Below are positions 1 to 24,479 of a stretch of DNA of 24,479 bases, piece by piece; the first letter of the stretch is position 1, and every line of letters starts with the position of its first letter. The notes under the pieces are model-generated. The model was not told the origin of the DNA, did not search any database, and worked only from the letters and a program-made list of their open reading frames with translations. The DNA lies in the NCBI GenBank assembly GCA_018303315.1, contig JAGVYJ010000031.1, positions 1 to 24,479 on the forward strand, read 5' to 3'. Source of the stretch: Candidatus Woesearchaeota archaeon (GTDB lineage: Archaea; Nanobdellota; Nanobdellia; Woesearchaeales; JAGVYJ01). The position numbers and the translations under genes were made by a program.

Positions 1-243
1 AACAGGTTTGAGAAGAACAAGCTGCTGCTGAAGATAGTCAAGAAGGCAGAGGAGGTCAACCCAAAAGGAGGGTTCATTAATTATGGCCTGGTAAAGAGCA
101 CGGCAATGCTTCTGAAAGGCTCGGTATCAGGGCCGAAGAAAAGGCTTATCATGCTCACATTCGCCCAGAGGCCAAACAGGAGGATTTCAGGGGAAGCCCC
201 TGCAATCGAATCAATATCAACAAGCTCGAAGCAAGGAAGATGA
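1..243 (+). CDS. rpl3: 50S ribosomal protein uL3, 3' fragment (5' end outside window)
   Basis: Frame 1 reads NRFEKNKLLLKIV...NPKGGFINYGLVKSTAMLLKGSVSGPKKRLIML...SKQGR* (TGA 241-243). This is the archaeal uL3 C-terminal motif, with an ATGA overlap onto uL4. Confidence 0.93.
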   Translation, partial: NRFEKNKLLLKIVKKAEEVNPKGGFINYGLVKSTAMLLKGSVSGPKKRLIMLTFAQRPNRRISGEAPAIESISTSSKQGR

Positions 244-1166
244 AACTGCCCGTCTATTCAATAACAAAAGTAAAGCTCAGGGACGTTGAGCTGCCGCAGC
301 AGTTTGCCGATCCTGTAAATGCAGACCTGATTAAGCGTGCAGTCATAACAATACAGGCGAACAGGAGACAGCAGTACGGGGCCAATCCCAGGGCAGGCAT
401 GCGGCACAGCGCCAAGCTGTCAAGGCGCAGGAGGAACTACAAGGGAAGCTACGGCATGGGAATCTCAAGGGTTCCCAGGAAAATAATGTCAAGGCGCGGC
501 AGGCGTTTCAACTGGGTGGGTGCAGAGGCACCTGGCACAGTTGGAGGCAGGCAGGCACATCCGCCAAAACCGACCAAGGACTGGAGCCAGAAAATAAACA
601 GGCGGGAAAACAGGAAGGCTATACGCTCTGCCCTTGCTGCAACACTGGCCAAGGAGCTTGTTTCCTTGAGAGGCCATATCATCCCTGACACTTACCCATT
701 TATAGTCGAGGACAAAATAGAGAGCCTCGCAAAGACAAAAGAAGTTTCAAAAGCCCTTTCCGACCTTGGTTTCGGCAAGGAGCTGAGTCGCACAAAATCA
801 AAAAACATCAGGGCAGGCAAGGCAAAGTCAAGGAACAGAAGATACCAAAGACCTGTAGGGCCGCTGCTTGTTGTGTCAAAGGAATGCAGGCTAAGCAAGA
901 CAGGCAGGAACATTCCCGGTGTTCAGGTTGTCACAGCCGACAGCCTCAATGCTGAGCTGCTTGCTCCGGGCGCGGTGCCCGGCAGGCTGACGATATTCAC
1001 CGAGGCGGGATTGGTAAAGCTCCAGAAGGAGAACCTGTTCTATGACAGGCCAAAAAAGCCATCTGCAGCTATCAAGGCCTTGAAGAAAACAGCAAAGGCA
1101 ACCCGGAAAGCCATCATTGACACGGCTGTCCATGTTGCCGGAGCCAGGAAGAAGGTTGAGAAGTGA
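240..1166 (+). CDS. rpl4: 50S ribosomal protein uL4 with Lys/Ala-rich C-terminal extension
   Basis: Motifs RRQQYG, GMGISRVPR, APGTVGGRQAHPPK, INRRENRKAIRSAL, LLAPGAVPGRLTIFT; position after uL3. Confidence 0.97.
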   Translation: MKLPVYSITKVKLRDVELPQQFADPVNADLIKRAVITIQANRRQQYGANPRAGMRHSAKLSRRRRNYKGSYGMGISRVPRKIMSRRGRRFNWVGAEAPGTVGGRQAHPPKPTKDWSQKINRRENRKAIRSALAATLAKELVSLRGHIIPDTYPFIVEDKIESLAKTKEVSKALSDLGFGKELSRTKSKNIRAGKAKSRNRRYQRPVGPLLVVSKECRLSKTGRNIPGVQVVTADSLNAELLAPGAVPGRLTIFTEAGLVKLQKENLFYDRPKKPSAAIKALKKTAKATRKAIIDTAVHVAGARKKVEK

Positions 1167-1426
1167 TGGACCCTTACAATTTCATCAAGCACCCTGTATC
1201 CACTGAAAAGGCCATAAGGATGATGGAATCTGAAAACAAGCTGGTATTCGTCGTCGATAACAATGCTGACAAGCCGGATATCAGGAAGGCAGTTGAAAGC
1301 ATGTTCGGCGTGAAAGTCACGCAGGTAAATGTTTATCACAGTCCTAAAGGGAAAAAACTCGCATATGTCAAGCTGGACGCCTCCAGCCCGGCGCTGGATG
1401 TGGCTACGCAGCTTGGGCTGATATAA
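1166..1426 (+). CDS. rpl23: 50S ribosomal protein uL23
   Basis: IKHPVSTEKAIRMMESENKLVFVV...KKLAYVKL. ATG 1166 overlaps the uL4 TGA; the ORF track starts at GTG 1163. Confidence 0.96.
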   Translation: MDPYNFIKHPVSTEKAIRMMESENKLVFVVDNNADKPDIRKAVESMFGVKVTQVNVYHSPKGKKLAYVKLDASSPALDVATQLGLI

Positions 1427-1441
1427 TACTGATATAATAAA

Positions 1442-2167
1442 ATGGGAAAGAACCTGATATCGCAAAGAAGGGGAAGGGGCACAACTACCTACAGGTCTCC
1501 AAGCTTCAGGTTCAAGGCTGACGCCAGGCATAAATCATACTTGACAGAGGATTCCGGCAGGACCGTCACAGGCACGATTACTGAATTAACCCATTGCGCA
1601 GGCCACACAAGCCCGCTGATGCAGATAGAATACGAGGACAGTGAAATAGTCCAGACCATTGCGCCAGAGGGAGTCAGGGTTGGCGACAAGGTTGCAGTCG
1701 GCCCTGAGGCAGAGATTAAATCAGGAAATGTCCTCGAGCTCAAGGACATACCTGAAGGCACATTAATATATAACATCGAAAGCCACGTTGGCGACGGAGG
1801 CAAATTTGTGAGGAGCGGGGGCAGTTTTGCGCGCCTGCTTTCAAAGACGAAAGACAATGCTATGATTATGCTTCCAAGCAAGAAGCAGAAGTCTGTTAAC
1901 CTAAAGTGCCGGGCCTCGATAGGGATTTGTGCAGCCGGCGGCCGGCTGGAAAAGCCATTGCTAAAGGCGGGCAATGCCTATCACAAGAAGCGTGCAAGGA
2001 ATAAGCTTTATCCGAGGACAAGCGGGGTTGCAATGAATGCTGTTGATCATCCTTTCGGAGGCTCGAGTTCAGCCCACAAGGGAAGGCCCACTACTGTGCC
2101 GAAGCGTGCGTCGCCTGGCAGGAAGGTCGGCCTGCTGAGGGCGAGAAGGACAGGAAGGCAGAGGTAA
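1442..2167 (+). CDS. rpl2: 50S ribosomal protein uL2
   Basis: MGKNLISQRRGRG, DGGKFVRSGG, GVAMNAVDHPFGG, PGRKVG motifs. Confidence 0.98.
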   Translation: MGKNLISQRRGRGTTTYRSPSFRFKADARHKSYLTEDSGRTVTGTITELTHCAGHTSPLMQIEYEDSEIVQTIAPEGVRVGDKVAVGPEAEIKSGNVLELKDIPEGTLIYNIESHVGDGGKFVRSGGSFARLLSKTKDNAMIMLPSKKQKSVNLKCRASIGICAAGGRLEKPLLKAGNAYHKKRARNKLYPRTSGVAMNAVDHPFGGSSSAHKGRPTTVPKRASPGRKVGLLRARRTGRQR

Positions 2168-2168
2168 C

Positions 2169-2546
2169 ATGGCTGAATTTACATTTTACGGGAAAACACT
2201 TGAAGAGCTGCAGAAGATGAGCAGGGAGGAGTTTGCTGCGATACTCCCATCCAGGCAGAGGCGCTCGCTGAAGCGCGGGTTCACCCATCCTGAAGCAAAG
2301 CTGCTTGGGCACATTGAGAAAAACAAAAGCCCCTTGGAGACTCACGCCAGGGAGATGATAATCCTGCCGGTAATGCTTGATAAGACCATAAGAGTGCACA
2401 ACGGCAGGGAATTTATGAATGTCATTATCAGGCCTGAAATGCTGGGCCACAGGCTCGGCGAATTCGCAATGACAAGAAGGGAAGTGGGCCACCATGCCCC
2501 GGGCATAGGGGCAACAAGGTCAAGCGCCCATATGTCAGTGAAGTAA
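2169..2546 (+). CDS. rps19: 30S ribosomal protein uS19
   Basis: FTFYGKTLEEL, THAREMIILP, HNGREF, EMLGHRLGEFAMTR, PGIGATRSS. Confidence 0.97.
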   Translation: MAEFTFYGKTLEELQKMSREEFAAILPSRQRRSLKRGFTHPEAKLLGHIEKNKSPLETHAREMIILPVMLDKTIRVHNGREFMNVIIRPEMLGHRLGEFAMTRREVGHHAPGIGATRSSAHMSVK

Positions 2547-2547
2547 T

Positions 2548-3084
2548 ATGGCAAAATACAGGTATTCAGACCAAAATGCGAAGAAGGAGCACACTGCCAG
2601 GGCAGTTGCCATAGACATGCCTGTGTCATTCAAGCAGGCTGTGGAAGTTTCCAGTTTCATAAGGGGAAAATCCCTTGACAAGGCAATAGCTGTCCTCGGA
2701 CTTGTCAGGGAACTCAAGCTCGCAGTTCCTTTCAGGAGATTCAACAGGGGAGGGGTCGGCAACAAAGGCAAGCTTGGCCCTGCAAGATATCCCAAGAAGA
2801 CAGCAGCGGGATTCATCACACTGCTGAAGGGCGTGAAGGCCAATGCCGAGCAGGCAAACCTGGATGCTGACTCGCTTATAATAAGCCACATAGCAGTGAA
2901 GACCCCTGCCAAGCGTATTCATTACGGCAGGAAGAAAAGCAGGGAATTCAAGGGCGCCCATGTTGAGGTAATCGTCGAGGAGCCTGCAGAAAAGAAAAAA
3001 CAGGAGAAGCCTGCAAAATCTGTGAAAAAAGAGCCTGCCACGAAATCCGTGGCAACGAAAAAGCCGGCGGCTGATGCGCAATGA
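2548..3084 (+). CDS. rpl22: 50S ribosomal protein uL22 with Lys/Glu/Pro/Ala tail
   Basis: VSFKQAVEV, AVPFRRFN, ARYPKKTA, HVEVIVEE; synteny. Confidence 0.96.
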   Translation: MAKYRYSDQNAKKEHTARAVAIDMPVSFKQAVEVSSFIRGKSLDKAIAVLGLVRELKLAVPFRRFNRGGVGNKGKLGPARYPKKTAAGFITLLKGVKANAEQANLDADSLIISHIAVKTPAKRIHYGRKKSREFKGAHVEVIVEEPAEKKKQEKPAKSVKKEPATKSVATKKPAADAQ

Positions 3085-3821
3085 TTGAAAGGGAATTTAT
3101 CAAGGCAAAAATGAAGGAGCTTCAGGTCATGGAGTACATCACAGAGACCCTGAAGAATGTTGGGCACAGCCATACCAACATCCAGAAAACCCCGCTGGGG
3201 GAAAAGGTCATAATCCACACGTCAAGGCCCGGGCTTGTCGTAGGCAGGAAAGGGCAGAACATAAGCTCGCTGACAAAGATACTCAAATCAAAATTCAAGC
3301 TTGATAATCCGCAGGTAGAGATTAGCGAGGTTGAGAATCCGGATATGATAGCCCAGCTGGTCGCGGAGAAAATTGTGTCTCAGCTTGAGCGGTTTGGCCC
3401 GAACAGGTTCAAGGCAATCCTGCACAGGGCCATTGAAGACACCATGTCTGCCGGGGCACTTGGAATAGAGATTGTGCTCTCGGGGAAGGTGCCGAGCAGC
3501 AGGGCCAAGAGCTGGCGCGTGTTTTCCGGCTACCTCAAGAAATGCGGGCATATTGCCCAGGAAGAGGTTGACCACGCAACGGCGAGTGCTACTCTCAAGG
3601 CGGGTGTTGTCGGGGTGAAAGTGAGCATAATGTCGCCTGACGTCAACCTGCCGGACCATGTCAGGAATATCAAGGAAAAGCCTGTCAAGATTGTTGAAGA
3701 AGCTGACCTGCCCGGGAAGAAGGATGCGGGAAAAGAAGCAGGGAAGCATGAAGAAGTGAAAGAGGAAGACCCAAATGTCGAAGAAAAGGATAAAGGAACT
3801 AAAGGAACTGAGCAGGCCTGA
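3081..3821 (+). CDS. rps3: 30S ribosomal protein uS3 with charged C-terminal tail
   Basis: MIEREFI, KTPLGEKVII, RPGLVVGRKG KH motif, GIEIVLSGK, GVVGVKVSIM. Confidence 0.97.
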   Translation: MIEREFIKAKMKELQVMEYITETLKNVGHSHTNIQKTPLGEKVIIHTSRPGLVVGRKGQNISSLTKILKSKFKLDNPQVEISEVENPDMIAQLVAEKIVSQLERFGPNRFKAILHRAIEDTMSAGALGIEIVLSGKVPSSRAKSWRVFSGYLKKCGHIAQEEVDHATASATLKAGVVGVKVSIMSPDVNLPDHVRNIKEKPVKIVEEADLPGKKDAGKEAGKHEEVKEEDPNVEEKDKGTKGTEQA

Positions 3822-3996
3822 CCTGGAAAAGCACTTGGCTGAGGCCCGGAAGGAGCTGATGAAAGCCAATGCGCAGATAGGCTCGGGAACAGGCTTCCGG
3901 AATCCCGGCCAGATTAAGCAGTTCAAGCGAAGCATAGCAAGGATAAGGACGTTGATGAGCCAAAGAAACAAATCAAAGGTGATTCAAAAGCAATGA
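3775..3996 (+). CDS. rpl29: 50S ribosomal protein uL29
   Basis: KELKELSRPDLEKHLAEARKELMK...NPGQIKQFKRSIARIRT; overlaps rps3 by 47 nt. Confidence 0.93.
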   Translation: MSKKRIKELKELSRPDLEKHLAEARKELMKANAQIGSGTGFRNPGQIKQFKRSIARIRTLMSQRNKSKVIQKQ

Positions 3997-4301
3997 GCGA
4001 TATATGCGTAACGTGTGGCTTGCCCAAAGACCTGTGCGTTTGCGAGACCATAGCAAAGGAAAGCCAGCGCATAAAGGTTGTCCTTGAGAAAAAGAAGTTC
4101 GGCAAGGTATACACCGTCATTACAGGCTTTGATGAGAAGAGCATCAACGGCAAGGAGATTGCCAAGAAGCTCAAGAGCAAGCTGGCCTGCGGCGGGACAT
4201 ACAAGAAAGGCAAAATCGAGCTTCAGGGCGACCATAGGCACAAGGTTAAGTCGGCCATGACCGGATTGGGTTTCCACAAAGATGCCATCGACATCGAGTA
4301 G
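3993..4301 (+). CDS. sui1: Translation initiation factor SUI1/aIF1 (YciH family)
   Basis: ICVTCGLPKDLCVCETIAKE, KLKSKLACGGT, IELQGDHR; canonical slot after uL29. Confidence 0.96.
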   Translation: MSDICVTCGLPKDLCVCETIAKESQRIKVVLEKKKFGKVYTVITGFDEKSINGKEIAKKLKSKLACGGTYKKGKIELQGDHRHKVKSAMTGLGFHKDAIDIE

Positions 4302-4539
4302 CATCGGCAACATCATCGGGAAGAAAATAACGGTCCTGGATGCACATAACCCTGCCCAGCTGGGCCTGGAAGGGACGATAATAAACGAAAGCAGGAACAT
4401 GCTTGAAATCGAGACGGTTTCAGGCACTAAAAGGCTCATCAAGGCAGGGATAAAGTTCACGGTTAAGTCAGGCAACAAAAGTGTTGCTGTTAATGGGAAA
4501 GACATCATAGGAAGGCTCTCGGAGCGACTGAAAAAATGA
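4282..4539 (+). CDS. rnp1: RNase P protein component 1 (Rpp29/Pop4), compact form
   Basis: IIGKKITV..AHNP..LGLEGTIINESRNML...K..F...VNG..I.GRLSERLKK matches the Rpp29 pattern; slot between SUI1 and uS17. Exact start uncertain. Confidence 0.85.
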   Translation: MPSTSSSIGNIIGKKITVLDAHNPAQLGLEGTIINESRNMLEIETVSGTKRLIKAGIKFTVKSGNKSVAVNGKDIIGRLSERLKK

Positions 4540-4871
4540 CCAAGAATATAGGAATAGACGTCAGGAAACCGAAGCAGGAATGCAAGGACATGAAGTGCCC
4601 TTTTCATGGGGCGCTGAGCATGAGAGGCCGAACCCTGACAGGAAGGATATTGTCTGCCAGGATGAGGAATACTGCAGTTTTCGAACTGCAGCGGAAAATG
4701 CTCCTGAAAAAATACCAGCGGTTCGAGGTCAGGCGCACCAAAATTTCAGTGCATAACCCTCCGTGCATAAATGCCCAGGCGAATGACCTTGTCAGGGTCA
4801 TGCAGTGCAGGCCTTTGTCGAAGACTGTCAATTTCGTCATAATAGAAAAGCTGGCGGCAGGTGAAGAGTAA
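4536..4871 (+). CDS. rps17: 30S ribosomal protein uS17
   Basis: NIGIDV, CKDMKCPFHG, KKYQRFEVRRTKISVHNPPC, CRPLSKTVNFV. Confidence 0.97.
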   Translation: MTKNIGIDVRKPKQECKDMKCPFHGALSMRGRTLTGRILSARMRNTAVFELQRKMLLKKYQRFEVRRTKISVHNPPCINAQANDLVRVMQCRPLSKTVNFVIIEKLAAGEE

Positions 4872-5275
4872 TGCAAGCCGTGAAAGCCAGGGTTACAAGG
4901 GGTCTGAACCAGGGGAGCATTGTATCGACCTGCGACAACTCCGGTGCAAAGGTTGTCAAGATTGTCTCGGTAAAGGTGAGGGGCAAGACGGTGCATGGCA
5001 GGAAGCCCAGCTGTGGCGTCGGTGATTTGGTCCTGGCCTCTGTCAGGAAAGGCAACCCTGAGATGAGAAAGCAGGTTGTTTTCGGGGTCATAGTCAGGCA
5101 GAGGAAGGAATACAGGAGAAGGAACGGTGACAGGATTAAGTTCGAGGATAACGCAATCGTGATATGCAAGGACGAGAAAGGAAATCCGAAAGGAACGATT
5201 TTCAAGGGAGCTGTCGCAAAGGAAGTTGCTGAGAGATGGCCGGCAGTAGCCAAGGTAGCTGACCTTATAGTGTGA
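4871..5275 (+). CDS. rpl14: 50S ribosomal protein uL14
   Basis: CDNSGAK, GVGDLVLASV, IVRQRKEYRRRNG..IKFEDNAIV, KGTIFKGAVAKE. Confidence 0.98.
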   Translation: MQAVKARVTRGLNQGSIVSTCDNSGAKVVKIVSVKVRGKTVHGRKPSCGVGDLVLASVRKGNPEMRKQVVFGVIVRQRKEYRRRNGDRIKFEDNAIVICKDEKGNPKGTIFKGAVAKEVAERWPAVAKVADLIV

Positions 5276-5280
5276 TAATC

Positions 5281-5658
5281 ATGAGATTTTCAACCGCGTG
5301 GAAAGCAAGCACCAAGGCAAGGAAGCAGCGCCTTTACAGGTACAACGCTCCCCTGCATGTAAAGCAGAAATTCATGTCTGCGCACCTGAACAAGGAGCTG
5401 CGCACAAGGCACAAGACAAGGTCAAAGCAGGTCAGGAAGGGCGACATGGTAAAGGTCATGAGAGGGCAGTTCAGGGGCAGAACAGGGAAGATTGAGAGGG
5501 TTGACCTGAGGCTTGGAAGGGTGTTTATCCAAGGCGTTGAGGTCCAGAAGCGCGACGGCTCAAAGGCCTTTTATCCGCTGCAGCCGAGCAATCTTATAGT
5601 CACTGAAGTTTATACTGAAGACAAAAGGCGGTTCAAAAGCCGCAGGACGAAGGGATAA
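5281..5658 (+). CDS. rpl24: 50S ribosomal protein uL24
   Basis: RKQRLYRYNAPLH, VRKGDMVKVMRGQFRG, PSNLIVTE. ATG 5281 preferred over GTG 5272. Confidence 0.96.
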   Translation: MRFSTAWKASTKARKQRLYRYNAPLHVKQKFMSAHLNKELRTRHKTRSKQVRKGDMVKVMRGQFRGRTGKIERVDLRLGRVFIQGVEVQKRDGSKAFYPLQPSNLIVTEVYTEDKRRFKSRRTKG

Positions 5659-5660
5659 TT

Positions 5661-6341
5661 ATGGTGAAAATGCATCTTAAGAGGATAGCTGTACCGAAGA
5701 CATGGCCGCTCATGAGAAAGGCTGCCGTATTTACGTTGAGGCCCCATCCGGGCTCGGCCAGAATCAGCGAGGGAATACCGCTGGGGCTGGCCCTGAGGGA
5801 CATGCTTCAGTTTGCAAAATCGGTCAGGGAATGCAAGAGCATCCTCGCCAGCAGGAAAGTACTGGTAAATGGAAAGAGGCGAAGAGACCACAGGCATCTG
5901 CTTGGCCTGTTTGATGTGCTCAGCTTCCCGGACATAGATAAAGCATATAGGCTGAGCTTTTCCGGCAAAGGCAGGCTCATGCTGGTTGAAGTAAAAAAGA
6001 ATGAAGCGGATATTATAATCAGCAGGATAAGAGGGAAGACCATGCTTACCGGCGGGAAGATGCAGCTCAACCTGCTCAACGGCTATAATCTGATAGTTGA
6101 CAAGGCTGCCTACAGGGTTGGGGATTCACTTATACTCAAGGGCAGCAAGGTCAGTGCCCATGTCGCGATGGAGAAGGGCACTAGGATTTTCCTCAAGGGC
6201 GGTGGCCACACAGGCATGAAAGGCACAATTGAGGAAATTGTCGGCGACAAGCTTGTTGTCAAGGGCGAAACGGGCACTTTTGAGACAAGGAAGGAATTTG
6301 CCCTGCCAATAGGCAAGGACAAAGAGCTAGTCACGGTGTAA
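5661..6341 (+). CDS. rps4e: 30S ribosomal protein eS4
   Basis: HLKRIAVPKTW, RPHPG, PLGLALRD, VLVNGK, GLFDVLS, QLNLLNGYN, GGGHTG. Confidence 0.96.
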   Translation: MVKMHLKRIAVPKTWPLMRKAAVFTLRPHPGSARISEGIPLGLALRDMLQFAKSVRECKSILASRKVLVNGKRRRDHRHLLGLFDVLSFPDIDKAYRLSFSGKGRLMLVEVKKNEADIIISRIRGKTMLTGGKMQLNLLNGYNLIVDKAAYRVGDSLILKGSKVSAHVAMEKGTRIFLKGGGHTGMKGTIEEIVGDKLVVKGETGTFETRKEFALPIGKDKELVTV

Positions 6342-6342
6342 T

Positions 6343-6861
6343 ATGTCAAACAGCATGCGCAGCATACACATAGAAAAGCTCACCTTGAATGTGGGGGCCG
6401 GGAAGAGCCAGGAAAGGCTGGAGAAGGCAGAGATGCTGCTCCAGAACATAACCGGCATAAAGCCGGTCAAGACATACACAAAGAAGCGAATCCCGAACTG
6501 GGGGCTGAGGCCTGGCCTGCCTATAGGGTGCAAGCTGACGTTGAGGAGTGGGGCAGCTATTGAGCTGGCCAAAACCCTTATCGAGGCAAAGAAAGGTCAT
6601 TTGAAGGAGAGCTGGTTTGATGACGAGGGAAACATAGCGTTTGGAATACACGAGTACATCGACATACCGACAGCCAAGTATGACCCCAAGATAGGGATAA
6701 TGGGCCTCCAGGTCTGCCTGACTCTTGAAAGGAAAGGCTTCAGGGTTAAGAGACGGCGCATGAAGCCCCACTTTATTCCGAAGAGGCACAGAATCACCAG
6801 GGATGAGTCTGTCGAATTTATGAAGAAGAATTTCAACGTATCTTTAGGTGAAGCCCGGTGA
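6343..6861 (+). CDS. rpl5: 50S ribosomal protein uL5
   Basis: NSMRSIHIEKLTLNVGAG, PIGCKLTLR, FDDEGNIAFGIHEYID, YDPKIGIMG. Confidence 0.98.
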   Translation: MSNSMRSIHIEKLTLNVGAGKSQERLEKAEMLLQNITGIKPVKTYTKKRIPNWGLRPGLPIGCKLTLRSGAAIELAKTLIEAKKGHLKESWFDDEGNIAFGIHEYIDIPTAKYDPKIGIMGLQVCLTLERKGFRVKRRRMKPHFIPKRHRITRDESVEFMKKNFNVSLGEAR

Positions 6862-7088
6862 CATCCAGCTCTTACACTAAAATGCTGAAGCAGCTTAACC
6901 AGAAGCCATGGAAGAAGAAAAGATACCTCAAGCACAACAAACCCAAAGAGCGCAAGTTCGGCGCCAGCAGCAAGAGATGCATAAGGTGCGGGAATACGCA
7001 CGCACACATCTCCAGCTATGGCATAAACATGTGCAGGAAATGCTTCAGGGAATCTGCGGCTAAGCTTGGTTTCAGGAAGTACAGCTAG
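6858..7088 (+). CDS. rps14: 30S ribosomal protein uS14 (Zn-ribbon type) with N-terminal extension
   Basis: RKFG...CIRCG...ISSYGINMCRKCFRE.A.KLGFRKY; GTG start. Confidence 0.95.
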   Translation: MTSSSYTKMLKQLNQKPWKKKRYLKHNKPKERKFGASSKRCIRCGNTHAHISSYGINMCRKCFRESAAKLGFRKYS

Positions 7089-7097
7089 GTGAAAAAA

Positions 7098-7490
7098 ATG
7101 GCAATGAACGATCCTGTGTCAGCGGCCCTGTCAGCTGTGATGAACGCTGAAAGGAGAGGCAAGTCAGATGTGCACATAAAGCCGTATTCAAAAGTTGTGA
7201 CAAAGGTGCTTGACATACTTGCAGAAGAGCACTATGTAGGAAGCTACGAGGCCGTGCCTGACGGCAGGGGCGGATTCCTTCGCCTCAGCCTTCTTGGCTC
7301 AATAAACAAATGCGGGGCAATAAAGCCAAGGTTCATATTGAAGACCGGTGACTTCGAGAGATTCGAAAGGAGATTCCTTCCGGCGCAGGGCTTTGGGCTT
7401 CTGGTGATAAGCACGTCAAAGGGCATGATGGTGCACAGCAAGGCAAAAGAACTTGGAATCGGGGGAAAGCTGATCGCATACTGCTACTAA
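7098..7490 (+). CDS. rps8: 30S ribosomal protein uS8
   Basis: MAMNDPVSAAL, DGRGG, INKCGAIKPRF, LVISTSKGMM, IGGKLIAYCY. AGGTGA SD-like element at 7087-7092. Confidence 0.97.
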   Translation: MAMNDPVSAALSAVMNAERRGKSDVHIKPYSKVVTKVLDILAEEHYVGSYEAVPDGRGGFLRLSLLGSINKCGAIKPRFILKTGDFERFERRFLPAQGFGLLVISTSKGMMVHSKAKELGIGGKLIAYCY

Positions 7491-7491
7491 G

Positions 7492-8061
7492 ATGGCTCAG
7501 GCAACACAAACAGTGGAAAAGAAGGGCTTCAGCGAGGATATCGCTTTGCCGCAGGGAGTGACAGCTTCTTTAGACGGACCTGTGCTGGTTATCAGGGGAA
7601 AGTCCGGAGAGTTGAGGTACAGTTTCCTGAGCAAGAAAGTTTCCATCGGAGTCGAAGGAAACGCCATAAGGATTACAGCAAAATTTAATGACAAGCCAAC
7701 AAAAAAATTATTCGGCTCTGTAAGGGCACACATAAAAAACAAAATTGCAGGGGTGCAGGAACCGCATACCTATGAGATGAAAATCTGTTCAGGCCACTTC
7801 CCGATGAATGTTGAAGTGAAGGGGCAGGAGTTTATAATCAGGAATTTCTTCGGCGAGAAAATACCCAGAACCGTCAGAATACATGATGGGGTGAAAGTTG
7901 AAGTCAAAGGCCAGGAAGTTTTTGTGACAAGTGTCGACATAGAACTCGCGGGCAGAACGGCTGCAGCTATTGAGCAACGCACCAAGAGGGCAAATTTCGA
8001 CAGGCGGATATTCCAGGACGGGATATACATCACCAAAAAGGCAGGGAGAAGGAACGAATGA
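7492..8061 (+). CDS. rpl6: 50S ribosomal protein uL6
   Basis: HIKNKIAGV, MKICSGHFPMNV, IRNFFGEKIPR, DIELAGRTAAAIEQ, DRRIFQDGIYI. Confidence 0.97.
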   Translation: MAQATQTVEKKGFSEDIALPQGVTASLDGPVLVIRGKSGELRYSFLSKKVSIGVEGNAIRITAKFNDKPTKKLFGSVRAHIKNKIAGVQEPHTYEMKICSGHFPMNVEVKGQEFIIRNFFGEKIPRTVRIHDGVKVEVKGQEVFVTSVDIELAGRTAAAIEQRTKRANFDRRIFQDGIYITKKAGRRNE

Positions 8062-8630
8062 AAGCCCTTGAGTACCGGAAGCAGTTGAAGGCGAAAAAGC
8101 CGCGGTTTGCTACGCAGGACAGCCACAAGCATAAGGAGATAAGCGCGCGCTGGAGAAGACCCAAGGGGATGCACAGCAAGATGAGACTGCATAAGAAGTC
8201 AAAGCCCCGGGGCATAGATAAGGGATTCAGGAGCCCGAGGGAAGTCAGGCACCTTGACCCCAGCGGCTTGGAGAAAGTAATGGTTGACACGGCGGATGAC
8301 CTGAGTAATCTCAAGCAGGATGAGCAAATAGTTGAAATCAGGTCAGGAGTCGGCAGCAGGAAAAGAATTGAGCTGTTGACGATTATCATGAAACAGGGAC
8401 TCAAAATCACGAATATTAAGGATGCCCAAAAGGCCATAGAAGCCCTGAAGGCAAAGAAGGAGAAAAAGAAGAAGGCCAGGGAAACCGCCCTCAGGGAGCG
8501 CAAGTCCAAAAAAGCAGCCAAGGCAAAAGAGCAGGAAAAAAAAGAAGAGGCCAAGGAAGAGAAGACAGAAGAGGAGCAGAAAAAGGAAGAAGAACTGGAA
8601 AAGCAGAAAATACTCGCGCATAAGAGGTAA
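8058..8630 (+). CDS. rpl32e: 50S ribosomal protein eL32 with long Lys/Glu C-terminal extension
   Basis: KKPRFATQD, WRRPKGMHSKMR, GFRSPREVRHLDPSG, VGSRKRIE; ~60 aa charged tail. Confidence 0.95.
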   Translation: MKALEYRKQLKAKKPRFATQDSHKHKEISARWRRPKGMHSKMRLHKKSKPRGIDKGFRSPREVRHLDPSGLEKVMVDTADDLSNLKQDEQIVEIRSGVGSRKRIELLTIIMKQGLKITNIKDAQKAIEALKAKKEKKKKARETALRERKSKKAAKAKEQEKKEEAKEEKTEEEQKKEEELEKQKILAHKR

Positions 8631-8632
8631 AA

Positions 8633-9094
8633 ATGAAACTTGGCAGGCAGAAGAAATGGGCAGCACAAATCCTTAAGTGCTCTCCAAAGAGGATTGTCCT
8701 TTCAGCGGACAGCCTGCAGGAAATCAAGGAGTCCATTACAAAGGCAGATTTGCGCGGCCTTATCCATGACAATATCATAATCAAGAAGCAGGCAAAGGGT
8801 GTTTCCAGGGCAAGGGCCAACAAGCGTGCTGCCCAGAAAAGGAAAGGCAGAAGGAAAGGACATGGCTCAGCCAAGGGAAGGCACACTGCCAGCGTGCCGA
8901 GGAAAAGCATGTGGATGAGCAGAATCCGCGTGCAAAGGAATTTCCTGAAAATCCTGCGCGAGAAAGGGCACATAAGCACAGCCAGCTATCGGGAGCTGTT
9001 CTCCAAGAGCAAGGGCGGCTTTTTCAGGAATGTGAGGCACATCAAGCTGTACATTGAGGAGCATAATCTGGTGAACAAGGATGGCAAGAAGTAA
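8633..9094 (+). CDS. rpl19e: 50S ribosomal protein eL19
   Basis: QKKWAAQILKC, ITKADLRGLI, GVSRARA, RRKGHGSAKG, WMSRIRVQR, KSKGGFF. Confidence 0.97.
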   Translation: MKLGRQKKWAAQILKCSPKRIVLSADSLQEIKESITKADLRGLIHDNIIIKKQAKGVSRARANKRAAQKRKGRRKGHGSAKGRHTASVPRKSMWMSRIRVQRNFLKILREKGHISTASYRELFSKSKGGFFRNVRHIKLYIEEHNLVNKDGKK

Positions 9095-9605
9095 TCTTTC
9101 GAGAGTTGCCTACAGGAGAAGGCGGGAGCACAAGACCAACTACAGGAGACGGGAAAAGCTTCTTCTGTCCGGGCTTCCCCGTGCTGTCGTGCGCAAGAGC
9201 CTTGGCAACATGCAGGTTCAGATTATAGAGTATGACATGGAAGGCGACCGCATCAGGGTTAGTGCGCATTCAAGGGAACTGCTAAAGCTCGGCTGGAAGT
9301 TCGGCCGTGGCAACATCCCTGCAGCATACCTTACCGGCCTGCTTGCCGGAGCGAAGGCCAAGAATGCAGGCATTACAAGAACAGTGCCTGACTTTGGCCT
9401 GCAGGTAGTGAAGGCTGGCAACCGCCTTTATGCTGCCGTCAAGGGTATCATGGATGCCGGCATTGACATACCTGTTTCTCCGGAAGTCATTCCTTCAGAG
9501 GACAGGCTTTCAGGAAAGCACGTGGCTGGCCATCTGAAACAGGCAGCCGGGATTGATGCTTCAATATCTGAAACAAAAAAGAAAATCCTTGAGGGAAGAA
9601 AATGA
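9081..9605 (+). CDS. rpl18: 50S ribosomal protein uL18
   Basis: YRRRREHKTNYRRR, RAVVRKS, SAHSRELLKLGW, NIPAAYLTGLLAG, AAVKGIMDAG. Confidence 0.97.
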   Translation: MARSNLSRVAYRRRREHKTNYRRREKLLLSGLPRAVVRKSLGNMQVQIIEYDMEGDRIRVSAHSRELLKLGWKFGRGNIPAAYLTGLLAGAKAKNAGITRTVPDFGLQVVKAGNRLYAAVKGIMDAGIDIPVSPEVIPSEDRLSGKHVAGHLKQAAGIDASISETKKKILEGRK

Positions 9606-10372
9606 GCAGGAAACAAGGCGAATCAGCGAAGAAGGGCATGAATGGCGTGGAAGAAAAGGCCCGGATTAAATTCAGTAAAGTGACTGAAGGATGGGAGCCC
9701 AGGACCTCGCTGGGCAGGAAAGTCAAGTCAGGGGAAATCACTGACATTGACACGGTATTGAATGATGGTTACAAGGTTCTCGAAGCAGAAGTGATTGACA
9801 TGCTTCTCCCGAATCTTTCCTCTGAACTGATGATGATAGGCCAGGCAAAGGGGAAATTCGGCGGGGGCCAGAGGAGGGTTTTCAAGCAGACTCAGAAGAA
9901 GACTGCCGAGGGGAACAAGCCGCACTTTTCCACTGCAGTTGTCGTCGGCAACCAGGATGGATATGTGGGCATAGGCTACGGCAAGAGCAAGGAAACGGTT
10001 CCTGCGAGGGAGAAGGCTATCCGCAAGGCAAAGCTTAACATATTCAAAATAAGGCGTGGCTGCGGCAGCTGGGAGTGCGGCTGCAGGACAGGCCACTCAA
10101 TCCCGTACATGGTTACCGGCAAGGTAGGCTCGGTCGTGGTCAGATTAATCCCGGCCCCAAAAGGCACAGGGCTGGTTGCCGAGAAGGAAGTCCAGAAAAT
10201 CCTGCAGGCAGCAGGAATCAGGGACATATGGTCGAAGAGCATTGGCCAGACAAGGACTAAATTCAACATGATAATGGCTACCGACGCTGCTCTCAGGAAG
10301 CTGACAAAGACAAAAGTCAAGCCTGCCTCAGCCGAGAGGCTTGGCCTGATTGAAGGAAAAATAGTTGCATAG
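9602..10372 (+). CDS. rps5: 30S ribosomal protein uS5
   Basis: WEPRTSLGRKV, GQAKGKFGGG, VVVGNQDGYVG, GCGSWECGC, RLIPAPKGTGLV. Confidence 0.98.
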   Translation: MSRKQGESAKKGMNGVEEKARIKFSKVTEGWEPRTSLGRKVKSGEITDIDTVLNDGYKVLEAEVIDMLLPNLSSELMMIGQAKGKFGGGQRRVFKQTQKKTAEGNKPHFSTAVVVGNQDGYVGIGYGKSKETVPAREKAIRKAKLNIFKIRRGCGSWECGCRTGHSIPYMVTGKVGSVVVRLIPAPKGTGLVAEKEVQKILQAAGIRDIWSKSIGQTRTKFNMIMATDAALRKLTKTKVKPASAERLGLIEGKIVA

Positions 10373-10377
10373 GTAAA

Positions 10378-10788
10378 ATGGCGGAAACAAAAGGAAAAAT
10401 AGCAGTCGTCCTCGTGCGGGGGAGGATTAACCTGAAGCCGGACGTACTTTTCACACTTAACATGCTCAGGCTTTACAGGAAGAACTCCTGCATGGTCATG
10501 GACGACACTCCGGCAGGCAGGGGCATGCTGAAGAGGGTTAAGGACTATGCAACTTTCGGAGAGGTTGATGATGCCCTGCTTGCAGATCTTGCCTCAAAAA
10601 GAGGCCAGCCGGCAAAGGATGATGACAAGGCGTTAACAATTAATAGTAAGAAGTATAACAGGGTTTTCCACCTTGCTCCGCCAAGGAAGGGATTTGAGAG
10701 GAAAGGCATCAAGGAGCCGTACTCCAGAGGGGGAGCCACTGGAAACAGGGGAAGCAAAATGGCTGATCTTTTGAGGAGGATGATGTAA
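10378..10788 (+). CDS. rpl30: 50S ribosomal protein uL30
   Basis: IAVVLVRG, TLNMLRL, GMLKRVKDYATFGE, FHLAPPRKGF, GATGNRG..M..LLRRM. Confidence 0.96.
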   Translation: MAETKGKIAVVLVRGRINLKPDVLFTLNMLRLYRKNSCMVMDDTPAGRGMLKRVKDYATFGEVDDALLADLASKRGQPAKDDDKALTINSKKYNRVFHLAPPRKGFERKGIKEPYSRGGATGNRGSKMADLLRRMM

Positions 10789-10789
10789 T

Positions 10790-11266
10790 TTGGTCAGAAG
10801 GCACAGGGCAAAGCAGACCAGGCAGCGCGGCTCCCACACCCATGGATTCGGCAGCATGAAGAAAGCCAGGGGCTCCGGCAACAAGGGAGGCGTCGGCATG
10901 GCTGGCTCCGGCAAGCGTGGTGACTCGAAAAAGCCATCATTGTGGAAAAATCCGAGGTGGCAGGGCCGCTACGGTTTCACGCGTCTCAGGGCTGAAAGGA
11001 TTACCGGCATTAACGTGAGGGACCTTGAGCAAAGGCTTCCGGGATATGTTGCTTTAGGCATTGTTGAGAAGAAGAATGAAGTTTACGAAGTCAGTCTCCA
11101 GGCTCTTGGGTATAACAAGCTGCTGGGCACTGGCGTGCTGAAGAGCAAGCTTTCGGTTACAACTCCTTACGCATCAAAGGGAGCGATGGAGTCGGTAAAG
11201 AAGGCCGGGGGGCAAGTCCTTGGCCTGAAGGAGAAAAAACCTGTTTCGCCGGAACCTAAACAATGA
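10790..11266 (+). CDS. rpl15: 50S ribosomal protein uL15
   Basis: RQRGSHTHG.G..KKARGSGNKGGVGMAG, GRYGF, GYNKLLGTG, ASKGAMESVKKAGG; TTG start. Confidence 0.96.
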   Translation: MVRRHRAKQTRQRGSHTHGFGSMKKARGSGNKGGVGMAGSGKRGDSKKPSLWKNPRWQGRYGFTRLRAERITGINVRDLEQRLPGYVALGIVEKKNEVYEVSLQALGYNKLLGTGVLKSKLSVTTPYASKGAMESVKKAGGQVLGLKEKKPVSPEPKQ

Positions 11267-12654
11267 GCTTCATAGATACAGTCATAAATTACATCCCTGA
11301 GGTTGCCAAGCCAACCCAGAAAAGGCTGTCTTTCCAGGAGAAGCTCAAGTGGACAGGGATTATTCTTGTTATATTCTATTTGCTGGGTGTGATTCCGCTG
11401 CTGGGCCTGGGCGTCAATGCCCTCGCGAACTTTCAGTTCCTCAGCATAATACTTGGCGCTGAGTTCGGCAGCATAATCTCTCTCGGCATAGGGCCAATTG
11501 TTACAGCTTCCATAGTTCTGCAGCTGCTTAACGGAAGCCACATCCTGAAATTCGACCTGCAGAGCGAGGAGGGAAAGCGAAGATTCACAGGGGTGCAGAA
11601 GCTCCTGTCCATATTTTTCATTGTATTCGAGGCCATAGTTTATGTCTTCCTGGGAGGGCTCCAGCCGAACCCAGGCGGTTCTCACATATCCCTGGTTTTG
11701 CAGCTTATGCTCGGTGGTGTATTGATTCTGCTCATGGACGATGTCATATCCAAATGGGGATTCGGCTCGGGGATATCCCTGTTCATAGCAGCAGGGGTTG
11801 CCAAAAGCATCATGGTAAGGTTCCTGAGCCCGTTTTCGACTTCCGGCGGCATCGGTTTTCCTTTCAGCGACCAGGCGCCTGTAGGCGCGCTGTGGGAGAT
11901 ATTTTATGGCTTCTCGGTTGGCGATCCGAGCATAACCCTTCTGGCAGCTTTTGCAATATTATTCACAATACTGGTTTTTGTGGTTGCAGTATATGGGCAG
12001 GCAATGAAGGTCGAAGTGCCTTTGAGCTTCGGCAGGATACGCGGCCATGGGGTGAGATGGCCCTTGGCATTCATCTATACCAGCAACATCCCTGTCATCC
12101 TGATAGCAGCCCTGCTTGCAAACCTGCAGCTCTGGGCCCGGCTTTTGGAAAATTCCGGCAGGCCCTTTCTGGGAATATACGACCCTTCCGGCTCTGGGCT
12201 GAGTTCTGGTCTTATAGCATGGCTTTCGCCTGTTAACATCCCCAACAACCTGATTGTGGGGACCTTGACAATGACGCAGGTTCTGCACACGTTAAGCTAT
12301 GTATTATTCCTCATGCTTGGTGCGGTTGTGTTCTCAATTTTCTGGGTTCAGACATCCGGCCAGGATGCCAGAAGCATATCCAAGCAGATTATGAATGCAG
12401 GCCTGCAGATTCCCGGCTTCAGGAGGGATGAAAGGGTGCTGGAAAGGTTATTGCAGCGATACATCAATCCTCTTACAGTTATGGGTGCCCTGACAGTGGG
12501 CTTCCTTGCCGCGCTTGCCGACGTAAGCGGCGCCCTGACAAACGGCACAGGGCTTTTGCTTACTGTAATGATTATCTACAGGCTTTATGAGGAGATTGCC
12601 AAGCAGCATGCCATGGACATGTTCCCTGCCATGAGGAGGTTTGTAAAGACATAA
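11263..12654 (+). CDS. secY: Preprotein translocase subunit SecY (Sec61-alpha)
   Basis: KLKWTGIIL, LGIGPIVTASIVLQLL, KWGFGSGISLFIAAGV, YTSNIPVIL, GLQIPGFRRD, GTGLLLTVMI. Confidence 0.98.
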   Translation: MSFIDTVINYIPEVAKPTQKRLSFQEKLKWTGIILVIFYLLGVIPLLGLGVNALANFQFLSIILGAEFGSIISLGIGPIVTASIVLQLLNGSHILKFDLQSEEGKRRFTGVQKLLSIFFIVFEAIVYVFLGGLQPNPGGSHISLVLQLMLGGVLILLMDDVISKWGFGSGISLFIAAGVAKSIMVRFLSPFSTSGGIGFPFSDQAPVGALWEIFYGFSVGDPSITLLAAFAILFTILVFVVAVYGQAMKVEVPLSFGRIRGHGVRWPLAFIYTSNIPVILIAALLANLQLWARLLENSGRPFLGIYDPSGSGLSSGLIAWLSPVNIPNNLIVGTLTMTQVLHTLSYVLFLMLGAVVFSIFWVQTSGQDARSISKQIMNAGLQIPGFRRDERVLERLLQRYINPLTVMGALTVGFLAALADVSGALTNGTGLLLTVMIIYRLYEEIAKQHAMDMFPAMRRFVKT

Positions 12655-13415
12655 TGGTACAGACAAGCTTCGCCGACATTGTGCTGAACCCCCTGCTGAG
12701 CCTGAATCCCCTCATTGTGATTGCACTTCTTTCCTTCATACTTGCCCTCGTCATAAATATCCTCTATAAGTTTCTCACAAACCAGGCACTGATGAAAGGG
12801 CTCAAGGAGGAGATGAAAGAGTACCAGAAAAGAATCCGGAAAGAGAAGGGCAACCCTGCTGAGATGGCAAGGCTGCAGAAGCTGGCCATGAGCGCCAACA
12901 TGAAGTACATGATGCAGAGCATGAGGCCGACGCTGATAACTTTCCTTCCGGCTATCCTGCTGATAGGCTGGTTTTCCGCCCACCTTTCAGTCGACACCAT
13001 AATGCCGAACCAGGAATTCACCTCCACGCTGACGTTTGATGCTGATGTGTCGGGCAATGTAACCGCTGTCCCTCCAGAGAATTTGACTGTTGTTGGGGAA
13101 AGTACGAGGCAGATTGAAAGCTCAAAGGCTGTCTTCAGGTTCCAGGCGCTGGAGGAAGGCGACTACCTGATAAAATACCGGCTCGGTGACAGCGAGTTCA
13201 CCAAGGATGTTTACGTCACAAACCAGCAGGGCCTGCACGCAACCGTCCAGGAAAACGTAAACAGGGACGGCGTCAAGACAATAACCATAGACCATAAGAA
13301 GAAGACATATTTCACGATTCCCGGCTTCAACTACAACGCAGGCTGGCTTCTTACATACTTCATCCTGGTCAGCGTATTCAGCCTCGGCCTGAGACGCATT
13401 ATGAAGCTGCACTAA
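12654..13415 (+). CDS. DUF106/EMC3-Get1 (Oxa1 superfamily) membrane protein with an inserted soluble domain
   Basis: N-terminal TM, charged coiled coil (MKGLKEEMKEYQKR), SMRPTLITFLP motif and C-terminal GWLLTYFIL..FS..LRRIM; conserved slot after secY. Confidence 0.88.
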   Translation: MVQTSFADIVLNPLLSLNPLIVIALLSFILALVINILYKFLTNQALMKGLKEEMKEYQKRIRKEKGNPAEMARLQKLAMSANMKYMMQSMRPTLITFLPAILLIGWFSAHLSVDTIMPNQEFTSTLTFDADVSGNVTAVPPENLTVVGESTRQIESSKAVFRFQALEEGDYLIKYRLGDSEFTKDVYVTNQQGLHATVQENVNRDGVKTITIDHKKKTYFTIPGFNYNAGWLLTYFILVSVFSLGLRRIMKLH

Positions 13416-13425
13416 CCCGGTTCTG

Positions 13426-13527
13426 TTAATTATTACAAAGGTCAGCGGAAAAAAGAGCTTTCAGAATTTCAAACTCACTTTCTATCTTTTTATCTCCGAA
13501 AGTAACATAAATCGGCTTATTGTTCAT
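13426..13527 (-). pseudogene. 33-codon ORF, probable truncated gene remnant (possibly RelE/ParE-like)
   Basis: ATG 13527, SD-like AAGGAG about 10 nt upstream, reads MNNKPIYVTFGDKKIESEFEILKALFSADLCNN*. Family resemblance is from recollection only. Confidence 0.4.
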
Positions 13528-13630
13528 CTCAATTTAACTCCTTGATGACAAAAGTTTTTTTGAACTTGCTCCGCTTCTCCACCCAACTTCCCTTAATCCC
13601 TTTATAAACTCACTTACTTCATTCACAACC

Positions 13631-13644
13631 CAAACCTTTTTAAA
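13631..13644 (+). promoter_or_regulatory. BRE-TATA promoter for rpl34e-rpl14e
   Basis: CAAACC-TTTTTAAA with TATA at 13637-13644, 25 nt before ATG 13669, consistent with a leaderless transcript. Confidence 0.6.
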
Positions 13645-13668
13645 CCCCCTGGCTTTCCTGAGAAGTCC

Positions 13669-13932
13669 ATGGTAGCGCCGAGATTCAGGAGCAGGACGTT
13701 CAGGCGGATTAAGGTAAAGACGCCTGGGAACAGGAATACAATTCATTACAGGCTGAGGAAGCCGGCAAAGGCCCAGTGCGGTAAGTGTGGGAGGCCCCTG
13801 CAGGGGGTCGCCAGGGCCAGGCCGATTCAGCTTAGAAGGTTCAGCAGGAGCCAGAAAAGGCCGGAAAGGCCTTTCGGCGGTGTGCTGTGCAGCTCCTGCA
13901 CAAGGGATGAATTGCGCGCAAGGGCAAAATGA
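13669..13932 (+). CDS. rpl34e: 50S ribosomal protein eL34
   Basis: RSRTFRRIKVKTPG, CGKCGRPLQGV, RPERPFGGVLCSSC. Confidence 0.96.
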   Translation: MVAPRFRSRTFRRIKVKTPGNRNTIHYRLRKPAKAQCGKCGRPLQGVARARPIQLRRFSRSQKRPERPFGGVLCSSCTRDELRARAK

Positions 13933-14408
13933 TTGAGATAGGAAGGGTTTGCCTGAAGATTGCAGGCAGGGACGGTGGAAAGAAAGCTGTTGTAGTTGAC
14001 ATTCTTGACAACAATTATGTTGTCATCGCGGGCGAGACCAGGAAAAGGAAATGCAATGTCAATCATCTTGAATTCCTCAACAAGACAGTCAAGATAAAAA
14101 AAGGGGCAAGCGATGCTGAGCTCGAGAAGGCTTTGAAATCAGAAGGAATTATCCTTAGGAAGACAAAGCCGAAGAAAGCCGGACCAAGGCCTTTGAGGCA
14201 GCACAAGGCAAGGCCGATGGTAAAGCCTGAAACCGTAGCAAGAAAGAAAAAAACCAAAGAGGCTAAGCCCGAAACCGGGCCTGAAACCATTGCCAAGCCT
14301 GAAACAAAAACCGAACCAGGTGCTGATACGAAGACTCTTAACCAGAAAGAAAAGGCCAAGACCAGCAAACCCGCAGCAAAGGCTGCCAAGAAAGCTGTTA
14401 ATTCTTAA
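13929..14408 (+). CDS. rpl14e: 50S ribosomal protein eL14 with long Lys/Pro/Glu/Thr/Ala tail
   Basis: IEIGRVCLKIAGRDGGKKAVVVD..D.NYVVIAG..RKRKCNVNHLE; roughly the second half is low-complexity. Confidence 0.95.
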   Translation: MIEIGRVCLKIAGRDGGKKAVVVDILDNNYVVIAGETRKRKCNVNHLEFLNKTVKIKKGASDAELEKALKSEGIILRKTKPKKAGPRPLRQHKARPMVKPETVARKKKTKEAKPETGPETIAKPETKTEPGADTKTLNQKEKAKTSKPAAKAAKKAVNS

Positions 14409-14415
14409 AGGACAT

Positions 14416-14423
14416 TTTTTATA
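14416..14423 (+). promoter_or_regulatory. TATA box for the Tag-like gene and/or U-tract terminator of rpl14e
   Basis: TTTTTATA 22 nt before ATG 14445 and 7 nt after the rpl14e stop. Confidence 0.4.
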
Positions 14424-14444
14424 CTTGCAGTCCATCCCAGTTGC

Positions 14445-14912
14445 ATGAGAGAAGTGATAAAGGGAAAAGTCCATCGGGTATACAAGCCTGTGAATGACGA
14501 CGAGTTCCTCGACCAGGTTTCTTTCATAGTTTTCATAATAGGATTCAACTATGCAGTGGTCAGGCAGCGCTGGCCGGAAATAAGCAGGGCATTCAAGAAT
14601 TTCTCAGTCAGCAGGGTTGCGGCAATGGACGCTGAGAAGCTGTTGGATGCGAAAGGCATGATAAGGAACAGGAGGAAAATAGCGGCAGTCATAGAGAACG
14701 CCAAATTGTGCCTTGCCCTTCAGAAACAGCACGGTTCTGTGCTGAAATGGGTTGCCAAACTAAAAACAAGTTATGAAAAAGACCCGTTGCTCAGCCCTTC
14801 CCTAAAGGAAGAGTTCCAGAGATTCAGGGGAATCGGGAAAACAACATCCGGCTGGCTCGACAGCATCCACATGGCAAAAGGAAAATATTTGGAATTCGAA
14901 TGGGAGAAGTAA
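14445..14912 (+). CDS. DNA-3-methyladenine glycosylase I (Tag)-like HhH protein, degenerate pocket
   Basis: AFKNFSVSRVAAM, GMIRNRRKIAAVIENAK, HGSV and FQRFRGIGKTT align with E. coli Tag FHQFDPVKVAAM, GIIRHRGKIQAIIGNAR and FKFVGTT. Confidence 0.8.
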   Translation: MREVIKGKVHRVYKPVNDDEFLDQVSFIVFIIGFNYAVVRQRWPEISRAFKNFSVSRVAAMDAEKLLDAKGMIRNRRKIAAVIENAKLCLALQKQHGSVLKWVAKLKTSYEKDPLLSPSLKEEFQRFRGIGKTTSGWLDSIHMAKGKYLEFEWEK

Positions 14913-14964
14913 ACATTCCCGAGATTTCTGTTGGAACACCAGTGATAGACTGGGAATTAAGGAT

Positions 14965-15091
14965 CGCCGGCGCCGGGAGTTTCAACCAAGCGATTGTAAC
15001 CCTCTGTTAAACCGAAAAGTATTTGAACCCGGATGTCTTATTAGACACTAGGCTCTCAACCTAGCGGTCGACCAGATTGACCGTCGCCGGC
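14965..15091 (-). tRNA. Class II tRNA, anticodon GAG (nominally Leu) with Ser-type body and T-loop intron
   Basis: Minus strand folds fully: acceptor GCCGGCG/CGCCGGC plus G73; D stem GGTC/GACC; anticodon stem CTAGG/CCTAG with loop TTGAGAG; variable arm TGTCT-AATA-AGACA; T stem CCGGG/CCCGG with TTCAAA^T after intron removal. CCA not encoded. Confidence 0.92.
14979..15021 (-). other. 43-nt tRNA intron at position 59/60 with bulge-helix-bulge motif
   Basis: T stem, 3-nt bulge AC^T, 4-bp helix TTCA/TGAA, 3-nt bulge AA^T, inner helix ACT/GGT. Cutting after the second bulge nucleotide restores the T loop TTCAAAT. Confidence 0.88.
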
Positions 15092-15114
15092 TTATTTTTC
15101 AGCAGCAACTAAGT

Positions 15115-15126
15115 CTTATTAAGCTT
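15115..15126 (-). promoter_or_regulatory. Putative BRE-TATA promoter of the tRNA gene
   Basis: Minus strand reads AAAG-CTTAATAAG ending 23 nt before G1. Confidence 0.45.
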
Positions 15127-15185
15127 TGACCATAAATTTCCGAAAAATTTGCGGAAGTTATGAATTAAGGTTATTGGCTAGAAAT

Positions 15186-16844
15186 TTAACGTAATTTGTT
15201 TTGAATATGTTCGTGTATCATCGACACGTTCAGCTCAAGCGCAACCACAGGCGTGGAAAGCTGCCATGACTCAAGCACCTCAGGCCTTATCTCCCCCATC
15301 ATGGCAAGCATCTTGCCGCCGAGCCTTGCCTCTGCTGCCCTGCCCGGAATGAAGGACATGTGCAGGCTTTCCCTGACAGGAACATCCTCGCCGAGGTTCC
15401 TGCATATCCAGCCAAACACCTGTTTTATGTCAGTAAAAGTCACCTCATTGCCAGCCCACACAAGGGCAAGTTTCTCTGTCTCCCGGACACCGCTCTCAGG
15501 CCCGGAATCCTCAGTAAAGCATCTCCCTATCTCGAACACCTTTTGCGGCAGCTCATTGTGGGTGTTTTCTGACAGCACACCCATCAGGCTTGGCAGCAGC
15601 CAGGAGCGGACAACATCAAAGTTCTCGTTCACTGAGTTGTCTATTGAGATATAGCTTGCCACTGTGTTCATCCTGGAAGTGAGGGACTGGGCATTTGTTA
15701 AATGGTATGTGTTTGCCTCTACAAACCCCAGGCCTATCAGGAAATTAGCCAGCGTGCTCTTGAAGGATTCCATTGCACTCTGCTGCGCAATAGTGGCCAC
15801 CTTCGGTATTACAGGAGTGAAATTCTCATAGCCAAATGCTATCGCTATATCCTCAACAATGTCAAATGGATGGAGTATGTCAGCCCTGTAAGCCGGGATA
15901 ACTGCCTTGCCATTAACATAATTCATGCCCATCCGCTGGAGAAGCTCCTTTATCTCGTGCACCTTCAGTTCGGTGCCAAGCATCCTATTAACATATTCAG
16001 GTTCAACCTTCATCTCGCCGGAGGAAAGCTCGGGGATTATCAGCTTCCTGTCTGCATACCTGACTTCCATGCTGTAAATCTGGCCTCCCATGTCAGCAAG
16101 CGTGGTTGCCAGTATGTTGATTGCAACAGTGAGTGTGTTCAGGTCAGGTCCTGTTGCCTCAAGGAAAACATCCTTTGTTGATTCTGTTATCTTGCCGACA
16201 TCATGGCTGTTGATAATAGGAGGCATGCTCAGCACAGAGCCCTGGCTGTCGATGAACACAGGAAATTCCTTCTGCTCCTCAATTATATGGCCGTATTTCT
16301 TCCCTGTCGGATGCCTGGACAGTATCTGCCTGCCGTTCAGAATCTGGTCGGCTTCCAGAGGCCTGAACTTTATCTGGTCTGGCGGCATCGTCGTGAACTT
16401 TATTGGGAAATGGATTTTGTCAAGCGGATATATCCCTAAACCTCCCTTTTTCCTGTTCCTGCAGAAGGTAACTGCAAGCTTTTCCTGCACCTGGATTATA
16501 TCCCTTATCTTTTCATCATCCAAAGAAAGCCCCTTGACTATGCAGGTCACTGCATAAGGCCACATCTTCAGGGTTTTTTCTACAGTGCAGTGCTCCCCGG
16601 ACTTCTTCACTGCATACTGCCTTATCCCCGGGCTTATGCCCATGAAAGCGGATAGAGCCCTTGCAAATCCCTGCTCGCTCAGCATGTCAGGCCTGTTGGG
16701 AAATATCTCCACTTCTATTTCCTGCTCGTCAATCCTGTCCAGGTCTGAGCCTATCATGAATATCCTTTCCTGGAGCTTGTCCAAGGGAATTTTTTTCCCG
16801 AGGAGCTTCTGCACCATAGCTGTCTTAAAGGTCACTTTGGGCAT
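15186..16844 (-). CDS. pheT: Phenylalanine-tRNA ligase beta subunit
   Basis: EIFPNRPDMLSEQGFARAL, IQVQEKL, SMPPIINS, PAYRADILHPFDIVEDIAIAFGYEN, VRSWLLPSLM, KVFEIG, MGEIRPEVL. Confidence 0.98.
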   Translation of the reverse strand: MPKVTFKTAMVQKLLGKKIPLDKLQERIFMIGSDLDRIDEQEIEVEIFPNRPDMLSEQGFARALSAFMGISPGIRQYAVKKSGEHCTVEKTLKMWPYAVTCIVKGLSLDDEKIRDIIQVQEKLAVTFCRNRKKGGLGIYPLDKIHFPIKFTTMPPDQIKFRPLEADQILNGRQILSRHPTGKKYGHIIEEQKEFPVFIDSQGSVLSMPPIINSHDVGKITESTKDVFLEATGPDLNTLTVAINILATTLADMGGQIYSMEVRYADRKLIIPELSSGEMKVEPEYVNRMLGTELKVHEIKELLQRMGMNYVNGKAVIPAYRADILHPFDIVEDIAIAFGYENFTPVIPKVATIAQQSAMESFKSTLANFLIGLGFVEANTYHLTNAQSLTSRMNTVASYISIDNSVNENFDVVRSWLLPSLMGVLSENTHNELPQKVFEIGRCFTEDSGPESGVRETEKLALVWAGNEVTFTDIKQVFGWICRNLGEDVPVRESLHMSFIPGRAAEARLGGKMLAMMGEIRPEVLESWQLSTPVVALELNVSMIHEHIQNKLR

Positions 16845-16845
16845 T

Positions 16846-18372
16846 TTATTCCAGCCAGAGCCTGGCTTCCCTCGTCTTTTTTATGTCGTTCTTGTACAAA
16901 TCCCTGAGGTCTGTTATTGAGTAGTAAGTGGTTATCACCCTGTCAAAGCCCACTCCCCATGCCAGCACAGGCACAGGCTCGCCAAGCAACGGCTCAACAA
17001 CCTCAGGCCTGAATATGCCTGCCCCTCCAAGCTCGAGCCATTTTTTCTGCACAGGATGGAAAACATCAACTTCCAAGGATAGCTCAGTGTAGGGAAAATA
17101 TGCCGGCCTGAACCTTATCTTTGGATAGCCCATTTTCGTGAAGAATATCTTCAGGTAGCCAAGAAGGTGCTTGAAGTTTACATCCTTGTCCACCACTATT
17201 CCCTCGCTCTGGTTGAATTCAAAAAGATGGCTCCAGTCCAGGGCCTCGTTCCTGAAGCACTTGCCGACAGAAAAATATTTTGCCGGCCATTCCTTAAGCT
17301 TTGCAAGCGTCTGCGCGGACAATACTGTTGTATGCGTCCTTAGCACGTTTTTCTCTGCTTCTTCAGGGCTCCAGTTGTATCGCCAGCCCAGTGAGCCGGT
17401 GTTCCCGCCGTGCTCATGCACTGCCTTCACAGAGGCAACCAGTTTCTTGTCAGGAAGCCTGCCTTTCGCCGGGCTTTTTAGGTAAAAAGTGTCCTGCATT
17501 TCCCTTACTGGATGGTCTTGGGCAGTGAAGAGGGCATCAAAATTCCAGAATCCTGTGCTGACTATCGGGCCTTCCATCTCCTTGAAGCCAAGCTCCAGCC
17601 ATATCTGCCTTGCGTAGGAAACCGCCTGGTTGACAAAATGCCGCTTCCCGGCAAAAATGTCAGGGACAGAGGCCTCGACATCATATCGCCTGAAGCTCTT
17701 TCCCTGGTAGCTTCCTGACTTGATGATTTGGGGAGTGAGCTTCTCCAGGACATCCTGGGCATCTTTCATTTCCGACTTCACTCTCTTCCCGAATTCGGTC
17801 AGGAAAACATTCCTGACCTTAACGGCACTTGACACAACTATGTCCTTCCTCCTCTTCAGGGATTCAAGCACCGGCAGCTCCTTGGCAGAAATTTCTGATA
17901 AAGATAGCGGGAATTGCTTTTTCAGGAAAAGCTCTTCAGGGAAATCCTGCTTCAGCAGCTTTTCCCCTTCCGGAGTGAGTGAGATTTCAAGCTCAGCCTT
18001 GCGCTTTGCCACAATAGCTTTTTTCTGCCTGAGCGCCCCCAATGATATCTGAAGTTCCTGGCTGCTCAGCTTTGTGCTGTCAGAAATTTCCTGGAGCGTG
18101 CCGGGAGTTTGTACTGCCTGCAGGAATCTTCTCTCAGGCAGCCCGGTTTTCCTGTAAAGCTCCCCATTTTTACCTAGCACTATGATATCCTTTACCTGCT
18201 CATCCACATGGACAACTTTCTTGTTCTTCAGCCACATCACAGCCCTGTTTATTTCAACATCCTGCAGGCCGGTTGCCCTTTGTATGGCTCCAATCAGCAT
18301 AGGATTGCTGAGTGCCTTCAGAATCTTCCTTTCATTCAAAGTCAGTGTCTCAGCAACATTCTGCGCATCCAT
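16846..18372 (-). CDS. pheS: Phenylalanine-tRNA ligase alpha subunit (archaeal type with N-terminal DNA-binding-like domains)
   Basis: FWNFDALFTAQDHPVREMQDTFY, VLRTHTT, FRNEALDWSHLFEFNQSEG, RPAYFPYTE, WLELGGAGIFRPE, WGVGFDR. Confidence 0.98.
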   Translation of the reverse strand: MDAQNVAETLTLNERKILKALSNPMLIGAIQRATGLQDVEINRAVMWLKNKKVVHVDEQVKDIIVLGKNGELYRKTGLPERRFLQAVQTPGTLQEISDSTKLSSQELQISLGALRQKKAIVAKRKAELEISLTPEGEKLLKQDFPEELFLKKQFPLSLSEISAKELPVLESLKRRKDIVVSSAVKVRNVFLTEFGKRVKSEMKDAQDVLEKLTPQIIKSGSYQGKSFRRYDVEASVPDIFAGKRHFVNQAVSYARQIWLELGFKEMEGPIVSTGFWNFDALFTAQDHPVREMQDTFYLKSPAKGRLPDKKLVASVKAVHEHGGNTGSLGWRYNWSPEEAEKNVLRTHTTVLSAQTLAKLKEWPAKYFSVGKCFRNEALDWSHLFEFNQSEGIVVDKDVNFKHLLGYLKIFFTKMGYPKIRFRPAYFPYTELSLEVDVFHPVQKKWLELGGAGIFRPEVVEPLLGEPVPVLAWGVGFDRVITTYYSITDLRDLYKNDIKKTREARLWLE

Positions 18373-18394
18373 GCAGCCTGAGAACCAGAGCTTT

Positions 18395-18408
18395 TTTTTA
18401 AAGGTTTG
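18395..18408 (-). promoter_or_regulatory. BRE-TATA promoter for pheS-pheT
   Basis: Minus strand CAAACC-TTTAAAAA, TATA at 18402-18395, 22 nt before ATG 18372. Same CAAACC element as the rpl34e promoter. Confidence 0.6.
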
Positions 18409-18440
18409 TAAGAGAAACCCTAATTGGACATGCCATATAT

Positions 18441-18460
18441 AAAAAGATAAAATAAAAAAA
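18441..18460 (-). terminator. U-rich terminator after the TrmB-family gene
   Basis: Minus strand TTTTTTTATTTTATCTTTTT directly after the stop codon. Confidence 0.55.
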
Positions 18461-19279
18461 TTATTTGATTATTTCTTTCGCAGGCTTCATCTCATTCCAG
18501 GCCATCTCGAACAGGCTTTCCAGTGCAGAGGCGAAGAATGGCGTGTTCACCCACACAGCCATGTCATAGGTAGGGTGGACTTCCTGGTCGTCCATAACCA
18601 TGAATGCCAGTTCCTTCCCGTCTACGATGACAAACCGGGCTTTCGCGTCTGTGTGCCTTACATCGGCAACGCTCCCTATGTCTTTCACAGCCTGCTTGGA
18701 TTCCTTCGTATTTATTGGGGCGGCTATCCTTATCTTCACGCCGCGCTTCTTTATCTTCTCAAAGGTTCCCTTGAGCCCTTCAATCTTTCTGAGGAAGCCT
18801 GGCCCCGTGGTCATTATCGTCACGGATTTCTCTGCGCTCCTTATCATCAGGTCAAGATGGTTGTACAGGTTGTGCCTGCCGCGTATCGAGCCCGACAAAT
18901 CCGACGGCTCAACCAGCTCAACCCCCTGGTTATGCAGGTCATTGAGCTCTTCGAGCACATCAGTGCCCTTCAGTTCGGCGAGGCGCTTTATCTTTGTATC
19001 TGCATCAAAGCGCATGTTTTTCTTGACGCGCTCTACAACCTCTTCCGGAGAAACAGCCAGGTACTTTATCGGCTTGCCGAATTTCATTACAATAAAGCCC
19101 TTTTTTTTCAGGCTCTCCAGCACGTCATAGCTCCTTGATCTTGGGACATTGGCTATGTCGCTTAGCTCCCCTGCTGTCGATACGCCCCTGGAAAGCAGTG
19201 CGGTCCAGATTTTCACTTCGTACAGGTTCAGCGAGAAATAGGTTCTCAGCTTACTCAAAAATTCCTCCTTCACAATCAT
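18461..19279 (-). CDS. TrmB-family transcriptional regulator/chromatin protein (TrmBL2-like)
   Basis: wHTH LNLYEVKIWTALL...TAGELSDIANVPRSRSYDVLESLKKKGF..KPIKYLAVSP, C-terminal PLD-like ARFVIVDGKELAF; strong SD GAGGAGGGGG upstream. Confidence 0.92.
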   Translation of the reverse strand: MIVKEEFLSKLRTYFSLNLYEVKIWTALLSRGVSTAGELSDIANVPRSRSYDVLESLKKKGFIVMKFGKPIKYLAVSPEEVVERVKKNMRFDADTKIKRLAELKGTDVLEELNDLHNQGVELVEPSDLSGSIRGRHNLYNHLDLMIRSAEKSVTIMTTGPGFLRKIEGLKGTFEKIKKRGVKIRIAAPINTKESKQAVKDIGSVADVRHTDAKARFVIVDGKELAFMVMDDQEVHPTYDMAVWVNTPFFASALESLFEMAWNEMKPAKEIIK

Positions 19280-19535
19280 TTATTTCCCCCTCCTCTCGCG
19301 AAACGCATCGAAAAAACCGACCAAACGATAGTAACACCAAACGCTACTTTCTTAAAGCTTGCGCTTCAAGCCACCCCTTTTTGTAAAGTAGCTAATGGGG
19401 TGCTTATATTTAAGCTTTACTCTTCATGCATGCGTTTATCGTCGACAAATGCAGCCAAAAATTGCAACTATCATTCAGATATGAATATTAAGCGTACTTA
19501 CATAATGACATATAGCTAAACTGTATTTGAATAGT

Positions 19536-19551
19536 GGAAAAAGTTTTTAAA
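19536..19551 (+). promoter_or_regulatory. BRE-TATA element upstream of orphan ORF/transcript
   Basis: GGAAAAAG-TTTTTAAA, 25 nt before GTG 19577. Confidence 0.5.
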
Positions 19552-19576
19552 TAAACTGTGCTTTGACTGGCACATA

Positions 19577-19855
19577 GTGAAACTTCCGGACTTTCTGGCT
19601 TGGCCAACGCAAGTAAACCCGCAGGCTGGTTCTTCTGGTGCTCCACAGGGATGCAGCGTTGGTGCATGGGGGCTTGAGAGCGTAACCAATACCTTGATGC
19701 TGCTGGTTGACTGGGATGGCATGCCTCTTGAGACTGCCCAGCGCGGTGTGCAGGAACTTACCCTTCTGCACAACCATCTCACGTTGTGGGAGGAAGAAAA
19801 GTCTCTTCCTGTCGGAACTTTCGTTAGAAACCCTGATTATTATAAGCAGCACTGA
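19577..19855 (+). CDS. Hypothetical 92-aa protein (orphan; could instead be a non-coding transcript)
   Basis: GTG-start ORF at leaderless spacing from a BRE-TATA; GC-richer than its AT-rich flanks; no recognisable motif. Confidence 0.4.
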   Translation: MKLPDFLAWPTQVNPQAGSSGAPQGCSVGAWGLESVTNTLMLLVDWDGMPLETAQRGVQELTLLHNHLTLWEEEKSLPVGTFVRNPDYYKQH

Positions 19856-20051
19856 ATGGTTCTCACATGGACAGATGCTAGCCCGGAATAATTATTTGCA
19901 ATATAGAAGGTAAATAAAGGCATCAGTTTCCACAGGAAATGAAGGGGGCATAGCGTTTCTGAAGATTATTTCTTCATAAATGGGTTTAAAAACCACATTA
20001 TTTATAAAGGCTCGGGTATTCCCCCTTATAAATCATTGGGGGTTAATTGCG

Positions 20052-20609
20052 ATGGTCAAACGCGATATAAAGATTGTAAACATTGTTATTAGCACTTCTT
20101 TGCAGCATGACATTCCATTGGAAAAGATGGCTGCAACTTTAAGCAATACCGAATACAACCCTGAACAGTTCCCAGGGCTTGTGCTCCGCATAAAGGAGCC
20201 TAAGACCTCTGCCCTTATATTCAGTTCAGGCAAGGTCGTGTGCACAGGCGCAAGGACTATGGAGAAGGTAGAGGAATCAATCCAGAAGATAATCAAGAGC
20301 CTGGAGAAGATTGGAATCAGGATAACCATAAAGCCTGAGATAAACGTCCAGAACATTGTTGCCTCCGGCTCAGTGGGCATGGACCTCAACCTTAATGTGC
20401 TTGCCCTTAAGCTCAAGAACGCCGAGTATGAGCCTGAGCAGTTCCCAGGACTTGTATATAAGCTGAGCGAAGGCGGCGTGAAGGCAACATTCCTGCTTTT
20501 CAGCAACGGAAAAGTTGTCTGCACAGGAACAAAGAGCGAGGAACAGGCAAACAAGGCCCTTGACCAGCTTGTTGAGAACCTGAAGAAGGTATTGTCTAAG
20601 AAAAAGTAA
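20052..20609 (+). CDS. tbp: TATA-box-binding protein
   Basis: Two repeats: YNPEQFPGLVLRIKEPKTSALIFSSGKVVCTG and YEPEQFPGLVY...FLLFSNGKVVCTG. ATG 20052 preferred over 19980. Confidence 0.98.
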   Translation: MVKRDIKIVNIVISTSLQHDIPLEKMAATLSNTEYNPEQFPGLVLRIKEPKTSALIFSSGKVVCTGARTMEKVEESIQKIIKSLEKIGIRITIKPEINVQNIVASGSVGMDLNLNVLALKLKNAEYEPEQFPGLVYKLSEGGVKATFLLFSNGKVVCTGTKSEEQANKALDQLVENLKKVLSKKK

Positions 20610-20667
20610 TTTAAAGTAGTAAAGCCATTATTGGCGTTGTGTATGCAGATAGAGGTAGCTATGTAGC

Positions 20668-21141
20668 ATGGGTTTGAAGCTTAACTTGGGCTGTGGTGCC
20701 AACATAATGGAGGGCTGGATGAACGTTGATATAAAGCCGGGCAAGGGAGTTGACAAAATCGTTGACCTTGACAAGGCCTGGCCATGGAAGGACAGCAGTG
20801 TGGATGAGATATACATGAAGCACACTCTGGAGCACCTTGCTGACCAGGTAAAGTCGCTGAAGGAGGCGAAGCGCGTTCTCAGGAAAGGCGGCAAACTGAC
20901 AATCAGGGGCCCTTTCTACAACCACTACTCAGCCTTCGCCGACCCCACGCACAAGAGCAACTGGCTCACTCCTTACAGCTTTTACTGGATTGAACTATAT
21001 GTTGGCGGCTTCAGGCTGGCAAAGAGGCAGTTCCTGAAATCAACGCTGGGGAAGCTCATACCATCCCCTGTACTTGCGCCACTGAGCCTTGTGTTTGGCA
21101 ATTTGGTGCAGGAAATGATATTCGAGCTGGAGAAGATGTAA
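20668..21141 (+). CDS. Class I SAM-dependent methyltransferase (Methyltransf_11-like)
   Basis: Motif I KLNLGCG, WMNVDI, VDLDKAWPWKDSSVDEI, HTLEHL, RVLRKGG, AFADPTH. Confidence 0.9.
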   Translation: MGLKLNLGCGANIMEGWMNVDIKPGKGVDKIVDLDKAWPWKDSSVDEIYMKHTLEHLADQVKSLKEAKRVLRKGGKLTIRGPFYNHYSAFADPTHKSNWLTPYSFYWIELYVGGFRLAKRQFLKSTLGKLIPSPVLAPLSLVFGNLVQEMIFELEKM

Positions 21142-21142
21142 C

Positions 21143-23170
21143 ATGGATGCTGTTCAGATAATAGGCAGGATTGAGGAATTCCTCAGCGGGGAGCTTTACA
21201 GGAGGAAGATTCTGAAGGCAGTGACTAAAGGCAAGAACTTCCTTGTTGTTGATTTTGCCGACCTTGTGAAATTCGACCACGAGCTTGCTGAGATACTTCT
21301 GGAAGATCCTGAAGAGACAATCAAGGCAGCTGAGCTTGCGGTTGAGAACTTCGACTTCCCTGCCGAGGCCAGGAACTTCAGGATACGCTTCAGTAACCTT
21401 CCTGAAAGCCAGCATGTGCTCATCAAGGATATAAGGGCTGAGCACATAGGCAAGTTCCTGACTTTTGACGGCCTTGTAAGGCAGAAGTCTGATGTCAGGC
21501 CGCAGGTCACATCAGTGAGGTTTGAGTGCCCTGCATGCGGCAACATAATCCCTGTTCTCCAGCTTGAGCAGCAGTTCCGCGAGCCGAGCAGGTGCAGCTG
21601 CGGCAGGAAAGGGAAGTTCAGGATTATCAGCAAGGCCCTTGTCGACGCGCAGATGATTGTGCTCGAGGAAGTGCTTGAATTGCTTGAAGGTGGCGAGCAG
21701 CCAAAGAGGATGAACATTTTCCTGAAAGAGGACCTTGTCAGCCCGCTTACTGAAAAGTACACCAACCCGGGAAGCAAGATTCGGGTAACCGGCATAGTCA
21801 AGGAAGTGCAGAAGGTTTTAAGGACAGGCACCAAGAGCACAACCTACGACTTGCTTATTGAGAGCAATTACGTGGTTCCTTTGGAGGAGGACTATTACGA
21901 GACCACGATAAGCCCTGAGGAGGAGCTCCAGATAAAGGAGCTTTCCCAAAACCCGAGGGTTTATGAACTGCTTATTGCTTCAGTTGCACCAAGCATTTTC
22001 GGCTATGACGAGATTAAGGAAGCCTTGCTCCTGCAGCTGATGGGCAGCGTAAGAAAGGAGCGTTCTGACAAGATGTCCACAAGGGGGGATTTGCACATAC
22101 TCCTTGTCGGCGACCCGGGAAGCGGGAAAAGCCAGCTCCTGAAAAGGATAAGCCAGGTTTCCCCGAAAGGAAGGTACATAGGCGGGGGCCGCGGTGTTTC
22201 TGCCGCAGGGCTGACTGCAGCGGTTGTCAGGGATGAGTTCCTCGGCGGCTGGAGCCTTGAGGCCGGTGCACTTGTGCTGACAAACAACGGCCTTTGCTGC
22301 ATTGATGAGATAGACAAGATGACTGTCGAGGACAGGAATGCAATGCACGAGGCACTTGAACAACAAACAGTTTCCATCTCAAAAGCAAATGTGCACGCAA
22401 CACTGAATGCAAGGACTTCTGTGCTTGCCGCGGCAAACCCGAAGTTCGGCAGGTTCGACCCCTTCAGCACCATTGCAGAGCAGATTGACATGCCGCCTAC
22501 TCTCATCAACAGGTTTGACCTCATATTCCCAATAAAAGACCTGCCTGATGAGATAAAGGACGAGAGGGCAGCCAGGCACATACTGCGCCTTCACCAGTCC
22601 CCTGACGTTATCGAGACAGATATATCAACTGCCTTTCTGAAAAAGTATATTGCCTATGCAAGGCAGAATATAAGGCCGGAGATTACTGACGGGGCGCTGC
22701 TGGAAATAAAGGATTTCTATGTCCAGATGCGCAACCAGCAGCTGCAGGATGAAAGGGTGGCAAGGACAATCCCGATTTCACCCAGGCAGCTCGAGGCCCT
22801 TGTCAGGCTCTCAGAGGCCTCTGCAAAGATAAGGCTCGCAGACAAGGTCACCAGAAAAGACTCGAGAAGGGCCATAAAGCTTCTTACCTATTGCCTTTCC
22901 CAGATAGGACGTGATCCGATTACAGGAGCCATTGACATAGACCGTATCACCACAGGCATCCCTGCAAGCCAGAGGGACCGCATCTTCACGGTAAGGGACA
23001 TAATCAACGAACTCGAGCAGAGCATTGGCAAGATAATCCCGATTGATGCCATCCAGAAGGAAGCAGTGAACCGCGGCATGAAGGAAGAGGATGTGGAAGA
23101 GGTTATAGAGAGGCTTAAGAGAACAGGCGACCTTTATGAGCCCAGGAGAGACCATATATCGAGGGTGTAA
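21143..23170 (+). CDS. mcm: MCM replicative helicase (no intein)
   Basis: Zn finger CPACG...CSCG, Walker A GDPGSGKS, GLTAAVVRD, Walker B CCIDEIDKM, HEALEQQTVSISKA, arginine finger NRFD, sensor 2 SPRQLEALVRL, C-terminal wH. Confidence 0.98.
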   Translation: MDAVQIIGRIEEFLSGELYRRKILKAVTKGKNFLVVDFADLVKFDHELAEILLEDPEETIKAAELAVENFDFPAEARNFRIRFSNLPESQHVLIKDIRAEHIGKFLTFDGLVRQKSDVRPQVTSVRFECPACGNIIPVLQLEQQFREPSRCSCGRKGKFRIISKALVDAQMIVLEEVLELLEGGEQPKRMNIFLKEDLVSPLTEKYTNPGSKIRVTGIVKEVQKVLRTGTKSTTYDLLIESNYVVPLEEDYYETTISPEEELQIKELSQNPRVYELLIASVAPSIFGYDEIKEALLLQLMGSVRKERSDKMSTRGDLHILLVGDPGSGKSQLLKRISQVSPKGRYIGGGRGVSAAGLTAAVVRDEFLGGWSLEAGALVLTNNGLCCIDEIDKMTVEDRNAMHEALEQQTVSISKANVHATLNARTSVLAAANPKFGRFDPFSTIAEQIDMPPTLINRFDLIFPIKDLPDEIKDERAARHILRLHQSPDVIETDISTAFLKKYIAYARQNIRPEITDGALLEIKDFYVQMRNQQLQDERVARTIPISPRQLEALVRLSEASAKIRLADKVTRKDSRRAIKLLTYCLSQIGRDPITGAIDIDRITTGIPASQRDRIFTVRDIINELEQSIGKIIPIDAIQKEAVNRGMKEEDVEEVIERLKRTGDLYEPRRDHISRV

Positions 23171-23718
23171 ATGGCTGATACCGCAGTCAAGGTCAGTGTG
23201 AAGAAAATCGAGACAGACAGCTCCCTCAACAAGATAAACATCATGGGCACAGTGGTGAACCAGGCTAGGAGGGAGGAGGGAAACGCCATTGTTGTTGATG
23301 ACGGAAGCTCGGTCATTGATGTGCTGATTTTCGACAATACAGTGAATAATGCACAGGTTGGCGACCTTGTCCAGGTCATCGGCAATGTCGGGACTATAGA
23401 AGGAAAGAAAGTTATAGCCGGCCAGATTGTGAAGAGGCTCGATAACAGGCGCTGGCTTGAGTTGAGGAGGATGTTTCCTCCAGGGATGTATCATCGCAAG
23501 GCAGCAGGATTGCTGAAGAAGCAAAACCGGATGATTCTGGAAGCCCTGCCGAGACAATTCTTGGACTGATAAGGAAGCTGGATTCCGGCAAGGGGGCGAA
23601 CGTGGACCTTGTTGTCAGGGAGTCCCGCATCGAGACTGCAGAGAAATTAATCAATTCACTTCTGGAGGAAGGGGAGATTTTTGAAATCAGGCCGGGAATG
23701 CTGAAAGTTCTGGAATAG
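23171..23718 (+). pseudogene. RPA32-like OB-fold plus winged-helix protein split by a frameshift
   Basis: Frame from 23171 gives the OB fold (INIMGTVV, VVDDGSSVI, GDLVQVIG, WLELRR). The -1 frame, open 23461-23718, gives ...ETILGLIRKLDSGKGANVDLVVRESRIETAEKLINSLLEEGEIFEIRPGMLKVLE*, a winged-helix C-terminus. Confidence 0.78.
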
Positions 23719-24478
23719 TATGGCTAAATCTCTCTGAAAGGTATCTTCTGTGATGCGGGTTGAGAACGTCAACTCTGTCCAAAAGGGCCTGTGTAGCACC
23801 ACTGTAAACTGTGACCTTTGTCGAATGATTGCCAGATGTGTTTGTGCAGATTCGCACAGTCGGCTCCACATGCAGATTGGCCAGCAAATCAGCGATGCTA
23901 TTAGTGTAAGCGGGATTTATGGAATTGAATTGTATTGCCGGTCTGCCGTGGTTGTTGTAAAAGGTTCCGGAGCCTGCCAGCACTCCTTCAAAGAAATTTT
24001 GGGCAAAAACGCCCCTCCCCAGCCATGGCAGCCGCTGTCTCACATGAGGATGCGCCAGCGGAATCCTCAGGTCATTAATCAGAAAGCCTGCAATTGCGCT
24101 TGATGCCACGGCAACATAAGGTCTGCGCACCTCGCGATTTCCGTTTGCCGACTGGTACTCAGAAGGTATCCTGAATGCAACTTCGCCTACCTTTTTTTCC
24201 AGGTTGAAGAGTTCTGAGAAAGCCTGTGCAACGAATTCCTCAAACAAAGGAGTGTCAAACCGCCTTCCCTGGACATTAATAAAATTCATTTCACCATTAC
24301 TTGATTTTTTTATGATTCCCCTGGACCAGACAAGCCCAAGCAAACGGGCAACCCCGGCATCAATTGGATATGGAAGCCGTATTCCCCTCTGCCAGTCATT
24401 AGCAGAAGGCTGAAATCTCCTGTAAAAAGCCCGCACATAAAACAAATTCCCTGTTAAGTAGTCTCCGTCAAGAAAAGC
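23687..24478 (-). CDS. LAGLIDADG-fold protein (two motifs, catalytic acids absent), 5' end outside window
   Basis: ARLLGLVWSRG and NFFEGVLAGSG resemble the two LAGLIDADG helices; IQFNSINPAYTNSIADLLANLHVEPTV resembles the downstream beta-helix element. The frame stays open past TTG 24445 to the window edge (AFLDGDYLTGN...). Confidence 0.65.
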   Translation of the reverse strand, partial: AFLDGDYLTGNLFYVRAFYRRFQPSANDWQRGIRLPYPIDAGVARLLGLVWSRGIIKKSSNGEMNFINVQGRRFDTPLFEEFVAQAFSELFNLEKKVGEVAFRIPSEYQSANGNREVRRPYVAVASSAIAGFLINDLRIPLAHPHVRQRLPWLGRGVFAQNFFEGVLAGSGTFYNNHGRPAIQFNSINPAYTNSIADLLANLHVEPTVRICTNTSGNHSTKVTVYSGATQALLDRVDVLNPHHRRYLSERFSHTIPELSAFPA

Positions 24479-24479
24479 C

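Follow-up and report, generated by a model that had tools for sequence, protein, structure and literature searches.

A tRNA gene with a serine-type body and a leucine (GAG) anticodon arm in a Woesearchaeota-like archaeon, and its family of mismatched class II relatives

Introduction

Transfer RNAs whose body and anticodon do not match are raw material for genetic-code change and for programmed mistranslation. In the CTG-clade yeasts (Candida), CUG has been reassigned and is rare at conserved leucine sites, and the tRNA-Ser(CAG) carries G33. In this yeast tRNA, m1G37 reportedly leads to some leucylation, and variants with A37 are said to accept serine only. The nev-tRNAs of nematodes are extra class II tRNAs with a body/anticodon mismatch; they derive from tRNA-Leu, are charged with leucine, tend to read rare glycine and isoleucine codons, are weakly expressed, form lineage-specific families and coexist with the standard code (Hamashima et al., 2012; PMC3333845). 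The allo-tRNAs of bacteria, which were found by metagenome mining, are serine-identity tRNAs with a long variable arm, diverse non-serine anticodons and a defining 8/4 or 9/3 acceptor/T-stem geometry, and may serve either in missense suppression or as regulatory RNAs (Mukai et al., 2017; PMC5389517).

In this study, we describe a tRNA gene with anticodon GAG (hereafter the GAG tRNA) in a 24,479-nt stretch of archaeal DNA (the window), together with the family of odd class II tRNAs to which it belongs. Mismatched class II tRNAs are already known from CTG-clade yeasts, nematodes and bacteria; the present family is archaeal, and a limited full-text search of the literature found no paper on it or on an archaeal body/anticodon mismatch. 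Like the Candida tRNA-Ser(CAG), the GAG tRNA combines a class II body of predicted serine identity with a leucine (CUN-box) anticodon, and position 37 may matter in both. Distinct from the yeast case, the host uses CUU and CUC more than any other leucine codons and still reads them as leucine, a canonical tRNA-Leu(GAG) is kept, and the GAG tRNA has U33, a bulge-helix-bulge (BHB) intron in the T loop and many archaeal paralogues with other anticodons. With the nev-tRNAs it shares the extra class II status, the mismatched anticodon, the lineage-specific families and the standard code, but its body is Ser-like and it would read very common leucine codons. The likeness to allo-tRNAs lies in the Ser-type long-arm structure with non-Ser anticodons; the GAG tRNA differs from them in its 7/5 rather than 8/4 or 9/3 geometry, its archaeal origin and its intron.

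Materials and methods

The window was searched as raw DNA with ARAGORN and Rfam. The host genome assembly (G000) comprises 746 kb in 76 contigs, with 48.6% G+C and 76% completeness, and the nearest named relatives of its MCM protein are Woesearchaeota. Standard tools recovered about 15 tRNAs in this assembly, because many of its tRNA genes hold long T-loop introns, and further tRNAs were recovered by a structure scan.

A covariance model was built from six look-alikes of the GAG tRNA, and matches were collected across the order and in named 'Candidatus Woesearchaeota' and Nanoarchaeia assemblies. For the family set, the matches from the order and from the named assemblies were pooled and deduplicated, which gave 47 distinct odd members with 7-nt anticodon loops from Woesearchaeota-like genomes.

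The BHB cleavage rule was calibrated on the canonical intron of the tRNA-Leu(GAG) of the same genome, and placed the intron at position 59/60. The minimum-free-energy fold of the 127-mer is not a cloverleaf, and it was dropped in favour of the comparative structure.

Results

Structure of the GAG tRNA gene and its intron

The features of the locus, in window coordinates, are as follows.

14965..15091, minus strand: whole pre-tRNA gene, 127 nt, class II, anticodon GAG, one intron (covariance model R1, 117 bits)
15022..15091, minus strand: exon 1, tRNA positions 1-59 (spliced-gene call and BHB motif), running from the acceptor 5' strand and A8 C9 through the D, anticodon and variable arms to the 5' strand of the T stem and the UUCAAA part of the T loop
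15048..15064, minus strand: anticodon arm CUAGG-UUGAGAG-CCUAG; anticodon GAG at 15055-15057, then A37 and G38
15033..15047, minus strand: variable region, 15 nt, with a 5-bp stem, a 4-nt loop and one 3' nucleotide
14979..15021, minus strand: predicted intron, 43 nt, at position 59/60, with an hBHBh' motif
15024-15027 paired with 14981-14984, minus strand: central helix of the BHB motif; bulges at 15021-15023 and 14978-14980
14965..14978, minus strand: exon 2, with U60, T stem 3' strand, acceptor 3' strand and discriminator G73 (14965); CCA not encoded
15092..15185, minus strand: upstream region from the pheT stop to the tRNA, with TATA-like TTAATAAGA at 15114-15122 (about -27)
15130-15147, minus strand: upstream block TTTTTCGGAAATTTATGG, common to GCCGGC-type relatives

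Once the 43-nt insert is taken out, an 84-nt tRNA remains, which ARAGORN calls tRNA-Leu(gag). It has a GCCGGCG/CGCCGGC acceptor stem with a G discriminator, A8 and C9, a D stem of four pairs (GGUC/GACC), a D loop with GG (G18 G19), a CUAGG/CCUAG anticodon stem closing the 7-nt loop UUGAGAG (U33, GAG, A37, G38), a CCGGG/CCCGG T stem and the T loop UUCAAAU; the acceptor/T-stem geometry is the standard 7/5. The cloverleaf, G18 G19, U33, the UUCRANY-type T loop and a stem-bearing variable region longer than 10 nt place it among class II tRNAs. The initial annotation had read the GAG anticodon with A37/G38, the acceptor, A8/C9, G73 and the long variable arm, and all of these are in the sequence. 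On the raw window DNA, neither ARAGORN nor Rfam returned a match to the gene, at the gathering score or at E values up to 10, because the intron masks it.

The insert forms a strict 3-4-3 BHB motif, in which a 4-bp helix (UUCA/UGAA) continues the T stem between the bulges AAU and ACU, and a further 3-bp helix lies beyond the bulges. Together, this motif (14978-15027) and the single splicing endonuclease (EndA) gene of the host (one PF01974 match, C24:15230-15490) predict splicing. BHB introns at non-canonical positions, which require a broad-specificity splicing endonuclease (endonuclease types are summarised in PMC5829648), occur in Thermoproteales and ARMAN/DPANN archaea with the same strict 3-4-3 form, and the intron is in this respect an ordinary part of the finding. 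It differs from other archaeal BHB introns in that its 5' sequence, ACUUUUCGGUUU, is kept across the paralogues and genomes of the odd family.

Soundness and conservation of the gene

Four public DNA runs from three studies (groundwater and soil) gave independently assembled contigs in which the gene has the same sequence throughout, also in the anticodon arm, and it is therefore not an assembly error. The 700 nt examined show three strain differences, and every one lies outside the gene.

Among 30 related genes, every helix covaries: pairing is seen in 93% of cells and both-side changes in 26 of 33 pairs, intron helix pairs included, values that were reached by none of 500 shuffles. Compensatory changes occur in intron helix h', and the BHB motif is kept in the 30 relatives, which come from distant families of the order. 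The strong covariation of the stems and the conserved BHB motif thus argue that the odd tRNA genes are not decaying pseudogenes. Judged from sequence comparison, the extra tRNA gene is real, conserved and intron-containing. A PheRS-beta search of metagenomes for the locus returned 100%-identical copies alone and no close orthologues.

A serine-type body

The body carries G73, G30-C40 and a 15-nt variable region laid out like that of the host tRNA-Ser(GCU); the length of its D loop is Ser-like, and GCC stands at positions 1-3 as in Ser tRNAs. Profiles of the tRNA body, with the 17-nt anticodon arm masked, were built from 24 canonical Ser tRNAs and 6 Leu tRNAs of the order. On these profiles, a rough stand-in for isotype models with a small Leu set, the GAG tRNA scores 40.3 bits as Ser and 10.4 bits as Leu. 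As controls, Leu tRNAs score a median of 23.5 bits on the Ser profile and Ser tRNAs a median of 10.2 bits on the Leu profile. A preference for the Ser profile is likewise seen in each of the 24 odd relatives tested.

Reported determinants for archaeal LeuRS are A73 and the variable-arm loop, those for archaeal and bacterial-type SerRS are G73 and then G30-C40, the change of A73 to G73 turns leucine into serine identity, and G37 is a leucine determinant in yeast (PMC9976931); these rules derive from Haloferax, Methanosarcina and bacteria rather than from DPANN enzymes. The GAG tRNA has G73 and a variable arm unlike the Leu arms of its lineage. Compared with the canonical Leu(GAG), it shows G73 for A73, A37 for G37, and another acceptor and variable arm. 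Compared with the canonical Ser tRNAs of the order, it shows an anticodon from outside the Ser set (GGA, UGA, CGA, GCU), the four-pair D stem, A8 and G38. The body of the GAG tRNA is, on these sequence features, serine-type, as first proposed.

A leucine-type anticodon arm

The 17-nt anticodon arm matches that of the canonical Leu(GAG) of a 100% complete relative (G043) at 16 of 17 bases, and the sole difference is G37 to A. Among the 60 tRNAs called by ARAGORN in G043 and the host, the CUAGG/CCUAG stem is shared only by Leu(GAG) and Leu(CAG); the arm of the host's own Leu(GAG) differs by one base pair. A comparable case is the odd GAA tRNA of another relative (G007), whose loop, CUGAAGC, equals the canonical Phe loop of G043. 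The GAG tRNA joins a Ser-type body to a Leu(GAG)-type anticodon arm. By analogy with the yeast tRNA, its A37 would fit avoidance of LeuRS.

This origin is favoured over the one put forward in the initial annotation, a one-base slip of a Ser(UGA) loop: the arm is that of the Leu(GAG) of G043 apart from position 37, and the gene belongs to a large, mostly A35 family rather than being a one-off.

Ordinary tRNAs and charging machinery of the host and its relatives

A normal Leu(GAG) with A73 had been proposed as a check, and it was found at C56:3089-3186 of the host assembly, with acceptor GCGGGGG, G37 and a small canonical intron. The host also has Leu(CAA), Ser(GCU), Ser(GGA) and Ser(CGA), the three Ser tRNAs all with G73. 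The proposed companion check for Ser(UGA) had another outcome, as the structure scan did not find this tRNA in the 76%-complete host assembly; relatives retain a normal Ser(UGA) beside their odd tRNAs. The complete relative G043 combines four Ser tRNAs with five Leu tRNAs, all A73, and its class I tRNAs include Ile(GAU), Phe(GAA) and Val(GAC); six odd class II tRNAs occur on top of these complete Leu and Ser sets. Since the canonical Leu, Ser, Ile, Phe and Val tRNAs are present beside them, the odd genes are extras and not replacements. The Leu tRNAs inspected in the host, G007 and G043 all have A73 and a conserved Leu-type variable arm, and the relatives' acceptors are GCGG-type, which disposes of the concern that Leu tRNAs with G73 and GCCGG are routine in the lineage.

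All 141 genomes that gave a SerRS match have a single full copy, of the bacterial type, and the second matches in a few of them are fragments or weak partial matches. The host SerRS gene is a single copy at C68:19215-20459. No extra delivery factor was found in five genomes compared, which hold EF1A, EF2, aIF2-gamma and aIF5B only. With one SerRS per genome and the usual four EF-Tu-like GTPases, no private charging or delivery machinery for the odd tRNAs was found in these genomes.

Codon usage and genetic code

Genome-wide, CUU and CUC make up 47% of leucine codons and 4.4% of all codons. Against 114 homologues, the 29 CTT and 15 CTC sites of MCM align with leucine at 76-77% of residues and with serine at near zero. 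In the MCM motif ILLVGD, CTC CTT encode LL, and in both PGL motifs of TBP, CTT encodes L, in agreement with the examples listed at the outset. Reassignment of CUY, which had been judged unlikely, is ruled out by this alignment and by the high usage of CUU and CUC; the cognate codons do not behave as the reassigned codon of CTG-clade yeasts does. CUY is decoded in the standard way in the host genome.

The family of odd tRNAs

The anticodons of the 47 family members are GAA (13), GAU (9), GAG (7), AAG (5), CAG (5), UAG (2), GUC (2), and GAC, AAC, GCC and UAU (1 each), so that the leucine anticodons GAG, CAG, AAG and UAG account for 19 of 47. A35 is found in 44 members, U33 in 45, G73 in 44 and A37 in 35, the latter irrespective of position 36. 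C38 occurs in 29 of 47, and C38 or G38 in 34 of 47, compared with A38 in all 17 canonical Ser tRNAs. The loop UUGAGAG is also present in one other assembly. As predicted from the anticodons, the family would mostly read NUN codons (Leu, Phe, Ile, Val) with a Ser-type body. Copy number varies widely between genomes, with up to 19 covariance-model matches in one genome.

A few members have anticodon loops of 8 or 9 nt (G058:C1:52293-52407, L149:6956-7072 and L154:3995-4105; UCUGAAAC, AUUCACACC and AUUGAAACC) and are candidates for frameshifting or quadruplet reading if active. At eight loci of other subtypes (L062, L047, L042, L040, L052, L035, L060 and L063), the 70 nt directly upstream contain a degenerate copy of the gene's own D, anticodon or variable arm, which is separated from the intact gene by some 35 nt of spacer that includes a TATATAAA box. 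These partial copies suggest that the family spread by partial tandem duplication.

Promoter and genomic context

Of 28 canonical Ser genes, 22 have a TTTAWA box some 30 nt upstream, as against 2 of 25 GCCGGC-type odd genes. The latter have in common a block with TTYCNG repeats, together with a weaker box of the TTAA type and an A-rich leader, and the upstream repeat is similar to the conserved sequence at the 5' end of the intron. The GAG tRNA lacks the TTTAWA box of ordinary tRNA genes and carries the TTYCNG-repeat block at 15114-15147. A genome-wide search for the motif TTTYCGG gave about 0.5 matches per kb, with no informative clusters and no regulon. There is no oligo-T terminator directly 3' of the gene.

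The pheS-pheT genes stand 94 nt upstream of the GAG tRNA on its strand, and SecY, L34e and a glycosylase-like gene are further neighbours. Around the relatives' copies the neighbours are unrelated, an integrase being one of the ten flanking proteins, and the flanks of the GAG tRNA and of these copies hold unrelated housekeeping genes and no partner gene. A mobile-element location of the GAG tRNA copy is ruled out by its housekeeping neighbours. In G043, some 200 nt separate an odd class II GAA tRNA (C13:21113-21221) from the canonical class I tRNA-Phe(GAA) (21423-21496), both on one strand; the position of the GAG tRNA directly downstream of two PheRS subunit genes recalls this pairing, and the parallel may be coincidence.

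Discussion

Our preferred reading, held tentatively, is that the GAG tRNA is a functional supernumerary member of its family, charged by SerRS and responsible for weak or conditional Leu-to-Ser substitution at CUC and CUU. The single host SerRS would charge the GAG tRNA with serine, and EF1A would bring the serylated tRNA to CUC and CUU codons, where it would compete with the canonical tRNA-Leu(GAG). The unusual promoter, which has no consensus TATA box, and the A37-bearing loop would keep this competition weak or conditional, and the outcome would be a low-level or regulated substitution under an unchanged genetic code. The GAG tRNA appears built to decode because its arm copies that of Leu(GAG), the GAA loop of the G007 relative equals that of Phe, and A35 and U33 are kept in the family. 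CUU and CUC are common and stand at conserved leucine positions, and efficient serine insertion would therefore be costly. A8 in place of U8, an unmodifiable A37 beside G36, and G38 may make the GAG tRNA a poor ribosomal substrate. Anticodons differ between relatives, so the codon that is read seems weakly constrained. As the targets are the commonest leucine codons and are still read as leucine, either the activity is tightly limited or the tRNA has a job other than decoding.

Such a job could be that of a processed tRNA-like RNA which is rarely or never used by the ribosome and which serves as a decoy or sensor for enzymes that recognise A35 loops (anticodon nucleases, class I synthetases), as a serine donor or as a regulatory RNA. 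We hold this to be doubtful. The family loops are unlike those of all canonical tRNAs there, given the C38 or G38 of 34 members against the uniform A38 of the 17 Ser tRNAs and an A37 that ignores position 36; a few loops have 8 or 9 nt, this copy has A8, the promoter architecture is the family's own, and copy number swings up to 19 model matches per genome. Allo-tRNAs have likewise been proposed as regulatory RNAs and linked to toxin-antitoxin loci (PMC5389517). Nevertheless, the arm copies a working Leu(GAG) arm, U33, G18 G19 and the T loop are intact, and the flanking genes are unrelated housekeeping genes with no partner among them. The near identity of that arm to the canonical one, and the leucine anticodons of 19 of 47 members, could also point to a second, harmless tRNA-Leu(GAG), if the LeuRS of the lineage tolerated G73 and a Ser-like arm, perhaps by reading A35 or the Leu-like anticodon arm; for nematode nev-tRNAs, also class II, charging follows the enzyme that fits the body and not the anticodon (PMC3333845). 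Charging with leucine is nonetheless improbable: the canonical Leu tRNAs inspected in the host, G007 and G043 keep A73 and the Leu-type variable arm, A73 is the key archaeal leucine determinant and its change to G73 confers serine identity, A37 replaces the G37 reported as a leucine determinant in yeast, and on the Leu profile the body scores no higher than Ser tRNAs do.

The multiple copies and variable anticodons of the family, the degenerate partial repeats of the 5' portion of the gene just upstream of it in some relatives, the one copy that adjoins an integrase, and the combination of A8 with no clear terminator, unusual for a working tRNA gene, would all suit a neutral or selfish, fast-duplicating copy with no cellular role, that is, a structured pseudogene or a mobile tRNA-like repeat. 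We regard this as quite improbable, since the stems show strong covariation, distant families of the order retain the BHB motif, the base at anticodon position 35 departs strongly from randomness, this copy sits amid SecY, L34e and PheRS, and the three strain differences within 700 nt all avoid the gene. Very improbable, finally, is a slipped tRNA-Ser(UGA) that would still read UCA, read four bases or shift the frame. The canonical Ser(UGA) loops of relatives (CUUGAGA) do share the hexamer UUGAGA with the GAG tRNA loop, and Ser(UGA) was not recovered from the 76%-complete assembly. The register is, however, fixed by five perfect stem pairs that covary in relatives, and the arm is one substitution away from Leu(GAG), whereas its derivation from Ser(UGA) would take two substitutions together with an insertion and a deletion, which makes a slip unlikely. 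In addition, the CAG, AAG, GAU and GAA loops cannot be derived by a slip, and relatives hold a normal Ser(UGA) alongside their odd tRNAs.

Beyond the preferred reading of this one locus, Woesearchaeota-like archaea might keep separately promoted, fast-evolving, serine-accepting tRNAs that imitate Leu, Phe and Ile anticodon arms for a regulated, proteome-wide statistical decoding of hydrophobic codons as serine, with the ordinary SerRS and EF1A. We consider this extension somewhat doubtful. If true, it would be the first natural system of deliberate mistranslation by tRNAs in Archaea and a standing pool for codon reassignment. The locus itself adds a chimera with a Leu arm, a profile test of the body and a promoter contrast with canonical Ser genes. 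Standard tRNA finders miss such genes, and tRNA inventories and code predictions for DPANN archaea are therefore incomplete.

Some observations were also made on the ordinary tRNA genes of the host. The tRNA-SeC(tca) with an intron that ARAGORN reports at C36:265-397 is, by hand, a tRNA-Arg(UCG) with a long canonical intron, and the program mis-calls the canonical Leu(GAG) on C56 as Phe or Pro; isotypes assigned automatically are unreliable in this genome. Many ordinary tRNA genes (Ala, Gly, Ser, Tyr and others) hold T-loop introns of 100-190 nt that belong to one sequence family, for example at C65:11904-12085, C25:9371-9550, C27:5355-5618, C13:3255-3488, C47:7167-7393 and C44:2317-2537. A terminal palindrome (TGTGGCAGNCTGCCACA type) and, internally, a GTGGGA...TCCCAC hairpin mark these introns, and about 15 of 20 genomic copies of the palindrome lie within or beside tRNA genes. 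The family looks like a mobile intron element that targets the T loop. Intact genes for tRNA-Pro(CGG), tRNA-Pro(UGG) and tRNA-Gln(UUG), at C10:637-845, C12:5561-5784 and C4:10759-11030, each have their 3' end, from the T loop to the discriminator, repeated 135-170 nt downstream. The palindrome-bearing element lies, inverted, between each of these tRNAs and its duplicate 3' end, and the arrangement resembles either the footprint of an insertion or an alternative 3' exon.

Follow-up and report, generated by a model that had tools for sequence, protein, structure and literature searches.

A tRNA gene that carries 43 extra nucleotides in its T-loop raises three linked questions: whether the insert is an intron that is spliced by proteins, which enzyme could remove it at this position, and what kind of tRNA would result. 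The gene lies in a Woesearchaeal assembly of 746 kb (76 contigs, 76% complete, 48.6% GC), on contig C63, the whole of which (24,479 nt) is the window analyzed here.

The sites involved are not new. Indeed, 53/54 and 59/60 are among the known non-canonical positions of archaeal tRNA introns (PMC4090602). In ARMAN-2, a 59/60 intron of pre-tRNA-Cys is cut in vitro by the epsilon2 enzyme of that organism, and tRNA-Pro has introns at both 53/54 and 59/60, with a strict motif (PMC3239211). Views of what the splicing endonuclease EndA can do at such sites are on record: a BHB motif is said to be recognized at any position, only relaxed motifs requiring an (alpha-beta)2 or epsilon2 enzyme (PMC6379350); Fujishima et al. 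assume that a typical alpha4 enzyme works at the canonical position only (PMC3239211). The published model associates alpha4 enzymes devoid of specificity loops with genomes in which few tRNA genes are disrupted (PMC3239211, PMC5829648). Kaneta et al. included one Woesearchaeote in their survey, used tRNAscan-SE 2 and noted incomplete tRNA sets (PMC5829648).

In this report, we describe the interrupted gene and its splice motif, examine how widely the motif recurs among relatives, characterize the splicing enzymes of the genome, and consider the identity of the host tRNA.

Results

A class II tRNA gene interrupted at 59/60

The gene is on the minus strand (127 nt as pre-tRNA, positions 14965 to 15091, read from 15091 to 14965) and specifies a class II tRNA with anticodon GAG, discriminator G73 and no encoded CCA. 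Its 5' exon (15022-15091, minus strand; 70 nt, tRNA positions 1-59) starts with one strand of the 7-bp acceptor stem GCCGGCG/CGCCGGC, continues with the D arm, an anticodon loop UUGAGAG and a 15-nt variable arm, and ends in CCGGG UUCAAA. The 3' exon (14965-14978, minus strand; U CCCGG CGCCGGC G) supplies U60, the 3' strands of the T stem and acceptor stem, and G73. Between them, at 59/60, lie the 43 nt of the insert (14979-15021, minus strand), which contains one strand of a helix h', an internal CGGUU...AAUCG hairpin and a 3' UGAA able to pair with U54-A57 of the T-loop.

When the 43 nt were removed in silico, ARAGORN returned an 84-nt tRNA with anticodon GAG and a normal 7/5 cloverleaf, in which all four stems are perfect and the T-loop reads UUCAAAU. 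The analysis confirms a class II GAG tRNA gene interrupted at 59/60 by a 43-nt BHB-type insert, and both the location and the exact regeneration of TTCAAAT upon excision were as originally predicted. The predicted spliced junction is ...GGUUCAAAU|CCCGG..., and the product across it would read ...GGUUCAAAU-CCCGGCGCCGGCG(CCA). Four DNA runs held the identical intron-containing allele only, with no intron-less form and no variants.

The gene sits in a 273-nt spacer between ORFs ending at 14912 and 15186. It lies 95 nt downstream of pheS-pheT (15186-18372, minus strand) and on the same strand, and a methyladenine-glycosylase-like ORF forms the other flank. A promoter-like BRE/TATA element, CAAAGC UUAAUAAG (CAAAGC-TTAATAAG), occupies 15115-15128 of the minus strand, at -37 to -24 from the tRNA 5' end. 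Most other tRNA genes of the genome have a BRE/TATA of the AAAsCTTTAAAA type about 24 to 38 nt upstream; since the element of the GAG gene is consensus-like and stands at the usual distance, the gene is probably transcribed. The promoter element shared by the tRNA genes of this genome can be written AAAsC followed by TTTAAAA or TTTATAAA.

A strict BHB motif built on the T arm

In the pre-tRNA, the outer helix h is the T stem itself, CCGGG (15028-15032) pairing with CCCGG (14973-14977) over 5 bp. The central helix H consists of four Watson-Crick pairs between UUCA, which is T-loop 54-57 (15024-15027), and the intronic UGAA (14981-14984). The inner helix h' joins ACU (15018-15020) to GGU (14985-14987) by A-U, C-G and U-G, that is, two Watson-Crick pairs and one G-U. 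The 5' bulge is AAU (A58, A59 and intron U1; 15021-15023) and the 3' bulge ACU (A, C and U60; 14978-14980), all of these elements being on the minus strand. With two 3-nt bulges on opposite strands, a 4-bp helix between them, and h and h' of at least 2 bp, the motif passes strict hBHBh' criteria; the description made beforehand from the letters (T stem plus TTCA/TGAA helix, two 3-nt bulges, short inner helix) is accurate in each element. The layout mirrors that of a canonical archaeal intron, with the T arm in place of the anticodon arm.

Placing each cut behind the second base of its bulge predicts cleavage at 15022/15021 and 14979/14978, hence at 59/60. This rule, checked on canonical introns of the same genome, recovers those at 37/38 in tRNA-Gln, tRNA-Thr and tRNA-Leu. 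Because a U follows both cut sites, cleavage at 60/61 would yield an identical product; BHB geometry favors 59/60.

The unconstrained minimum free energy (MFE) fold of the pre-tRNA (-55.5 kcal/mol) differs from the cloverleaf-plus-BHB fold. Absence of a BHB from a single-sequence MFE prediction is expected for 4-bp helices between bulges, and we therefore evaluated the structure directly, which gave -44.9 kcal/mol; once acceptor stem, T stem and H were imposed, the lowest value was -49.7 kcal/mol. Since the MFE structure is another fold, thermodynamic prediction alone neither finds nor excludes the motif.

Detection by tRNA finders and control for chance

In its unspliced form, the GAG gene was not called by ARAGORN, either by default or with intron search over the whole genome, and had no match to the Rfam tRNA model at the gathering threshold, at E<=10 or at E<=1. 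The expectation that default annotation would miss such a gene was thus borne out with ARAGORN in both modes and with the Rfam model. ARAGORN with intron search listed only 15 tRNAs in this genome. Several of its own intron placements were wrong and were not relied on; for instance, a gene on C56 (3088-3187, plus strand; locus L125) was reported as tRNA-Phe(GAA) with a 12-nt intron, and becomes a tRNA-Leu(GAG) with A73, G37 and a canonical 12-nt intron once the BHB rule places that intron at 37/38.

How often would chance produce a restorable tRNA? We scanned the genome for strict hBHBh' motifs, spliced every candidate and submitted the products to ARAGORN, and did the same on the reversed genome. 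The numbers of candidates were similar (54,354 in the real genome versus 54,177 in the reversed one). Two otherwise undetectable tRNAs were restored in the real genome, the GAG gene and a tRNA-Ser(GGA) on contig C47, and none among the 54,177 spliced candidates of the reversed genome. Because standard finders miss such intron-bearing genes, tRNA sets of Woesearchaeota-type genomes show apparent gaps, and look incomplete though they are complete.

The tRNA-Ser(GGA) gene (C47:7167-7394, plus strand; locus L123) carries an intron of 143 nt at 59/60, whose motif again contains the UUCA/UGAA helix, together with an h' of 5 bp; the proposal to look for similar introns in other tRNA genes of the genome was thereby rewarded. 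This 143-nt intron is highly structured (MFE -68 kcal/mol). A scan with relaxed settings added tRNA-Ser(CGA) (C32:15199-15380, minus strand; locus L126), interrupted at 53/54 by a 96-nt intron whose motif is of the relaxed HBh' type, with an outer helix of 1 bp. Neither Ser gene matched Rfam, even in a 1-kb search space, and their long introns, tested as known small RNAs, matched no Rfam family.

Introns at 59/60 across the class

An initial BLAST of the pre-tRNA against 40 relatives matched in one genome, and pattern searches were therefore used instead. The narrow pattern GGTTCAAA-N(15-45)-TGAAANTCC was present in 253 of the 401 genomes that belong to the order, at most 14 times per genome and about 600 times in total, versus about 10 for the reversed pattern. 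Moreover, it matched 13 of the 34 genomes from other orders of the class. Judged by these patterns, putative 59/60 introns are a class-wide habit, and the GAG tRNA is no isolated case. Of the 33 cases that were fetched, 29 gave back a tRNA upon in-silico splicing, among them Ser, Arg, Pro, Leu, Glu, Ile, Lys, Asp and Thr tRNAs; a 37/38 intron is also present in many of these restored tRNAs.

The inner helix was examined in 63 distinct introns. At the three bulge-adjacent positions, in-register pairing reached 0.75, 0.62 and 0.75; sliding the partner strand gave values that were mostly 0.24-0.48, apart from 0.63 and 0.70 at one position each. Every position shows many kinds of pair, which together with the in-register pairing argues that h' is kept by compensatory change. 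In many single cases among relatives, however, the bulge-adjacent h' has only 0-1 bp or is offset by one base, so that the motifs of those relatives are relaxed.

Near-identical 46-nt introns occupy 59/60 in tRNA-Asn(GUU) and tRNA-Lys(CUU), both from a single genome, and in tRNA-Thr(CGU) from two further genomes (loci L103, L104 and L105 in G236, L106 in G071 and L036 in G171). Their presence in different tRNAs suggests, at the sequence level, that introns have spread between tRNA genes, and parallels the intron transposition of Thermoproteales (PMC4090602). As the T arm supplies h and half of H, 59/60 would be expected to act as a hot spot across the class, and near-identical introns to turn up in different tRNAs.

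The splicing enzymes

The profile PF01974 matched one EndA gene in the genome (C24:15206-15733). The 176-aa product has an N-terminal and a C-terminal domain (PF02778 and PF01974, respectively). A weak hit considered as a second subunit (E = 0.05) lay antisense inside a 680-aa ORF and was discarded as spurious, and no beta paralogue was found in the genome with either the PF01974 profile or the protein itself as query (E<=10). A single PF01974 match, in ORFs of 156-241 aa, was obtained for 58 of 60 relatives with a completeness of at least 97%. Close homologues are 63-70% identical and are named Woesearchaeota or Nanoarchaeota; length differences among 11 aligned homologues come down to Lys-rich N-terminal tails.

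By score, the best PDB match is the Nanoarchaeum equitans alpha subunit (3IEY_A), whose basic loop is absent from the query: the alignment has a 6-residue gap exactly at K93, K94, K96 and R97. In Nanoarchaeum this loop precedes the catalytic His (PMC3488258), and it is the L3 of Kaneta et al. (PMC5829648). At the corresponding region, 10 of the 11 Woesearchaeal EndAs have PGEDH and the remaining one PGQDH; none of those aligned here has the L3 insertion. Against the Sulfolobus tokodaii alpha subunit (2CV8_A), a 10-residue gap falls at the crenarchaeal loop (CSL). The ARMAN loop (ASL) occupies the same structural site as the CSL and lies outside the 4FZ2_A alignment. With Methanocaldococcus jannaschii alpha4 (1A79), the alignment is gap-free (residues 36-176 with M. 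jannaschii residues 31-171), and Y112, H122 and K153, a Tyr-His-Lys triad, are invariant in the 11 aligned Woesearchaeal EndAs. The protein has neither the two paralogues nor the three-unit architecture of about 395 aa that characterize broad-specificity types. By its sequence architecture, the enzyme is alpha4-like and loop-less.

RtcB is present in two pieces at the ends of two contigs (C50:3-1073 and C14:6483-6734), corresponding to profile positions 1-353 and 343-426. A break in the assembly is the probable cause of this split, with an intein or a gene in two parts as alternatives.

The gene, its motif, the recurrence of the motif and the presence of the enzymes are shown by the sequences; the following scheme is inferred where it concerns cleavage, ligation, the oligomeric state of EndA and intron portability. 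The BRE/TATA promoter of the GAG gene would drive its transcription. Within the pre-tRNA, the T stem would serve as outer helix, U54-A57 and the UGAA near the 3' end of the intron would form the 4-bp central helix, and a short intron helix would close the motif. The single alpha-type EndA, presumably a homotetramer as in M. jannaschii, would cut after A59 and before U60; RtcB would join the exons into UUCAAAU, and the intron would probably be circularized. The tRNA would thus contribute h and half of H from the universally conserved T-arm sequence, and any intron ending in UGAA-NN with an inner helix of its own could occupy 59/60 in any tRNA.

Identity of the host tRNA and its family

The host tRNA has G73, A37 and A8, and its anticodon duplicates that of the canonical tRNA-Leu(GAG) on C56. 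In this genome and in genome G158, G73 and A37 are common to all six canonical Ser tRNAs that were examined; A73 is common to the five canonical Leu tRNAs of the same two genomes, and G37 to both Leu(GAG) genes. Canonical archaeal tRNA-Leu carries an A73 discriminator, and G37 in CUN readers; the host tRNA has neither. These odd residues, together with an anticodon that duplicates Leu(GAG), make its role in translation uncertain.

Relatives of the gene were sought through the start of the intron (GTTCAAA-NNNN-TTNCGGTTT), a retrieval by intron motif that leaves intron-less members outside the sample. The family so defined comprises 25 loci in 13 of the 401 genomes (about 3% of Woesearchaeales genomes), and its features were read in the 24 loci that are readable as tRNA genes, L058 being at a contig end. 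All 24 are class II, with acceptor stems close to GCCGGCG, and have G73 wherever a 3' exon was found. The anticodon stems covary perfectly, and compensatory changes are also seen in the T stem and in h'. The original prediction that the odd tRNA is under selection finds support in these changes and in the consensus BRE/TATA, and the gene looks functional. Anticodons are GAG, CAG, AAG, CAA, GAA, GAU and, once, ACG; A35 is present at 22 of the 25 loci, whose anticodons are of Leu, Phe and Ile types; the other three are the ACG locus and two with unclear loops. Relatives carry these genes in addition to full standard sets. G158, a 100% complete genome, has a full standard tRNA set, class I Phe(GAA) and Ile(GAU) among them, and a GAA member of the family besides. 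Identities are 0.67-0.75 within the family, 0.59-0.67 to Ser tRNAs and 0.55-0.62 to Leu tRNAs.

In a group formed by L063 and L051 (both in G325) and L042 and L054 (both in G043), the 3' exon lies 90-140 nt downstream, with a non-standard 3' junction, except that the 1.5 kb fetched downstream of L063 contained none. These four loci may represent longer relaxed introns, or truncated or split genes.

Two structural ideas were dropped. An allo-tRNA-like 8/4 geometry is at odds with A8, which cannot pair, and ARAGORN draws 7/5. Pairing of the intron motif CGGUUU with the 3' strand of the D arm is inconsistent across family members, and an arm of a CGG/CCG hairpin is the better explanation of this motif.

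The PheRS/glycosylase neighborhood of the GAG tRNA is not kept in the relatives that carry the family, and no conserved neighbor gene emerged around family members in these relatives. A search for related loci with the neighboring PheRS beta protein retrieved only an unrelated bacterial locus. A TctA transporter adjoins the family tRNA gene in two genomes only (G325 and G386).

Discussion

A real archaeal tRNA gene with a protein-spliced (BHB) intron at T-loop position 59/60 is, in our judgment, highly probable, and splicing of this intron from the GAG tRNA is very likely. Could the locus instead be a tRNA pseudogene in decay, with a T-loop insertion that arose by chance, and be neither spliced nor functional? 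The redundancy of its anticodon with that of the canonical tRNA-Leu(GAG), and the unusual A8, A37 and G73, would fit such a reading. We consider it very unlikely, since the gene has four perfect stems, a strict BHB and a consensus-like promoter, since 13 of 401 genomes contain a family with the same type of intron, in which anticodon stem, T stem and h' show compensatory changes, and since the reversed-genome control restored no tRNA.

A different objection accepts splicing but ascribes it to an EndA of relaxed specificity, be it (alpha-beta)2, epsilon2 or a loop-bearing form, without which the intron would stay in place. The original prediction went this way, holding that a non-canonical site needs a broad-specificity endonuclease. 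In that form the premise is not supported: the motif is strict, and a strict BHB is said to be cut wherever it is placed (PMC6379350), so the 59/60 intron by itself does not imply such an enzyme. Of the relaxed EndA that it proposed, one part survives. The 53/54 motif of tRNA-Ser(CGA), with its 1-bp outer helix, and the bulge-adjacent h' of 0-1 bp in many relatives indicate that the enzyme may be broader than its architecture suggests, and loop-bearing alpha4 enzymes of DPANN archaea, with L3, have been linked to tRNA gene disruption by Kaneta et al. (PMC5829648). The typing that it recommended, however, yielded an alpha-type enzyme, from a single PF01974 gene here as in 58 of 60 near-complete relatives, with no beta paralogue, a 176-aa length, a gap-free alignment to M. 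jannaschii alpha4, and gaps at the CSL and at K93/K94/K96/R97. Dependence of splicing on a relaxed enzyme is thus conceivable but doubtful, even though some activity of EndA beyond strict BHB motifs may exist, as the relaxed motifs hint. As for the product, it might not be an ordinary leucine tRNA. It could be a class II tRNA, Ser-like or of a third type, by which CUY codons are misread, or a regulatory RNA, with T-loop splicing as a gate to its maturation. G73 and A37 are shared with the six Ser tRNAs, whereas the five Leu tRNAs have A73; the family is closer within itself (0.67-0.75) than to Ser or Leu, has A35 in 22 of 25 loci, and in G158 adds a GAA member to a complete standard set. Yet the identity rules stem from other archaea, and the family was retrieved by its intron motif, so that the sample consists of intron-bearing members; we regard this as a tentative possibility, on the doubtful side.

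A combined and bolder reading would see a third class II family (G73, with Leu, Phe and Ile anticodons) of natural missense or regulatory tRNAs gated by T-loop splicing, in a class that has heavily intron-disrupted tRNAs and a single loop-less alpha4-like EndA. We think it unlikely as a whole. If true, a loop-less EndA beside a heavily disrupted tRNA set would break the model in which EndA architecture and introns co-evolve.

Whatever the role of the product, a protein-spliced 59/60 intron is of a type already known and ordinary for DPANN archaea, and is very common in this group. ARMAN-2 (PMC3239211) is the closest parallel: also a DPANN archaeon, it has BHB introns at 59/60 and 53/54 in genes that standard finders miss, and its tRNA-Pro case is a strict hBHBh', as in the GAG tRNA. 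It differs in its 395-aa three-unit epsilon2 EndA with an ASL loop, compared with a 176-aa alpha-type protein without the known loops here, and in that cleavage was shown in vitro, whereas here it is predicted from sequence. The introns described here are also longer (43-143 nt) than those of ARMAN-2, and an entire class makes use of the site. In Thermoproteales (Sugahara 2008 and Fujishima 2010, as presented in PMC4090602), the 53/54 and 59/60 sites are likewise known, and similar introns in different isoacceptors suggest spread at the DNA level. These organisms differ by an (alpha-beta)2 EndA with a crenarchaeal loop, and the spread proposed here is centered on one site, with helices supplied by the conserved T arm. 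A 59/60 hot spot at which the BHB is half-built from the universal T arm would be a simple explanation for the spread of introns between tRNAs.

The host tRNA recalls the bacterial allo-tRNAs (Mukai et al. 2017, PMC5389517), extra tRNAs with a long variable arm and Ser-type identity features under non-serine anticodons, which have been proposed as missense suppressors or regulatory RNAs. Allo-tRNAs differ in that they are bacterial and have an 8/4 or 9/3 acceptor/T geometry, while the host tRNA is 7/5, archaeal and intron-bearing.

The likeness of EndA to M. jannaschii alpha4 (1A79), a single polypeptide of about 176-179 aa with the catalytic Tyr, His and Lys, is one of sequence. For this lineage, one small alpha-type EndA devoid of the loops credited with broad specificity seems to suffice. 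The published model of loop-less alpha4 enzymes counts against our explanation of the 59/60 intron, and abundant 59/60 introns combined with a loop-less, single-gene EndA were not found described in the literature searched. The loop and co-evolution model thereby becomes directly testable with one enzyme and two kinds of substrate from the same genome, strict at 59/60 and relaxed at 53/54. For EndA specificity, tRNA-Ser(CGA) with its 53/54 intron is a natural test substrate.
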